Positions 1 to 64,000 of a stretch of 64,000 nucleotides of DNA are shown one piece after another. The position numbers were made by a program, and so were the translations under genes. Source of the DNA: an uncultured virus (IMG/VR IMGVR_UViG_3300031951_000032) (taxonomy: Duplodnaviria > Heunggongvirae > Uroviricota > Caudoviricetes); IMG/VR virus record IMGVR_UViG_3300031951_000032; one strand, 5' to 3'. Each line of letters opens with the position of its first letter. Positions within the stretch are counted from its first letter, which is position 1. The notes beneath the pieces were generated by a model. That model did no database searches and had not been told where the DNA came from. It saw only the letters and a program-made list of their open reading frames with translations.

Positions 1-58
1 CCTACTAAATGTTGCGATATTCGCACTGCACCGCACTACACCTAGTAGCACCAGGCGC

Positions 59-87
59 TTGACAATGCCCACCCTGGCTGCTATAAT
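59..87 (+). promoter_or_regulatory. sigma70-type early promoter
   Basis: TTGACA (59-64), 17 bp spacer, TG-n-TATAAT (82-87). Confidence 0.85.
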
Positions 88-113
88 GCCGTTTTCAGTG
101 ACGGAGAACCACG

Positions 114-275
114 ATGACAAAATTGCAACTACTCAAGCAACAATTGCAGGATAAGCAAGACCTGGCACTGGTTGTCAGAAAAGAAATAACAGAACTGAAA
201 GAGGCTATCCGTGATGCCCGCCTGGCCGAAGCCTGTGGTTGTGAGATATGCCTTGCTGAACTTGCAACACTATAA
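114..275 (+). CDS. small hypothetical early protein (53 aa)
   Basis: GGAG SD, ATG at 114, open to TAA 275; follows promoter; below ORF-track cutoff. Confidence 0.65.
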   Translation: MTKLQLLKQQLQDKQDLALVVRKEITELKEAIRDARLAEACGCEICLAELATL

Positions 276-307
276 GCCGAGTTCAAATTTGAACTGCCAC
301 AAAGTGG

Positions 308-336
308 TTGACAAAGCCCGCCCATTCCGCCATAAT
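308..336 (+). promoter_or_regulatory. sigma70-type early promoter
   Basis: TTGACA-17-CATAAT; preceded by perfect 16-bp palindrome AGTTCAAATTTGAACT (280-295). Confidence 0.75.
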
Positions 337-551
337 CTAACCGTGATGAGATGATTTTGGAGATTGAGATGATTGCGATTTTGATACTGTGTGCTGTGAT
401 TGCTGTGTGGGGTGTTCTGGCTGCTGCACCTGGTGCTGTTACTACTCTGGGTTAATAAAATGGAAACGATTGAAATTGTGTTCTGTATAGCCGCTCTGGT
501 GGGTGGTGTGTATATTGTTATTGATGCAATGATTGATAGGGGTGAACTGTA

Positions 552-812
552 ATGAGAACGAAAACATTAGTTCCTGGCCTGAAAAATACCGATGAGGTAA
601 TGATCCGATTTTGTGATTTTGACCTGCGGGTGGGTATGACCGTAAAGCAAGCGTTAAGCGGTTTTGTGGGTATAAATGGGCTGGCAGTGGAAAAAGCATT
701 GAAGGCTCTAGGTGCTGCCAGGCGTGATCCTGGTGCTGCTGGAGTGGCTGCCGTGGGTCTAGCGGGATGCTGGAACGGCGTGGCACTGCAAGTTGATTAT
801 TACGCACCATAA
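552..812 (+). CDS. hypothetical protein
   Basis: ORF track; AGGGG SD; TAATG coupling to upstream small ORF. Confidence 0.6.
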   Translation: MRTKTLVPGLKNTDEVMIRFCDFDLRVGMTVKQALSGFVGINGLAVEKALKALGAARRDPGAAGVAAVGLAGCWNGVALQVDYYAP

Positions 813-827
813 TTGCCGAATAACTGG

Positions 828-856
828 TTGACAGACTTCCTGCACGGTGCTATAAT
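828..856 (+). promoter_or_regulatory. sigma70-type early promoter
   Basis: TTGACA-17-TATAAT with extended -10 TG. Confidence 0.85.
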
Positions 857-886
857 GCCTGTGTGGTGATTGAAAAGGAGATTGTG

Positions 887-1051
887 ATGTATGCCTGTGG
901 TGAGAGAAAATTCAAGACACTGAGAGCCGCTGTGGCTTTTGCCAAAAAAGAGTTTGTTCGGACTGGTGTGGTGTTAGGTATTGAGCCTGTGGTGGTGTTG
1001 AACAAAGAACCTGGCTATATTGCTTATCTTGCAAAAGGAATGACACTATGA
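887..1051 (+). CDS. hypothetical protein
   Basis: AAGGAG SD then ATG 887. Confidence 0.6.
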   Translation: MYACGERKFKTLRAAVAFAKKEFVRTGVVLGIEPVVVLNKEPGYIAYLAKGMTL

Positions 1052-1182
1052 TTATCCGCCGTGATACCATTAATGAGATTGCAACACTGCGATACCTTGG
1101 CTACCCTGTGTGGCGTATTGCTGCCCTGCTGAACATTGCCGTGGGTGATGTAGCAGAGGCCATCAAAACCTGGAGACTGTAA
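1048..1182 (+). CDS. tiny HTH-like protein (44 aa)
   Basis: MIIRRDTINEIATLRYLGYPVWRIAALLNIAVGDVAEAIKTWRL; ATGA/TAATG overlaps; helix-turn-helix pattern IA..L.I....V. Confidence 0.5.
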   Translation: MIIRRDTINEIATLRYLGYPVWRIAALLNIAVGDVAEAIKTWRL

Positions 1183-1355
1183 TGAAAGCACAATTCACTG
1201 AGGCCGATGTAGCCGAAGCCACTAAGGGCATGGGTGCTACACTGTGCAAACCACGTAAGGCCAAAAAGCCAGTATGCCGTGCAAAGGCCAGTAAAGGCTT
1301 TGTGAAGGGCAGCGGTGGCTTTGCTGCTGGGTACCCTGGAAAGGCCTTTGCATAA
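1182..1355 (+). CDS. small basic hypothetical protein (57 aa)
   Basis: GGAG SD, TAATG coupling at both ends. Confidence 0.6.
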   Translation: MKAQFTEADVAEATKGMGATLCKPRKAKKPVCRAKASKGFVKGSGGFAAGYPGKAFA

Positions 1356-1564
1356 TGAAAAAGGCACAATTCAGTGATGCTGAGGCAGTGGCGGCAGCCG
1401 ACGAATTCAGCACCTACATGGCCGCACGTACTGTGGTGGCAGGTGGAAAAAATGGTGATGTGACACTGTACGGTGAAAACCCCAATGTGCGTAAGCCGCC
1501 AGTGATTAATGTACATGATGAGGATGAGGATATCAATGGGCTATTACAAGAACTTAGTAATTGA
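1355..1564 (+). CDS. hypothetical protein
   Basis: ORF track; TAATG coupling. Confidence 0.6.
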   Translation: MKKAQFSDAEAVAAADEFSTYMAARTVVAGGKNGDVTLYGENPNVRKPPVINVHDEDEDINGLLQELSN

Positions 1565-1682
1565 GGTGCTGGAGTTGAATGACGCCGGCCTTGGTGTGAT
1601 GGCCATTGCCGACAGGCTAGGGCTTGCTGCTATCACTGTGGCTAATGTGCTGGAGATGTATGGGCGCCCTGAGGGTGCATGA
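1536..1682 (+). CDS. tiny HTH-like protein (48 aa)
   Basis: GAGGA SD; MGYYKNLVIEVLELNDAGLGVMAIADRLGLAAITVANVLEMYGRPEGA; IA.RLGL...TV pattern. Confidence 0.55.
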   Translation: MGYYKNLVIEVLELNDAGLGVMAIADRLGLAAITVANVLEMYGRPEGA

Positions 1683-1842
1683 CACTACAAGGCAGTATAT
1701 TGTGGTGTATAGGGTGAAAGTGATGAATGGTATAGAAAAAAGGGATTCCTTAAAGGAACATGCTATTTCAAAGCAACCTTATTGACAGTGAAATCGCCGA
1801 CCTGCCACTGAGTCGCACTAAAATTTTTTTTGGAGGTATATT

Positions 1843-2049
1843 ATGTACAAAACCCGACAAGCCACTGAACGCATTTTAGAACTCGTTGAGGATGGTCTGC
1901 TGGATCGTGACACCGTGATTATGGCGTGCCTCAAGTATATGTCCGAAGATGATGTGAAGGACATGGCACATGCCAATGAATTCTTTCTGGATGATGAAGA
2001 CGAAGACCTTGACGAAGACCTTGACGAAGACCTTGATGAGGATGAGTGA
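1843..2049 (+). CDS. hypothetical protein with acidic tail
   Basis: GGAGGT SD; ORF track. Confidence 0.75.
   Translation: MYKTRQATERILELVEDGLLDRDTVIMACLKYMSEDDVKDMAHANEFFLDDEDEDLDEDLDEDLDEDE
1999..2034 (+). repeat. 12-bp tandem repeat x3 (GACGAAGACCTT, encodes DEDL)
   Basis: three exact copies seen. Confidence 0.9.
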
Positions 2050-2309
2050 TGCCACTAACCCTTGAACTGCCCACCATTGAGGAAACACTGGATGCGGGTG
2101 AAGCGGTAATTGGTGAAGCAATTATCACACAACCGCTGCCACCGCTTCCCGCTGAGGTACCTTCTCTCCCGAACTATGGTGGTGAAATGCTGGTGCTGGC
2201 GGTGCTGGTGACCATTGTCTTTATGCTAATACGTGCTATGATGACACTACTCCCTTATGTGGTAAGTATTGTTGTCGGAGTTGCATTATTGAAATACTTT
2301 GTACTATGA
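2046..2309 (+). CDS. membrane protein, hypothetical
   Basis: ORF track; two C-terminal hydrophobic segments. Confidence 0.6.
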   Translation: MMPLTLELPTIEETLDAGEAVIGEAIITQPLPPLPAEVPSLPNYGGEMLVLAVLVTIVFMLIRAMMTLLPYVVSIVVGVALLKYFVL

Positions 2310-2432
2310 TAACAATACTTGCTGGAATACTAATCTTTCTCTTTGTGAATCTTTTGATAACACTCTGGCTTCGTTATCATAATGGTAACGATGGGTGGCT
2401 GGAGGTCTATCGTCGGAGTGGTGGTAAGGTGG

Positions 2433-2461
2433 TTGACAAAGGTCCTTGATTCGCTTATAAT
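2433..2461 (+). promoter_or_regulatory. sigma70-type early promoter
   Basis: TTGACA-17-TATAAT. Confidence 0.85.
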
Positions 2462-2491
2462 GGATGCATGTTGATTGATATGGAGAAGGTA

Positions 2492-2743
2492 ATGTTTACA
2501 CTATGGAAACATAACAGGAATTTCACTTCTACTGCATTATACGTAAATATCAAAAAAGAAACAGAGAAAGCCATTCAGTTTGAGGCTGCTGACAATCCGA
2601 AGTACACCTTCTGGTTCCCCAAGAAAGCGGTGAAGTTTGAGGAGAACGAAGGATCGGTGATGGCGACTATCGCTAATTGGTGTACTCCTGGTGAGTGGTA
2701 CTTCAAAGCAGCGGATCGTTATGCAAATTACTACAAACGGTAA
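2492..2743 (+). CDS. hypothetical protein
   Basis: GGAGAAGG SD before ATG 2492. Confidence 0.7.
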   Translation: MFTLWKHNRNFTSTALYVNIKKETEKAIQFEAADNPKYTFWFPKKAVKFEENEGSVMATIANWCTPGEWYFKAADRYANYYKR

Positions 2744-2746
2744 TGC

Positions 2747-2775
2747 TTGACAAAGTGGCGGAGTTCGGTTATACT
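2747..2775 (+). promoter_or_regulatory. sigma70-type early promoter
   Basis: TTGACA-17-TATACT. Confidence 0.8.
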
Positions 2776-2805
2776 GTAGTCTGTTGAGTGAGAAATGAGG
2801 TTATC

Positions 2806-3126
2806 ATGAAAGCAATATTCTTTACACAGGTCTATGAGAACTATGCGGTCCGTGAAGACGGTACGATTGGTACGGGTGCTGATGCTTACTTTAAGGCCAA
2901 GGGTGGTGATGAGTATGTCGTACTGAATGTGGACAAAACCCAAATGTCTCGTATACTGGCAGAGGTTCGTGCCAAGGTTGAGGTCTCAAATGATTACTTT
3001 AAGGAAACCGTGGTAGATTTTCAGTTGGTTGAGGATGACTACCTGACCGAGTATGAACGAAGTCAGTTGGAGTACGATGGTCGTGTCGTTTATTCACCGA
3101 AAGAACTTGAATTGGAGTTTGCATAA
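2806..3126 (+). CDS. hypothetical protein
   Basis: GAGGT SD, ATG 2806. Confidence 0.75.
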   Translation: MKAIFFTQVYENYAVREDGTIGTGADAYFKAKGGDEYVVLNVDKTQMSRILAEVRAKVEVSNDYFKETVVDFQLVEDDYLTEYERSQLEYDGRVVYSPKELELEFA

Positions 3127-3425
3127 TGTCTGATTTGGCTACTGCACTGATTGGTTTCAAAGATAACATTGTCCGTGACTATGAATCTCGGTTTGAGAAT
3201 CCAAACGGTGAACGATTTGGTATTGAATTTGAAGAGGGTTCAAAATACGTCAAGGTCGTGTCGGTGTCCTGGGGTTCACGGTCGGTTCACTCGTTCGTAG
3301 AGAAAGCAACCGGTAATATCTGGAAAGCCGCTTCATGGAAATCTCCCGCTCGGAACTTTGTGCGTGGTAATGTTTTTGATTCCGCCTCGTATACCAATCG
3401 CCTTTCGTGGACTGGTGTGGTATAA
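3126..3425 (+). CDS. conserved phage hypothetical protein
   Basis: KYVKVV...SVHSFV...G.IWKAASWK.PA motif common in T4-like phages. Confidence 0.75.
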   Translation: MSDLATALIGFKDNIVRDYESRFENPNGERFGIEFEEGSKYVKVVSVSWGSRSVHSFVEKATGNIWKAASWKSPARNFVRGNVFDSASYTNRLSWTGVV

Positions 3426-3670
3426 TGAGGGAATTCAAGTGGGAACGCTATGGTGACAAATACTATTACTATGATTCGCTGACAGGTAAGATTATCGGGT
3501 CAGTGAGCAAGATTGCACTCCAAGAAGTTTGGATTGCACTTGTCTATACAGGCGAATACTCCTTTACACTCCAGGATGAAAAACACCTGGGGCAGTATAT
3601 CAATTTAGAATTTGCAAAACGTGCGGCCGAATTCTTTTGGGAACGTGAAAGTCGCACACTACTGGAGTGA
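3425..3670 (+). CDS. hypothetical protein
   Basis: TAATG coupling; ORF track. Confidence 0.65.
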   Translation: MREFKWERYGDKYYYYDSLTGKIIGSVSKIALQEVWIALVYTGEYSFTLQDEKHLGQYINLEFAKRAAEFFWERESRTLLE

Positions 3671-3836
3671 ACTATGTTTAAATCGTTTAATGTAGCAAAA
3701 CTAAAAGCCGCTCTTACCTACCTGTGGATTGGTTTGATGATTCTCTGCCTCTTTGTGGGTAGAGTTGATTTGAGCATCTTTGCGGTGCTGATGCTGATTC
3801 TCATGGAACTGGAGAAACTGAACGGTAACTTGAAGA

Positions 3837-4250
3837 ATGCGTCCTGAACTGGATAAAGAACTCTGCGACCGCTTTCCCGAAATCATGGCCGAACGAAATA
3901 TGTCGGTCATGAATTCGTGCATGTCCTGGGGCTTTGAACATGATGACGGTTGGTATCATTTGCTGAATTCTGCCATGCGCCTCGTACAGTCGCATATTGA
4001 CATATCTAAGCGGCGTGGCGTAGAAGTACCACAAGTGGTGTTTGAGCAAGTCAAAGAGAAATTCGGTATGTTAAACATCTATCATCGTGGTGGTGATGAA
4101 TACACCGATGGTGTGCTACGCATGGCTGAAGAGATGAGCCGCCATACCTGTGAGGTTTGTGGTGACGTTGGACATCCAAATGATACAGGCTGGATTCGTA
4201 CACTCTGTATTGAACATCGGAATGAACACGAAGAGAGAATGAAATGTTAA
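3837..4250 (+). CDS. conserved phage hypothetical protein with C-terminal Zn ribbon
   Basis: QVKEKFG.L..Y and CEVCG...W.RTLC..H motifs. Confidence 0.75.
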   Translation: MRPELDKELCDRFPEIMAERNMSVMNSCMSWGFEHDDGWYHLLNSAMRLVQSHIDISKRRGVEVPQVVFEQVKEKFGMLNIYHRGGDEYTDGVLRMAEEMSRHTCEVCGDVGHPNDTGWIRTLCIEHRNEHEERMKC

Positions 4251-4575
4251 TGTTGTTAATCAATGTTGTTTTGGCTGGTTTGTTTTGGAGTGCCTGTACC
4301 ATAGCGGTTGACGAAGGCCGACCTGGTTGGGCATGGGCATATTTGTTTGTATCGGCTTGGAATGGTGCAGCGGCACTATCATCTATTTTTTGAGGAGAAG
4401 TAACATGGTCAAAGAAGCAATTTTGTTTTTCGTTTTCATGGTGTTTTTTATTGGTGCATTGTGTTTCACCTCAATCTATGAGGCTACGATGCGACAAGAG
4501 TGTAGAGAACTGGCCATGCAACAAAGATATTCGCCCGTAGAAATTCAAGTGATGTGTAAACTGTAAGGAAAAATC

Positions 4576-5019
4576 ATGGCTCAATGGATCATTCACCCTA
4601 GTTGGAAAAAGTCGCTGATTGAACGCCAGTATTATCATAAGGACAATAATACATTTATGACAGAAACGGGTTGGCGTTGGGGCTCGTTTGAAGTTGAAAC
4701 CGAAGATGAAAACGTACCAACGATCAGTGCCGGTGACAATCTGTGGGATTGTGGCTATGATGTTCAATTAATTGAAACATCTGATGGCTGTTGGGAAACT
4801 CACGACATGGATGATTGTGACGAAGAAACTCAACAATGGCTAGAAGAGTTTTTTGAAGATGACAATAGCTATTATGATTTAGAAGAACAAGAAGATTGGG
4901 TTCAAGGCGATTCTGAAATGATCATTGATTGTGATCCAGTCTTTGAGCGTGTTGATGGTCCCAATGCTGGTAAACGCTATGATGTTGACGGTAATGAAAT
5001 TGTGAAGGGTGCAGAATAA
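4576..5019 (+). CDS. acidic hypothetical protein
   Basis: AAGGA SD; ORF track. Confidence 0.75.
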   Translation: MAQWIIHPSWKKSLIERQYYHKDNNTFMTETGWRWGSFEVETEDENVPTISAGDNLWDCGYDVQLIETSDGCWETHDMDDCDEETQQWLEEFFEDDNSYYDLEEQEDWVQGDSEMIIDCDPVFERVDGPNAGKRYDVDGNEIVKGAE

Positions 5020-5294
5020 TGGTCACAATTGTAAAACATGAATGGCATCAAGTCGATGAGCAGTATCACATGGAACTTGGTGAAGATTTGCTGAGTGAAA
5101 TTTATCCTGATTTGGATGACGATGAACTTGAGGTAAAACTCAATCAAATTGAATCTGGTGAAATTGATATCACTGAAGTAATTAATGATGCATATCACAA
5201 TGATGTGGAACTTGAATGGGACCACCACTACAGTGATTGTTGGACTGCCCGCAAGGGTGGCTATGATGTTACCTATGAACTAGGGAATGATTGA
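5019..5294 (+). CDS. hypothetical protein
   Basis: TAATG coupling; ORF track. Confidence 0.7.
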   Translation: MVTIVKHEWHQVDEQYHMELGEDLLSEIYPDLDDDELEVKLNQIESGEIDITEVINDAYHNDVELEWDHHYSDCWTARKGGYDVTYELGND

Positions 5295-5662
5295 TGGGGT
5301 ACGGTAAACACTCAAATAGTTTTCAAGGCGACTATAAGCGTGTGCTGACAGTTTGTTCGGCCAACATGCTACGGTCGCCTACAATGGCACACATATTATC
5401 GGCTGAACCATATAACTTCAATACACGGTCGGCTGGCACGGAATCTTATGCATTGATTCCTGTCACGGAAGATTTGTTGTTGTGGGCTGATGAGGTCGTT
5501 TGTGCTGATACCGAACATGCATTATGGGTACGTGGTAAAATGATGGAGTGGGTGATAGACAAACCAATTATTGATTTGGAAATTCCGGATCATTTTGAGT
5601 ATCGTGATACCAAATTGATTAGACTTATCAAGGAGCGTTATGAACAACGAACTGCTGACTGA
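5291..5662 (+). CDS. low-molecular-weight protein-tyrosine-phosphatase-like protein
   Basis: VLTVCSANMLRS (CX5R P-loop), RSAGT, WAD and IPD motifs. Confidence 0.8.
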   Translation: MMGYGKHSNSFQGDYKRVLTVCSANMLRSPTMAHILSAEPYNFNTRSAGTESYALIPVTEDLLLWADEVVCADTEHALWVRGKMMEWVIDKPIIDLEIPDHFEYRDTKLIRLIKERYEQRTAD

Positions 5663-5870
5663 CATTGCCAGACAAACTGGTGGTTCATTTTTTGTGGATG
5701 TCTTCAAAACACACCAGGAAAGATATGCTCTCCAGTTGTTGTCAGAAGTATATCAAGTGTTTCAAAAACAGCAATTTGACGGATATGCAATAGACTTCTG
5801 GGATGACATTGTACAGCATTTCCAACTTGACAACACTGAGGTTGAAAAGTTGTCAAAAAGAAATGGTTGA
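5640..5870 (+). CDS. hypothetical protein
   Basis: AAGGAG SD; ORF track. Confidence 0.65.
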   Translation: MNNELLTDIARQTGGSFFVDVFKTHQERYALQLLSEVYQVFQKQQFDGYAIDFWDDIVQHFQLDNTEVEKLSKRNG

Positions 5871-5895
5871 CAGAGTATCGCAGTGCCGCTATAAT
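5867..5895 (+). promoter_or_regulatory. sigma70-type early promoter
   Basis: TTGACA-17-TATAAT. Confidence 0.85.
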
Positions 5896-5929
5896 TATAC
5901 CTGTTGATGATAATTATATGGAGGTTGTG

Positions 5930-6319
5930 ATGGCTTACGTATCTCAGGAATTGAAGTCTAAGTTGGCTCCGAAGATCAAGGCGATTTGCAAAAAGTATGG
6001 CGTCAAAGCCAGCCTTGCGGTTCGCAATCATTCTACGCTGGTGCTGAATGTAAAGGCTGGTAAAGTGGACTTTATCAATGATTTTGGTGATACTCCTGAA
6101 ACACGTGCCGATGCTGAGAAGTTCGGTATTCAGGTGAATCCTTATCACTACAAAAGTCACTTCAATGGCGATTCGTATTTCTTTCTGTCAGAAGTTATTC
6201 CCGCAATGAATGCTGGTAATTGGGATGAGTCTGATGCACAAGTTGACTACTTTAATGTCGGTTGGTATGTTGATGTGAATATCGGTAAGTGGAATCAACC
6301 TTACGAATTGGAGGCGTAA
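5930..6319 (+). CDS. conserved phage hypothetical protein
   Basis: GGAGGT SD, ATG 5930; D.SDAQVDYFNVGWY...IGKW motif. Confidence 0.75.
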   Translation: MAYVSQELKSKLAPKIKAICKKYGVKASLAVRNHSTLVLNVKAGKVDFINDFGDTPETRADAEKFGIQVNPYHYKSHFNGDSYFFLSEVIPAMNAGNWDESDAQVDYFNVGWYVDVNIGKWNQPYELEA

Positions 6320-6320
6320 T

Positions 6321-6488
6321 ATGGATCAGTTGGATAAAATGATTGCTTACGAAGCAGGTGAGTTGCATTTTGATGAAACAATTGAATTTTTTCAAGAGTT
6401 GATTGATTCAGGTCTGGTGTGGCATTTGCAAGGTTCGTATGGTCGTGCCGCACGTGCCTTAATTGATGAGGGTTGGTGCATACAATGA
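6321..6488 (+). CDS. small hypothetical protein (55 aa)
   Basis: GGAGG SD; MDQLDKMIAYEAGEL...LVWHLQGSYGRAA. Confidence 0.7.
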   Translation: MDQLDKMIAYEAGELHFDETIEFFQELIDSGLVWHLQGSYGRAARALIDEGWCIQ

Positions 6489-6871
6489 TGAGTGAAGCAA
6501 GAATCGTATCGAATCGTATTCGTACACCTGACGGTACGATTCTTGAATCCATGCACCGCCACGATTATGTAACTTACCTTGATGCAAATGGTAAAGAATA
6601 CATGGTTGATGGTGGATTAGATTATCTGCGCCGCAATGTACATGATGATGCACCATATGAGGAACTGTCGGTGTATGATGATGCACTACATGTGGAGATT
6701 CGTAATGTATTCAAATGGGGAACACGTGGTAAAGATGGTAAGCAACCGCTGAAATATGTGGTGCTAAAAGACTTGACAACGGAACACATTGAGGCTATAC
6801 TGGATACACAGTCACATATTAGTGACTACATCCGAAAAATATTTTTAAATGAATTAAGTATTCGGGAATAA
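6485..6871 (+). CDS. conserved phage hypothetical protein
   Basis: RIRTPDGTILES.HRHDY...VDGGLDYLRR; ATGA overlap. Confidence 0.75.
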   Translation: MMSEARIVSNRIRTPDGTILESMHRHDYVTYLDANGKEYMVDGGLDYLRRNVHDDAPYEELSVYDDALHVEIRNVFKWGTRGKDGKQPLKYVVLKDLTTEHIEAILDTQSHISDYIRKIFLNELSIRE

Positions 6872-6889
6872 AATTTTATATATAGTATT

Positions 6890-6985
6890 ATGAACAAACT
6901 AGCACACATTACGAAGGAATGCCCACAGTATCGCACATTTAGCGATAATGGTTCATGGGCGCCCGCATCGGAGGTTTGTGTATAG
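6890..6985 (+). CDS. putative attenuator leader peptide (31 aa, all 20 amino acids)
   Basis: MNKLAHITKECPQYRTFSDNGSWAPASEVCV*; 30 distinct codons of 31; 3' end overlaps antiterminator arm. Confidence 0.8.
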   Translation: MNKLAHITKECPQYRTFSDNGSWAPASEVCV

Positions 6986-7020
6986 ATTGTAGTTTAGTTC
7001 TAACTGTATACAAACCCCGA
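6968..7020 (+). promoter_or_regulatory. putative antiterminator hairpin
   Basis: TCGG-a-GGTTTGTGTATAG (6968-6985) pairs with CTGTATACAAACC-CCGA (7004-7020): 17 bp, 2 G-U pairs, one bulge. Confidence 0.75.
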
Positions 7021-7045
7021 AGTCCAAAAGATTTCGGGGTTTTTT
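7012..7045 (+). terminator. intrinsic terminator (attenuator)
   Basis: AAACCCCGAAGTC-CAAAA-GATTTCGGGGTTTTTT. Confidence 0.9.
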
Positions 7046-7053
7046 GTTTTTAT

Positions 7054-7132
7054 CTGGGTGTATTGTCAGCCTGGTCAGACGGCTCGCCTTGGAAGTGAGA
7101 GGACGCAGGTTCAAATCCTGCCACCCAGACCA
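7054..7132 (+). tRNA. tRNA-Pro(UGG)
   Basis: cloverleaf, CTCGC-CTTGGAA-GTGAG anticodon arm, encoded CCA. Confidence 0.95.
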
Positions 7133-7179
7133 AGTTGCTAAAGTAATAATGTTGTAGAAAAACAACGGCAAAAAAGTAG

Positions 7180-7208
7180 TTGACAGAGTTTCGGATTTTC
7201 ACTATAAT
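7180..7208 (+). promoter_or_regulatory. sigma70-type promoter for main tRNA array
   Basis: TTGACA-17-TATAAT; upstream imperfect palindrome TGTTGTAGAAAAACAACG (7150-7167). Confidence 0.85.
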
Positions 7209-7338
7209 AGATTCTGTTGAGTTGATTGAGAAAAAAAACAGAAGTGAGCGTTCTGTCTCTGAAAAGAGTTTAGCAAGGGTTTGATACGGTAATGCCTTCG
7301 GTATCATGTAACAGGCCTGTCCTTGTTAGTTCTTGAAT

Positions 7339-7350
7339 TGTTCTTTAAAA
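7339..7350 (+). promoter_or_regulatory. rrn-like boxA antitermination element
   Basis: TGTTCTTTAAAA versus boxA TGCTCTTTAACA; 12 nt before tRNA-Glu. Confidence 0.7.
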
Positions 7351-7362
7351 AATTTGTGAGAT

Positions 7363-7437
7363 GCACCCATCGTCTAGTGGTCAGGACATTGCCCTTTCAC
7401 GGCAGTAACACCGGTTCGAATCCGGTTGGGTGTACCA
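7363..7437 (+). tRNA. tRNA-Glu(UUC)
   Basis: cloverleaf, anticodon TTC, CCA. Confidence 0.95.
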
Positions 7438-7447
7438 GTTATATTAT

Positions 7448-7524
7448 GGGTGTGTAACTCAGTTGGCTAGAGTATCAGACTTTTAATCTGAGAGTCGTGG
7501 GTTCGAATCCCACCGCACCTACCA
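7448..7524 (+). tRNA. tRNA-Lys(UUU)
   Basis: cloverleaf, anticodon TTT, CCA. Confidence 0.95.
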
Positions 7525-7601
7525 TATTGAAGCACATTGGTTCTAAGGGTTGTTCCGAGGATAATTCAACTCCAATGGAGTCCCAGTGTGTTTCAATATG
7601 G
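7522..7601 (+). ncRNA. inter-tRNA stem-loop cassette 1 (unknown function)
   Basis: 19-bp closing stem CCATATTGAAGCACATTGG / CCAGTGTGTTTCAATATGG. Confidence 0.6.
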
Positions 7602-7677
7602 CATGTTAGCATAGTTGGCCTAATGCGCCGCCCTGTCACGGCGGAGACCACGGGTTCGAATCCCGTACATGTCGCCA
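7600..7677 (+). tRNA. tRNA-Asp(GUC)
   Basis: cloverleaf, anticodon GTC, CCA. Confidence 0.95.
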
Positions 7678-7683
7678 GAATGA

Positions 7684-7758
7684 TGCTCAGTAGATCAGCG
7701 GTAGATCAGCGGACTGTTAATCCGTGTGTCGTAGGTTCGATCCCTACCTGAGCAGCCA
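7684..7758 (+). tRNA. tRNA-Asn(GUU)
   Basis: cloverleaf, anticodon GTT, CCA. Confidence 0.95.
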
Positions 7759-7881
7759 TATTAGATTTGCAGTTTGTAAGCCATGGGCTTGATCATGCCT
7801 GAGTAACTATGTAAATAAACGGTAAAGCCGGCCGGACATTCCGTTGAGCATAGCAAATAGTGCAGACTGCAATTCTAATAT
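7758..7881 (+). ncRNA. structured inter-tRNA RNA (~124 nt, unknown function)
   Basis: 21-bp closing stem ATATTAGATTTGCAGTTTGTA / TGCAGACTGCAATTCTAATAT with inner helices. Confidence 0.55.
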
Positions 7882-7884
7882 TGT

Positions 7885-7958
7885 TGGGGATTAGTTAAAT
7901 GGTATAACCACGGATTTTGATTCCGTTGTCGTAAGTTCGATTCTTACATCCCCTGCCA
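7885..7958 (+). tRNA. tRNA-Gln(UUG)
   Basis: cloverleaf, anticodon TTG, U1-U72 mismatch, CCA. Confidence 0.93.
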
Positions 7959-7965
7959 GTAATAT

Positions 7966-8049
7966 GGGTAACGAGCAGCATTGGTGACTGCACCTGACTG
8001 TAAATCAGACGCTTCGGCATACTTGGTTCGACTCCGAGGTTACCCACCA
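7966..8049 (+). tRNA. tRNA-Tyr(GUA)
   Basis: cloverleaf with variable arm, anticodon GTA, CCA. Confidence 0.95.
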
Positions 8050-8056
8050 AGTTTTA

Positions 8057-8131
8057 CGGTCTTTAGTAAAATGGATATTACGGGTGGCTACGGACCACCA
8101 AGTGGGAGTTCGATTCTCTCAGGACCGGCCA
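8057..8131 (+). tRNA. tRNA-Arg(ACG)
   Basis: cloverleaf, anticodon ACG, CCA. Confidence 0.93.
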
Positions 8132-8223
8132 TATTGAAACATATTGCAAAGACCGCTGAGTCGTTCTGCATTGCTGGAGTCTTCTATGAAGAGGTGTCGC
8201 AAAGGCAGTATGTTTCAATATGG
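8129..8223 (+). ncRNA. inter-tRNA stem-loop cassette 2 (unknown function)
   Basis: 19-bp closing stem CCATATTGAAACATATTGC / GCAGTATGTTTCAATATGG, covarying with cassette 1. Confidence 0.6.
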
Positions 8224-8297
8224 GGGATTGGTGCTAATTGGGAACACATGTGCTTTGCAAGCATGAGTAAGCAGTTCGAATCTGCTATCCTCCACCA
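8222..8297 (+). tRNA. tRNA-Ala(UGC)
   Basis: anticodon TGC, G3-U70 identity pair, CCA. Confidence 0.95.
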
Positions 8298-8307
8298 AAG
8301 TTTTATT

Positions 8308-8382
8308 GCCGGTTTAGCTCAGTGGTAGAGCATCCGCCTTGTAAGCGGGAGGTCGTCAGTTCGAATCCGACAACCGGCACCA
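8308..8382 (+). tRNA. tRNA-Thr(UGU)
   Basis: cloverleaf, anticodon TGT, CCA. Confidence 0.95.
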
Positions 8383-8388
8383 GACTAT

Positions 8389-8464
8389 CGCAGAGTATGG
8401 AAGTGGTCATCCGCTTGGTCTCATAAGCCGAGAATCGCAGGTTCGAATCCTGCCTCTGCAACCA
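8389..8464 (+). tRNA. tRNA-fMet(CAU), initiator-like
   Basis: anticodon CAT, C1-A72 mismatch, CCA. Confidence 0.88.
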
Positions 8465-8477
8465 TTACAGGTGAAAC

Positions 8478-8945
8478 GTGAAAAAAGAAATTGATGTGAA
8501 CGAAGTGGCCGCATTTCTTGATACATGTGGTCCTGATACAAAAGTGTATGTTGGTGCCGATTCTGAACGATTTCAAATTGGTGGTGAATGGTACGCCGAT
8601 TACATTCTTGCTGTTGTTGTTCACATTGATGGTCGTCACGGTTGCAAGATATTTGGTGCTGTACAACGTGAACGTGACTTTGAACAAAAGAAAAGCCGGC
8701 CACGTTTTCGTTTGATGAATGAAGTATACAAAGTGGCCGATTTGTATTTGAAACTCTATGATGCAATACCACATGATATTCAGATTCATTTGGATATTAA
8801 CCCAAGTGAAATGCACGGTTCAAGTTGTGTGGTAAATGAAGCGATTGGTTATATACGTGGCACATGTAATGTGATACCATTGATAAAACCAAAAGCATTT
8901 GCAGCAAGTTATGCAGCAGATAGGTTTAAAAGTTTAGTAGCGTAG
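8478..8945 (+). CDS. RNase H-like YkuK (DUF458) family protein
   Basis: KVYVGADS, RLMNEV, IHLDIN, KP.AFAASYAAD motifs. Confidence 0.8.
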   Translation: MKKEIDVNEVAAFLDTCGPDTKVYVGADSERFQIGGEWYADYILAVVVHIDGRHGCKIFGAVQRERDFEQKKSRPRFRLMNEVYKVADLYLKLYDAIPHDIQIHLDINPSEMHGSSCVVNEAIGYIRGTCNVIPLIKPKAFAASYAADRFKSLVA

Positions 8946-9019
8946 CGGGTATAATTCAGTGGTAGAATGTTTCCTTGCCAAGGAAAATGTCGTCAGTTCG
9001 AGTCTGACTACCCGCTCCA
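8945..9019 (+). tRNA. tRNA-Gly(GCC)
   Basis: cloverleaf, anticodon GCC, U73, CCA. Confidence 0.95.
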
Positions 9020-9023
9020 GTAT

Positions 9024-9097
9024 TCCGGTGTAGTATAATGGCAGTGCGGCGGTCTCCAAAACCGTTAGTGGGGGTTCGATTCCCTCCACCGGAGCCA
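9024..9097 (+). tRNA. tRNA-Trp(CCA)
   Basis: cloverleaf, anticodon CCA, CCA end. Confidence 0.95.
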
Positions 9098-9109
9098 GTA
9101 TTTTTTGGC

Positions 9110-9183
9110 GTGGCCATGTTGTAATGGTAGCAACCTAGACTGTGACTCTGGTAGTTCGGGTTCGAATCCCGATGGTCACCCCA
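9110..9183 (+). tRNA. tRNA-His(GUG)
   Basis: anticodon GTG, C73; position -1 is C rather than G. Confidence 0.92.
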
Positions 9184-9192
9184 AAAAGTATT

Positions 9193-9268
9193 GGTGCTTT
9201 AGCTGATGTGGTCATAGCGGCGGTTTGAAGAGCCGTTGAAGTTGGTTCGATTCCAACAGGCACCACCA
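9193..9268 (+). tRNA. tRNA-Phe(GAA)
   Basis: cloverleaf, anticodon GAA (G37), CCA. Confidence 0.92.
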
Positions 9269-9269
9269 T

Positions 9270-9343
9270 TGTCCTGTAGTTAAATGGTATAACTGTCGAT
9301 TGATAATCGACCATTACAAGTTCAATTCTTGTCGGGACAACCA
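9270..9343 (+). tRNA. tRNA-Ile(GAU)
   Basis: cloverleaf, anticodon GAT, CCA. Confidence 0.93.
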
Positions 9344-9347
9344 GAAT

Positions 9348-9422
9348 GGTAGTGTAGCATAATGGTAGTGCGCCACCTTCATACGGTGTCAGGTGTAAGT
9401 TCGAATCTTACCACTACTACCA
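9348..9422 (+). tRNA. tRNA-CAU (elongator Met likely; Ile2 not excluded)
   Basis: anticodon CAT, G1-U72 pair, CCA. Confidence 0.85.
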
Positions 9423-9423
9423 A

Positions 9424-9499
9424 GCGCCGGTGACGGAACGGTATACGTGTTGGTCTTAGAAACCAAATTTTGAGAGTTCGAATCTCTCCTGGCGCACCA
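9424..9499 (+). tRNA. tRNA-Leu(UAG), short variable loop
   Basis: anticodon TAG, A73, no long variable arm. Confidence 0.9.
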
Positions 9500-9524
9500 A
9501 TATAAGTAGCGTGTGAGGCGATGT

Positions 9525-9599
9525 GCATCGTTAGTTCAGCGGTAGAATCCCTGCCTTACAAGCAGGTTGTCGGTGGTTCGAATCCATCACGATGCACCA
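9525..9599 (+). tRNA. tRNA-Val(UAC)
   Basis: cloverleaf, anticodon TAC, CCA. Confidence 0.95.
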
Positions 9600-9604
9600 A
9601 TAAT

Positions 9605-9682
9605 GCAACGGTGGCAGAGTGGTCCAATGCAAGGGACTGCAAATCCCTAAAGCCGTCAGTTCGAATCTGACCCGTTGCTCCA
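9605..9682 (+). tRNA. tRNA-Cys(GCA)
   Basis: anticodon GCA, U73, CCA. Confidence 0.95.
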
Positions 9683-9687
9683 GTTTA

Positions 9688-9777
<90 letters not shown>

Positions 9778-9785
9778 AGGAAAAT

Positions 9786-9947
9786 ATGGTAACATTAAAA
9801 ATTATTCTAACAATTATTTGTTACTGGGTGCTTATGGGTGTTAGTGTCGCACTCATGATGGCACTTTTTTATGGGTTGGCATTAGTTTTAGGAGAGTTGG
9901 CCGAGTGGTTAAGGCAGCGGTTTGCTAAACCGTCGTTGCGAAAGTGA
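9786..9947 (+). CDS. small membrane peptide overlapping tRNA-Ser(GCU)
   Basis: AAGGA SD, ATG 9786, about 33 hydrophobic residues then basic tail. Confidence 0.5.
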   Translation: MVTLKIILTIICYWVLMGVSVALMMALFYGLALVLGELAEWLRQRFAKPSLRK

Positions 9948-9978
9948 CGCATAGGTTCGAATCCTATACTCTCCGCCA
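9891..9978 (+). tRNA. tRNA-Ser(GCU)
   Basis: long variable arm, anticodon GCT, CCA. Confidence 0.95.
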
Positions 9979-9979
9979 C

Positions 9980-10008
9980 TTGACAAGCAAATTTTTCTAT
10001 AGTATACT
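9980..10008 (+). promoter_or_regulatory. sigma70-type promoter
   Basis: TTGACA-17-TATACT, ATG 7 nt downstream. Confidence 0.8.
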
Positions 10009-10015
10009 GTTTCCT

Positions 10016-10174
10016 ATGAGTAAAAAATCACAAAAGTTGCAAAAACCACGAAATTTTGTTGCTAAAGACTTGTTCACGCCGAAGTTTCGCATGAAAGTTG
10101 AGCATTCGGCGACAAAAATTCATAACCGAGCAGTTGAAAAACAAAACTTTAGGAAAATTTATGCCATCTTCTGA
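10016..10174 (+). CDS. small basic protein, ArfA-like (putative ribosome-rescue factor)
   Basis: RNFVAKDLFTPKFRMKVE aligns without gaps to ArfA DNAIEALLHDPLFRQRVE. Confidence 0.55.
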   Translation: MSKKSQKLQKPRNFVAKDLFTPKFRMKVEHSATKIHNRAVEKQNFRKIYAIF

Positions 10175-10595
10175 TGAAAAAGTGCAACAAATTGAGTCCG
10201 GAACAATTTCTGGCGACGAAATGGTCAAGTTTGACGGTTTTTACTTTGTTCCTGACTATGATGACTACGATGAAAACTACAAATTAGCATTTTTCAACTT
10301 CAAAGAAGAGTGGACAATGGCAAAACCCATTGAAAAGTCAGAAATGGGCTACAAATATCATATGGCATTCTTTAAAGAAGACGAAGAAGGTATGCCACAG
10401 TTTGATGATGCGTTTGAAGCGATACTTTCTGACCCAATTGTGTACATAAAAAACCTTGTTGGCTCAGGAATATCAGGTTGCATTGTTAAAAAGACAGAAA
10501 CATCAGAAAATTGGTGGGTTGAGTATCTTGATTTTATAACAAACGGTAAATTTAAGCAAAAAGTGAACGAAGCACTCAAATCTTTAACGGAGTAA
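10161..10595 (+). CDS. hypothetical protein
   Basis: AGGA SD, ATG 10161. Confidence 0.7.
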   Translation: MPSSDEKVQQIESGTISGDEMVKFDGFYFVPDYDDYDENYKLAFFNFKEEWTMAKPIEKSEMGYKYHMAFFKEDEEGMPQFDDAFEAILSDPIVYIKNLVGSGISGCIVKKTETSENWWVEYLDFITNGKFKQKVNEALKSLTE

Positions 10596-10598
10596 ATT

Positions 10599-10892
10599 AT
10601 GAATACAAATGTTTTTTCTGGTAACAGTAAAGATGCAAAACGTGGTCGCAAGTGGCTGATTGGTTTGCTTGAAGAACGATCTGTTGAAATCGTTTTTACG
10701 AAAAAAGACGGAACTGAACGTACAATGAAATGCACATTGATGGAAGACTATCTTCCTGAAACAGCAGGTTCAGAAAAAACAAAAAATGATGAAGCACTTG
10801 CTGTTTATGATTTAGAAAAAGAAGGCTGGCGCAGTTTTCGTTGGGATTCAATCAAGCAAGTGAATTTTTCATTGGAGAGTGAAGATGCCTAA
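10599..10892 (+). CDS. WYL_2/SH3-fold T4-like protein
   Basis: VFTKKDGTERTMKCTL...VYDLEKEGWRSFRWDSI. Confidence 0.8.
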   Translation: MNTNVFSGNSKDAKRGRKWLIGLLEERSVEIVFTKKDGTERTMKCTLMEDYLPETAGSEKTKNDEALAVYDLEKEGWRSFRWDSIKQVNFSLESEDA

Positions 10893-11175
10893 GTATATCG
10901 TTGAGCAATTATCTGCTTTTCGTAATGTTTATGTGATTGAGGCGGATAACGAAGAAGAAGCCGTCAAAATTTCTGAATATGCTGATGACAATTGGCAAGA
11001 ATGGCTCGGTAATCTGAAAATTGACGTAAATGAATACACCGATGAACGTATCGCTTACTTCAAACACAAAGATTATTATTGGGCAGGCGTAACATACAAA
11101 GATAAAGATGGGTATGTCGCATATCATCACCCAAATGGTGAAGATGTGGAACGAAAAGAGATTCTCATCAAATAG
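10885..11175 (+). CDS. hypothetical protein
   Basis: GGAG SD; ORF track. Confidence 0.7.
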   Translation: MPKYIVEQLSAFRNVYVIEADNEEEAVKISEYADDNWQEWLGNLKIDVNEYTDERIAYFKHKDYYWAGVTYKDKDGYVAYHHPNGEDVERKEILIK

Positions 11176-11180
11176 TTTAT

Positions 11181-11254
11181 GCGGGATTAGTTTAATGGTA
11201 AAACTTGAGATTTCCAATCTTACGTTGTCAGTTCGATTCTGACATCCCGCTCCA
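11181..11254 (+). tRNA. tRNA-Gly(UCC), outside main array
   Basis: cloverleaf, anticodon TCC, U73, CCA. Confidence 0.95.
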
Positions 11255-11265
11255 AATTTTATATT

Positions 11266-11460
11266 ATGAACAAATCTTGGACCTTAGAAGTAAAACAACA
11301 CGAAGATGGTGATTACTTTATTGAATTTCCTGATGAAGTGCTAGCCGAAGTTGGTTGGGCAGAAGGAGACACACTGAAGTGGATTGATAACGGCAATGGT
11401 TCGTGGTCGCTGAAAAAATTAGATAAGAATCAAGAAAATACTGAGTCTCCAGAGAAGTGA
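11266..11460 (+). CDS. AbrB/MazE-like DNA-binding protein
   Basis: IEFPDEVLAEVGWAEGDTLKW swapped-hairpin motif. Confidence 0.7.
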   Translation: MNKSWTLEVKQHEDGDYFIEFPDEVLAEVGWAEGDTLKWIDNGNGSWSLKKLDKNQENTESPEK

Positions 11461-11501
11461 AACTGTTTAAATAAATCGTAGTTATTTTATAGGGAGTTGA
11501 T

Positions 11502-11930
11502 ATGAGTTTGAAAGGCACAAAAACTGCTGAGTGCTTGAAAGAGGCTTTTGCAGGTGAATCAATGGCAAACCGCCGTTATCTTTATTTCGCAAATCAGTGT
11601 GATATTGCAGGTGAGAACGATTTAGCATCATTGTTCCGTTCTACAGCAGAAGGTGAAACTGGACACGCACATGGTCATATGGAATATCTCATTGAAGGTG
11701 GTGCAGGAGAACCTGGCACAAACATGCCAGCAAAAAATGCACGACAAATGTTAGAGGCCGCTATCGCTGGCGAAACGCACGAATACTCTGACATGTATCC
11801 AGGTATGGCAAAGACTGCACGTGAAGAAGGCTTTGATGAAGTAGCCGATTGGTTTGAAACACTTGCGAAAGCAGAACGTTCACATGCCAATCGTTATGCA
11901 AAAGCATTAGAAAAACATCTTTCAGAATAA
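11502..11930 (+). CDS. short-chain rubrerythrin
   Basis: [35 protein letters not shown] di-iron motifs; no rubredoxin domain. Confidence 0.92.
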
Positions 11931-11944
11931 TAAGGAGAAGTAAC

Positions 11945-12019
11945 ATGGCATGGACTACACCTACAGCAAATGATATGCGTTTTGGTTTCGAAATCACAAT
12001 GTACATCGCAAATCGTTAA
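11945..12019 (+). CDS. pqqA: PQQ precursor peptide
   Basis: AGGAG SD; MAWTTPTANDMRFGFEITMYIANR with E-x-x-x-Y core. Confidence 0.93.
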   Translation: MAWTTPTANDMRFGFEITMYIANR

Positions 12020-12027
12020 TCAGTAAA

Positions 12028-12051
12028 AAAAGCGGCTACCAAGCCGCTTTT
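12028..12051. terminator. bidirectional intrinsic terminator
   Basis: AAAAGCGGCT-ACCA-AGCCGCTTTT between convergent genes. Confidence 0.8.
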
Positions 12052-12224
12052 CCTTTTTTGTTCATCAGCGCCAATCTGTAATCGGCATCATTTCTTTTAT
12101 TTTTCAATGCAGCATTCACTTGAGTGGCTAACATACCATCACGTGTGACAAGAATTAAATTATTACCTACGTTTGTGAAAACATAGTAAAAAAGTTCATT
12201 GTCTAAAAACTCAATTTTTAGCAT
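12036..12224 (-). CDS. hypothetical protein
   Basis: ORF track; start MLKIEF overlapping the upstream gene. Confidence 0.55.
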   Translation of the reverse strand: MLKIEFLDNELFYYVFTNVGNNLILVTRDGMLATQVNAALKNKRNDADYRLALMNKKGKAAW

Positions 12225-13005
12225 TGCCTTCATAGCCAGGAATTTCACAGTCAACCCATTTTAAATTGCTATAGTATTGGTATGGCCATTGACCTTTTGG
12301 TAGAAGACAACTACCAAGTTCGGGTTTTTCCATGATACGTATTTGTAATACTGACCATACTAATAAAAACAAATAAAGAATGAAAACTGTTGCAATGCCA
12401 TATTTCCAAGCCTCACATCTTATTTTTTGAAGTCTCTTTGCTTTTTTGGTTGCAGCAATTCTATCGGCTTGTCTTTTTTTTGTCCATGCAATTGACTGCT
12501 CTTTCTTCATTTTCTCCATCATTGCATACACACGGGTATACAGATCACCTAATTCTGGAGGACAGTTGTAAACCATAAGTTCACGAAGTTCTGCTTCCAT
12601 CGCAGTTAAACGACTTTGCATCAGAACACGTTGTAATGCTCTTTTACCTAAACTTGTTTCTCCCGTATACACTTCTTGAGAATGCTTTTCTTCTTCTTCA
12701 AAGATAGCAGAACACTTGGCGTAGTTTTCAAAGTAAACGCCCAACTCTTCCCCTATCTGGGTATAGATATCGTTGGGTTGTTTCTTACTTAATTCAAGTA
12801 TGCGGTTTTTTTCTTCTATGTACTGATTTTTTTCAGCAATAGTGGGCGGCTTGTCTTTATGACGAGAATTGAATTGCGACTCTAAATCCGATAGAACACC
12901 TTTTACATCACCAGCAACACCAGCAATTTCTTTGTATAACTCACAACCTTTTTTTACCGCTTGGACTGCACCATTTGCCAGAGCAAAAAGTGTAAACGGA
13001 TCCAT
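12211..13005 (-). CDS. coiled-coil membrane-anchored protein
   Basis: 264 aa; one C-terminal TM helix; CATAAATA late-promoter-like motif on - strand near 13078-13085. Confidence 0.75.
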   Translation of the reverse strand: MDPFTLFALANGAVQAVKKGCELYKEIAGVAGDVKGVLSDLESQFNSRHKDKPPTIAEKNQYIEEKNRILELSKKQPNDIYTQIGEELGVYFENYAKCSAIFEEEEKHSQEVYTGETSLGKRALQRVLMQSRLTAMEAELRELMVYNCPPELGDLYTRVYAMMEKMKKEQSIAWTKKRQADRIAATKKAKRLQKIRCEAWKYGIATVFILYLFLLVWSVLQIRIMEKPELGSCLLPKGQWPYQYYSNLKWVDCEIPGYEGNAKN

Positions 13006-13126
13006 TTGTCTGTTTTGTGCCCTTTCTTATGCGAAACATAATTTGATTCAAAAAAGACAATCTTGACAATCACAGACTATTTATGCTATACTATGGTTTC
13101 ATGAATAAATAGGGTCTGAGGTCATT

Positions 13127-14194
13127 ATGAACAGGTCAATTGACATTAAAGCAATCTTATCAAATAACAAAGAACCCAAGTTTGTGGGTGAGTTGTCACA
13201 AACGCAACTAACTCAGGCCTTGAGTTGGTATGCTCAAAATCGTGATAGCAAAGATGCAATAAAATACGCTACCGAATACTTCAAAAAGAAACTCAAAATC
13301 CAAGCGCCGGACGGCTTAAAATCTCAGCCGAGTACATTCGGCTTCGTTTGTCGTATTGTGAACCTAGGAGGCGTCCTGAACGAATCCAACAATACGTGGT
13401 TCAATGACATAATCAAGAAGTTGCAAGAAGAAACTCCTGTTGTCAAACAAGCAACTGCTACCGTTGTCTCAATTCAGGATCATATTAAAAGAAAAGCAAG
13501 TGATTGTATCGGTGAACTAGAGGGTCAGATTGACGAATTGATAATATCTGAGTTCAAAGCAAATGTTTCACCTTATGCAACAATGACAGGTATGGATGCT
13601 AAAGGCGCTCATACAAAATTTATAATTGATCATTTTAAAACACGCCGTGCTGAGTATGATGTTGCTTTGACAACAGATGACGGTGATATCAAAGAAGCAT
13701 ATTCTAACTTTACAAAAACACAACTTAAAAAGTTGATATCATACTGTGACCAAGTAATTGTTGACGGTATGAAACTGGCTGGTGAAGCGGTCAAAACACG
13801 CAAGCCAAGAAAGCGCAAAGCAAAGTCGGCGGATCAGTTGATTGCCAAGATGAACTATGCAAAAGATTTTGCCGAATTAAAACTTGTATCAATTGATCCT
13901 AAGACAATCATTGGCGCATCATCGTTGTGGGTATACAATACGAAAACACGAAAACTTGGTGTGTATCAAGCCGCTGATGCTGCTGGTTTAAATGTAAAAG
14001 GCTCTACGATACAAAACTTTGCCGAGAGTAAATCGGTAAGCAAAAAGTTACGCAAACCAGAAGTGACAATACCTGAAGTGTTGAAAGGCGGTAAAGTTGC
14101 GTTGCGTAGTGTGTTAAATGATATTCGTGCCGTTGAAAGTGCATTGACAGGACGAATCAATACTGATACAATATTACTGAGAACTGTAAAATGA
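13127..14194 (+). CDS. conserved T4-like hypothetical protein
   Basis: 355 aa; LWVYNTKTRKLG...GRIN motifs; upstream TTGACA-18-TATACT (13063-13092). Confidence 0.8.
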   Translation: MNRSIDIKAILSNNKEPKFVGELSQTQLTQALSWYAQNRDSKDAIKYATEYFKKKLKIQAPDGLKSQPSTFGFVCRIVNLGGVLNESNNTWFNDIIKKLQEETPVVKQATATVVSIQDHIKRKASDCIGELEGQIDELIISEFKANVSPYATMTGMDAKGAHTKFIIDHFKTRRAEYDVALTTDDGDIKEAYSNFTKTQLKKLISYCDQVIVDGMKLAGEAVKTRKPRKRKAKSADQLIAKMNYAKDFAELKLVSIDPKTIIGASSLWVYNTKTRKLGVYQAADAAGLNVKGSTIQNFAESKSVSKKLRKPEVTIPEVLKGGKVALRSVLNDIRAVESALTGRINTDTILLRTVK

Positions 14195-14288
14195 CAATGC
14201 GTGGCTATTACTACCGCAAGTTTAAATTCCACTTGCGGGCTGCCTTTTTGTTTTTAATTAAAGGCATTATTCTAGGACAACATGTAAA

Positions 14289-15137
14289 ATGATAATCTTT
14301 GACTACAATCAAGTAGCCATCTCTTCATTGATGGAACAAATCGGCTCATCTAAAAAGCCGGTTGAAGAGGCATTGGTACGACATATGATATTGAACGTGA
14401 TTCGTACATATGTCAAAAAGTTCAAGTCTACACACGGACCAGAAGTCGTGATTGCTTGTGACAATCGCAATTACTGGCGCCGTGAATTTTTTCCGCAGTA
14501 CAAAGCGGGTCGCAAGAAAACACGTGATGCTTCTGGTCACGACTGGAATTCTATCTTTGAGTGCTTGCACAAAATCAAAGAAGAACTAAATGAACATTCT
14601 CCATATAAGGTCGTTGATGTTGATACTGCTGAGGCTGATGACATTATCGCCACACTGACGATACGATATTCTGCACACCAGAAGGTGATGATTTTATCTT
14701 CCGACAAAGACTTTGCACAGTTGCAAAAGTTTGACAATGTTGAACAGTATTCGCCGATACTGAAGAAGTTCATCAAAGAACCTCTGCCGGCGGTGCAATT
14801 GAAACAGATGATTATTCGTGGTGATAAAGGTGATGGTATACCTAACATTCTATCTGCTGATGATAGCATTGTAAATGGTGTGCGACAAAAGCCAATTACT
14901 GAAGCCAAGATTATTAATTGGTTGAATCAGTCGCCAGAAGAATTCTGTGAAGGTGAAATGTTGCGTAATTACAAGCGCAACGAAATGATGATTGATTTGA
15001 CCAAAGTACCAGAACCGCTTCAGAAAAGTATTATAGATACATATGAAAGTGCTGCTGGTCACACCAAACAGCATTTTATGAATTACATGATTGCAAACAA
15101 ACTTAAAAATCTAATTGAGGTTATTGATGAGTTCTGA
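14289..15137 (+). CDS. rnh: T4-type RNase H (5'-3' exonuclease)
   Basis: WRR..FP.YKAGRKK, EADDIIA, SSDKDF.QL, GDKGDGIPN. Confidence 0.93.
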   Translation: MIIFDYNQVAISSLMEQIGSSKKPVEEALVRHMILNVIRTYVKKFKSTHGPEVVIACDNRNYWRREFFPQYKAGRKKTRDASGHDWNSIFECLHKIKEELNEHSPYKVVDVDTAEADDIIATLTIRYSAHQKVMILSSDKDFAQLQKFDNVEQYSPILKKFIKEPLPAVQLKQMIIRGDKGDGIPNILSADDSIVNGVRQKPITEAKIINWLNQSPEEFCEGEMLRNYKRNEMMIDLTKVPEPLQKSIIDTYESAAGHTKQHFMNYMIANKLKNLIEVIDEF

Positions 15138-15558
15138 AAAGCTATACTCCGAAATATTTGAGGAGTTCGAAAAATTAACAACCAAACAAGAACGAATAAA
15201 CTTTTTACGCAGTGAAGGCGATGAACGTTTTCGTTTCTTTCTCCAATTAGTATTCAATCCTGCCATAGAGTTTGATATTGCGCTGCCTGATCGGTATCGA
15301 CCAGCAAAAGAACCCGCTGGTTTGAACTATGCTTATCTGGACACACAGATGCCGAAAATGTATCGGTTCATCAAGGATCATCCTATGCGACCAGAAGGAT
15401 TTACCGCAGAAAAGACTACACAACAACTTTTAGTTATGATAGAATCTTTACATAAAGATGAGGCTGCCATCATTCTTGATGTTCTACAAAAAAGATTCAA
15501 AGTAAAACAACTTACCGCCAATTTGGTTAAAGAAGCATTTCCTGATTTAGCAATATGA
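15127..15558 (+). CDS. conserved T4-like hypothetical protein
   Basis: ESLH.DEA...VKEAFP motif; position after rnh. Confidence 0.75.
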   Translation: MSSEKLYSEIFEEFEKLTTKQERINFLRSEGDERFRFFLQLVFNPAIEFDIALPDRYRPAKEPAGLNYAYLDTQMPKMYRFIKDHPMRPEGFTAEKTTQQLLVMIESLHKDEAAIILDVLQKRFKVKQLTANLVKEAFPDLAI

Positions 15559-15995
15559 AAATAGTCGTTGTCTCTGGTGGATTTGATCCCATCCATTCGG
15601 GTCATCTTGCCTTGTTGCGTGAAGCATCGGGCATGGGTGACAAACTTATCGTAGGTGTAAACTCTGATGCATGGCTCACACGTAAGAAGGGTAAGCCATT
15701 CATGAATATTCACGAACGCAAAGCCATACTTGAATCAATTCGTTGGGTTGACGAAGTGTGGGAGTTTGATGATTCTGATGACACCGCATGTGAGTTACTT
15801 TATCGTGTAAGAAATCATTTCAATCAAACACTTCCGATTTTATCAAACTATTCAATCTGGTTTGCAAATGGTGGTGACCGCAACGAAACTAATAATGCGG
15901 AAGCAAGTGTACCAAATATCAACTTTGTGTATGGTGTAGGTGGCAGCAATAAAAAGAACTCTTCTTCTTGGTTACTAAGGAGTTGGAATGAGTGA
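15555..15995 (+). CDS. cytidylyltransferase-like nucleotidyltransferase
   Basis: SGGFDPIHSGH (HxGH), VGVNSD, FANGGDR, SSS motifs. Confidence 0.88.
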   Translation: MKIVVVSGGFDPIHSGHLALLREASGMGDKLIVGVNSDAWLTRKKGKPFMNIHERKAILESIRWVDEVWEFDDSDDTACELLYRVRNHFNQTLPILSNYSIWFANGGDRNETNNAEASVPNINFVYGVGGSNKKNSSSWLLRSWNE

Positions 15996-16134
15996 CGGCG
16001 GAAAAGGTTCTAAGCCCAGACCAATTGAAATACCACGTGAAAAATTTGAACAAAACTGGAATGCAATTTTTGGTAAAAAGGTGAAAAATGAAAGTAGCAG
16101 TCGTAACACCAACAATCGGCGCAAAAACACTTAG
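15988..16134 (+). CDS. small phage protein
   Basis: AAGGAG SD; MSDGGKGSKPRP...F..NW..IFGKK. Confidence 0.6.
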   Translation: MSDGGKGSKPRPIEIPREKFEQNWNAIFGKKVKNESSSRNTNNRRKNT

Positions 16135-16843
16135 ACAGTGTATTGAATCTGTTGAAGCACAAACATATGATGATGTGACACATTATATCGTTCTTGATGG
16201 TGAGGAAGAGCATGGCGACAAAATCTGGAATCAACTTCAAGTCCCATCAAAAGTCAAAACAATCCGTTTGCAAGAAAACATTGGCAAGGGTTGGTACGGT
16301 CATCGTGTATATGCTGCATGTGGTTATCTTGTCAATGCTGATGTTATATGTTACCTTGACGAGGACAATTGGTTTGAGCCTAATCATGTTGAGAAACTTG
16401 TTGAGAGAATCAAAAAGGGTGTTGATTGGGCATACTCACTCAGAAAGATAGTTGACAAAGAAGGTAATTTTGTTGCTGAAGACAATTGCGAATCGTTAGG
16501 TCAATGGCCAATTTATTTCAACAAAGATGCATTTCACATTGACACCTCATCGTTTATGGTGAAAGCAGACATTGCACGAAAAATTGGTCAAGCATGGTAT
16601 GGTCAATGGGGTGCAGATAGACAATTCTTCAATGCACTAAAACAATACTTTCCAAACTATTCATGCTCAAGGGAATATTCTTTGTGCTATCGTTTAGATG
16701 GTAATCCAAACTCAGTCAATGCCGAGTTCTTTGAAAAAGGTAATGCAGAAAACGAGAAACAATATCCTGATGGCTTTCCCTGGAAGCAGCAATTCAAAGA
16801 GGAATACATTGTGGGACCTGGAATAACGATTGTGAGTGGCTAA
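16088..16843 (+). CDS. glycosyltransferase family 2
   Basis: VVTPT, IESV.AQTY, YLDEDN (DxD). Confidence 0.88.
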   Translation: MKVAVVTPTIGAKTLRQCIESVEAQTYDDVTHYIVLDGEEEHGDKIWNQLQVPSKVKTIRLQENIGKGWYGHRVYAACGYLVNADVICYLDEDNWFEPNHVEKLVERIKKGVDWAYSLRKIVDKEGNFVAEDNCESLGQWPIYFNKDAFHIDTSSFMVKADIARKIGQAWYGQWGADRQFFNALKQYFPNYSCSREYSLCYRLDGNPNSVNAEFFEKGNAENEKQYPDGFPWKQQFKEEYIVGPGITIVSG

Positions 16844-17028
16844 TGTCAGAAACACATAAAAGAACGATAGCAAGAGCGGTCGTATGGAGAATTATTGCTA
16901 CGTTAGTCACGGCAGCATTTACAGGACTGTCTGGTGCAATCATAATTAACATTTTTATGACAATTGCACATTACATTCACGAAAGAGTGTGGCTAAAAGT
17001 TGAATGGGGAAAGATGAATGATAATTGA
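16843..17028 (+). CDS. DUF2061-like small membrane protein
   Basis: ETHKRTI..AV.WRIIA...HYIHERVW...WG. Confidence 0.75.
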   Translation: MSETHKRTIARAVVWRIIATLVTAAFTGLSGAIIINIFMTIAHYIHERVWLKVEWGKMNDN

Positions 17029-17509
17029 AGATACAAATCTTAAAGGCGTTAAACTTATCAAGCCAACGGTACATGAAGATTATCGTGGCACAAACATTGA
17101 AGCATGGCACAAAGATAATTATGCACAGTTGGGTGTGAACTTTATTCTTGACAGTATTTCTACCTCACGCCGACACACTCTGCGTGGCATTCATGGTGAT
17201 GATAGAACAACAAAATTAGTTTCTTGCTTACATGGTACAATCTATCAAATCGTAATTAATCTTGATGAAGATTCTGATCAATATGGTCAATGGCAAGAGT
17301 TTACACTATCAGACCGCAATGGTTATCAAGTGTTGTTACCACCAAAACACGGTAACGCACATTTGGTAATGTCTGAGCAATGTGTATTCAGTTATAAACT
17401 TGACCAATACTATGACCGTGCTTCACAGTATACGGTAAAGTGGAATGATGATCGTTTCAACATTTATTGGCCAATCAAAAACCCTATTCTTTCTGAAAGA
17501 GATAGATGA
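17018..17509 (+). CDS. rmlC: dTDP-4-dehydrorhamnose 3,5-epimerase family
   Basis: D.RG, LRGIH, KLVSC..G, WND..F.I.WP...ILSERD. Confidence 0.88.
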   Translation: MIIEDTNLKGVKLIKPTVHEDYRGTNIEAWHKDNYAQLGVNFILDSISTSRRHTLRGIHGDDRTTKLVSCLHGTIYQIVINLDEDSDQYGQWQEFTLSDRNGYQVLLPPKHGNAHLVMSEQCVFSYKLDQYYDRASQYTVKWNDDRFNIYWPIKNPILSERDR

Positions 17510-18468
17510 GAACAGCATTGGTAACTGGTGGTGCAGGTTATCTCGGAAGTCATTTGGCAAAAGCACTGAAAAAAGCAGGCTACACTACAGTCTGCTTTGA
17601 TATAAAATCGCCACGCAATATGGTCTATTGGAACGATGCGTTTATCGGCGATGTTCGTCAATCTACCTTGGAAAAGCCGTTCAATCAATATCAGATTGAT
17701 GTGGTGTTTCATCTGGCAGGCCGCATTGAAGTTGGTGAATCGGTTTTATATCCCGAAGAGTTTTGGGACATCAATGTGGGTGGCACATGCAACCTACTTA
17801 ACATAATGAGAAAATTTGATGTTAGTAATATTGTTTATTCTTCTACTGCCGGCGTTTATCGTTCTCAGTTTACCAGCCTCTCTGAGAAATCGGAAATAGA
17901 TAACAACAATCCGTATGCCAACAGCAAGTATGCTGCTGAGTGTGCGATTCGTGATGCAAAAGTGAATTCTATTATTTTTCGTTTCTTTAATTTGGCTGGT
18001 GCTGATCCTGACTGTGAGATGGGTGAAGACCATCATCCAGAAACACATTTGATTCCGCTAATGTTCAAAAGTCTAAATAACGAAAAGTTCATCGTATATG
18101 GAAATGATTATCAAACGGTAGATGGCACATGCATTCGTGACTACGTTCATGTGTGTGATGTTGCTGAAGCACATTTGTTGGCTGATGAATATTTACAGAA
18201 AAAAGGAAACAATCAACCTAGCCTATTCAATCTAGGCACTGGTAAAGGCTATACTGTACTACAAGTGATTGATGCTGCTAAACAGGAACTAGGCGTTCCA
18301 ATTCAATACACAATCGGTAAACGAAGAGAAGGTGACCCACGAAGGTTAGTCGCCAACTCTGATGCCGCCAAACATCATCTTAATTTCAAACCCAAGCATG
18401 ATTTAAAATCCATTTTGAGAACGGCGTATAATTGGTATGAGCGACAAAGAGAACGAAATACAATTTGA
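17506..18468 (+). CDS. galE: UDP-glucose 4-epimerase
   Basis: VTGGAGYLGSH, YANSK, PETHLIP, GTCIRDYVHV.D.A.AH. Confidence 0.9.
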   Translation: MRTALVTGGAGYLGSHLAKALKKAGYTTVCFDIKSPRNMVYWNDAFIGDVRQSTLEKPFNQYQIDVVFHLAGRIEVGESVLYPEEFWDINVGGTCNLLNIMRKFDVSNIVYSSTAGVYRSQFTSLSEKSEIDNNNPYANSKYAAECAIRDAKVNSIIFRFFNLAGADPDCEMGEDHHPETHLIPLMFKSLNNEKFIVYGNDYQTVDGTCIRDYVHVCDVAEAHLLADEYLQKKGNNQPSLFNLGTGKGYTVLQVIDAAKQELGVPIQYTIGKRREGDPRRLVANSDAAKHHLNFKPKHDLKSILRTAYNWYERQRERNTI

Positions 18469-18970
18469 ACACTATACTCATTTTTTGTCTGGTAGCATTG
18501 AGCCAGCAGTTATTGAGTCGGCATCACGCTGGTTGCTATATGCCAAGTTCAACAAGATTGAAAAGCCACTGACCTTGAACATCAACTCTGAGGGCGGCAA
18601 TCTGGGTGATGCAATAGGCCTTGCCGACTTAATGTTGGGTGTGGGCATGCCCGTTCGCACACTAGCGTATGGTAATCTAATGAGTGCTGCATTTGTAATA
18701 TTTGCTGCTGGTGAAAAAGGTTATCGTGCTGTAGGCAAAAACACGACAATCATGATTCACCAATTCAACGATGAAATGGGTGGCAAGTATCATGATATGC
18801 GGGCTTATGCCAAAGAGTGTGATAGGTATCATCACAAAATGGCAAAGATTCTTTCCGACTGTTCTAAACTGTCGGTCAAAGATGTAAAATCCAAGTTTCT
18901 ACGACCAACTGATGTTTGGCTGACCGCAGAAGACCTGGTAGAATATGGTATAGCAGATATTATCTTTTAG
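18437..18970 (+). CDS. ClpP-like protease subunit
   Basis: INSEGG, MSAA (Ser), IHQ (His), D.WLTA.....YGIAD. Confidence 0.85.
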   Translation: MSDKENEIQFEHYTHFLSGSIEPAVIESASRWLLYAKFNKIEKPLTLNINSEGGNLGDAIGLADLMLGVGMPVRTLAYGNLMSAAFVIFAAGEKGYRAVGKNTTIMIHQFNDEMGGKYHDMRAYAKECDRYHHKMAKILSDCSKLSVKDVKSKFLRPTDVWLTAEDLVEYGIADIIF

Positions 18971-18981
18971 GAGCAATAAAT

Positions 18982-19134
18982 ATGTTGTCTGGCGGTAAGA
19001 AATTTCAGAAACCGAAGAAAACCAAATTTCACAAAAACCGTGAGCAGTATGAGAATCATCCATTGAAGAATCAAAAGCATCATGATAAGTCTCTCTACCG
19101 CTTGCTCAAGCAGGAAAAAGATTATGTCATATAA
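18982..19134 (+). CDS. small basic hypothetical protein
   Basis: AGGAG SD, ATG 18982. Confidence 0.55.
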   Translation: MLSGGKKFQKPKKTKFHKNREQYENHPLKNQKHHDKSLYRLLKQEKDYVI

Positions 19135-19300
19135 AGAACAAATTAGAAAACGCATACGTGAACTTGAGGACAAGATTGCTGAGTCCAATGTAGACAAAGT
19201 TCAACTGGAAAGTCTGCGTTCCGAACTAGCCAGATTGAACATGCAGGAATTTGAAGAAGACCTGCGTTCCGAAGGTACACAACAACTCCTCAAAGGTTAA
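19124..19300 (+). CDS. small coiled-coil hypothetical protein
   Basis: AGGA SD; ...EFEED....QQLLKG. Confidence 0.6.
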   Translation: MSYKEQIRKRIRELEDKIAESNVDKVQLESLRSELARLNMQEFEEDLRSEGTQQLLKG

Positions 19301-19305
19301 GGTCA

Positions 19306-19341
19306 AGTCTCCTGTTCGTATAAATAAGCGAATAGGAGACT
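19306..19341 (+). promoter_or_regulatory. T4 late promoter in loop of SD-sequestering hairpin
   Basis: AGTCTCCTGTTCG-TATAAATAAG-CGAATAGGAGACT; 13-bp stem covers AGGAG. Confidence 0.8.
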
Positions 19342-19344
19342 ACT

Positions 19345-19914
19345 ATGCCATTAACAAGAATTCTAGCTGGTGCTTTGGCTGATGCTAATGTCACCACATC
19401 AAAATTGGCTGAGGCCAATGTTACCACATCAAAGCTAATTGATGCTGCCATTACTTCACCAAAGTTGGCACAAAATCTTAGCGTTTCCCTGACACGTGTT
19501 TTAGAAGAAGCAAACATTTCCACAATAGCGGTTGGTGGTAATGTTAATATTGACGTTGCTGATAGCACAGTGTATTTCTTTAATGCCAATACTACGGCCA
19601 ATGTAACATTCAATCTCCGTGCAAATAGCACACATACTTTTGACTCCGCAACTACGATTGGTGAAACTACTACAGTTGCCATAGCCGTAAAACACGGAAC
19701 TCAAAGACATTCGGCAAACCTACACATTGATGGTGGACTGATAACTGGTCAGTTTTCCGGTACTCCCAATTCCATATTTTATGCAGCGAATACAAGACCT
19801 GCAAGTATCTCTATCGTAAATGGTGAAGTAAATCTGTTCAGTTATTCTATTTTTAAAACGGCAGCAAATGCGTATACAGTAATTGCAGCAAATACTTTAT
19901 TTGGGTTGGGTTAA
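19345..19914 (+). CDS. virion structural / fibre-associated protein
   Basis: late promoter; VTTSKLA repeats. Confidence 0.7.
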   Translation: MPLTRILAGALADANVTTSKLAEANVTTSKLIDAAITSPKLAQNLSVSLTRVLEEANISTIAVGGNVNIDVADSTVYFFNANTTANVTFNLRANSTHTFDSATTIGETTTVAIAVKHGTQRHSANLHIDGGLITGQFSGTPNSIFYAANTRPASISIVNGEVNLFSYSIFKTAANAYTVIAANTLFGLG

Positions 19915-19916
19915 AA

Positions 19917-22394
19917 ATGCCTATTTTAGCATCTTTAAGTTCGAGTATTTTAGCATCATTTAAACTTATTGGAAGAGAGGTCTCTACAGGTTCTACAGTA
20001 AGTAGAATATTCACCACAACAGGAATATGGACTGTACCCTCAGGTGTCACTCGGGTGGATTATGTTGTTGTCGCCGGTGGAGGTGGAGGTGGCCGTGGAG
20101 GTGGAGGTGGCGGTGCTGGTGGTTATCTTACCGGCGCCAGTTTCGGTGTAACACCTCTAGAGACATATACCATCATAGTTGGTTCGGGTGGTGCAGGTGG
20201 AACATCCGATGCAACTGCTGCATCAAATGGAACGAATTCAGGATTTTATACATCGTCAACTTCACTATGGTCTATTGGCGGTGGTGGCGGTGGTGGAAGA
20301 ACACCATCCTCACCTACTCAAAACGGAGATGGTGCTTCTGGTGGTTCAGGGGGTGGTGCTGGTGTGGGGTTTACACGGAATGCCGGTTTAGGCACACCTG
20401 GCCAAGGGAATAATGGTGGTATAAATTGGGGTAGTAGTGGAAATTATGGTGCCGGTGGTGGTGGCGGTGCAGGTGCAGTTGGTGCAAATGGAACATCTAG
20501 TGTTGGTGGCAATGGTGGCGTAGGAATATTTTCAACATTTTCGGGATCAAACACAGGATATGCTGGTGGAGGTGGTGGGGGTGCTTTCCCAAGCACAGGT
20601 CCATCAGGTTTCGGTGGAACGGGTGGTGGTGGCAATGGAGGAACTCCAGCATCATTAACATCTGGAAGCACCAATAGAGGTGGTGGTGGAGGTGGAGGAA
20701 ACGATACAATTAATGGTGCGGCCGGTGGTTCAGGTGTTGTCATTTTTCGTTATACTGAACCGCTCACTGTCAACGGAATTTTTGTTTTTGCAAACACAGG
20801 ACAAATTGTTCTTCCTAATGATGTTACAACGATTGATTATCTCGTTGTTGCTGGTGGTGGCGGTGGCGGTAGTGGCGGAGGTGGAGCCGGAGGACTTAGA
20901 AGTGGTACGGGATATCCAGTAAGTTTAAGAACACAATTTACTGTGGTGGTTGGCGGTGGTGGTGCTTTTTCAACAGCAGGTTCGAATAGTGGATTCTTTT
21001 TAACTCCATCGGGTGGAAGCGCCATTTGGACAACTGGTGGTGGTCGTGCCGCAACCGGAGGAAACGGTGATGGTGCGGGTGGCTCAGGCGGTTCAGGTGG
21101 AGGTGCTTCGGGAGATGGTTGGCCAGGAAACTCTAGAGTAGGTGGCTCCGGTAATGCAGGAGGTTACAATCCACCCGAAGGTTATGGTGGTGGAAATGGC
21201 ACATTCTTTGGAGCGTTTAATGGAGGTGGTGCTGGTGGTGGCGGTGGTGCCGGTGCGGCAGGTGGTAGTGGATATGGACCGGGTGCCGACTTTGGTGGAA
21301 ATGGCGGCGTAGGAATATTCTCCACAATTTCAGGATCAAACACAGGATACGCTGGTGGTGGTGCCGGTTACACAAGAGCCGGACCAGCAGCACTCGGCGG
21401 CGCCGGTGGCGGTGGCAATAGCAACCAACCTTCACCTGCACTTCCTGCTGCTAATGGAGTATCTCAAACTGGTGGTGGTGGCGGTGGTGGTAGCGGTGGA
21501 ACAACTGGCGGTGGCGGCATTGTAATTATTAGAGCGAATCGTCCACAAAATAATTTTGTAATCTTTAATTCTACTGGAACATTTGCTCCACCTACAGGAG
21601 TCACTAATATAGAATATCTTGTGATTGCTGGTGGTGGCGGCGGAGGCGGAGGCACACCTGGCGGCAGAAGCGGTGGCGGAGGTGGCGCTGGTGGTGTACT
21701 ATCGGGTTCCGGACTTTCTGTAAACTCTGAGATCACATATACAATTACAGTTGGTGGTGGAGGAGGAGTTTCAACTAACGGAACAAATTCATCAATTGTT
21801 GGACCAACACCATTTTCAAATGTAACTTCAATAGGTGGTGGCACCGGCGGCGGTAATGTGCAGGCGGGTGGACAAAATGGTGGTTCAGGTGGTGGAGGTA
21901 GGGCGGGTCCTTCTGGTACCGGTGGTGGCGCCGGGGTTTATCCTGGATCACCGTGGAATAGTGGAACACGACAAGGCTTCAATGGTGGGGATGGACTTGG
22001 CACTAGTGAGCCTTATAATGCTGGTGGTGGCGGTGGTGCCGGTGGTGTGGGCGGTGGTGCTTTTGATGCCAACGGAGGTATCGGTATTTTCTCTTCAATC
22101 ACTGGTGCTAATGTTGCATATGCTGGTGGCGGTGGTGGTGGCAGAAACGCTAACCCTTCACCAAATCCTCAAATGGGTCGGGGTGGTGGTGGCTACGCTT
22201 CTTATTCAAGCGGTTCACCTTGGTTAGGAACTCCTTTTGGTGGTGCAAATGGTGCCGTTGCTGGAGTAATAAGTCAGGCAGCTTCAGCAGCTATCAATAA
22301 TACTGGCGGCGGTGGTGGAGGTTATGCTCAACAAGGTGGACAAGCCGCCAGTGCCGGTGGTTCAGGTGTTGTTATTGTCAAATGGAGTACATAA
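19917..22394 (+). CDS. glycine-rich repeat virion protein (three modules)
   Basis: three copies of F..TG....P.GVT.I.Y.V.AGGGGG...GGSG.VI. Confidence 0.8.
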   Translation: MPILASLSSSILASFKLIGREVSTGSTVSRIFTTTGIWTVPSGVTRVDYVVVAGGGGGGRGGGGGGAGGYLTGASFGVTPLETYTIIVGSGGAGGTSDATAASNGTNSGFYTSSTSLWSIGGGGGGGRTPSSPTQNGDGASGGSGGGAGVGFTRNAGLGTPGQGNNGGINWGSSGNYGAGGGGGAGAVGANGTSSVGGNGGVGIFSTFSGSNTGYAGGGGGGAFPSTGPSGFGGTGGGGNGGTPASLTSGSTNRGGGGGGGNDTINGAAGGSGVVIFRYTEPLTVNGIFVFANTGQIVLPNDVTTIDYLVVAGGGGGGSGGGGAGGLRSGTGYPVSLRTQFTVVVGGGGAFSTAGSNSGFFLTPSGGSAIWTTGGGRAATGGNGDGAGGSGGSGGGASGDGWPGNSRVGGSGNAGGYNPPEGYGGGNGTFFGAFNGGGAGGGGGAGAAGGSGYGPGADFGGNGGVGIFSTISGSNTGYAGGGAGYTRAGPAALGGAGGGGNSNQPSPALPAANGVSQTGGGGGGGSGGTTGGGGIVIIRANRPQNNFVIFNSTGTFAPPTGVTNIEYLVIAGGGGGGGGTPGGRSGGGGGAGGVLSGSGLSVNSEITYTITVGGGGGVSTNGTNSSIVGPTPFSNVTSIGGGTGGGNVQAGGQNGGSGGGGRAGPSGTGGGAGVYPGSPWNSGTRQGFNGGDGLGTSEPYNAGGGGGAGGVGGGAFDANGGIGIFSSITGANVAYAGGGGGGRNANPSPNPQMGRGGGGYASYSSGSPWLGTPFGGANGAVAGVISQAASAAINNTGGGGGGYAQQGGQAASAGGSGVVIVKWST

Positions 22395-22402
22395 AATAAA
22401 AT

Positions 22403-22452
22403 TGTTGTAGAAATACAACACGCTTGACAGAAGGTAGGGTTTCTGGTATACT
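22403..22452 (+). promoter_or_regulatory. sigma70-type promoter with upstream palindromic operator
   Basis: TGTTGTA-GAAA-TACAACA (22403-22420), TTGACA-17-TATACT. Confidence 0.8.
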
Positions 22453-22461
22453 ATATGTACT

Positions 22462-22818
22462 ATGAAAACTCTACCTTCTGTTGGTTCGACAGTCACCGTA
22501 GATTGTCAATATATTACTAAAGCGACAACTTTTACAGGTGTCGTGGTCAAACCATATCGTTGGCTAGATGCTAACGAATTCTGTTTACAAACTGATAGCA
22601 AAGAATTTCCAATATCAGTTATCAATCTTGCAAATGTTGTCAATCTGAAAATACTTAAAGGTACGACAACAAATATCCGCAAGTTCAAAGTTGCCGGTAC
22701 AAAAGGTGAATATTTGGTAACATTGTCAAATGAGCATTTTTCTTGTTCCTGCATTGGTTTCAAATATCACAACAAATGTAAGCATATCACAAAGGTAAAA
22801 GAGAAAATTACCTCTTGA
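22462..22818 (+). CDS. SWIM zinc-finger protein
   Basis: Y.VT.....SCSC.GF.....CKHI. Confidence 0.8.
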   Translation: MKTLPSVGSTVTVDCQYITKATTFTGVVVKPYRWLDANEFCLQTDSKEFPISVINLANVVNLKILKGTTTNIRKFKVAGTKGEYLVTLSNEHFSCSCIGFKYHNKCKHITKVKEKITS

Positions 22819-22843
22819 CAAGTGGCTCAACCCTTGATATAAT
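22815..22843 (+). promoter_or_regulatory. sigma70-type promoter
   Basis: TTGACA-17-TATAAT. Confidence 0.8.
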
Positions 22844-22852
22844 GGTATTGTT

Positions 22853-23245
22853 ATGATGATCCGTATCTATTCCAGTTCAAAGAAAAAGAAGTTGACAAAG
22901 AAGCAATTGCAAGAACAGCAAGACTTTATTGCTTCGGTCAACAAGATTCCACTGCCTTCTGGTGGTCGGTTTCCTGCTGCTGCACCTAAGAAAGTCACGG
23001 CTAAGCCACTGATGCCGAGTCGTGTGGTACGCAGCACCAAGCACATTCCGAGTCTTCCAGACACACACAAGGGTGCTTTGACTAAGACTGGTATTATGAA
23101 AGATTTCCACAAACTCACCGCTTCCGACCGTGAGATTGTGGCTGATGTTGCATCCTGTACGGCACCAATGCACAAGGGTAATTATGTCTATGTTACTCCT
23201 GGCATGAATCCTGCGGGTCTTGGTCGGAAAAACGAGGTACTGTAA
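22853..23245 (+). CDS. conserved T4-like basic hypothetical protein
   Basis: APMHKGNYVYV motif. Confidence 0.7.
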   Translation: MMIRIYSSSKKKKLTKKQLQEQQDFIASVNKIPLPSGGRFPAAAPKKVTAKPLMPSRVVRSTKHIPSLPDTHKGALTKTGIMKDFHKLTASDREIVADVASCTAPMHKGNYVYVTPGMNPAGLGRKNEVL

Positions 23246-23309
23246 TGCTTGCCAAAGTTTCAGTACCATGTTATCATATAGTTTCATTCGTTGAATAGGA
23301 GTTTTTATT

Positions 23310-23747
23310 ATGGCACGTACCAAATCAGGCGCTTTGCCTCCTTTTGTCAAACTGTTGACACTGTTGCAAGAAGGTGATGTTGTTACTAAAGATGAGATTG
23401 AATCTAAACTTGGTAGCGATATCTATACCTATCGTTTGTCAACCTATATCTGGCACATCAAAACCAATACTGATGGTGTTGTGAAAGTCATCAAAGATGG
23501 TCGTAATGTGACTGGCTATCAGATTACAAATCCTCAAGTTATCAAAGACTATCTAAAGTCTGTTGGTGCTGAGTCGTTTGTTCCTGGTCAGGTTACATTG
23601 AAACCTTCTGCCAGTAAGTTTGCAAGCAAGCCAGTGAAATCGTTGGCTGCTCTGAAAGCAAAACCTGCTAAGGCTGCAAAACCTGCTAAGGTTGCAGCAC
23701 CAGTTGCACCTGTGATTGAGGATGAAGTAACCGAAATCACCGAATAA
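23310..23747 (+). CDS. putative DNA-binding protein (winged-helix-like, K/A/P-rich tail)
   Basis: AGGAG SD; upstream TTGCCA-17-TATCAT; KPAKAAKPAK tail. Confidence 0.65.
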   Translation: MARTKSGALPPFVKLLTLLQEGDVVTKDEIESKLGSDIYTYRLSTYIWHIKTNTDGVVKVIKDGRNVTGYQITNPQVIKDYLKSVGAESFVPGQVTLKPSASKFASKPVKSLAALKAKPAKAAKPAKVAAPVAPVIEDEVTEITE

Positions 23748-23848
23748 TCAGTTTCGGGGTGGCTGCCGTCAGCGGTGCAATAGGCTAGCCATTAAACAAC
23801 AATGAATGTCGGGAGACATCCACGTGCCCCATCTTTTATGAGGTGAAA

Positions 23849-24091
23849 ATGTCAAAACTTAAACAGTGGCTTGCGGCCAAGTATCTACAACTTGAGCAAC
23901 AGGCCGTTGATGCTATTGGCACTGCCAATTTTTATGGTAATTTATTTACTGATAGACAGAAGTTTAATATCGTAGTATTTTTTATGGGATTGTTTGCACT
24001 TTCTGGTTTACATGGTGCAGTTCAATTCATTGCGCTGGTTTATATTATGAGTAAGATGACACCGGAGGATAAAGATGAAGATAAAAAGTAA
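23849..24091 (+). CDS. small membrane protein
   Basis: GAGGTG SD; hydrophobic C-terminal half. Confidence 0.6.
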   Translation: MSKLKQWLAAKYLQLEQQAVDAIGTANFYGNLFTDRQKFNIVVFFMGLFALSGLHGAVQFIALVYIMSKMTPEDKDEDKK

Positions 24092-24350
24092 ATTGTTTTT
24101 TCTTGCGCCGTTATTGCTTCTGACGGCGTGTGGCACCACTGTTCGTGATCCTGTTATGAATCCACGAAGCCTGAACGATCAAGAACTGCTGCGTGAGAAA
24201 ATTGTTCGTGTTGAACAGTTGGAACGTGAAATGGAACGCCGTGAGTCAGAACTCAAGTATCAGCACTTGAAAGAACTCACACATTTGCAAATTCAACAAA
24301 AAAATCGTCCTTCTGAAGGTCATGTAAGTTGTAAATTCTTTTGCTTCTGA
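24075..24350 (+). CDS. putative lipoprotein
   Basis: signal peptide with LTAC lipobox, then coiled coil. Confidence 0.7.
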   Translation: MKIKSKLFFLAPLLLLTACGTTVRDPVMNPRSLNDQELLREKIVRVEQLEREMERRESELKYQHLKELTHLQIQQKNRPSEGHVSCKFFCF

Positions 24351-24892
24351 TGAATATCTTTTATCTAGATCACGATCCGAAAACGTGTGCCGAACAACAC
24401 TGCGATAAACACGTGGTGAAGATGATCATTGAGTACGCACAATTGTTATCAACGGCGCATCGGATCCGTGACGGTCAAGAGTATTATGATTTGACTGCAA
24501 ATAATCGTAAGATTAAACGCTGGCGTTTGCCCGATGACCGTGAACAACGATTGATGAAAGCATCACATGTTAATCATCCATCAAACGTTTGGGCTAGGGC
24601 AAACCATTTGAATTACAAATGGCTGTACGAAATGTGGGTGCATTTACTAGACGAGTATACATATCGTTATGGCAAAGTACATGCGTGTGCAAGATTGAAA
24701 GACGATCTGGCTAAACTACCAGAAAAGATTCCTGTCGGGTTGAGTGAAACTGAACCAACACCAGCAATGCCTGATGACTGTAAAATAACCAATAATTCGT
24801 TGGCTTCATATCATAAATACTACAATGAAAAGAAAACACGTTTTGCACGATGGACAAAACGACCTGCACCTAATTGGTACATACCTGCATAA
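24350..24892 (+). CDS. pyrimidine-dimer DNA glycosylase / endonuclease V family
   Basis: MNIFYLD..P..CA..HCDKHVVKMI.EYAQLLSTAH, HP...W, EY..RYGK.H. Confidence 0.8.
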   Translation: MNIFYLDHDPKTCAEQHCDKHVVKMIIEYAQLLSTAHRIRDGQEYYDLTANNRKIKRWRLPDDREQRLMKASHVNHPSNVWARANHLNYKWLYEMWVHLLDEYTYRYGKVHACARLKDDLAKLPEKIPVGLSETEPTPAMPDDCKITNNSLASYHKYYNEKKTRFARWTKRPAPNWYIPA

Positions 24893-25197
24893 TGCCAACA
24901 TACGATTTTTTAAATACTGAAACTGGTGAAACGTTTGAGAAACTTCTAAGCCTTTCCGGCAAAGAGGAATATCTCAAAGAAAATTCACACATTCAACAAA
25001 TTCATCTTGGCGCCATGTCAATTGTCAGTGGCGTATCAATTACTGGTAAAGTACCAGACGGCTTTAAAGAAGTTCTAGCAAAAGTTTCCGAGAATCACAA
25101 ACAATCTTCCGTTGCAAACAAACACGGCAAGAAATCTATCAGAGAATCACAAACACAACGTATCGTGGACAAGCATCTAGGAAAATTTGGGCAGTAA
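24892..25197 (+). CDS. FmdB-like conserved phage protein
   Basis: MPTYDF.N.ETGE.FE motif. Confidence 0.7.
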   Translation: MPTYDFLNTETGETFEKLLSLSGKEEYLKENSHIQQIHLGAMSIVSGVSITGKVPDGFKEVLAKVSENHKQSSVANKHGKKSIRESQTQRIVDKHLGKFGQ

Positions 25198-25230
25198 CTA
25201 CATTATGCTAACTTTTACAAAGGGGCATAT

Positions 25231-25413
25231 ATGGCTAAAAAATCTTTGCAGAAAAAAGTAGCACTTCTGAATGAGTACATCACCAGAGAAATTGAAAAAG
25301 AAATGACCACAGAATTATCACAAATAGAAAAAGACAATATCACTGCAAAGATAGAAAAGAAGTATCCTAGACAAAGTTATCCACACCACAGCCGAAATCA
25401 CTACTTTACATAA
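25231..25413 (+). CDS. hypothetical protein
   Basis: AGGGG SD; TAATG coupling. Confidence 0.55.
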   Translation: MAKKSLQKKVALLNEYITREIEKEMTTELSQIEKDNITAKIEKKYPRQSYPHHSRNHYFT

Positions 25414-26078
25414 TGCGAACATTTGAACATGTAATTTTACCCCAATTACAATTTGACTTAAAAGCAGAAACCACCGATAGTGGTAGATTGTATACTACGC
25501 CAGAAGGCAATCAGTATAGGTCTATCACTACGGTGCTTTCTCATTTCAACAAACAAGCAATCTATGAGTGGCGACAGGCCGTAGGTGAAGAACGAGCAAA
25601 CGAGATATCACGCAAGGCATCAAATCGTGGCACAAAGGTACACAAGATTTGTGAAGATTACATCAACAATGAAATAAACGATTTTAGAATGCAAATGTTG
25701 ATGCCTGATCTGAAGGAACTATTCTTCAAAATCAAGCCAATCATTGATGAGAATGTTGGTAATGTTTATTCACAAGAACAAGCACTATACTCTGACAAAT
25801 ACCGTATTGCTGGTCGTGTAGACTTGATTGCCGAATGGAATGGTAAGTTATCGGTCATTGACTTTAAGACTTCCACCAAGCAGAAGAACGAGCATTATAT
25901 TCAGAATTACTTTATGCAGTGTACAGCATATGCACTAATGTTTGCTGAACGAACTGGTATTTGGATTGATGATATTGTGGTATTGATTGCTACCGAAGAA
26001 GGACCAGCGCAAGTATTTGAAAAGCAGATTCACGATTATCGGCAACCATTGATTGAGATGATTAATAAATATGCTTGA
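25413..26078 (+). CDS. Cas4-like / PD-(D/E)XK exonuclease
   Basis: SITTVLS, RGT.VH, AGRVD, IDFKTS, YF.Q..AYA. Confidence 0.88.
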   Translation: MRTFEHVILPQLQFDLKAETTDSGRLYTTPEGNQYRSITTVLSHFNKQAIYEWRQAVGEERANEISRKASNRGTKVHKICEDYINNEINDFRMQMLMPDLKELFFKIKPIIDENVGNVYSQEQALYSDKYRIAGRVDLIAEWNGKLSVIDFKTSTKQKNEHYIQNYFMQCTAYALMFAERTGIWIDDIVVLIATEEGPAQVFEKQIHDYRQPLIEMINKYA

Positions 26079-26093
26079 CATTTTGGGGGCATC

Positions 26094-26624
26094 ATGCTAT
26101 CATTTAAACAACATACTCAATTAGATGAAGGTAACACGCTGGCAAGACTGGCTAAACACGCTGAAGAGGGTAGGCACTATGCTGTTATTTCCTCACAGCG
26201 ACCACATGATGAAGTATCGCCAGAACAAAATAAGAAGCATCATGAAGAACTTAAAAAGAAACTGACTGCACAAGGCTACACTCACAAAGAAGTTGAAGGT
26301 CATTGGGAAGGTGGTAAAGAAAAGTCTATATTGGTACATGCAAAAGGAAAAGGAGATGAACACGGCAAACAACTCCTCCATGATATTAAAAAACATGGAG
26401 AACATTATAATCAAGACTCAATCTTACATCACGATGGAAAAACAGCGACCCTACACGGAACAAACAAAACAGGATTCCCAGGTCACGGCAAGACAGAGAA
26501 TGTAGGCAAGATGGCTTTCAATAAGCCACATGCACCGTTTCAAACAGAAACAAAACCAAAATCTGACAAGCCGCTGAAACCAGGAAGAACGAGCAAAGGT
26601 TCAGCAAGATTCACAACGGTGTGA
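26094..26624 (+). CDS. SAM-lyase-like (T3 SAMase/DUF3293 fold) protein with head-targeting-type N-terminus
   Basis: YAVISSQR, N..HH, EGHW, EKSILV, YNQDSIL parallel T3 SAMase motifs; MLSFKQ...LDE start; AATAAATA at 26064. Confidence 0.6.
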   Translation: MLSFKQHTQLDEGNTLARLAKHAEEGRHYAVISSQRPHDEVSPEQNKKHHEELKKKLTAQGYTHKEVEGHWEGGKEKSILVHAKGKGDEHGKQLLHDIKKHGEHYNQDSILHHDGKTATLHGTNKTGFPGHGKTENVGKMAFNKPHAPFQTETKPKSDKPLKPGRTSKGSARFTTV

Positions 26625-26625
26625 T

Positions 26626-26796
26626 ATGCAAATTACTGAAAAAGAATACGACCAAAAACTTGATGCGTACTTGAGAGAGCAAGGTCCTAATCCAGGTACT
26701 ACTTTCTTTGGTTCATGGGGTTGGTATGCAGCAAAGAAAAATGAGTTTCAAAGAAAAATAGAACAAGAAGGGTTTGAAGTAATTTCTTCAAACTGA
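26626..26796 (+). CDS. small hypothetical protein (56 aa)
   Basis: fills gap between genes; MQITEKEYDQKLDAYL... Confidence 0.55.
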   Translation: MQITEKEYDQKLDAYLREQGPNPGTTFFGSWGWYAAKKNEFQRKIEQEGFEVISSN

Positions 26797-26804
26797 TATA
26801 AACT

Positions 26805-27977
26805 ATGAAAAAAATAGCGATAGTTGGTAGAGGCACGGTTGGTTGCTTATCAGTAGCACATTATCTTAGATATACCAATTGGAATATAGATTGGATTTAT
26901 GATCCTCTTATTGAAACTACTCCGGTAGGAGAAGGAACGAATTTAATATTTCCGAAATCTCTCAGAGAAACGTTAGGATTTAGTAGCGTTGACATGGATA
27001 ATGTGAACTCTACTCCAAAACTGGGTATTTGGAAAAGAAACTGGGGTCAAGGCGAAGATTTTAAACACACATTTCTTGCTGGTGACCATGGACTACATTT
27101 CAATGCAGTTCAGTTACAAGATTATATCTTTGAAAAAATGAGGAATGATCCAAGAGTTAATTTGATAGAATCAAATATACCAACTCCTGATTCTGTTGAT
27201 AGTGATTATGTTATGATGTGTACTGGATCACCTAAAGATTTGATGGAAGATTATACTGTTCATGATCACATACCAGTAAATGCCGCTATGGTATTTCAGT
27301 GTCCTTGGGATATGCCGAAATTTTTTTATTCATTAACATTCGCCAAAAAATTTGGTTGGGTTTTTGGAATACCATTAAAAAATAGATGCGCCATAGGTTA
27401 TGTTTATAATGATCAATATTGTACTGAAGAGGATATCATAACGGAAGTTCAGGACATACTTGATGAATTTAATTTGGTGCCAACGGCGACTAGAAAACTA
27501 AAATTTAGAAATTATTCCAGAAAACAAAATTTTGATGTTAGAGTTTGTTACAATGGTAACGCTTCTTATTTTCTTGAACCACTTGAGGCTACATCTACGG
27601 GATTTTCAGATTATATTAATAGACTTTCTTTTGATTATTGGTATACGAAAGAATTTAATCAAAATGCAGTAAATGAATTCTATAAAAGAGAAATAACCGA
27701 AACTGAAGCAATGATATGCTTGCATTATTTTTCAGGCTCAGTATATAATAACGAGTTTTGGAAATATGCTCAAAAATTAGGTGAAAATATTATAAAAGAA
27801 AATTTTAAAAATAAAACTAAATTTTCTGAAATTATAAAAGTAGCTTTGGATGAAAAAACTTTAAAAAAACCACATACAGTTTCATTTGAAAGAAGCATAG
27901 GGTCTTGGCCAGTTCTAAGTTATGTGCAAAATATTAAAAATCTTGGAATAGAAGAACGTTTGAAAGAATTGTTGTAA
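26805..27977 (+). CDS. tryptophan-halogenase-family flavoprotein
   Basis: IVGRGTVG, VGEGT, GWVFGIPL, F.EPLEAT motifs. Confidence 0.82.
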   Translation: MKKIAIVGRGTVGCLSVAHYLRYTNWNIDWIYDPLIETTPVGEGTNLIFPKSLRETLGFSSVDMDNVNSTPKLGIWKRNWGQGEDFKHTFLAGDHGLHFNAVQLQDYIFEKMRNDPRVNLIESNIPTPDSVDSDYVMMCTGSPKDLMEDYTVHDHIPVNAAMVFQCPWDMPKFFYSLTFAKKFGWVFGIPLKNRCAIGYVYNDQYCTEEDIITEVQDILDEFNLVPTATRKLKFRNYSRKQNFDVRVCYNGNASYFLEPLEATSTGFSDYINRLSFDYWYTKEFNQNAVNEFYKREITETEAMICLHYFSGSVYNNEFWKYAQKLGENIIKENFKNKTKFSEIIKVALDEKTLKKPHTVSFERSIGSWPVLSYVQNIKNLGIEERLKELL

Positions 27978-28293
27978 TCCCTTCAAAGTGAAGGCATTCT
28001 GGACGTGGGTTCGACTCCCACCTAGTCCACCAGAAGTGTTGTTTAGGGTGATATGTAAGAGTTTAACAAGACTCTGAGGATTGGAATTCCCGACCTGTGA
28101 ACAGCAGGACACTTCTGATGGGCTAGACATGGTTTCGACAGGGTGAGATAGTGGAGAAGGCAACACGATAGGCGATGATCGTTAATCAAGCAAATCTATA
28201 AATGCAAATGACGCATTTTACGGAGAAGAACGCCTAGCGGCTTAACTCTCATGGGGTTTTAGTGGAGTGTACCTTATTACCAAAACACTCTAC
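27969..28293 (+). ncRNA. ssrA: circularly permuted (two-piece) tmRNA; tag ANDAFYGEERLAA
   Basis: T-arm plus CTAGTCCACCA (ends 28032) precedes GGGCTAGACATGGTTTCGAC (28120); G3-U70; tag ORF 28204-28245; outer ends approximate. Confidence 0.92.
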
Positions 28294-28310
28294 ACCAAAT
28301 TCAATACATT

Positions 28311-28994
28311 ATGAAAATCTACAAATCAAATTATCGTAATCATTGGCTTTCTCCTTATGTTATACTGGAGAAGATTTTCTTTTGGCGTGAGATTGAATAT
28401 GATGAACCAATCATCAAAAAACTTTCCGACTTTCTGACCCCATTTAGCGTATCATGGCAAAAGTTTCTTGACTTTGTACATCCAAAAATAAACTATGTGA
28501 AGATTGACCGTTATGATACATGGTCAATGGATCATACATTGGCAGATATCATTCTACCGATGTTGAAACAACTGCGTGATACCAAACACGGTTCACCAAT
28601 GGTTGATGTTGAAGATGTGCCAGAAGAACTGCGTATTGTTGGACATCAAGATGCTTCACCACAACTTGAATTGGTGTTTGATGATCAAGGACAATACGAA
28701 AAAGATTCGTGGGAAATTACCCATCGTCGTTGGGAATGGGTATTGAATGAAATGATTTTTGCCTTTGAACATTTCGTTGATGATTCATGGGAAGAAGCAT
28801 ATCGTTCTGGTGAGATTGATACACATTCTGTTCCATGCGAATGGGATGAAAATGGTAAGCCAACACTCTACACATTTGAAGATGGTCCCAATCACACATA
28901 TGAATGTGACTACGATGGCATGAGAAAAGTTTACGACCGTATGGACAATGGTTTTCGTTTGTTTGGTAAATACTACCGTGGTCTCTGGGATTAA
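28311..28994 (+). CDS. conserved T4-like hypothetical protein
   Basis: ID.YDTWSMDHTLA.IILPMLKQL...LFGKYY.GLWD. Confidence 0.8.
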   Translation: MKIYKSNYRNHWLSPYVILEKIFFWREIEYDEPIIKKLSDFLTPFSVSWQKFLDFVHPKINYVKIDRYDTWSMDHTLADIILPMLKQLRDTKHGSPMVDVEDVPEELRIVGHQDASPQLELVFDDQGQYEKDSWEITHRRWEWVLNEMIFAFEHFVDDSWEEAYRSGEIDTHSVPCEWDENGKPTLYTFEDGPNHTYECDYDGMRKVYDRMDNGFRLFGKYYRGLWD

Positions 28995-29063
28995 AAGTAA
29001 CTAAATAAGTATACTGGCATCACACATAACCCGCCAGTAAACACACACAACACAGGAGTAATT

Positions 29064-29336
29064 ATGAGTAATCTTACACCGTTTGAGATTCGTCTTGAAC
29101 TTCTTAAAATGGCGAAAGACCTTTTATTGGAAGATTATGTTTCCAGTAAAGAACGCCTAATCAATGAATGGCAAGTGAAGGTAGAGTCCGCTAAACTAAA
29201 CGGGCAAGCAATACCAGATCATCCTGCCTTTCCAACTTATCCCACAGAAAATGAAATCATAGCCAAGGCACAAGCCTTGAATGGGTTCGTTTCAAATATC
29301 ACAGCAGAAAAATCACAGAGCAAAAAGTCTGCCTGA
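29064..29336 (+). CDS. conserved phage hypothetical protein
   Basis: AGGAG SD; PFEIRLELLKMAKD motif; ACTAAATA upstream. Confidence 0.8.
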   Translation: MSNLTPFEIRLELLKMAKDLLLEDYVSSKERLINEWQVKVESAKLNGQAIPDHPAFPTYPTENEIIAKAQALNGFVSNITAEKSQSKKSA

Positions 29337-29382
29337 CGGGAACGAAAGTGCTTCGGCACTTTCCTAACTTATAGGAGAAATA

Positions 29383-29934
29383 ATGCGTTACATCACACTA
29401 TTACTTTGTAGTATATTTGCAGCATTTGTTGTTTACATTGGACACGCAGCAGCACAAATAAAAGTACCGATTGAACCAAGAGTTCAACTACAAGATTTAT
29501 CACCCGATGCTAGGGCTGAAGTAGAATGCCTTGCACAGAACATGTATTTTGAAGCAGGACTAGAACCAAGATTAGGTCAACTTGCTGTAGCATTCGTTAC
29601 ACACAATCGGATGCAGTCTGGTGTATTTCCAGATACCTATTGCGGTGTTGTGAAACAAAAAGTTGGCACTGTTTGCCAATTCTCTTGGGTATGTGAAAAT
29701 CGTCCTAAGGATATGATGCGAAAAGGCCTCTTGACACTAGAGAGCAATTCGTTGTATAATAGTGTTACTGAGTTAGCATTGGCGTTTTATCTTTATACTG
29801 AGAAGTTTAAAGATCCAACAAAAGGTGCTTTGTTCTTTCATGCAGACTATGTAAAACCAGGTTGGAATAATATGAGATACACTGTGCAAATCGGCAGACA
29901 TTTATTCTATAATAAGGCAAAGAGAAGTTCATGA
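29383..29934 (+). CDS. SleB-like cell wall hydrolase (Hydrolase_2)
   Basis: CLAQNMYFEA, CQFSW, GALFFHADYV.P.W, IGRHLFY; N-terminal signal. Confidence 0.88.
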   Translation: MRYITLLLCSIFAAFVVYIGHAAAQIKVPIEPRVQLQDLSPDARAEVECLAQNMYFEAGLEPRLGQLAVAFVTHNRMQSGVFPDTYCGVVKQKVGTVCQFSWVCENRPKDMMRKGLLTLESNSLYNSVTELALAFYLYTEKFKDPTKGALFFHADYVKPGWNNMRYTVQIGRHLFYNKAKRSS

Positions 29935-30182
29935 GTATTTTATCAAGTAAAAAGGAGAAGATGATGGAAAAAGGATTGAGTAGTATAACCACAGTTTCAG
30001 TTACTCTGGTTTTACTTTCAGTCGTTGCTGCGGCATGTATCTACGGTTTAAATGACCGTAAACTGATGGCAGCAAATATTGAAAACGCTATTGCAAAAGG
30101 CATTGACCCATTGGCTGTACGGTGTTCATATGCCAAGAGTGATGATATTGTTTGTATTGCACACGCTGCTAATCGTAAATAA
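29931..30182 (+). CDS. small membrane protein
   Basis: TM helix; GIDPLAVRC. Confidence 0.65.
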   Translation: MSILSSKKEKMMEKGLSSITTVSVTLVLLSVVAAACIYGLNDRKLMAANIENAIAKGIDPLAVRCSYAKSDDIVCIAHAANRK

Positions 30183-30197
30183 AACGGAGAATATATT

Positions 30198-30674
30198 ATG
30201 AGTTATAATAGTGATGAACACAATTTCACATTTCGCTTCCATTCTGCTGAAGGTGAACGAGATTTAGAAATGAACTGCAACGCCTTGTATGTTGATGATG
30301 TACTTTCATTTATGAGAGACTTTTTGCAAGGTTGTGGTTACCAAATTGAAGGTACGATTGAAGTTGTGCCATACGAAACTTATGAAGAGTTTGAAAATGA
30401 TCCCCCATTGAATTATAATGAGTATGATGGGTACGCACCAAAGCAAGATAAGTTTTCTATGGACCACTTGCCTAACAATGGATGGCCATTTGGTGCTTTG
30501 AAAACTGAATCTATTTCTGCATTGACTACTGCTGATATAGCCGCTATTAAGCCGATTGATTTCTCTCAGATTAATCAGTATCCTACGATGGCGCCATTAA
30601 CAACTGAACAGGCTTATTCTTGGTCGGCTGAATTGCCAAGCAGCACAGGCAGTAAAATTAAAGTTCAATTCTGA
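30198..30674 (+). CDS. hypothetical protein
   Basis: GGAG SD; FL.GCGY motif. Confidence 0.7.
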   Translation: MSYNSDEHNFTFRFHSAEGERDLEMNCNALYVDDVLSFMRDFLQGCGYQIEGTIEVVPYETYEEFENDPPLNYNEYDGYAPKQDKFSMDHLPNNGWPFGALKTESISALTTADIAAIKPIDFSQINQYPTMAPLTTEQAYSWSAELPSSTGSKIKVQF

Positions 30675-30898
30675 TGCCAACAAAAGATGAAATGCTGAAG
30701 TTCTCTTTGCAGATAGAACGGTTGGTAGCCAATACAGATTACACATATCTTGAGGCTATCACTGAACACTGCAAAGGAACTGGTTTGGAAATTGAGGTTG
30801 CTGCTTCACTCATTACACCAAATCTGAAAGCAAAAATACATGAACAAGCAGAACGTTTAAATATGTTGAAGGTGAAAGGCAATCGTTTACCGATATGA
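30674..30898 (+). CDS. gp33: late transcription coactivator
   Basis: FS..IE.LV....Y.EAI..C....E....LK.KI..A..LN.L...LPI; synteny with 59 and 32. Confidence 0.88.
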   Translation: MPTKDEMLKFSLQIERLVANTDYTYLEAITEHCKGTGLEIEVAASLITPNLKAKIHEQAERLNMLKVKGNRLPI

Positions 30899-31506
30899 CG
30901 GGATATGAAACATTCTGTTTATACACTTCTCTTAAACTCCACTTCAATTCAGATTCTTACGATTACTTTAAGTATAATGGTAAAGTAAGCACAAGCATTG
31001 GTGCATTTGAGAATCGCAAAGATAAGTGGCACTTTTACAAACTCAGCCGGAGATTCACAAATGATGACATATGCCGTGATTATATTGTTGCTAATTTGGT
31101 GTTTAACCATGATGTATGGATAGGTCATCTTCTGACCAATGATGCTGATATTGAATATCGTAAGCGTCAGAAGATTATTCAGTCGTTGACATACACCTTT
31201 ACAAATGAGATTGAATCATTGATGAGTCAGGAGAGTCCAAATGATTCATTAATGGTACAAGACGGTGAGTATCCAGTATTGCTACAGAAACTTTTACATA
31301 ATGAAATTTCACTTGAATCAATTTGTATACTGAATAAGATACTCAACTTTTTGCCGTTATGGGATAAGAAAATCGGTGACACGATTCATTATCCAAACAT
31401 CAGTCGCAAGATAAAGAAGTACACACCATTCATACCATTTGAACCAACAAAATACAAACTTATACTCAAAAAGGAATACGATGCGAATACAGAAAATATA
31501 TCTTGA
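30895..31506 (+). CDS. gp59: helicase loader
   Basis: Y..LKLHF....YDYFKYNGK...F..R.D...F.KL. Confidence 0.9.
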   Translation: MTGYETFCLYTSLKLHFNSDSYDYFKYNGKVSTSIGAFENRKDKWHFYKLSRRFTNDDICRDYIVANLVFNHDVWIGHLLTNDADIEYRKRQKIIQSLTYTFTNEIESLMSQESPNDSLMVQDGEYPVLLQKLLHNEISLESICILNKILNFLPLWDKKIGDTIHYPNISRKIKKYTPFIPFEPTKYKLILKKEYDANTENIS

Positions 31507-32023
31507 TATGGATGGTGTGTTGTCTGACTTCAATAAAAGATATAAAGAAGTTTTTAAACAAAATGCACTGAGTAGTCGTGAACGTGGTGAGAAACATGAT
31601 GATAAATGGAACCAGTTCGTAGACGGCAACAACTTTGAAACCCTTGATTGGTATCCGGGTGGTAAAGAACTATTGAAGTACATTATCTCACTTGATATTC
31701 CTGTAGAGATACTTTCTTCTTCTGGCGGCCGTATGCACCATGAAGAGGTGAAGCGGCAGAAAAAGGTTTGGTTGAAAAGGCACCACATTGACTTTACAGC
31801 CAATATCGTACCTGGTCGTCATTTGAAAGCGAACTATGCCAAATCTGATATTATACTCATTGATGACACACAAGATGTCATTGATGATTTTAATATGGCA
31901 GGCGGCATTGGTATACTTCACAAAGACACGGCTAAAACGATAAAAACTGTGCAGTCTGTACTTGACGATACATATATAAAAGTATATAATGAATCATGTG
32001 GACAAGATGCACATACAATTTAA
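31481..32023 (+). CDS. HAD-family 5'(3')-deoxyribonucleotidase-like protein
   Basis: IYLDMDGVL.DF, ILSS, LIDD. Confidence 0.82.
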   Translation: MRIQKIYLDMDGVLSDFNKRYKEVFKQNALSSRERGEKHDDKWNQFVDGNNFETLDWYPGGKELLKYIISLDIPVEILSSSGGRMHHEEVKRQKKVWLKRHHIDFTANIVPGRHLKANYAKSDIILIDDTQDVIDDFNMAGGIGILHKDTAKTIKTVQSVLDDTYIKVYNESCGQDAHTI

Positions 32024-32048
32024 CATACTAACTTATACGAGGTAATAA

Positions 32049-32915
32049 ATGTCAGATTTTTCTTCTCTTAAACGCAACCGCAATTCGTTTGATAAACTCA
32101 CCAAAGCGGTTGAATCAATCAATACCCCCACAGAAGGCTCCAAAGGTTCTAAAGGTGATGAACGTTTTTGGCAGCCAGAAGTAGATAAAGCAGGTAATGG
32201 TATGGCAGTCATTCGTTTTCTGCCAGGACCATCAGCCGATGGTGATGAAGCATTACCATGGGTTCGTTTGTTTGACCATGGCTTTCAAGGTCCAGGTGGC
32301 TGGTACATTGAAAACTCTTTGACCACTTTGAATCAGAAAGATCCAGTTTCAGAATACAACTCTGTTCTGTGGAATTCTGGTATTGAAGCAAACAAAGAAA
32401 TTGCACGTAAACAGAAACGCCGTTTGTTTTATATTGCAAACATTTATGTTGTTTCTGATCCTAAAAATCCAGAAAACGAAGGTCAAGTCAGACTGTACAA
32501 GTTTGGTAAGAAAATCTTTGATAAGATTACAGAGGCAATGAATCCTCAGTTTGAGGATGAGAAGCCAATTAATCCGTTTGATTTCTGGGAAGGCGCAAAC
32601 TTCAAACTGAAGATTCGTCAAGTTGAAGGCTATCGCAACTACGATAAGTCTGAATTTGAAAGTTCGTCACCTTTGCTTGATGGTGATGATGCTAAACTTG
32701 AAACATTGTGGAAAAAAGAATATTCACTGAAAGAGTTTCTTGATCCTAAAAACTTCAAGTCATATGATGAACTGAAGTCTAAACTGGACAAAGTTTTGGG
32801 TCTAAGTGGTACTGCACCAGTATCAAAGACTAAGGCTGAAGACTTTACACCACGTTCTTCACCCGATATTGAAGATGAAGAACTTGATTACTTTAAGTCT
32901 CTAGCAGAAGATTAA
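32049..32915 (+). CDS. gp32: single-stranded DNA-binding protein
   Basis: DERFW...DKAGNG.AVIRFLP, HGFQG.GGWYIE, acidic C-terminus. Confidence 0.95.
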   Translation: MSDFSSLKRNRNSFDKLTKAVESINTPTEGSKGSKGDERFWQPEVDKAGNGMAVIRFLPGPSADGDEALPWVRLFDHGFQGPGGWYIENSLTTLNQKDPVSEYNSVLWNSGIEANKEIARKQKRRLFYIANIYVVSDPKNPENEGQVRLYKFGKKIFDKITEAMNPQFEDEKPINPFDFWEGANFKLKIRQVEGYRNYDKSEFESSSPLLDGDDAKLETLWKKEYSLKEFLDPKNFKSYDELKSKLDKVLGLSGTAPVSKTKAEDFTPRSSPDIEDEELDYFKSLAED

Positions 32916-32936
32916 TCCTCTACTTAATCAACTGCC

Positions 32937-32962
32937 ACGCCACCTTCGGGTGGCGTTTTTTT
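32937..32962 (+). terminator. intrinsic terminator
   Basis: ACGCCACC-TTCG-GGTGGCG-TTTTTTT. Confidence 0.9.
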
Positions 32963-34682
32963 ATGCTGTCGCTGGTATAATTTTTTCTTCTCTGATGATT
33001 GTAGTGTTGTTTGTTACACCAGCATTCACGACTGTAGGATTTTTTGGTTTCGATTGATTGCGCTGTTCAACTGCAATTTCATTTGATGATTTACCAATGT
33101 TGGCACCTTGAACAACCTTACCAGTTTCAACATCAACAGCATTTCCTTTTTTATCAGGTACTTCTTTATCATCAGGAGTTGGTGGTGCACCACCTACAGT
33201 AACGTGCCAATCTTCACCTTTGACATTACGAATCAGTCCGAATTTTTCTAACCAACCAGTAGGATTATCTCTGGTGCCGGCAAGAACATTTAACCCATCA
33301 GGACCTTTACTATTGATATCAATACCAAGACCTTGCATGTGAACGCTGCCTTTTCCTTGACCCAAAGGAGCCATAGGCTGTGCCACTTTACCACTTGGCT
33401 TGCCGTTGTTTTTTGCTAAGTCTGCATCATATAGTTCTTTTTGTTTTTCGTTTGAACGATAACCAGATGTGATCAACAGCATTTTGCCAGTTTCTTGTTT
33501 AAATGCTGTGGCCATCAATTCAATCCGGCGCTGAAACTCACCGTTGAACTTTGATGTATCTACACCAGGATCCGCTTTTTTTGTGATGCTGTCTAAGTTA
33601 CCTGCTGGTTTAGTTACTGGTTGACCTGAAGGCACTTCACTAGGACTACCTTTAATTGGTGTTGCTAATGGTCCACCAGAAGGTGCTGCTTCTTTTGGTG
33701 CAAATATGGACTTATCTGATACTCGTTTTGTTGGTGTTATTGCTGGTGGTGGAGTGGGTGCTTCTCTTACTGCACGACCTTCTGCTTTTTCTTGTTCGTA
33801 TTGTTTTTTCTTTTCGAGATATTCTTTGAGTGAAACGATTCTACCTTTGAGCAAAGAAATATCTTCATCAAGTGCTTTGATAGTTTCTACTGCATTGGCA
33901 TACGGATCTTCTTCAAGTTCTTTTCTTCGTTCTTCTTTAACACCCTTTGTTTCTACACCAAGTCCTTTGTCAAGTGAACGACCAAAAGACATGAGTTTTT
34001 CTTTTACCCAATCTGCGATGCCACCAATAAAATAGCCCACACGGTCTGTCACAGGCTTTATAAAACTACCGATACTTTCTAAAACTTTGGTAGCATCATC
34101 TTTTGAAATGAGTCCAAAAGAAATGAACTCAATGAATGTGGACATCTCATCTGTTATGATTTCACCAAAATTAAATGATGAGAAGAATCCAGAGATTGAA
34201 GAGTAAAGAGAATCTAGTGCTGAACCAATAATACCTTCAACGCCACCATACATTTCTAAAACATCAAGTACCAAATCTTTATTGAAGATAAAGACTGTAA
34301 ACAAAAGAGTAGCAGCAGTGATTAACGGCTTGAAGATTATTTCGAGCAGCGATCTGCGCTTTTTTTCTTTCTTTTGTCTTTTTTCTTTTGGTTCTTTTAA
34401 TTTAACTTGTGTGAAACTATCTTTTAATGGTGCAAGTTTACTCAACAAACTTTCTTTTGCTGGTTTTTCACCAGTTTCATTTGTAAGAAATTTACTAAAG
34501 CCTTTTGTTGATGCATTTAAATCTCTTCCCATGCGTGGAAGAACAAGCATATTTTTAGATATTATTTTAAGCGCAGAGACACCAAGCAAAGTATTTTTTC
34601 TTTGCTCTTCTTTTTCTTTGTCTTGTTTCGATAAACCAAAAAGTTTATTCGAAATGGATTTGCCTAATATTTCTCTTATCAT
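32961..34682 (-). CDS. tape-measure-like tail protein with M15 (D-Ala-D-Ala) peptidase domain
   Basis: ITSGYRS..Q, S.H..G.GID, DWHV motifs. Confidence 0.75.
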   Translation of the reverse strand: MIREILGKSISNKLFGLSKQDKEKEEQRKNTLLGVSALKIISKNMLVLPRMGRDLNASTKGFSKFLTNETGEKPAKESLLSKLAPLKDSFTQVKLKEPKEKRQKKEKKRRSLLEIIFKPLITAATLLFTVFIFNKDLVLDVLEMYGGVEGIIGSALDSLYSSISGFFSSFNFGEIITDEMSTFIEFISFGLISKDDATKVLESIGSFIKPVTDRVGYFIGGIADWVKEKLMSFGRSLDKGLGVETKGVKEERRKELEEDPYANAVETIKALDEDISLLKGRIVSLKEYLEKKKQYEQEKAEGRAVREAPTPPPAITPTKRVSDKSIFAPKEAAPSGGPLATPIKGSPSEVPSGQPVTKPAGNLDSITKKADPGVDTSKFNGEFQRRIELMATAFKQETGKMLLITSGYRSNEKQKELYDADLAKNNGKPSGKVAQPMAPLGQGKGSVHMQGLGIDINSKGPDGLNVLAGTRDNPTGWLEKFGLIRNVKGEDWHVTVGGAPPTPDDKEVPDKKGNAVDVETGKVVQGANIGKSSNEIAVEQRNQSKPKNPTVVNAGVTNNTTIIREEKIIPATA

Positions 34683-36748
34683 GCTACTCTTGCCGTTGCT
34701 ACTTCGTTAGAGTCACTCTTTTTTGTTGCTACGGTCTTTGTGTCATAACCTTTTGTATTATTTGTTTGCGCCACATTAATAACATCGGCATCTTTAGGTT
34801 TGAGTTGTTCTCTTTGACCTTGTGATACTTCTTTACTTGTTGATGACAATTCAACACCACTAAAGTCGGATGAATATTTGTCAACCTTTGCCAGAATCTC
34901 AGCACCTATACCTTTGTCTAGGTTGAGAGATTTGCCACCAATTGCTTGTGTAATAGCACGATTGGCTTCCGATTGAGATGTGAACGAATTGACTTTACTG
35001 CCTGCTGCTTTAAGAATAAACTGTGCCGTTACTTTTGCTGCTACAATGGGATCAAGTAACTGTGCCGGATTGTTTACTAAATCTACACCAGCCAGTTTTC
35101 CGTACAGAGCATAGTTGTTTTTACCGGTTAACTGAATAAAGCCACGACCGATGTATTTGAAACCATCACCTTCGGCAGTATTACCCATTCCTTTACCGAT
35201 TGTAGTTTTACTGCCATATATGACTTCAGCAAACTTGTATGGGTCTTTTTTAATTTCATGTAACTCAGCATCAGAGAAATTTTTAACTCTGGTCGTGAAT
35301 ACTTGTCGTATTCTATCGTTTGCTGTGTTTTTGTATGCTAAGATATTTTCTTCAAAATTCTTAAAGCCAGTTTCTTTTTGTACATTGGCTAGAGTCGCAA
35401 TGATTGCAAATTTATTTGTGATGCCAACATTCTGCAACTCTTTAACAATAATTTTTACAAGTTCATCACGACCAGAAACTTTTGTTGGTGCTGATGGTGG
35501 AACACCACCAGGTGCAGAAGGCTTTGGTGCATACGCTTCTTTTTTTGCCTGTTGTTCACGCTGAATAGCATCAGCTAAACCTTTTTCGGATGTACGTAGT
35601 TCTTCTCTTTTCTCTTGGAGTTTTTTAGTTGTTTCTGATGGTTTACCCATTGATTGTTCTTCTAAAACGGCAACTTCATCAATTAAACGGTCACGCTCTT
35701 CCATTTTCATTAGAATGATTTCACGTGCTTTGGCTAAATTTTCGGCAACTTGTTTTTGTCTTTCTACTTCCGCCTTTGCTGCTTCTTCAGCGGCTTTTTG
35801 TTGGTCTACAATTGCACCAAGTTCCTTTTCACTGAGAGGTTTTTCTTTTAGCGGATTCATCTCCATCATTTTATCAATAGCATTATTCACAAATGTAAAG
35901 ATGTGATCTGATGTATCATTAATAAAATTGGATAATCTTTCGGGAAAGTTTTTTATAAAGTCTACAGTGCCGTCTATTACTTTCTTGGCTGTGTCTTTAT
36001 CAAATAAACCGAATGTGAGTGAGTCAACAACTCCAGCGATACCTGCTTTGATTGTTTCATATAAACTTCCTGTAGACTGCCATGTATCCCATGCATCAGT
36101 TAAGCCATCCCACAGAGTTAAAATGATTAATGCAATCCAACCTATCGGACCGGCTGCGGCTGCAATACCTCTAAATGCTACTTTGACAGCCGACTTCTCA
36201 GCCATCTTAGCCATTTTCTTTTCAAGTTTACCTTTGAGTTTGTCTACCATCGGTCGTAGATACTTCTCAAAGGCTTCTTCAAAGTATTTCAATGTATTTT
36301 TGGCAAAATCTTTAATCTTACCTACAAGTTGCTTGGCAAGTTTTTTTATCTTATCAAATAATTTTAAAAGATTTTCTTTTAGTTTCTTTACTTGATCTTT
36401 GGCAAACTTTTTAAATTTTTTGAATAACTTGCCTTTAGAAGATTTTTCATCATCTTCAGATTGTGTATTCTTTTTTATAAATTCGTCTTGAAGAACCTTG
36501 AATTTTCTTTCACGCTCGTCATCCTTTAGAAGATGCATGTCTTCTTTTTCTGATGCCTTACCACCATAAATCTCTACAAGTTTAATAATGTTTTGACGAA
36601 TGATGTTCAAGTCTCTGGCAATTCGTGAGACTGCCATAAAATTCAAAGAAGTTTTTTGGAGTTTTTTGACTGTGGGTGAAGTTCTTTTAGTAGAAGTTTT
36701 ATTTAAAACTTTTTTACTGATGGTCAACCCAAGTTTTTCTGATAGCAT
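34679..36748 (-). CDS. tape-measure-like tail protein with GH19 lysozyme domain
   Basis: KETG, MGN...GDGFKYIGRGFIQLTGKNNY. Confidence 0.8.
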   Translation of the reverse strand: MLSEKLGLTISKKVLNKTSTKRTSPTVKKLQKTSLNFMAVSRIARDLNIIRQNIIKLVEIYGGKASEKEDMHLLKDDERERKFKVLQDEFIKKNTQSEDDEKSSKGKLFKKFKKFAKDQVKKLKENLLKLFDKIKKLAKQLVGKIKDFAKNTLKYFEEAFEKYLRPMVDKLKGKLEKKMAKMAEKSAVKVAFRGIAAAAGPIGWIALIILTLWDGLTDAWDTWQSTGSLYETIKAGIAGVVDSLTFGLFDKDTAKKVIDGTVDFIKNFPERLSNFINDTSDHIFTFVNNAIDKMMEMNPLKEKPLSEKELGAIVDQQKAAEEAAKAEVERQKQVAENLAKAREIILMKMEERDRLIDEVAVLEEQSMGKPSETTKKLQEKREELRTSEKGLADAIQREQQAKKEAYAPKPSAPGGVPPSAPTKVSGRDELVKIIVKELQNVGITNKFAIIATLANVQKETGFKNFEENILAYKNTANDRIRQVFTTRVKNFSDAELHEIKKDPYKFAEVIYGSKTTIGKGMGNTAEGDGFKYIGRGFIQLTGKNNYALYGKLAGVDLVNNPAQLLDPIVAAKVTAQFILKAAGSKVNSFTSQSEANRAITQAIGGKSLNLDKGIGAEILAKVDKYSSDFSGVELSSTSKEVSQGQREQLKPKDADVINVAQTNNTKGYDTKTVATKKSDSNEVATARVA

Positions 36749-36749
36749 A

Positions 36750-38402
36750 TTATGCCGCTAGATAATTATTCATAAAACTTGAGTTGTATGGATCAGCGAC
36801 ACTTTCAGAAGATGGGGCTTGTTGTCCAGATGTTGTGCTTGTCGTTGGTGCATTTACAATTGTTCCCGCATCAGCAGCCGCATCCATTCTTTGCCCTTCT
36901 GCAACTGTTGCCGAATCTGATGATATTGCAGAACCCGATGGTGCTGACATGGCTGGTGTTGGCATAGGCGATGAAGGTGCTGCGCCACCTGAACTCACTG
37001 CACCACCTGTGGCGCCTCCTGTTGACATGGAAGCACCGCCAACATCACCACCGCCAGTAGCGGGTGCAGCAGGTGCGGGTGATGTACTTGCACCTTTTGC
37101 CATTTGTAGAATCTTGGTTGGCTCACCACCAACGGCAATAACTTTACGGCGAACTTCTTCTTCCGATACTGGTTTACCTGATGCTTGATCTGTGTAGCCA
37201 GTTGATGAAGATGGGTCAACATTGATACCAACCTTAGAACTTAGAAAACCTTTTGCAGCATCTTGACTCTTTTCTGCATTGACTGGACTATATGGGTCGG
37301 GCGTAGGTGACTTGCTTACTGTTTCAGCAAGTGCTTGTTGAGATGCTTTTTGTTTTTCTTGTTTTTCTTTTTCTTTTGGTTTGTCTTCTAATCTATCTTT
37401 TGCTGCTTTATCATAGAACACACCTTCACCAGAATCAAGTTTACCACTCATTTCTTTCAATGATGTTGTAGCAGATGATGTGTATGTTTCTGCTTTGGTG
37501 CTACTTGTGTCTTTCTTAAATGGATAATATGGTGGTATAGTATAATCTTTTAATTTTAAACCACGTTCTTGTGCCCATTCTGGAATTAAAGCATTTGCTT
37601 TTGACAGGGGTATTGTTATACCCGGAAATCCCACATTGTTTTTAATCCATGTAATAACTTTATCAAAAAGTTCAGTGACACCAAGTAACAGAGGCATCAT
37701 CATTTTTAATGCCGAATCCATTCCTTGACGAAGTTCTTTTTCACCAAACAAACCAAACGTAATGAATTTTAAGAATCCACCAAGTGCAGCAACGAGTGTA
37801 TCTACAATGCTACCACTTTCTTTCCATACTTTGATGCCATCAAGAATACCATTGATTAGACCACCAATCAGCATAGCAGGTACAAATATCTTGCTTAGTA
37901 ATGCAAGTATTGAACCACCGCTAAACAGTGCCGCAAAACCACCAACAATACCAGTAATCAGACCACCAATTAACTTCACTGGATTCAGCATACTCAGCAA
38001 ACCACCAATACCACCTTCCTCTTTTGGTGCTGCTTCTTTACCACCCTTTTCTGTTGCTGGCGTTGCTGCTTTACTCTTTGATCTCGTTGCCTCTAATTCT
38101 GATTCACGCTGATCTTCAGATTTAAAAAACTTATCTGCTTTAGTTGCGGCAGTTTCACCTTTAATCTTTACAAGTTTGGCGATATTTTGGCGAAGCACAT
38201 TGACATCTCTTGCCATGCCTGGAAAGGCAAGAGATTGTTTAGCAATTAAATCAAGAAAAGGAAGTACGTTAGAACCAACCGTTGGTTCTTCTGTTTTTTG
38301 CTCAACACCTTCTTTTGTCGGTGATGTTTCTTTCTTCTTTTCTTTTTTACCAAAAATAGAAGATAAAAGACCCTTTTTTGTTTCTTCTTTCTTTTTTGCC
38401 AT
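36750..38402 (-). CDS. tape-measure-like / baseplate hub protein (gp29-like position)
   Basis: hydrophobic core; shares N- and C-terminal motifs with the two downstream genes. Confidence 0.6.
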   Translation of the reverse strand: MAKKKEETKKGLLSSIFGKKEKKKETSPTKEGVEQKTEEPTVGSNVLPFLDLIAKQSLAFPGMARDVNVLRQNIAKLVKIKGETAATKADKFFKSEDQRESELEATRSKSKAATPATEKGGKEAAPKEEGGIGGLLSMLNPVKLIGGLITGIVGGFAALFSGGSILALLSKIFVPAMLIGGLINGILDGIKVWKESGSIVDTLVAALGGFLKFITFGLFGEKELRQGMDSALKMMMPLLLGVTELFDKVITWIKNNVGFPGITIPLSKANALIPEWAQERGLKLKDYTIPPYYPFKKDTSSTKAETYTSSATTSLKEMSGKLDSGEGVFYDKAAKDRLEDKPKEKEKQEKQKASQQALAETVSKSPTPDPYSPVNAEKSQDAAKGFLSSKVGINVDPSSSTGYTDQASGKPVSEEEVRRKVIAVGGEPTKILQMAKGASTSPAPAAPATGGGDVGGASMSTGGATGGAVSSGGAAPSSPMPTPAMSAPSGSAISSDSATVAEGQRMDAAADAGTIVNAPTTSTTSGQQAPSSESVADPYNSSFMNNYLAA

Positions 38403-38540
38403 TTATCGTCTTGCCTGTTTTTGTGCGTTGATACGTTCTTTTTCTTCTTCCAAATACTGCATCAAAAGACCCAAATAAATGGTTCTTTCCCAAGGTAACA
38501 TTTCTTCAAGTTCAGTCAAACTATACTTGTGGTGCTGCAT
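38403..38540 (-). CDS. gp51: baseplate hub assembly protein (probably made as -1 frameshift extension of gp26)
   Basis: (NYYQTNFAL)MQHHKYSLTELEEMLPWERTIY...LEEEK. Confidence 0.75.
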   Translation of the reverse strand: MQHHKYSLTELEEMLPWERTIYLGLLMQYLEEEKERINAQKQARR

Positions 38541-38590
38541 TAAGGCAAAGTTTGTCTGATAATAATTACTCAGTGTGTCATAACGAAAGA

Positions 38591-39322
38591 TTAGGCGAAA
38601 AAATTTTGTAAGCCCTTAATCTCAATTTCTTCTTCGTAACCGCATTTGCCACATTTAAAGTGTACGTCTTTCTTCAGTTCTGGCATTGTGTCAAAGAATA
38701 GTTTAATCTTTTCTAAGTCTTTCTGCGACATTGAATCTACAAACTCAACCAACTCTTCATGGCTGGAATCTTTTGCATAATATACTTGTTCATCGTCGTA
38801 CAGATATTCAATACAATCAATTAACACATTTACTAAAATTTCATTCTCATTCATGCTTTCATATTTTTGAACCATCTCAAAAGTTGGATACTTTAAACAA
38901 ATACCGATTCGTTCATTCAACATAAATTTGTTTTCATGATTCGCATGGACCGTTGGTTCAATTTCCAGTAGATTCAACTTAAAGTCTACAGAACCGTTAC
39001 ATGTTGTATCTTCACCTTTATCGTTTTTCAGAATGTTGTTGCATTTATATTTTAGGTCAACAACTTCTTCTACCGACCTTGCACGAAGATGCATAAACAA
39101 ATATTCAAGGTCAAATGTGGGTAACGAATCAATATCGATGTCATCTAGTACACAGTTTTTAAGAACTCTGCGAATTGTGGAGATAACATCTTTAGAATCT
39201 TCTGATTCTGCTGCCATTAAAAATAGTTTTTGTTCTTTGACAAGAAATGGTCGAATACGAACATCTTGTCCTGTTGAAATCAATTTAATAGTATAAATTG
39301 GTACATCAAGTTTTGGTAACAT
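38591..39322 (-). CDS. gp26: baseplate hub assembly chaperone
   Basis: LPK...P.Y, RPFLVKEQK, D.EYLF..LRARSV.E, TMP.L, GLQNFF. Confidence 0.9.
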   Translation of the reverse strand: MLPKLDVPIYTIKLISTGQDVRIRPFLVKEQKLFLMAAESEDSKDVISTIRRVLKNCVLDDIDIDSLPTFDLEYLFMHLRARSVEEVVDLKYKCNNILKNDKGEDTTCNGSVDFKLNLLEIEPTVHANHENKFMLNERIGICLKYPTFEMVQKYESMNENEILVNVLIDCIEYLYDDEQVYYAKDSSHEELVEFVDSMSQKDLEKIKLFFDTMPELKKDVHFKCGKCGYEEEIEIKGLQNFFA

Positions 39323-39335
39323 AATTTCCTCTCAA

Positions 39336-40064
39336 TTAGAATGAAAAAATCCTAGAAGCCGCTGTGCCTCCTAGTGAAGTCAGAGTTTGACCAATATCAT
39401 ATTGACCTTCAAATATTGTACGATACTTTTGATATGAAAACGAAACTGACAGACGATGAAAGCCTTCTTCTGCCCAACTTAAAGCCTGTGGTGCAACACC
39501 AACTGGAAAAGCATCAATAAGTTCAACAGCATAAATCTGACGAACAAAATCATCATACTGAACGATTCTTATATTAGTAAGGTATCTTGTCGCATCACTT
39601 TTTGGAAATCTTGGGTTGTTTGTATCTGATGGTATAATTGCTTCCATCCATCGTTCAAATAATTTTCTCTCATAGAATTCGTTTGTACACAGAAAAGTTA
39701 AATTTGTATCTGTGTACTGCATACGATATGGCACTTTAAAAGATGGACCATATATTCTTGCATCTGCCGTTTCAAGTGTTCTACCTGGTATCTCTGCCGA
39801 CTCACATTGCAATGCCAAATATCTTGACATAGAAGGATTTGCAGATTTCATTCCCTGACTTTCGGAACCCAGCGCCGAGTTGATGGCATCCGAGACATCA
39901 CTGAAAATTGAGTTTGGAAAGTTTAACACTTTTTCCAAAAATGAATTACCAATTGCTTGACCAATGTAAGCAGGTATCGGTATGATGACTTCATAACGAC
40001 ATGGGCGTGCAAGTCCACCTTTGCCTTTAATATTTGACAGAAATAGATTAGGTGAAAACGACAT
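39336..40064 (-). CDS. tail tube-like baseplate-tube junction protein (gp54/gp19 family)
   Basis: GLARP.RY.V, CES..IPGR, DAFP......LSW. Confidence 0.78.
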   Translation of the reverse strand: MSFSPNLFLSNIKGKGGLARPCRYEVIIPIPAYIGQAIGNSFLEKVLNFPNSIFSDVSDAINSALGSESQGMKSANPSMSRYLALQCESAEIPGRTLETADARIYGPSFKVPYRMQYTDTNLTFLCTNEFYERKLFERWMEAIIPSDTNNPRFPKSDATRYLTNIRIVQYDDFVRQIYAVELIDAFPVGVAPQALSWAEEGFHRLSVSFSYQKYRTIFEGQYDIGQTLTSLGGTAASRIFSF

Positions 40065-40645
40065 TAAAATTTATCCTCTGAGTCTGACCAGACTTTGCTG
40101 GCGCTTGCTTTTGCAAATGATTCCACTGGTAACATCACGGCGATATCCCACTCATCTGCTGTTATTTCCAGAAAACGAGATTGCACATGACCAGACAAGT
40201 ATCGTTTGATACATGGTGTGGCTTCATAAATTTTAGATGCTCGTCTTAAAAAATCATAACTAATTCTAAACCTTGTACTTTCATCATAACGATGATCCGT
40301 TAAGATTGTGCTTAACTTGTCGAGAAGAATGATTCGTCGCTTTGGGTGAATGTAATGTAGATTCAACCCTAAAAAGCCGTCTGGATATCGTTCTATTGGA
40401 ATAACCAATGGGAACCTGTCGTAATATGGCAACGAATCTTTCGTCTTTGGATCATAATAATAAAAATACATACGACCGATGATAGACTGATTTTTAAATC
40501 GTTCACGGTCACTCATCAATTGACCTTTGGTAGGTCTGAGTGCTGGAACTTTGGACCTTAGCCACGCACGTGCTTCACGTGAACGTGGAGCATATCCCGA
40601 TTTAGCAAGGGATTCCTTAATTCTATCAATGAGTCGTTTCGCCAT
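40064..40645 (-). CDS. gp2: DNA end protector
   Basis: YDPK.K..LPYYDRFPL, GLNLHY, CIKRYL..HV.S. Confidence 0.92.
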   Translation of the reverse strand: MAKRLIDRIKESLAKSGYAPRSREARAWLRSKVPALRPTKGQLMSDRERFKNQSIIGRMYFYYYDPKTKDSLPYYDRFPLVIPIERYPDGFLGLNLHYIHPKRRIILLDKLSTILTDHRYDESTRFRISYDFLRRASKIYEATPCIKRYLSGHVQSRFLEITADEWDIAVMLPVESFAKASASKVWSDSEDKF

Positions 40646-40652
40646 CTTATAT

Positions 40653-41087
40653 TTATCTGATACCTAAGTGCTTTTCAGTCAAAATCTGAAACTGCCAGCC
40701 ATGGTCTTTGCAGAACTCTTCGGCAGCAAACCACTTGGCCTTGTTTATTTCATATGTGATTGCTTCTTGGAGATAGGTCTTAGTCTTGCGTTTTTGCGTT
40801 GGTGGTTGGGTTTGCTTCTCTGGTTTGACTTCTATGACGTAGGTCATAACTGTGCCGTCTGCTTTACGCATCTTGGCGATGAAGTCTGGAAAGTAACGGT
40901 GCTTTTTTCTGTCTACTGGACTATAATAGGGTATAGGCAGTTCTTCCGAACCCCACCAAATGACGTTCGGATTCTCATCTAAATAATTCATTACCTTTAT
41001 CTCCCACGTAGACCTGTAGATGATGTTGTTTGCATCACCCTTGTACTTTTGCGGGTTTTTCGGTTTAAATCTCCCTTTATTTGACAT
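40653..41087 (-). CDS. gp4: head completion nuclease
   Basis: P.NP.KY.GD...IYRS.WE, HRYFPDF, IEVKP, N.AKW.AA. Confidence 0.93.
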   Translation of the reverse strand: MSNKGRFKPKNPQKYKGDANNIIYRSTWEIKVMNYLDENPNVIWWGSEELPIPYYSPVDRKKHRYFPDFIAKMRKADGTVMTYVIEVKPEKQTQPPTQKRKTKTYLQEAITYEINKAKWFAAEEFCKDHGWQFQILTEKHLGIR

Positions 41088-41119
41088 AAATACTATCTAG
41101 TCAACGAATAGGAACTCCC

Positions 41120-42382
41120 ATGGCATTTTTCGGTCTATCAGACATTACCATAGCAAAAGAAGATAATAGAAGAGGTCCGCTGGCCGCTTTATTTGCTGGC
41201 AGCACATCAAACACTTTTAGATATCCATTAGATATCGGTAATTATGATAAAGCCCACTACATGATTATCAATATTCTGAGACAAAAAAATACTCAATACA
41301 AAGGACTAGGAGTTGAACAAAATAATGTCAACCGAATTGGTGAAATTTCACAAGCAACTCCTGGAATACAAAGCACATCATTCGCTTCAAAAATTAATGG
41401 TGCAATTGACAATGCTATAAACAACTTTACAAGCGGTAAAACTTTATTCGGTAAAAACATTGCAACTAATTTTGGTGGACCAATAAAACAAAAAGCAGCA
41501 GTTGACGTTGATCAAAACTCTTATATTGACAGTGTAAAAAATATTGAGAATCAATCATTAATTCAAACAACAGAGCAAACTGACGAGACTGTTGTTCTCT
41601 ACATGCCAGACACTTTGCAATACACTTTTGCACAGTCATATTCTGAAGCAGCACTTGGTGATGAACTTGGCGGTAAAATAGCAGTAGCGGGTAAGTCTGT
41701 ATTGGAAGACATGAGCAAAGGTTTAGATATAAAATCTGCTGCTGAAAAAGGAATCAAAGGTCCCGCTGCCACTGCTGCTATACAAAAAGCATTTGAAATT
41801 GCTGGCACGGGTGGTGGTAAAATTCCAGGCATTGGTCAAAATTCTGCAAAAGCAGCGGCGTTTCTAACACTCGGTGGTGTCAATAACCCAATGCTTGAAA
41901 TGCTTTACTCTTCACCTGCCTTTAGACAGTTTACTTTTGAATTTATGTTTTACCCACGTGATGAAAGAGAAGCATTGGAAGTTCAGAACATTTTGGAACG
42001 TTTGAGATTTCATCAAGCACCAGAAATTGATGGTGGCTCTGGTGGTTTACTTTTGATACCCCCTTCGGAGTTTGAACTTTCTTTTTATTACGGTGGTCGC
42101 CCTAATCCAAACTTACCTGGCATTGGCCGTTGTGTTCTGACAAATATCTCTGTCAACTATGCACCTAATGGCTGGTCAGCATATGAGATGTTTGGTGAGA
42201 ATGATCCCCGTTTAGGTCGTACAGGTATGCCGACTGCAATTCAATTGACACTTGAATTCAAAGAAACAGTCATACTCACTAAGGCAAGTATGATTCGTGG
42301 CAACGGTGGATATAAAGGCTCTCAATCAGTTGGAGATAAATTACAGAATCTTTCTTCAACAATGTTCGGAGGGAAAAAATAA
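41120..42382 (+). CDS. gp48: baseplate tail tube cap
   Basis: RYPL, LYMP, NP.LE.LY..P.FRQF.F.F...PR...EA; CATAAATA upstream. Confidence 0.88.
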   Translation: MAFFGLSDITIAKEDNRRGPLAALFAGSTSNTFRYPLDIGNYDKAHYMIINILRQKNTQYKGLGVEQNNVNRIGEISQATPGIQSTSFASKINGAIDNAINNFTSGKTLFGKNIATNFGGPIKQKAAVDVDQNSYIDSVKNIENQSLIQTTEQTDETVVLYMPDTLQYTFAQSYSEAALGDELGGKIAVAGKSVLEDMSKGLDIKSAAEKGIKGPAATAAIQKAFEIAGTGGGKIPGIGQNSAKAAAFLTLGGVNNPMLEMLYSSPAFRQFTFEFMFYPRDEREALEVQNILERLRFHQAPEIDGGSGGLLLIPPSEFELSFYYGGRPNPNLPGIGRCVLTNISVNYAPNGWSAYEMFGENDPRLGRTGMPTAIQLTLEFKETVILTKASMIRGNGGYKGSQSVGDKLQNLSSTMFGGKK

Positions 42383-42385
42383 CTT

Positions 42386-43048
42386 ATGGCAAAATATTTC
42401 AATTTTTTCCCAAAGACTTTATATTCTTTATCAAACAAATCAACTTCGGCTGATTCCATAACAAACATCATTGCACGATTTGGTTTTGAGAGTACATTAA
42501 AAGAAAACTCAAATATTTACTATCCCTATGATATTCAAGATGGTGATACACCAGAAACAATTGCGAACAAATATTATGGTTCACCTGAAAGACACTGGGT
42601 AGTTCTATTATTCAATGACATTATTGACCCACAGTATGATTGGCCGCTTGATCAAAGAACGATTATTAAATACATTAACGACAAATATACAGCGAATGGT
42701 TCTGCTAATGTTACACCACAAACAGGTCTTGCTTGGTCACAGTCTAATACAAAGTCTTACTACAAAGTAGTCACAAGAGTTACCAATAACGCCACGAAGA
42801 ATACAATCAAAGAAAAAATAGAACTTGATGCAAACACATATGCTAATGTTGTTATATCAAACTCCACAAAAACACTTCAAAGCGGTACAGTTATAGTAGA
42901 AACGGTGAGCAAGGAGACAGAAACTTATTATGATTATGAGGTAAACTTGAATGAATCAAAAAGAAGAATTCGTTTACTAAGGTCAGAAATTGTCTCACAG
43001 TCGGGTTTACTTGATGAATTTAAACGAGTGATTAATTCTAAAGAATAA
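42386..43048 (+). CDS. gp53: baseplate wedge subunit
   Basis: YF..FP, I.DG.TPE.IA..YYG....WV.L..N.I.DP..DWP, YE...NE.KR. Confidence 0.92.
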   Translation: MAKYFNFFPKTLYSLSNKSTSADSITNIIARFGFESTLKENSNIYYPYDIQDGDTPETIANKYYGSPERHWVVLLFNDIIDPQYDWPLDQRTIIKYINDKYTANGSANVTPQTGLAWSQSNTKSYYKVVTRVTNNATKNTIKEKIELDANTYANVVISNSTKTLQSGTVIVETVSKETETYYDYEVNLNESKRRIRLLRSEIVSQSGLLDEFKRVINSKE

Positions 43049-43050
43049 AA

Positions 43051-44400
43051 ATGTCAACAGTTAATCTTCCAGAAACGCCGTCAAAGTTCAGCCTTAATGA
43101 ACTTGCCATTGTAACCAAAACTGGTAAGTTAGACATTTCTAAGTTATTTCAGGAATTAAATATATTTGATTCTCTATTATCTCCTGTGATGACGGGTGCG
43201 GTAGTTATTATTGATTCAATAGGTCTGTCTTCAAAACTTTTGTTTGATGGTTCTGAAGTTTTACTTGTGAATATTGGTAAAGACACCGACTCTGAAACTT
43301 TTAGATTACAAAAAGCATTTAGAATATATCGCCAAAGCAACAGGGCTACACTAAAACAAAATGCCGAAACATATACATTGGAGTTTGTTTCTGATGAGTT
43401 TATTTTTTCTGAGCAACAAAAAATAAACCAGTCTTATAAAACGACATATAGTGATGTTGTTAAAAAAATAATGAACAGTTATCTAAAGGTACCCGAACAA
43501 AAATTGAGGGGTGTTTTTCAAGATACAACAGGCATACGTGATTTAGTAATACCTAATCTTAAACCTCTTGATGCATTAGAGTGGTGTGCCAAGCGTTCTA
43601 TTGACCAGAAAAAGTCGCCTAACTATGTTTTCTTTGAGAACAATTTAGGATTCAATTTTGTTTCATTGTCGTATCTGCTTTCTTCCGACTATCTGTTTAA
43701 GATTAAGTTTCCAGCAAAAAACTTAGAAGAGACAAAACCAAATCAAGATTTGTTGAGTCCTAGACATTTTGAAGTTGTGAATCAATCTGATAAAATCAAA
43801 ACTACCAGAGAAGGTGTTGCTGCTGGTACATTTATTGGTTTTGATCCAATTACTAGAACAATACAAAACAAACGCATAGGATTTGAAGATCATTATAATG
43901 CTATGGATCATGGTAATGACACTGCTAACTTTTCACAATCAAGAAATCGTGGTGGTGAAAAAGCAACGGAAGCCTATGATTCAAAAAAAGTGTTGAGCAT
44001 TTTTGGTGCGAATATAAAGAATAGTGCTTATGTCAAGAAATACGACCCAACATCAATATCCAAAGTTGAGACAACAGAAGATTTTATTTTTGCCCGCAAG
44101 GCAATTTTTGCCAATCTGATGAACAAAAGAATTAAACTTGTTATGCCTGGTAATTTTCAATTGACTTCAGGTTTCAATTTGAATGTGCGTGTGCCAGACT
44201 TTTCAAAAAAGGAAACTGGTTCAGAAAACGAAGATCGTTCATTGAGTGGAAAATACTTAATTATTGCAGCAAGACATGTTATTAAATATGACATGCACGA
44301 AACTGTTTTGGAACTTGCAACTACATCAAACGAAACAGACTTTGTGCCACAAGGTGTACCAGAGCAAAACAAGGCGATAGAAACCTATGGAAGTTACTGA
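43051..44400 (+). CDS. baseplate hub protein (gp27-like)
   Basis: position between gp53 and gp5; LSGKYLI...RH. Confidence 0.72.
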   Translation: MSTVNLPETPSKFSLNELAIVTKTGKLDISKLFQELNIFDSLLSPVMTGAVVIIDSIGLSSKLLFDGSEVLLVNIGKDTDSETFRLQKAFRIYRQSNRATLKQNAETYTLEFVSDEFIFSEQQKINQSYKTTYSDVVKKIMNSYLKVPEQKLRGVFQDTTGIRDLVIPNLKPLDALEWCAKRSIDQKKSPNYVFFENNLGFNFVSLSYLLSSDYLFKIKFPAKNLEETKPNQDLLSPRHFEVVNQSDKIKTTREGVAAGTFIGFDPITRTIQNKRIGFEDHYNAMDHGNDTANFSQSRNRGGEKATEAYDSKKVLSIFGANIKNSAYVKKYDPTSISKVETTEDFIFARKAIFANLMNKRIKLVMPGNFQLTSGFNLNVRVPDFSKKETGSENEDRSLSGKYLIIAARHVIKYDMHETVLELATTSNETDFVPQGVPEQNKAIETYGSY

Positions 44401-45418
44401 AAATAAAGATTTCGCTGGTAAAAATGGTTTTATTTGGTGGGTTGGTGTTGTTGAAAAAATTAGTGACCCATTAAAATTAGGTCGTTGCAAAGTTCGTTGT
44501 GTTGGTTGGCATACAGATAATAAATCTCTGTTACCAACAGACAACTTACCTTGGGCGCAATCCTCTTTACCTGTGAATACAAGAGACACATACCCACCAC
44601 GTGAAGGTGATATGGTCTTTGGATTTTTCTTTGATGGTGAGAATGCACAGCAGCCTGTGATTCTAGGTGTTCTTCCTGGCATACCTCTTGCAGCAGCCAA
44701 TCGTCAAAACGGATTTAATGACGCAAGAAGTTCTTCTGAATTACAAAGTTCACCAAGAACACCAGCGTCAAAAACTTATAGCACAGATGGAAGCGGTATC
44801 AAGATTACAGAAAAATCTGCTGCTGAATCCTATCCGAGAATATTAGATGAGCCAACAACGTCACGACTGGCTCGTAATGATGAAAACATGTCAAAGACGT
44901 TTATACAAGAACGTAAAGATAATGTAGTAAAATCTGTGCCAACTGCTACTAGCACTTGGACAGAACCAACAACACAGTATGCTGCAAAATATCCATACAA
45001 CAATGTGACTGAAACGGAATCGGGTCATATTGTGGAGTTTGATGATACTGTTGGTAAAGAACGTATTCAACTTGCACACCGCAACGGTTCATTTCAAGAA
45101 TGGTTTCCTAACGGTGATAAAGTAGAAAAGATTACAAAAGACAATTATGAAATTGTGATGGGTAATGACCGTGTTTATATCATGGGTAAATGTTTTGTGA
45201 CCGTGCAAGGTGACGCTGAGGTTTATGTGAAACAGAATGCTACGATTAAAGTGGACAAGAATGTTACAGCAACTATTGGTGAAAACTTGTCGGCAACAGT
45301 AAATAAAAACGCAACTTTAAAGGTAAGTGGAAATTTTCAAGCAGACATTGGCGGTACATGTAAAATAACATCAGGTGGTAATATGACATTCAAGGCACCT
45401 AGAATTGATCTGAACTAA
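44387..45418 (+). CDS. gp5: baseplate central spike, no lysozyme domain
   Basis: WW.GVVE...DPL.LGR.KVR..G.H, GFF.DG..AQ.P, YPYN...ETESGH; beta-helix repeats. Confidence 0.9.
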   Translation: MEVTENKDFAGKNGFIWWVGVVEKISDPLKLGRCKVRCVGWHTDNKSLLPTDNLPWAQSSLPVNTRDTYPPREGDMVFGFFFDGENAQQPVILGVLPGIPLAAANRQNGFNDARSSSELQSSPRTPASKTYSTDGSGIKITEKSAAESYPRILDEPTTSRLARNDENMSKTFIQERKDNVVKSVPTATSTWTEPTTQYAAKYPYNNVTETESGHIVEFDDTVGKERIQLAHRNGSFQEWFPNGDKVEKITKDNYEIVMGNDRVYIMGKCFVTVQGDAEVYVKQNATIKVDKNVTATIGENLSATVNKNATLKVSGNFQADIGGTCKITSGGNMTFKAPRIDLN

Positions 45419-45419
45419 C

Positions 45420-45623
45420 ATGGCACACGAATTTGTAATTCTTGTAAATGGTGAATTGAAAACATATACGAGGTATGAAGATATACCAGAAAAATTTGAT
45501 AATGTAATTAAGTTTTTGCCTGAAATACCTGATGCACCACACACTCACGAACAACATGAGGAAATGGACACTTGGAATGACAGATTGAAGGAATTGCTAA
45601 GAAGAGAAACGAATGGCAGTTAG
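45420..45623 (+). CDS. conserved phage hypothetical protein
   Basis: DIPE.FD.VI.F.P..P..PHT...H. Confidence 0.7.
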   Translation: MAHEFVILVNGELKTYTRYEDIPEKFDNVIKFLPEIPDAPHTHEQHEEMDTWNDRLKELLRRETNGS

Positions 45624-46089
45624 CATAACTATTTCTCCTGCTGGAACAATTCCCACTTCAGAAATACAACAGACAACCAGATCAGCCAGAAGTGTGAATG
45701 CTTTAATAACTGCTAGTGGAGATATGGGAGAAATCATACAATCTGTGACTGCAACAATAGATATATCTGAGCCAGGCGTTAGCATTACTTCCGCAACAAA
45801 TTCGGTTTCTATAATTGGAACATATAAAGACCCATTTGAAGATTATCTGACTTATATTGAAAGAGGCAGCAGTAATTTAATAGAATCACCCAAGGTGGCT
45901 AAAGGCATATCAAATTTACCACCAAATAAAGATTTTTATGAACTGAGTCAAGATCAAAGAAGATTATTTACAAGAACCTATACAGTTTTAGTACAGACAA
46001 ATTTGAGTACAAGTCAATTCACAGTAACTCATGATATTTTAAACAATTTAGACGGTATAACCACTTTTGTTGGTTCATACTATAATTAG
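45613..46089 (+). CDS. hypothetical virion protein
   Basis: ORF track; inside baseplate operon. Confidence 0.65.
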   Translation: MAVSITISPAGTIPTSEIQQTTRSARSVNALITASGDMGEIIQSVTATIDISEPGVSITSATNSVSIIGTYKDPFEDYLTYIERGSSNLIESPKVAKGISNLPPNKDFYELSQDQRRLFTRTYTVLVQTNLSTSQFTVTHDILNNLDGITTFVGSYYN

Positions 46090-46097
46090 GAGAAACT

Positions 46098-46385
46098 ATG
46101 CCTGCCGCAACAAGAATTGGAGATGCTGACGTTGCTCACTGCTCTGGAATGGTAAGGGCGGCCGGTTCGGGAAATGTTTTCGTGAATGGAAGACCATGGT
46201 CCAGACAGGGTGATGTGAACACCGTACATTTATTACCAGGTTCACCATGTCCAGCACACTCTGCTTCTATATCTTCGGGTTCTTCAACTGTAAAAGTAAA
46301 CGGTAGAGGTGCCGGCCGTGTTGGAGATGCAATATCCGGTTGCACTTCCGTAGCTGCTGGTTCTGGTAACGTTTTCGCAGGTTGA
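46098..46385 (+). CDS. PAAR spike-tip protein (gp5.4-like)
   Basis: MPAATRIGD, GS.NVFVNG, GRVGD. Confidence 0.92.
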   Translation: MPAATRIGDADVAHCSGMVRAAGSGNVFVNGRPWSRQGDVNTVHLLPGSPCPAHSASISSGSSTVKVNGRGAGRVGDAISGCTSVAAGSGNVFAG

Positions 46386-46396
46386 ATAAATAAAAG

Positions 46397-46819
46397 ATGT
46401 CAACCACAATCACATCCAACGAACCAAGAATTCAAGTTGAAAGGTCTTATAAAGACTTGGATTTAAACTTTACAGTACATCCTGTCAAGAAGGATATAAG
46501 TCGCCATCTAAACGAAAAGGCGATTATTAACTCTGTAAAAAACTTAGTTTCAACCAATTTTTATGAAAGACCTTTTCAACCAGAGTTAGGTTCAGCAATT
46601 CGTGCTTTATTGTTTGAGCCAGTTGATTCTGTTTTTGGTGCTTCAATAGAAAGACGTTTATTTGATGTTATTAATAACTATGAACCTAGAGTTTCAGTTG
46701 AATCTATTGTCGCTGTACCTGCACCGGATGAAAATGGTTATAGAGTTTCAATGACTTTTTTTATTGTTAATTTGCCTAACCCAATTACAATCAATTTCTT
46801 TTTAGAACGTATAAGATAA
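46397..46819 (+). CDS. gp25: baseplate wedge subunit
   Basis: YKDLDL.F..HP, ERPF.P.LG....LLFE, NYEPRV. Confidence 0.93.
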   Translation: MSTTITSNEPRIQVERSYKDLDLNFTVHPVKKDISRHLNEKAIINSVKNLVSTNFYERPFQPELGSAIRALLFEPVDSVFGASIERRLFDVINNYEPRVSVESIVAVPAPDENGYRVSMTFFIVNLPNPITINFFLERIR

Positions 46820-46820
46820 A

Positions 46821-48878
46821 ATGGCTGAACCACTACAAGTTACCGAACTTGACTTCGATCAAATTAAGCAGAATCTAAAGACCTATTTAAAAGGACAGTC
46901 TGAGTTTACCGACTATGATTTTGAAGGTTCTGGTTTAAGTGTTTTACTGGACATCTTAGCGTACAATACGCACTATAATGCATACTATTTGAATATGGTA
47001 GCAAATGAAGCGTTTTTGGATACTGCTCTTCTACGTGATTCAGTTATTTCACATTCTAAAGTTTTAGGATATGTTCCATATTCAAGAAAATCACCACGTG
47101 CTACAATTAATTTCACTGTAAATACAGATAACACTGATGATAGCACAATGACTATACCAAAAGGCTTTTCTTTTTTATCAAATGAAATTGATGGTATCAG
47201 TTATAACTTCGTAACTTTGGAAGAAAATAAAGTAACCAAATCAAACACAGATTTTGCCTTTTTAAATCTACCAGTATATGAAGGCCAGTTGGTGACATAT
47301 AACTATATCTACGACCAAACAACAAATCCAAAGCAAATATTTTCTTTGCCAGACACAAACATTGATACATCTACTTTGTTTGTTTCTGTTCGCAATTCAG
47401 TTTCAAATACTGATTATGAAATCTATACTCTGGCGTCAGACGCCACAGATGCAACTACTGTGTCTAGAGTGTTTTACTTACAAGAAAACCGAGGTGAAAG
47501 ATATGCCATTTATTTTGGCGACGATGTAATTGGTAAAAGTTTACCTAACGGCGCTTCGGTTGGTATTACCTACTTGATCACCAATGGCACTGCCGCAAAC
47601 AAGGCAAATAATTTTGTTGCGACCGGCCTTCTTGCTGATTCTTTGGGAAATTCTCAAACTGATTTTGTAATTGATCCAGTAAGTGAAGCTGCCGGAGGTG
47701 CTGAAAGAGAATCTGTAGACAATATTAAGTTTGCTGCACCTTTGCAGTTCACGACACAAAATCGTTTAGTCACATTTAAAGACTACGAAACTTATATTCA
47801 AAAAAATTATCCTGCTGTGGATTCGGTTTCTGTTTGGGGTGGTGAGGATGAATCTCCGCCCAAATTTGGTGTTGTTTATATTTCTCTTAAACCTAGACAG
47901 AATTATTATATTTCAGATACAGAAAAACAACGAATCATTGATGAAATAATTAAGCCAAAGGCAATCGTTGCTATTCAAACCGTTATTCGTGACCCAGAAT
48001 TTTTATACTTGTTGGTTTCACCATTGGTCACTTACGATCCAAATAAAACTATTTTATCTGAACAACAATTAATTACAGCAGTACGAAATTCGGTTTTGGC
48101 TTATAAAACAACCAATCTTGATAAATTTGGGTCACAATTTATTCTTTCAAAAGTTCAGGATACTATTGATTCTGTGGATACAAACTCTATTATCGGTTCT
48201 AGCGTTTCGGTTCGTTTACAAAAAAGATTTACTCCAAGTTTGAACTTATCTACACCTTATACAATTAGATTTAATACACCTCTGCGTAGAGGAACAATTA
48301 ATAATAAATTGTCTTCAACTAAATTCACTGTTGCAGATTCACAGGGAGTTGATAGAGAAGTTCAATTTGATGAAATTCCACAATCTTTTTCTGGAATTAC
48401 AGCAATTCAAGTAACAAATCCTGGTTCTGGTTATATCTCACAACCAAGAATAACAATTGAGGGTGATGGTGCTGGTGCAAATGCTTCAGCGACAATTGTT
48501 AATGGCAAAATTCAAAGCATTGAAGTGATAAATCGTGGAATTGATTATACACGTGCTATAGTTACCATAACAGGAGGTGGTGGTTCTGGTGGTACAGCAT
48601 CAGCAGTAATTGATGGCCGTATTGGAACAGTGCGAACAGTTTATTATGATGCACTATCTCAGAGACAGGTAGTCAATGAAAATGCTGGTGAAATTGATTA
48701 CGATTCTGGTATTGTTACTGTAAAAGATATTTTTATTAAAAATGTTGAATCTCCTGACGGTGATATTAGAGTCTCAATTGAGTCTGAAAAAGGAATTATA
48801 AGTACATCAAAAGATACCATCATAACCATTGATGAAACCGATCCAATATCAATTAGTACAACATTAGAAACTGTATAA
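46821..48878 (+). CDS. gp6: baseplate wedge subunit
   Basis: LDFD.IK..LK.YL..Q.EF.DYDFEGS, Q.R.VT..DY, WGGED. Confidence 0.95.
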   Translation: MAEPLQVTELDFDQIKQNLKTYLKGQSEFTDYDFEGSGLSVLLDILAYNTHYNAYYLNMVANEAFLDTALLRDSVISHSKVLGYVPYSRKSPRATINFTVNTDNTDDSTMTIPKGFSFLSNEIDGISYNFVTLEENKVTKSNTDFAFLNLPVYEGQLVTYNYIYDQTTNPKQIFSLPDTNIDTSTLFVSVRNSVSNTDYEIYTLASDATDATTVSRVFYLQENRGERYAIYFGDDVIGKSLPNGASVGITYLITNGTAANKANNFVATGLLADSLGNSQTDFVIDPVSEAAGGAERESVDNIKFAAPLQFTTQNRLVTFKDYETYIQKNYPAVDSVSVWGGEDESPPKFGVVYISLKPRQNYYISDTEKQRIIDEIIKPKAIVAIQTVIRDPEFLYLLVSPLVTYDPNKTILSEQQLITAVRNSVLAYKTTNLDKFGSQFILSKVQDTIDSVDTNSIIGSSVSVRLQKRFTPSLNLSTPYTIRFNTPLRRGTINNKLSSTKFTVADSQGVDREVQFDEIPQSFSGITAIQVTNPGSGYISQPRITIEGDGAGANASATIVNGKIQSIEVINRGIDYTRAIVTITGGGGSGGTASAVIDGRIGTVRTVYYDALSQRQVVNENAGEIDYDSGIVTVKDIFIKNVESPDGDIRVSIESEKGIISTSKDTIITIDETDPISISTTLETV

Positions 48879-51800
48879 TGTCAGTAGATTTAAAAACATC
48901 GCTACTTGTTAGCCGTCAAGTACCAGAATTTGTTCGTGATGAATATCCGAAGTTCATCACGTTTTTGGAGGCGTATTATGAGTTTTTAGAAACTCAAGCT
49001 AATACGGCCATTACTTCCAACAATTTAGTTACAACGGCAAAGACTTTAAGAAATATCAGAGATGTTGATGATTCTTTAGAGAGATTTGAGAAAAATTTCT
49101 ATAATACTTACGCATCTTTGATACCTCTAGAAGTGCAATCAAATAAAGCACTTCTCTTTAAACACATTGCGAACTTATACAAATCAAAAGGATCTGAAGG
49201 TTCTTTTAAACTTCTATTCCAACTTATTTTTGGTGAAGATGTTGATATTATTTTACCTAAAAATAACGTGCTTCGTGCTTCGGCAAGTAAGTGGCAGGTA
49301 GACAATAAACTTAGAATTAATCCTGACGTATCCAGTCGTTATGTTGGCAACGGTACAAATAAAACTTTTTATTTTGCTCAGAAGGTTGACAAGAGTGAAG
49401 TCACTGTTTTTGTTGATGGTGTTGTAAAATTAGCTGATGTAGATTACTTCATTAATAAAGAATACAGACAATTAAAGTTTGTCAACGCACCAGCAAACAA
49501 CTCAATCATCACCGCTTTATATGATAATTTTGATATTTCTTTAATTGAAAATCGCAAAGTTACTGGAATATCTTCTAATGCTTTTGCAATCATTGAAAAA
49601 ACTGTCAGAAGAACGGTAGCAGATACTTTAAACTTAGGTCTGCCTATTGAACTCTTCATCAATTTAGACACGATTAAAGGTGATTTTCTAAATGGTGAAG
49701 TTGTTTCAATACCAATTAATGATGAAGTTAATAATATTTCAATTGATATTCGTGCTTCAACGTTTTCAATTGTCAAAAGATTTAACATCATCAACTCAGG
49801 AAACAACTATAGCGTAGGAGAAATTGTTTCTGCTGTTGGTGGCAACGCATCTTCAAATGCTTTTGGTATTGTTGAAGGTGTCAAATCTGCTTTGGTTGAT
49901 GTTGTAAATGTACACCACGGCGGTGCAGTCTTCAGTCTGCTTTCTCCAATTTCGGTTTCAGGTAATAATCCACTCACAACAATGACCGTAGTCGTTGATG
50001 GTATTGATACCTCTGGAGCAAACGCTGCAAATAGTTTGCTAATTTCTCCCGATTTAGTTTCAAATCTCACTTTAAATGTTGATGGTACGGTTTATGTAAA
50101 CAGTTCAAATTTTGGTGCAGTTTTTGCAAAGCCCAACATAAGTGCAGCCAATACAATTTCTGATGCTCTAAATTATCTTAGACTTCAGGTTGGACCAATT
50201 ACTAGTGTTAATGTCGTTGCAACAGCAATACCATTAACAGAAAAATCTCAGATTGTATTTGATGCTGCTGGTGCCGAATATGGACCAGTATCACGTTTCC
50301 GTTATTCTAAAAGTTTAAAATCAATTGGTCGTTATAAAGTCAACAATGGTGGTCAGAACTACATTGTTGGTGATGAAATTGTATTTGGTCTTAATCCTCT
50401 AGGTACATACGGACAACATGCGGCTGCTATCGTTGCCTCTGTCAATGCAACTGGAGCAATCGTTAGAATTGATTCTGCAAATAGTCGCATTCGTGGAATA
50501 TCTTCAGTAAATACTGCATGTAATGAACTCAACGGTACCGGTACTTTCTTCACACAAGACTTAAAAGTTGGTGATGTAATTGAAGTTAATACTCAAATAA
50601 GAACGATAGATTCAATTACAAACGACACTCTTGCACTAATAGGAATAGGTAACGAGTGGACTTATACCTCAATTAATAGAAGAGTTGGTGTTTATAATCG
50701 CTGGCCTTTTGGTGGATATGGTTATACTCAAAATAATTTTCCCACAATTACAGTAAGTTCTTCTACTGGTTCAGGTGCCAATGTACAAATTGATTCTCTA
50801 AATGGAGATGGTGAAAGATTAGAGGGTACAGGTTTCTCCGCTAATGGTCAAATTACATCAATCAAATTAATTGACCCTGGTTCAGGATATGAATACATTC
50901 CTAAAGTAAGCATTACTGGTGGTGATGGTAGTGCCACTGCAACTGCCGAAATTGAACGCTCATTTATTTCCACACCTGGTCGTTGGACAACTTCAGACTC
51001 TATCATTTCATCTCTTGAAAGAAAGATTCAAGGTGAAGATTATTATGTTGACTATTCTTATGTCATCTCTTCACAGGTTGAATTTAGTAAATATAAAACC
51101 TTACTAAAAAGATTAATACATCCAGTTGGTCTTGTTAATTATGCAGTCTTTAATAAAGAACATGTCGTTGAACTTGATGATGTTGCTGTTGAACAAACGA
51201 TATTGGAAAGAACAATTTCGGGTACAGTTAATGTAGGAAACGGAAGAGTTGTTGTCACTGGAAGTAACACTAAGTTTAATATAGCTAATCTAAATGGTAT
51301 TTTATCAATTGGGTCTTCAATTGCCGTTAGTGGTGAAATGAGGAAAATTAGTGCGATTTTAAGTAACACACAATTAATTACTTCATCAAATATTTCTAAT
51401 CTAAGAATTGCAAACTCAGGTTCCGGTTATTCTAACGGTTATCTTGTATTCTCTAATGGTGGTGGACAAGTCTCTTCTTTAACCCTAACTTATCCAGGTT
51501 CAGGTTATGATAATGGTTCTATAATTTTTAGAGGGACTGATGAAGCCATTGCTGCCGTTGCAAACGTAGAAGTATATCCTTCTAACGGAGCGATTCGTTC
51601 AATTTCATTCGTGAGTGGTGGTTTATACGCTTCAAAACCAATTGCACTACCAAATAATAACCCACACCGTGTTGTGTATGCAAATAGTCTTGTGATGACA
51701 AATCCAGGACAAGGTTATTCAAATGGGTGGTTGGTATTCTCAGGTGGATCACCACTAAGACAGGCTAATGTAAGAGTTATTGTTCATCCAAATACTGTAA

Positions 51801-53554
51801 TTAATACTTTTGTAGTGAATGATTCTGGATTATATGAATCTAATCCAACTGTTTCTTTGAACACAAACTCAAACGTTGTTATTGCTACCGCCGTAGTGGC
51901 TACTGGTGTTAGAACAATCACAGCAAATGCTGGTGCCAGAGCCGTAAATAGTTTTGTTACAATCTATAGTGATGTTGGTCCGGCTTACATAGCAGCAAAC
52001 GCACGAATCTATGTAAACACAACCGGTTATGTTCAAAATGTTGAAGTCAGAACAAATGGTGCTTATTGGGCAAATGCTACTTTGTCTGCTAATATTGGGG
52101 GATTAAGATATTATGAAAACAATCAAGTATATGATGCAACAACAAATAGTTTATCAAACGTTGCACTAACGATTGGAGTATCAAACAAAGGTAATGGACA
52201 TTCAAACGGAGTCTTTACACTTTCTGGTGGAGACCCGTTACGTGGTGCTTTAATTAGAGTTGAAACTTTCCCATCTAATACAAGACAAATAGTATCAATC
52301 ACTGCAAATGTAAACGCCTATGGAGTGAATGGATTCGTTAATTTCTCCGGAGGTGGAACAGATAGCATTGCAGCAAATGCCAGAATTTACGTCACTTCTA
52401 CTGGACTCATTAATGGTGTTGTGATGTTTGCTAACGGTTTATACACAGGTGTTCCAACAGCAACAGCGAATGTTGGAAATGCCGTATTTACGTTGACAAC
52501 TCTACCCGTTGATGGACAAATTCGTAGAATTGTGGTTGAAGATCCAGGTTTGTATTATTCAACACCAACTGCAACGTTGAATAATTCACCAAATTCTGTA
52601 ATAACGATTCTATCAAATACGGCTGCAAATACATTTACTGGAAACAGTATTGCAAATGGATTCTTGATTTTTGGTGGTGGTCTGGCAGTAAGACCTGCTA
52701 GTGCGACTTACCGTGTTTATCCTTCCAACGGAACGATTAACATGCAGTCAATTGTTATCACTGATGTGGGATTATATCGCATACCACCAACCACTGTAAG
52801 TCCAAATGTGGTTCCAGTTTCTATTACAGAGGTTCTACCTTTGATTGGTGGTTCTGGGTATGTAAATGGTAACGTAGTATTTTCAACTACTCAAGGCACA
52901 GCAAATATTACGGCTAATTGCACCGTGTTTACTAATGGCGCTTTTGGTGCAATTCAAAAAACAGTTATTCAACATACTGGCTTATATGCCAATGGCCAAG
53001 ATATTATTATTGTTGGAATACTTAATCCGGCTACTGGAGTTTTACAGACACCAACGACTCAAGCAAGTTTTAGTGTTGGTTACAATTCAAATACAAGAAA
53101 CAATGCGAATCTTGTCGTTTCAACTTCAGCAAATCTATCACAAAGCGCCATTGTGTTTGTTTCGGCTAATGGTAATAATTTCACAAACGCCGCCATTACT
53201 GCCACAACGGTCGCAAATGACCAGACAAATGCGGTAATTACGGTGGGTTTCACTGAGCAGAATACGGCAGCAAATGTGCTTGTTGAGGTTTATAACAGTA
53301 ATGGAGCAATTCGTAAACTGACGGTAAACACTCAGAGTGTTCTTCGTGGTACAGGTAGTTATTATTATACTCCCGATGTGACTCCAAACAGTGGTGGAAC
53401 TGGAGCGGTAATCACAATTAATCCAGTTTCTTGGTATCAGACCGCAAATGTACAGAGAGCAATCATTATTTCTGCAAATAGTTCAATTAGAGTAATGACT
53501 GAATCTGATATTATTATTATCACCGAACAAGGAAAAGACATCGTACTGGAATAA
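48878..53554 (+). CDS. gp7: baseplate wedge initiator with repeated beta modules
   Basis: Q.PEFVR.EYP.F..FLEAYY, Y.SKG, Q...YY..YSYVI...HP.G. Confidence 0.8.
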   Translation: MSVDLKTSLLVSRQVPEFVRDEYPKFITFLEAYYEFLETQANTAITSNNLVTTAKTLRNIRDVDDSLERFEKNFYNTYASLIPLEVQSNKALLFKHIANLYKSKGSEGSFKLLFQLIFGEDVDIILPKNNVLRASASKWQVDNKLRINPDVSSRYVGNGTNKTFYFAQKVDKSEVTVFVDGVVKLADVDYFINKEYRQLKFVNAPANNSIITALYDNFDISLIENRKVTGISSNAFAIIEKTVRRTVADTLNLGLPIELFINLDTIKGDFLNGEVVSIPINDEVNNISIDIRASTFSIVKRFNIINSGNNYSVGEIVSAVGGNASSNAFGIVEGVKSALVDVVNVHHGGAVFSLLSPISVSGNNPLTTMTVVVDGIDTSGANAANSLLISPDLVSNLTLNVDGTVYVNSSNFGAVFAKPNISAANTISDALNYLRLQVGPITSVNVVATAIPLTEKSQIVFDAAGAEYGPVSRFRYSKSLKSIGRYKVNNGGQNYIVGDEIVFGLNPLGTYGQHAAAIVASVNATGAIVRIDSANSRIRGISSVNTACNELNGTGTFFTQDLKVGDVIEVNTQIRTIDSITNDTLALIGIGNEWTYTSINRRVGVYNRWPFGGYGYTQNNFPTITVSSSTGSGANVQIDSLNGDGERLEGTGFSANGQITSIKLIDPGSGYEYIPKVSITGGDGSATATAEIERSFISTPGRWTTSDSIISSLERKIQGEDYYVDYSYVISSQVEFSKYKTLLKRLIHPVGLVNYAVFNKEHVVELDDVAVEQTILERTISGTVNVGNGRVVVTGSNTKFNIANLNGILSIGSSIAVSGEMRKISAILSNTQLITSSNISNLRIANSGSGYSNGYLVFSNGGGQVSSLTLTYPGSGYDNGSIIFRGTDEAIAAVANVEVYPSNGAIRSISFVSGGLYASKPIALPNNNPHRVVYANSLVMTNPGQGYSNGWLVFSGGSPLRQANVRVIVHPNTVINTFVVNDSGLYESNPTVSLNTNSNVVIATAVVATGVRTITANAGARAVNSFVTIYSDVGPAYIAANARIYVNTTGYVQNVEVRTNGAYWANATLSANIGGLRYYENNQVYDATTNSLSNVALTIGVSNKGNGHSNGVFTLSGGDPLRGALIRVETFPSNTRQIVSITANVNAYGVNGFVNFSGGGTDSIAANARIYVTSTGLINGVVMFANGLYTGVPTATANVGNAVFTLTTLPVDGQIRRIVVEDPGLYYSTPTATLNNSPNSVITILSNTAANTFTGNSIANGFLIFGGGLAVRPASATYRVYPSNGTINMQSIVITDVGLYRIPPTTVSPNVVPVSITEVLPLIGGSGYVNGNVVFSTTQGTANITANCTVFTNGAFGAIQKTVIQHTGLYANGQDIIIVGILNPATGVLQTPTTQASFSVGYNSNTRNNANLVVSTSANLSQSAIVFVSANGNNFTNAAITATTVANDQTNAVITVGFTEQNTAANVLVEVYNSNGAIRKLTVNTQSVLRGTGSYYYTPDVTPNSGGTGAVITINPVSWYQTANVQRAIIISANSSIRVMTESDIIIITEQGKDIVLE

Positions 53555-53578
53555 ATAAAGAGAAATTTAAGGATTAAA

Positions 53579-54676
53579 ATGTCAAAAATTAAGTTATCGG
53601 AGTTGACGGAACTAACTATACCGTCTTCCAATACAAAAAATACGTATTTCATCGTAACAGACATAGAGACTGGCACTCCAGTTTCAAAGAAAATGTCTGC
53701 GTTTACGCTTGACACTTTGCTTGATGTTTCTCAGGGTCAAGCCAACTTGGCATTCAATCATGCCAACTCTGCGTTTATTCAATCTAATTCAGCATACATT
53801 CATTCAAATTCGGGATTTATTCAATCCAACGCTGCATTTACTCATGCAAATTCGGGATTTATTCAGTCCAACGCTGCATTCACACATTCAAACTCTGGAT
53901 TTATTCATTCAAACTCTGCATTTATTCAATCTAATTCGGCTTTCATACACGCTAATGCCGCATATCTCTCTCAGAATGCGACAGGTCAATATGCCAACGC
54001 TGCATTTTTACGTGCAAATAATTCACTGAGCGCAAACGTTGGTGGTACGATTACTGGTGACGTTTCTATTACAGGCAATTTAACTGTAACTGGCGTGACA
54101 ACCTATGTCAACACACAAACTGTGTTAGTTGCTGATAATATACTCACATTGAATGCTGCGATAAGCCAATCTGGCACGCCAATATCTGATGCGGGCATTG
54201 AAGTTGATAGAGGCAACGAAGCGAATGTTTATATCTTATGGAATGAAACTAGCAATAAATGGACTTTTACGGAAGATGGAACTAACTATGATACCTTAGG
54301 TGGGTCATCTGCATCTTCTTATGCAAATTCAGCATTTGTTCATGCTAACGCCGCATTTAACGCCGCAAATTTGACCGTTGGAGTTGATGCGACACAAAAT
54401 GATACCATTACTGCTGCATTTTCACTTACAAATACCACTTTCAATATTGCGACTATTTTTATTCCTGGTGTTGATTTAACCCAGAACAATAGTATTACTG
54501 CTGCTTTCTTACATGCTAATGCCGGCTTTGACGCCGCTAATACTGCTGAGGCTTACACGGCTGCAAACCTATCAACTAGTTTGTGGGCAACTTCACCACC
54601 AGCAACAGTACAGGCCGCCATTGAAAGATTGGCCAATGTAGTAATTGTGTTAAATGGATATACTCCAATACCATAA
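53579..54676 (+). CDS. fibre-like virion protein with heptad repeats
   Basis: KLSELT N-terminus; tandem F-x-(H/Q)-(S/A)-N-(S/A)-(A/G); AGIEVDRG...LWNE motif. Confidence 0.7.
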   Translation: MSKIKLSELTELTIPSSNTKNTYFIVTDIETGTPVSKKMSAFTLDTLLDVSQGQANLAFNHANSAFIQSNSAYIHSNSGFIQSNAAFTHANSGFIQSNAAFTHSNSGFIHSNSAFIQSNSAFIHANAAYLSQNATGQYANAAFLRANNSLSANVGGTITGDVSITGNLTVTGVTTYVNTQTVLVADNILTLNAAISQSGTPISDAGIEVDRGNEANVYILWNETSNKWTFTEDGTNYDTLGGSSASSYANSAFVHANAAFNAANLTVGVDATQNDTITAAFSLTNTTFNIATIFIPGVDLTQNNSITAAFLHANAGFDAANTAEAYTAANLSTSLWATSPPATVQAAIERLANVVIVLNGYTPIP

Positions 54677-54688
54677 TAAATAAAAATT

Positions 54689-56263
54689 ATGACTACAACA
54701 GTAACATCTAAAAAACTGCCTTACATAGCGGCTGTACAATTCAAAGAATCTTTTTACGAACCTGCACCTGAAGTGGGTTATGTTTACATTGGTAGACATA
54801 CTGCCTATGCCGATGAAGACTCACCTGACAACATTGTTGATTCAGTGATTGATGAAAAATTGGCATGGGAAAATATGATTGCCGCCAAAAGAATTACAGG
54901 GAATGATGTTGAACTTGTGATACCCCTGAATAACTGGACGGCGAATACAAAATATAAACAATACGATGATGCAATTAAGTTAGATGAACTATTGACTGGT
55001 AACAATTCTCTAAACGTAAGACCGATGTATGTTTATACGTCTGAGAGAAATGTGTATAAATGTTTATCAAATAATTTTTCATCAAACTCCACCGTTGAAC
55101 CAACTGGTGATTATACTTCTTCAAATGGTAACATTACTACTGTTGATGGTTATATTTGGAAATACATGTACAATGTCAAACCGTCAAATAAATTTTTATC
55201 TGATGAATGGATACCATCACCGGCAGGCATTCAACAATTAGATTATGGTGTGAGTAGCATTAATTTAGTTGATGGTGAATTAACAACAATCGTTGTGCAA
55301 AACAGCGGTAGTGGTTATTATGAAAACAACGTTTCTGTTTTGCCTATTTTTATAACGGGTTGTACTAGATTAACACTAGCAAATACCACCAATGTTGCAG
55401 CAAACATGACTGTTTCTGGAACAGGTATAGCACCTGGCACATTTATTTCTAGTATTGATGTACCAAATAATAATATTTTCCTTTCAACTGCAACTTCTGC
55501 GTCCGGTGGAGGAAATACTACAGCCAATCAAATTTCTTTGACGACTAGAGTTTTCATTGATGGTGATGGAATAGGAGCAGTAGCGGCTCCAACAGTTAAT
55601 GCAGCAGGTTTCGTCACAAAAGTATCCGTAACAACGATTGGTACCGGCTATTCCAGAGCAAATGCTTTTGTTTTCGGGACTGGCACTGGTGCTTCTCTTC
55701 GTGTAATTCGTGATATGAAATTTGGTCACGGATACAATCCAGCAAGAGAATTGGGTGCAAACAGTGTTATGGTCGTGTCACGCATCGGTGAAATTGATTC
55801 AACTGAAAATGGTAAGATACCAGCAAATACAACTTTTAGACAATATGGTATCTTTGTAAACCCTCATAAATATGGAGAAGCAAATGTTGTTTCATCCGTT
55901 AATGCTACTCCTGTTGTTTCTCAAGCTACCGAGATTACGTTGATTACTGGTCCACTTTATTCATTAAGTGAATTTGCATATCAAGGTTTTCCAAATGACA
56001 CAACAACAGCCAATACAGTTGCTCATGGATTTGTCCTTGATCAGACGACAAATCAGGTTAGACTTACTAATGTAAGAGGTGCCTTCAGACCAGGTCTACC
56101 TTTAAGAGGAGCAAGTTCGGGTGTCAATGATCGTTTGATTGTTTCAGTAAAAAATCCAGAATTTCAACCTTTTTCGGGTGATGTTCTTTACACAGAAAAT
56201 GCTACAAAAACTACAAGAGCGGATGGTCAGGCTGAAGACATCAAACTTATTGTTAGATTTTAG
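54689..56263 (+). CDS. gp8: baseplate wedge subunit
   Basis: VYKCL.N, S..EP, DGYIWKYMY, FRQ.G...NP, Q.EDIK....F. Confidence 0.88.
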   Translation: MTTTVTSKKLPYIAAVQFKESFYEPAPEVGYVYIGRHTAYADEDSPDNIVDSVIDEKLAWENMIAAKRITGNDVELVIPLNNWTANTKYKQYDDAIKLDELLTGNNSLNVRPMYVYTSERNVYKCLSNNFSSNSTVEPTGDYTSSNGNITTVDGYIWKYMYNVKPSNKFLSDEWIPSPAGIQQLDYGVSSINLVDGELTTIVVQNSGSGYYENNVSVLPIFITGCTRLTLANTTNVAANMTVSGTGIAPGTFISSIDVPNNNIFLSTATSASGGGNTTANQISLTTRVFIDGDGIGAVAAPTVNAAGFVTKVSVTTIGTGYSRANAFVFGTGTGASLRVIRDMKFGHGYNPARELGANSVMVVSRIGEIDSTENGKIPANTTFRQYGIFVNPHKYGEANVVSSVNATPVVSQATEITLITGPLYSLSEFAYQGFPNDTTTANTVAHGFVLDQTTNQVRLTNVRGAFRPGLPLRGASSGVNDRLIVSVKNPEFQPFSGDVLYTENATKTTRADGQAEDIKLIVRF

Positions 56264-56273
56264 AGGTTAATAA

Positions 56274-59200
56274 ATGCCACTTAATACAAATTTTAATCAA
56301 GACCCATATTACGACGATTTCAACGACGATAAAAACTTTTATCGTGTTTTGTTTAAGCCTGGTAATGCGGTTCAAGCCCGTGAGTTGACGCAACTACAAA
56401 GCACATTACAAGATCAAATTAAAAAATTTGGTGATCATATTTTTAGAACTGGTTCTGTCGTAACTGGTGGTCAGATTACAATTCAAAATACCGCATATAT
56501 TAATATTTCTTCAACATATTCTGGTCAAGATATCTCTCATATCAATTTTGATAAACAAACAATTATTAACACCGCCAATACTAAACGTGCTTACGTTTTA
56601 AAATCATATGGCGCAGATAGCACAAATGGTGAACCAATTACATTTGTAATTAATCAATTATATGGTGCACCGTTTACCGAAAACGAAACTGTTTATACTC
56701 AAAATACCGATCCTGCTGCAATCACTTATTATGCAAACACAACATCAACAAATGCCACAGGTAACAATCAAACTTTTTCTGTAAACGAAGGTGTTTTTTA
56801 TTATGATGGTTTCTTTGTTAAAACTCAACCACAGTCGGTAGCAATTGCAAAATACACTTCTTCAGGCAACGCTCTTGTTGGATTTGCTGTTAGTGAAGAT
56901 TTAATTGATTATACTGAAGACACAACTCTTCTTGATCCTGCACAAGGTTCATCTAATTTCCAAGCACCTGGAGCAGATCGTTATAAAATTGCATTGACAT
57001 TAGAAACTCGTACTGTTGATAGCTCAGACTTAAAAGAGTTTATTGAAGTGGCAGTGATGAGAGAAGGTGGTCTTCAAAAAGTTATTCAAACTCCAATTTA
57101 TGGTGTAATTGGTGATGAACTTGCTCGTCGTACATTTGATGAATCTGGCGACTACGTAATTAAAAACTTTGATATCTTCATGTCGGACAGTGAAGCTAAT
57201 TCAGCATTTGCCAATGTAACTATAGGCTCAGGTAAAGCATATATTAAAGGTTATGAATATCAAACCATTTCACCGACAGTTCTTACAATTCCAAAACCAA
57301 GAACTGTAACTGAAGTACAAAATCAAAGAATCACTTCTGATTATGGTTACTTTGTTTATGCCAATAACTTGATTGGTAACTTTGCCACAAATCAGTATGA
57401 CAATGTTGCGGTTTTATCAATTGATACGGGTTCAATTCCTACGATTGCTTCACCAACGGGAATTGTAAATACCGCAATTTTGGCTAATACAACCATTGGT
57501 AACGTTAAAGTTAAAATGAGTAAGTTTTATGCGGCTTCGGGTAATACTCAAGACGCTAATAATTACATCTATAAACTTTTCATAACAGATTCAAATTCAA
57601 AATCTATTGGTGCTGAAGTAAACGGTGGTCAAGGTTGGAATGTTGATACCGCAGGAACAACTTCAACTGTTGTTTTACCTGGTAATTTTTCAGCAAACAA
57701 TGATGCCTACAAAGGCATGAAAATTAAAACTACTGTTATTGCTGGATTAACTTCTGGTTCCGGTATTGATCCTTATAACTTAAAACAACGCACAATCACA
57801 GCATATGTCGGTTCAACAAGAACTGCTACAATTGATCCTCCATTCACCTCGGCACCACAAACAAGTTGGAGATTTATCATTGACAGTGGTTTTTTCAATG
57901 CTGAATCACTGGTTAGATTAAACGCTGCTGGTTATGTAATCGCATCAGCAAATATAAGCCCATTGTCTAAAAATATGTCAATTGGTGCACCACCTGCTGT
58001 TCTGTCTGATTTGCAAGACCAGTTTCAGCCTACCACAATTCAAGAAGCAAAAAATGAACCTCTTCTTATAAGAATTGGTTTTCCTAATGTTGCAGATAAT
58101 ACAATCAAAGATTTTTCATACTCATATTCTAAACTCTATCAAGACGTTGTGTTTACTGATACTGTTTCACAAGCACTTTCTTTTGGAACAGGCGAATCTT
58201 TACAAGCAGCCACAACTGATGGTTCTAAGAGACAATATTATAGAGTTGTAATAAAAACTCCGGGTTCTGCTCCTTATCACAGAGGTCAAACTGTACCATC
58301 ACAGGCTATTACAATAGGTACAGATTCAAGAACAATCACCGTTTCTGGTGGTGTTACCGGAATGACTGCAAACATTTATGCCACAATCAACGCATCAAAT
58401 CCAACTTCAAAAACTAAGAGATTTATTAAAGCAAATACAATCTTAGTTGATCCAGCTGGTGCTGGTGTAAGAGTTAATAGCATCTTCACATCCGGAAATG
58501 ACAATGTATATGTTGCCGCAGATGATGGTCAAACTATTATTCGTGATTCAATTTTAGAGAAAAGAACTGGTAGGCCACAGTCGCTATATGTTGCTGATGT
58601 TCATTCAATTAATGCTATTTTTGATTTTAATGGAACTTGGCCAATTACAACAGCAAACTATAACAGCACGATTGCTAATCCATCAGCAAACGTAACGGAT
58701 CGTTATTCGTTTGATACTGGGCAAAAAGATTCATATTATGATTGGTCTTCTATTTCCTTGAAGTCGGGTCAAAATCCTCCTAGAGGACCTTTGCTCATAA
58801 GATATAACCGATTCAAATCAACTGGTGCAGGATTCTTTAATGTTGATTCATACGTTCGTTTAGGTCAAGAATCTGATGGTGGTTCTGGTGTTGATTATGG
58901 TAGCATACCAACATACTTTACGCAAGATGGTAAGGCTTTAAAATTAGCAGAATATTTGGATTTCAGACCGGTTCGTAAAGATGCTGTTGGTTCATTTACA
59001 GCAAATAATTTCGTCTTAGATGCAGACGAAGCAAATCTAGGCACAAAAATTTCTGAACCAGATTTGGATATTTTAACAGATTACTCTTACTATCTACCTA
59101 GAATTGATAGAGTTATTTTAACAAAGAATCGTGAGTTTAAGATTTTAGAAGGTATTCCTTCCACGAATCCTATTGTTCCTGCTCAACCAGATGATGCAAT

Positions 59201-62200
59201 GACATTGTATATTTTGTCGCATCCTTCTTATTTGAATTTTGCTTCATCTACACAGATTCAAATCTTTAATAATCGTAGATATACGATGAAAGATATTGCG
59301 AATCTTGATAAGCGCATACAGAATCTTGAGTTATACACTTCATTATCATTAGCTGAGTTGGCAACAATCAACAAGAATGACCGCACCGTGAGAGATAGTA
59401 TCGGTTTAAGCCGTCCAAAAAATGGTATTTTTGTAGATTCATTTACCGATAAACGTGCAGCAGATATTACTGCTACCGACTTTGATGCTGCGATTGATAT
59501 TATTGCACGTGAATGTCGTGGTTCTTATAATATTGCATCAACTGGAGTCTTTTCAAATAACTCAACTTCAAACTTTAATGTTGAGGTTAATGGACCTTTG
59601 TTATTGCTTGCTTCTTCAAACACAACTTTTGTGTCACAAAACAAAGCATCTAAGTCACTCAACATCAATCCATTTAACGTTGTTAATTATTTGGGTTCAA
59701 TTAAACTTGACCCACCTTCTGATGTTTGGAAATCGGATAATCGTTTAGAAGCACAAAATATTGACTTAACTGGTGGTGACGCCGCCCGTGATGCTTGGAG
59801 TTCAATTCAAAGCACAACTTGGGGTGCGTGGAATACTCAGTGGACAACTTCATCTACTTTCTTGGGTAGTGAAACAACTACCGAAACTACAAACATGAGG
59901 GTTAATGGTCAAACAATGGATCAAGTAAGAGCAACCAGAGGTGACAGAGTTGCTGATATATGGGAAAATCAATTTAATAGAGGTGGTGTTGGGGCAACTG
60001 GTTTTGTTGCAACCGCTGATCGCACAACCACAACTACAGATAGATATCACGAAACACAAAACTTGCAAGCATCTCGTACAGGTATTCTTGCACAAATTGT
60101 ACCACAACAACTAACACAAACTTTAGGTGACCGTGTTCTTGATCTTTCAATTGTTCATTATATGAGAGAAAAGAATATTCTGGTTGTGGCTGAAAGATTT
60201 AAACCATTTACTACACTTTATGCGTTCTTTGATAACACTAAAGTTGCCAAATACATGGCAAAAGTAAATCGTGTTCAGTTTGAAACAAGTCCTTTGGAGT
60301 TTCAAACAACTTTATCAAATGCAGAAACCGTTACAATTTATCAAGCATCTTCTTCCGATACATTCTCTGAAACGGATACTGTAATTGGAACTGGTGGCGT
60401 TGTTCTCACATCAAATAAAGATGCATACATTGTAAACTTTATACCGACGCCAGCATTTGGTTCTTGGTCAAATGTTACAAATGGTATTTGGGTAAAAGGA
60501 ACTGTAACTGGTAAAACTTATCATGCAACAAAGTGGTATCATAGCACAGGACTTGCTTTAGGTGGTACAGCATCTTCTATTACATTAAACTTTCATGCGG
60601 GCGGCGCACAAGGCACAGCGGATTATGTTGGTCAGAAAATTTTTATTCTAAAAGGAACTGGCGCAGGGCAAGAAGGCATAATCACTGCATATGATTCATC
60701 AACAAGAATCGCCACTGTAAGTGGATTTACGGTTACACCAAGCACAGATTCTTTATACACAATTGGATTACTTGAAACTGATGAAGCTGGTGCATGTGCT
60801 GCCGTGTTTAATATTCCTGGTGATGTGTTTAGAACAGGTGAAAAGTTACTTCGTTTAGTTGACGATGAATTTAATAACTTAGAAAATTCTAGAACAAATG
60901 GTGACACAACTTTCTATGCTTCGGGTATTGTTCAAACCAAACAAGAGAGTTCAATTTCGGTGTTTAGTCCTACAGTAACTCGTCGTTCTGTAACTGAAGA
61001 ATTTGCAGCATCAACAGATTCAGTTAGATCATTTACAAAATCAGAAACAACCACGGTTCGTGCATATGTTGACCCTCTTGCACAAACATTCCTTATCAAC
61101 ATTGCTCAATATCCTCAGGGTGTTGTTATTGATTCTATTCGTGTTTGCTTTAAAACTAAAGACTCAACAGCTCCAGTAACTTGTCAGATTCGTCCAGTTG
61201 TGAATGGTTACCCATCATCTTCAACTGTATATCCTTTTGGTGAAAAAACTTTGACGCCAGATAAAGTTAAAATTTCAACAATTCCAGATATTACGGATCC
61301 GAACAAGTATACTGAATTTAAATTTGATGTTCCTCTACTGTTAATTCCTGGTGAACATTCATTTGTTCTTCTTTCAAATAGTAATGGATATGAAGCATTT
61401 ATTGCAGGTATTAATGATACAGATTTGAGAACTAGCGTGAAAATTTCAGATCAACCTTACACAGGTTCTCTGTTCTTGTCACAAAACGGCTCAACATGGA
61501 CTGCTGATCAATATAATGACATCATGTTTACGATTCAAAAACGTGTATTTACAAATGGTGTTGGATATGCTTACCTAGAATCGGATATGTCTCAGTATTC
61601 AGCAAACACTGTATATGATGTTTTACAGTTAATGTCAACTGATGTAGTTATAGCAAATACTACCGTTCAGTATGATTTTGTTTCTGAATTGGAATCCGGA
61701 GGCACACATCCTCTGTTGCCTATTATTCCTAATATTGATTATGAAGTTGACATTGATGGTTATGGAAGAAGAATTTTAAATACTGTAACAGGAAATACTA
61801 CTTTTGAGTTGCGTGTTTCAATGGCAACAAATAATCAAGACGTATCTCCGATGATTGATATTACTCGTTTAAATCTTCTAACGATTGAAAACAAGATTAA
61901 TAATCTACCATTGAAAAATACGGGATTTCAAATTACTAATTCTGGTGTTGGATACACAGGTAATGGGACCGTGACGTTTAGCTATCCTAATGGTGCCATT
62001 GGTAAAGGTGCGGGTGCTGCTGCTGTTGCTGTCGTAGAAAATCCTGGTGCTACTGGAGTTATTTCACGAATTGAACTAACAAATCCTGGAACGGGATATA
62101 TTACTTCACCTTTAATTACAATTAATACTCCTGCAACTGGTGGTGGCACAACTGCAACTGTGTTATATAATGGTGAAGACAAATCATTAGGTGGTAATGC

Positions 62201-62663
62201 AGATGTTCGTTACCTAACAAAACGAGTTCCTCTGGCTTCAGGTTTTGATGCTGGCGACCTTCGTGTTTATATGGATGCATATCGTCCACCGGGTTCTGGC
62301 ATTTTAGTATGGTACAAATTATTGTCTGAAAGTGACGCAAGTAAATTTGAAGATAATACCTGGAATTTAATGACAGAACTTTCTGATTCTGCAAACTTCG
62401 TTTCAAAAAATGTTTACGACTATGGTGAACTGACGTTTGCTCCAGGAGTTTATGGTTCTGGACTTGCAGATAACAAAGTATTATATACATCATCACAGGG
62501 AACAACACATAAAGATTTTATGATGTTTCAGATAAAAGTAGTTATGTATGGACAAAGTACGACTGCTGTTCCTAGATTTGGTCAACTTCGTGTTGTTGCC
62601 TTACCTGCTTCAACTCTACTTGGTGTTGTTGAAGGTAAAGTGACAACCATACCGGTAAATTAA
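56274..62663 (+). CDS. large virion structural protein (DUF4815/VrlC-like)
   Basis: PYYDDF...KNFYRVLFKPG.AVQARELTQLQ, APGADR, DPLAQTF. Confidence 0.85.
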   Translation: MPLNTNFNQDPYYDDFNDDKNFYRVLFKPGNAVQARELTQLQSTLQDQIKKFGDHIFRTGSVVTGGQITIQNTAYINISSTYSGQDISHINFDKQTIINTANTKRAYVLKSYGADSTNGEPITFVINQLYGAPFTENETVYTQNTDPAAITYYANTTSTNATGNNQTFSVNEGVFYYDGFFVKTQPQSVAIAKYTSSGNALVGFAVSEDLIDYTEDTTLLDPAQGSSNFQAPGADRYKIALTLETRTVDSSDLKEFIEVAVMREGGLQKVIQTPIYGVIGDELARRTFDESGDYVIKNFDIFMSDSEANSAFANVTIGSGKAYIKGYEYQTISPTVLTIPKPRTVTEVQNQRITSDYGYFVYANNLIGNFATNQYDNVAVLSIDTGSIPTIASPTGIVNTAILANTTIGNVKVKMSKFYAASGNTQDANNYIYKLFITDSNSKSIGAEVNGGQGWNVDTAGTTSTVVLPGNFSANNDAYKGMKIKTTVIAGLTSGSGIDPYNLKQRTITAYVGSTRTATIDPPFTSAPQTSWRFIIDSGFFNAESLVRLNAAGYVIASANISPLSKNMSIGAPPAVLSDLQDQFQPTTIQEAKNEPLLIRIGFPNVADNTIKDFSYSYSKLYQDVVFTDTVSQALSFGTGESLQAATTDGSKRQYYRVVIKTPGSAPYHRGQTVPSQAITIGTDSRTITVSGGVTGMTANIYATINASNPTSKTKRFIKANTILVDPAGAGVRVNSIFTSGNDNVYVAADDGQTIIRDSILEKRTGRPQSLYVADVHSINAIFDFNGTWPITTANYNSTIANPSANVTDRYSFDTGQKDSYYDWSSISLKSGQNPPRGPLLIRYNRFKSTGAGFFNVDSYVRLGQESDGGSGVDYGSIPTYFTQDGKALKLAEYLDFRPVRKDAVGSFTANNFVLDADEANLGTKISEPDLDILTDYSYYLPRIDRVILTKNREFKILEGIPSTNPIVPAQPDDAMTLYILSHPSYLNFASSTQIQIFNNRRYTMKDIANLDKRIQNLELYTSLSLAELATINKNDRTVRDSIGLSRPKNGIFVDSFTDKRAADITATDFDAAIDIIARECRGSYNIASTGVFSNNSTSNFNVEVNGPLLLLASSNTTFVSQNKASKSLNINPFNVVNYLGSIKLDPPSDVWKSDNRLEAQNIDLTGGDAARDAWSSIQSTTWGAWNTQWTTSSTFLGSETTTETTNMRVNGQTMDQVRATRGDRVADIWENQFNRGGVGATGFVATADRTTTTTDRYHETQNLQASRTGILAQIVPQQLTQTLGDRVLDLSIVHYMREKNILVVAERFKPFTTLYAFFDNTKVAKYMAKVNRVQFETSPLEFQTTLSNAETVTIYQASSSDTFSETDTVIGTGGVVLTSNKDAYIVNFIPTPAFGSWSNVTNGIWVKGTVTGKTYHATKWYHSTGLALGGTASSITLNFHAGGAQGTADYVGQKIFILKGTGAGQEGIITAYDSSTRIATVSGFTVTPSTDSLYTIGLLETDEAGACAAVFNIPGDVFRTGEKLLRLVDDEFNNLENSRTNGDTTFYASGIVQTKQESSISVFSPTVTRRSVTEEFAASTDSVRSFTKSETTTVRAYVDPLAQTFLINIAQYPQGVVIDSIRVCFKTKDSTAPVTCQIRPVVNGYPSSSTVYPFGEKTLTPDKVKISTIPDITDPNKYTEFKFDVPLLLIPGEHSFVLLSNSNGYEAFIAGINDTDLRTSVKISDQPYTGSLFLSQNGSTWTADQYNDIMFTIQKRVFTNGVGYAYLESDMSQYSANTVYDVLQLMSTDVVIANTTVQYDFVSELESGGTHPLLPIIPNIDYEVDIDGYGRRILNTVTGNTTFELRVSMATNNQDVSPMIDITRLNLLTIENKINNLPLKNTGFQITNSGVGYTGNGTVTFSYPNGAIGKGAGAAAVAVVENPGATGVISRIELTNPGTGYITSPLITINTPATGGGTTATVLYNGEDKSLGGNADVRYLTKRVPLASGFDAGDLRVYMDAYRPPGSGILVWYKLLSESDASKFEDNTWNLMTELSDSANFVSKNVYDYGELTFAPGVYGSGLADNKVLYTSSQGTTHKDFMMFQIKVVMYGQSTTAVPRFGQLRVVALPASTLLGVVEGKVTTIPVN

Positions 62664-62664
62664 T

Positions 62665-62889
62665 ATGAAATTTGTTCAAATAAAATCAAATAAAAACTTG
62701 TACCGTGATTTGGAAAGCGGTGCAATATTGAATACTGACCGAGAACAGTTGAAAACTTATTATGCTGAGAGGGATCAGAAAATAAAAGAACTACAAGAAA
62801 AACAAAGTTTAGAAAATAAAGTAAATAAATTAGAAGATGATATGTCAGAAATTAAAGACCTTCTCCGTCAACTTGTAACGAGAACATAA
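62665..62889 (+). CDS. small coiled-coil phage protein
   Basis: LYRD..SGAILN...EIK.LL. Confidence 0.75.
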   Translation: MKFVQIKSNKNLYRDLESGAILNTDREQLKTYYAERDQKIKELQEKQSLENKVNKLEDDMSEIKDLLRQLVTRT

Positions 62890-62890
62890 G

Positions 62891-63985
62891 ATGGCAATAA
62901 ATCAAATTTCAACAGCCAATACGTTTGAAGAATGGTTATCAACCACTTCTACTTTGGTTGCAGTCGCTAATAATCTAACTGATAATACAAATGGTGGATT
63001 TTTAGCGAACTCTTCAATTTTTATTGAAGGCTCTGCGGCTTCTCTTAATGTTCGTACTCATGCTAATATTAATTATGTTTGGGCTAACACCGCAAACATA
63101 TCTAACGTTTCAATTATTGCTGGTAGTGTGACAGGTAATGCCAATCTAACTTTTGATGGCGCTACGATTAATAAACTTACCTTTGGTAATGTTGTTGTCA
63201 CAGGTAACATTCAAACAGTTAATGTAACCACTAGTTTGAATGTTGGTGGTGATGCTATCATTTCTGGTAATCTAAGAATCACAGGCAATACGACACTAGA
63301 CAATATTGGTTTTAATGATTTAAGTATTGCTGGTAATGCATCGGTCGGTAATAATTTAGTTGTAACTCAAAACATTGCAGTAGTCAATGTTACTAGAACA
63401 CTGAACGTTGGTAGCAGCATTGTTGCACCACTGGCCAATATCGCCAACATTAACTTGTCTTTCAGTTCAATTACTGTACCAGAAACATTAACTGTCAATA
63501 ATGCTAGTATAACTGGTAATCTTTTTGTTGCAAATACTACAGTCAATGGCAATATTACACGTGCTAATGTCACAACAACGCTGAACGTTGGTAGCAGCAT
63601 TGTTGCACCACTGGCCAATATCGCCAACATTAACCTGTCGTTTAATTCACTGTCTGTTCCAGGTAATTTAATCGTAACTGGTGCATCTTCCAATATTACA
63701 GGTGGATTAGCAATTGGTGGAAACATTGCCGTAGCAAATATTACGAGCAACCTGTCTGTCGGTGGTGATGCGTTCATTTATGGTAATTTGACGATTACTG
63801 GTAATACCACACTAGATTCAATTGGCTTCAATGATTTAAATGTTGCTGGTCAGATTACTTCAACAAACCTGAACACAACAAATGCAAGTATTCAAATTCT
63901 TGTAGGGCAAGCAAACAACAGTATTTACAGTGCCATCACAGCGGCAACTGAATCGGCGATTGCATTTGCGATTGCCCTAGGTTAA
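62891..63985 (+). CDS. tail fibre-like beta-repeat protein
   Basis: NTF.EW N-terminus; V/N/G-rich repeats; AIALG C-terminus. Confidence 0.72.
   Translation: MAINQISTANTFEEWLSTTSTLVAVANNLTDNTNGGFLANSSIFIEGSAASLNVRTHANINYVWANTANISNVSIIAGSVTGNANLTFDGATINKLTFGNVVVTGNIQTVNVTTSLNVGGDAIISGNLRITGNTTLDNIGFNDLSIAGNASVGNNLVVTQNIAVVNVTRTLNVGSSIVAPLANIANINLSFSSITVPETLTVNNASITGNLFVANTTVNGNITRANVTTTLNVGSSIVAPLANIANINLSFNSLSVPGNLIVTGASSNITGGLAIGGNIAVANITSNLSVGGDAFIYGNLTITGNTTLDSIGFNDLNVAGQITSTNLNTTNASIQILVGQANNSIYSAITAATESAIAFAIALG
63401..63634 (+). repeat. exact 54-bp direct repeat (63401-63454 and 63581-63634)
   Basis: CTGAACGTTGGTAGCAGCATTGTTGCACCACTGGCCAATATCGCCAACATTAAC twice, 180 bp apart. Confidence 0.9.
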
Positions 63986-64000
63986 ATAAATAGACAAAAA

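Follow-up and report, generated by a model that had tools for sequence, protein, structure and literature searches.

A putative leader-peptide attenuator sampling nearly every amino acid at the head of phage tRNA arrays

Enterobacterial attenuators such as trpL, hisL, pheL and leuL combine a short leader ORF with RNA segments that form an anti-antiterminator, an antiterminator and an intrinsic terminator, and these classical elements gain their sensitivity from codon runs. Multivalent versions report several amino acids at once, with thrL sensing Thr and Ile and the ilv leaders sensing Leu, Val and Ile. The T-box is untranslated; it binds uncharged tRNA directly and gates transcription by the choice between terminator and antiterminator. 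To our knowledge, the leader-peptide attenuators described so far sense one to three amino acids and control biosynthetic or synthetase genes. Among titles and abstract openings in the literature, we found no account of a leader peptide, an attenuator or an all-amino-acid ORF before tRNA genes.

We describe an element of related design in DNA of an uncultured phage (IMG/VR record IMGVR_UViG_3300031951_000032; the whole stretch analysed, 64,000 nucleotides, is called the window). Like trpL, hisL, pheL and leuL, it has four RNA segments and a stop codon placed so that a finishing ribosome would mask segment 2. Unlike them, the phage leaders carry 18-20 different amino acids with no run of a single codon family, have no Shine-Dalgarno sequence in a geometry that implies a leaderless message, and would regulate tRNAs instead of biosynthetic enzymes. 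With the multivalent attenuators the element shares the principle that one leader peptide reports several amino acids, but those sense two or three through clustered codons, whereas the phage leader samples up to 19-20, mostly one to three times each. As in the T-box, tRNA status would set the choice between terminator and antiterminator, the proposed reader here being the ribosome. Leaderless polycysteine short ORFs of mycobacteria are reported to be cysteine-responsive attenuators; they too place a short ORF at a leaderless 5' end from which translation controls downstream genes, and they differ in having a Cys run and in preceding bacterial cysteine-related operons (bioRxiv 10.1101/834739).

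We propose that the phage element is probably a ribosome-mediated leader-peptide attenuator that gates the tRNA array and samples nearly every amino acid, its translation and stall response being predicted from sequence. A trp-style geometry appears to have been rebuilt as a general decoding gauge before tRNA genes. The original prediction for this DNA had read the locus as an attenuator, and our analysis supports that reading: non-conservation of the ORF, loss of the pairing in homologues and chance diversity were each tested, and none held.

The window derives from a T4-like myovirus with gp5, gp6, gp8 and T4 RNase H domains. Its nearest cultured relatives, judged by the baseplate wedge protein (~39% identity), are Pelagibacter, Methylophilales and cyanobacterial myophages, and most sequencing runs that contain the DNA carry freshwater or lake metagenome labels. 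Table 1 lists the features of the locus.

Table 1. Predicted features of the leader region and tRNA array in the window.
Feature	Position	Strand	Description
Sigma70-like promoter (TTGACA, 17 nt, TATACT)	6773..6801	+	11/12 consensus match; in the 3' end of gene 6473-6871
TATATATA motif	6877..6884	+	Ends 5 nt 5' of ATG; reads TATAAATA in clades C/D and types T2, T3
Leader ORF	6890..6985	+	31 codons, 20 amino acids, 30 distinct codons; frame open in 33/33 DNA versions
Segment 1, anti-antiterminator 5' strand	6892..6910	+	Codons 2-7; pairs with 6973-7000 in minimum-free-energy folds
Core hairpin (TATCGC / ACATTTA / GCGATA)	6929..6947	+	Codons 14-20; stem of 6 pairs, identical in 32-33 of 33 versions
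Segment 2, antiterminator 5' arm	6968..6985	+	Five final codons and stop
Segment 3, antiterminator 3' arm	7004..7020	+	7012-7020 doubles as terminator 5' arm
Intrinsic terminator including T run	7012..7052	+	Hairpin 7012-7042: 13 pairs (6 G-C), 5-nt loop
tRNA-Pro(UGG)	7054..7132	+	Starts 2 nt past the terminator T run
Second sigma70-like promoter	7180..7208	+	12/12 consensus match; for the remainder of the array
boxA-like 13-mer TGTTCTTTAAAAA	7339..7351	+	Immediately 5' of tRNA-Glu
21 tRNA genes	7363..9978	+	RNaseH-like gene 8478-8945 inside

The anti-antiterminator formed by codons 2-7, the promoter at 6773-6801, the promoter-to-ATG geometry and the boxA-like motif are parts of the locus that the original prediction did not contain.

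The product of the leader ORF is MNKLAHITKECPQYRTFSDNGSWAPASEVCV. A recount bore out the claim that it holds all 20 amino acids, 19 of them within the first 23 residues; Val is the one absent from that stretch, in keeping with an earlier caveat that Val codons lie in the antiterminator arm, and is found in or near segment 2. The chance of drawing all 20 in 31 residues from this phage's amino-acid frequencies is 1.0e-4, and none of 200,000 draws from its codon usage reached 30 distinct codons. No other ORF among the 451 of 25-45 codons in the window has all 20, and only 4 of 36,281 stop-free 31-residue windows in its six frames do. Each amino acid occurs at most three times and tandem runs are absent. 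The codon runs or clusters typical of leader-peptide attenuators are therefore missing here, and in other types the most frequent amino acid occurs 3-6 times, scattered through the ORF. A short ORF in the leader, by comparison, is found throughout, in the window, in 33 DNA versions and in 17 divergent representatives. PHROGs holds no family for the peptide.

As had been noted, no Shine-Dalgarno sequence precedes the ATG and the TATATATA motif lies 5 nt ahead of it. We regard the motif as a candidate promoter element, of the -10 or late type; the resulting message would be leaderless. It is missing from two loci (L107, L115), and in related phages the same 5-nt spacing of motif to ATG recurs ahead of many long late genes. 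In types T2 and T3 and in clades C/D of the window's own type (T1), TATAAATA ends at this distance, and a sigma70-like promoter ends 6-9 nt 5' of the ATG in 8 of 17 leader types. This geometry suggests a leaderless or near-leaderless message, which would account for the missing Shine-Dalgarno sequence. From the promoter at 6773-6801, the leader transcript likely starts near 6808; the promoter hexamers fall at synonymous sites and are kept in most relatives, with losses in three (L009, L101, L103). Downstream, there is no promoter-like site between the terminator and tRNA-Pro, so this tRNA would be reachable only by read-through. The remainder of the array could also be fed by a sigma70 promoter at 7180, as originally claimed, and the site there matches the consensus in full. 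Together, the 22 tRNAs from tRNA-Pro to 9978 cover all 20 amino acids.

Folding gave the two hairpins that had been proposed, a 17-pair duplex between 6968-6985 and 7004-7020, in which A6972 is bulged, and a terminator just before tRNA-Pro. The duplex has an energy of -25.2 kcal/mol, matched by none of 300 dinucleotide shuffles and none of 656 other 48-nt windows. When the nascent RNA is folded step by step, a long helix of codons 2-7 with the 3' end of the ORF comes first. In the transcript to 7020 the antiterminator is favoured (-38.7 vs -31.1 kcal/mol), and in the transcript to 7045 the terminator together with the anti-antiterminator is favoured (-50.5 kcal/mol). The hairpins had been called mutually exclusive, and this part of the prediction needs qualification: they do share 7012-7020, but in an equilibrium model a shortened terminator (7015-7039) is compatible with the outer half of the antiterminator. 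Exclusivity is thus partial, and pre-emption of the terminator would be kinetic, as in classical attenuators. In a model with a 30-nt ribosome footprint, the antiterminator is allowed with the A site at codons 2-24 and excluded at codons 25-32. RNA-library contigs of X19 (6967-7062) and X20 (6942-7050) bridge the terminator and then run into unlike sequence; with stretches left uncovered and DNA carry-over possible, they give a hint at most.

We envisage the switch working as follows. Transcription would begin either from the 6773-6801 promoter or from the TATATATA element adjoining the ATG. With no ribosome on the leader, codons 2-7 would pair with the 3' end of the ORF, the terminator at 7012-7042 would form and transcription would stop before tRNA-Pro. 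A ribosome that reached about codon 25 or the stop codon would mask segment 2, and the terminator would again form. A ribosome stalled within about codons 2-24, which represent 19 of the 20 amino acids, would separate segment 1 from segment 2. The freed segment 2 could then pair with the emerging 7004-7020 and pre-empt the terminator, and RNA polymerase would continue into tRNA-Pro and the array. Slow decoding of almost any codon family would in this way yield more phage tRNA, and adequate supply would yield less.

The original prediction named an ORF that is not conserved, or an antiterminator pairing lost in homologues, as evidence that would count against it. We examined the best 80 of 150 relatives of the upstream gene (DUF7695) in the viral collection. 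A tRNA array adjoins the gene in 10 of these 80 loci, and the ORF and terminator are present in all 10; the remaining 70 have other genes at that place and no such element. Three viral contigs found by a degenerate motif scan and 29 metagenome loci found by a peptide-alignment scan, which is blind to badly broken frames, were also taken into the T1 set. It comprises 33 distinct DNA versions that encode 29 different peptides, 29-31 residues long; 17 of the peptides have all 20 amino acids, seven have 19, four have 18 and one has 17, with Leu most often lost. None of the 33 versions has an internal stop, an outcome equalled by 0.7% of column permutations when relatedness is ignored. Indels within the ORF are of 3 and 6 nt, and those just 3' of it are of 1, 2 and 4 nt. 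The variable columns number 14, 16 and 20 at codon positions 1, 2 and 3, without third-position bias, and DNA identity is 79-96% in the element vs 74-82% in the neighbouring gene. The peptide stretch YRTFSDN-SWA is invariant save for two Phe substitutions (L096, L099). In three loci (L107, L115, L111) the upstream genes differ and the element is kept. Open frame, in-frame indels, even variation over codon positions and constraint at the DNA level together point to a translated leader within a constrained RNA, and not to a functional protein. The core hairpin inside the ORF is possibly a pause hairpin.

The pairing has also persisted. Folded independently, 32 of 33 T1 versions form the antiterminator, the exception (L086) keeping the anti-antiterminator state; most versions also form the anti-antiterminator, with two registers possible. 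Across the divergent types described below, the antiterminator pairing is kept in 16 of 17, built from different sequences, and full folds show an anti-antiterminator in about 9 of 17. Compensatory changes are seen at the level of single pairs: in L118 and L120, a T6981 to C change is matched by A-to-G in both segment 1 and segment 3, with wobble intermediates in other T1 clades, and the terminator stem of relatives shows G-C to C-G in four, G-C to A-U in two and A-U to G-C in four. Cognate and non-cognate T1 duplexes differ little in energy (-14.8 vs -13.2 and -20.1 vs -18.7 kcal/mol), and only clade D is clear. A count over the fixed alignment breaks outer antiterminator pairs in clade B because a bulge shifts the pairing register.

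The element extends beyond T1. In a complete 170-kb relative (G002), the DUF7695 gene lies 8 kb from a 24-tRNA array, and the array head carries TATAAATA and, after 5 nt, a 32-codon ORF that differs from the one in the window but again contains every amino acid; its end pairs with the terminator arm. We sampled array heads blind to the leader through the RNaseH-like gene inside the array, using the best 80 of its 207 relatives. All 20 amino acids occur in 22 of the 1532 distinct ATG-ORFs of 28-45 codons on both strands of those 80 loci. Nineteen of the 22 stand at an array head: they share the strand of the array, no tRNA precedes them, and the first tRNA follows after 65-255 nt. The original prediction had suggested looking before the arrays of related phages for such ORFs; at least 10 peptide clusters head the arrays sampled. 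By an automatic filter, 20 of 49 distinct regions before a first tRNA have an all-20 leader. L349 and L365 have all-20 leaders when the promoter-proximal ATG is used, and leaders with 19 (L384, L376) or 18 amino acids (L320, L368) also occur at array heads. Another 23 of the 49 regions have no such ORF, some of them being isolated tRNAs or inner sub-clusters, and in L342 and L348 an ordinary gene of ~100 codons takes the place of the leader.

We chose 17 type representatives, with L300 and L382 added. Their ORFs span 31-43 codons; 12 have all 20 amino acids, four have 19 and one has 18, and four of these five incomplete leaders lack Cys. They form 10 clusters at 45% identity, seven of which have an all-20 member. 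Identity between clusters is mostly 15-37%, compared with 21 +/- 5.5% for shuffled peptides. The probability of all 20 amino acids per peptide is 1e-4 to 4e-3 (0.2-6% with uniform amino-acid frequencies), codon diversity is above chance (P < 0.05) in 15 of 17 representatives, and almost every type contains Trp, His and Met, with Cys found in most. Completeness persists while peptide sequence does not, which argues for selection on the amino-acid inventory.

The predicted switch recurs in these types with its own sequences. A duplex of 9-19 pairs joins the 3' part of the ORF to the 5' arm of a terminator in all 17, all of which have terminators, and the sequences differ by type, with the arms covarying. 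Its energy is reached by at most 5 of 300 shuffles in 14 types and is unmatched by any other window of the same locus in 16; in type T4 the duplex is not significant, with 182 of 300 shuffles reaching its energy. The predicted sensing stretch holds 15-20 amino acids across types. T7 (L369, L377), T9 (L390) and L365 have no further promoter-like site from the terminator to the first tRNA, and L368 is a fifth case without one between switch and array. In T7, T9 and L365, where a sigma70-like promoter ends 6-9 nt 5' of the ATG, the putative switch is the sole visible entry to the array.

Searches outside this group returned little. The leader region is absent from the nearest record (G001, a 51-kb fragment). 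Among cultured phages, matches to the T1 region in 169 records are confined to the tRNA-Pro part, and types T2, T7 and T9 gave nothing genuine. Stenotrophomonas phage DLP_6 and Synechococcus phage BUCT-ZZ01 have the RNaseH-like array gene and no such leader in the 12.5 kb examined, the array head of the latter lying outside the locus. A search with the gene upstream in the T2 locus retrieved, besides that gene, a single weak relative, and a loose three-block DNA pattern scan gave 0 genuine cases in 80 among the matches listed. Against Rfam, only tRNAs pass thresholds in 6400-7500 and no leader family does; subthreshold scores went to the trpB motif (24.9, threshold 59), STnc180 (23.5, threshold 50) and L10_leader (15.3, threshold 44), and T-box models gave no match at E <= 10. 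A T-box-like core had also been considered and was rejected, with no Rfam match and with the N of its UGGN tetramers varying by synonymous change.

The same ribosome-read switch could report overall translation capacity, that is, ribosome availability, elongation speed or polymerase-ribosome coupling, with the varied codons serving as a sample of average speed. Such a gauge would accommodate the absence of codon runs, the relaxed completeness of many members and the elevated codon diversity itself, and it agrees with the prediction of one outcome for any stall in codons 2-24. An average sample needs no rare residues, however, yet Trp, His and Met are near-universal and Cys is found in most leaders, at a low chance of completeness; moreover, ORFs with all 20 are array leaders in all but three of 22 cases. 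We consider this alternative unlikely. The amino-acid inventory also bears on a non-translated RNA switch or small RNA, in which a protein or RNA would bind the core hairpin at 6929-6947 and select terminator or antiterminator, the frame being incidental: it offers no reason for keeping 20 amino acids. The core, including its loop, is invariant in nucleotides, and the absence of a Shine-Dalgarno sequence and of third-position bias would follow naturally if the RNA alone mattered. But the core hairpin is confined to T1 and L376 and is missing from other types, while the frame, the length of 31-43 codons and the completeness persist, with in-frame indels and no stops. We judge an RNA-only switch to be improbable.

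That the ORF is simply a small protein gene closing the upstream early operon, with the operon's usual terminator behind it, is very improbable. Such a gene would explain a conserved open frame followed by a terminator, and the near-invariant YRTFSDN-SWA stretch of T1 is what a protein under constraint might show. Between types, peptide identity is at the shuffled level, and we rejected a functional small protein on the even variation over codon positions and the negative PHROGs search. Two further observations set the element apart from such a gene: the end of the ORF pairs with the terminator arm in every type, and the element travels with tRNA arrays and not with the upstream gene, as the 70 of 80 relatives without it and the rearranged loci L107, L115 and L111 indicate.

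Our preferred reading, a ribosome-mediated attenuator, faces objections of its own. The ORF has no Shine-Dalgarno sequence, and we infer its translation. Among the T1 peptides, 12 of 29 are short of one to three amino acids; among the representatives, 5 of 17 are short of one or two. Amino acids are mostly used one to three times each, without runs, and Val, often with Gly or Cys, falls in or close to segment 2, a region in which a halted ribosome should promote termination. The shortened terminator and part of the antiterminator coexist at equilibrium, and the T4 duplex is not significant. In 6 of 17 types the array is also supplied by a second, strong promoter; the window has such a promoter past tRNA-Pro. 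The 23 of 49 first-tRNA regions without such an ORF also count against it, some not being true array heads. The leader codons match the phage's own tRNAs weakly, in a way that is suggestive only: in the window, 28 of 30 are readable by its own tRNAs vs 23.6 expected (P = 0.012 with strict wobble, 0.30 with loose), and over 15 loci (16 representatives) 443 of 537 are readable vs 419 expected, under strict wobble and with the window's codon usage as a proxy. Finally, more tRNA is no remedy for amino-acid starvation.

A bolder version of the attenuator would make it a universal sensor of tRNA supply. The leader would be a leaderless mini-gene selected for all 20 amino acids, opening the phage's full tRNA set on demand, for example when host tRNAs are depleted or cut by anticodon-nuclease defences, and closing once decoding is restored. 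We offer this tentatively and give it less than even weight. If correct, it would be a self-regulating counter-defence circuit and the first known attenuator over tRNA genes. The element occurs in many related phages, a large family of lake viruses known from uncultured material. If the attenuator itself works as proposed, it would explain how phages that carry complete tRNA sets control them, and would connect their tRNA arrays with anticodon-nuclease defences and the depletion of host tRNAs. It would also show that the set of amino acids in a peptide, and not its sequence, can be what selection acts on, and the element would be a natural translation-stress sensor that can be tested and reused. 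The promoters and terminator resemble standard sigma70 and intrinsic signals, which makes the hypothesis directly testable.

The boxA-like 13-mer TGTTCTTTAAAAA, which may resemble the boxA of bacterial rrn operons, recurs with at most two mismatches in 11 of 17 leader types, between the promoter or terminator and the first tRNA. In position it would correspond to the boxA of rrn antitermination leaders, which stands before RNA genes, and it forms a separate downstream module that is not part of the switch.

The leader element moves with the tRNA array and not with its left-hand neighbour gene, because other genes sit upstream of the leader in three related loci (L107, L115, and L111) than in the window. 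Homologues of the window genes at 6321-6488 and 6473-6871 are absent from both L107 and L115, which are also without the TATATATA motif. The sigma70-like promoter preceding the window's leader lies within coding sequence (see table), and its hexamers are retained at synonymous sites in most relatives and gone in L009, L101, and L103. A T1-like leader (the window's own type) in the related locus L376 contains 19 amino acids, with Ala missing; its core hairpin is retained, although the loop is larger. It opens with TTG; our leader-ORF screens took ATG starts only and would miss non-ATG ones.

Features identified in the window and in locus L376
Feature	Position	Context
ATAAATA/TATAAATA sites	46387-46399; 54677-54691; 40655-40643 (-)	ahead of structural-gene ATGs
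boxA-like 13-mer	7339-7351	131 nt downstream of perfect promoter 7180-7208, directly 5' of tRNA-Glu
hairpin	about 7283-7306	same region as boxA-like 13-mer
sigma70-like promoter	6773-6801	within coding sequence of gene 6473-6871
RNaseH-like gene (PF04308)	8478-8945	inside tRNA array
T1-like leader	L376:2152-2256	TTG start
phage-encoded tmRNA	27940-28336	tag peptide ANDAFYGEERLAA

Further into the array lies a 13-mer that we take to resemble the bacterial boxA consensus. With up to two mismatches allowed, the motif precedes the first tRNA in 11 of the 17 leader types. This suggests that phage tRNA arrays have an antitermination leader of the rrn type. Contigs from two RNA libraries span the terminator, those from X19 over 6967-7062 and those from X20 over 6942-7050; they are compatible with either read-through transcripts or DNA carry-over. 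Both derive from relatives, because the sequence into which they run beyond the match is unlike the window.

Relatives of the RNaseH-like gene within the array occur in 207 stretches of viral contigs and in 76 records of cultured phages, which makes the gene a convenient marker for finding tRNA arrays. Stenotrophomonas phage vB_SmaS-DLP_6 (L397, record 102089-114544) carries a 37-tRNA region with eight annotated small CDS, each stopping 6-12 nt 5' of a tRNA gene. This interleaving of ORFs and tRNAs differs from the window's arrangement, in which the leader stands at the array head.

Several structural genes in the window, and many long late genes of related phages (loci L245-L316), have ATAAATA or TATAAATA ending 4-6 nt 5' of the ATG. 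This is a hint that late messages are leaderless in this group of phages. The window also encodes a tmRNA, and a candidate link between it and ribosome stalling on the leader ORF is conceivable. The tmRNA gene overlaps two ORFs, a Trp-halogenase-like one (26805-27977) at its 3' end and the one at 28311-28994 at its 5' end.
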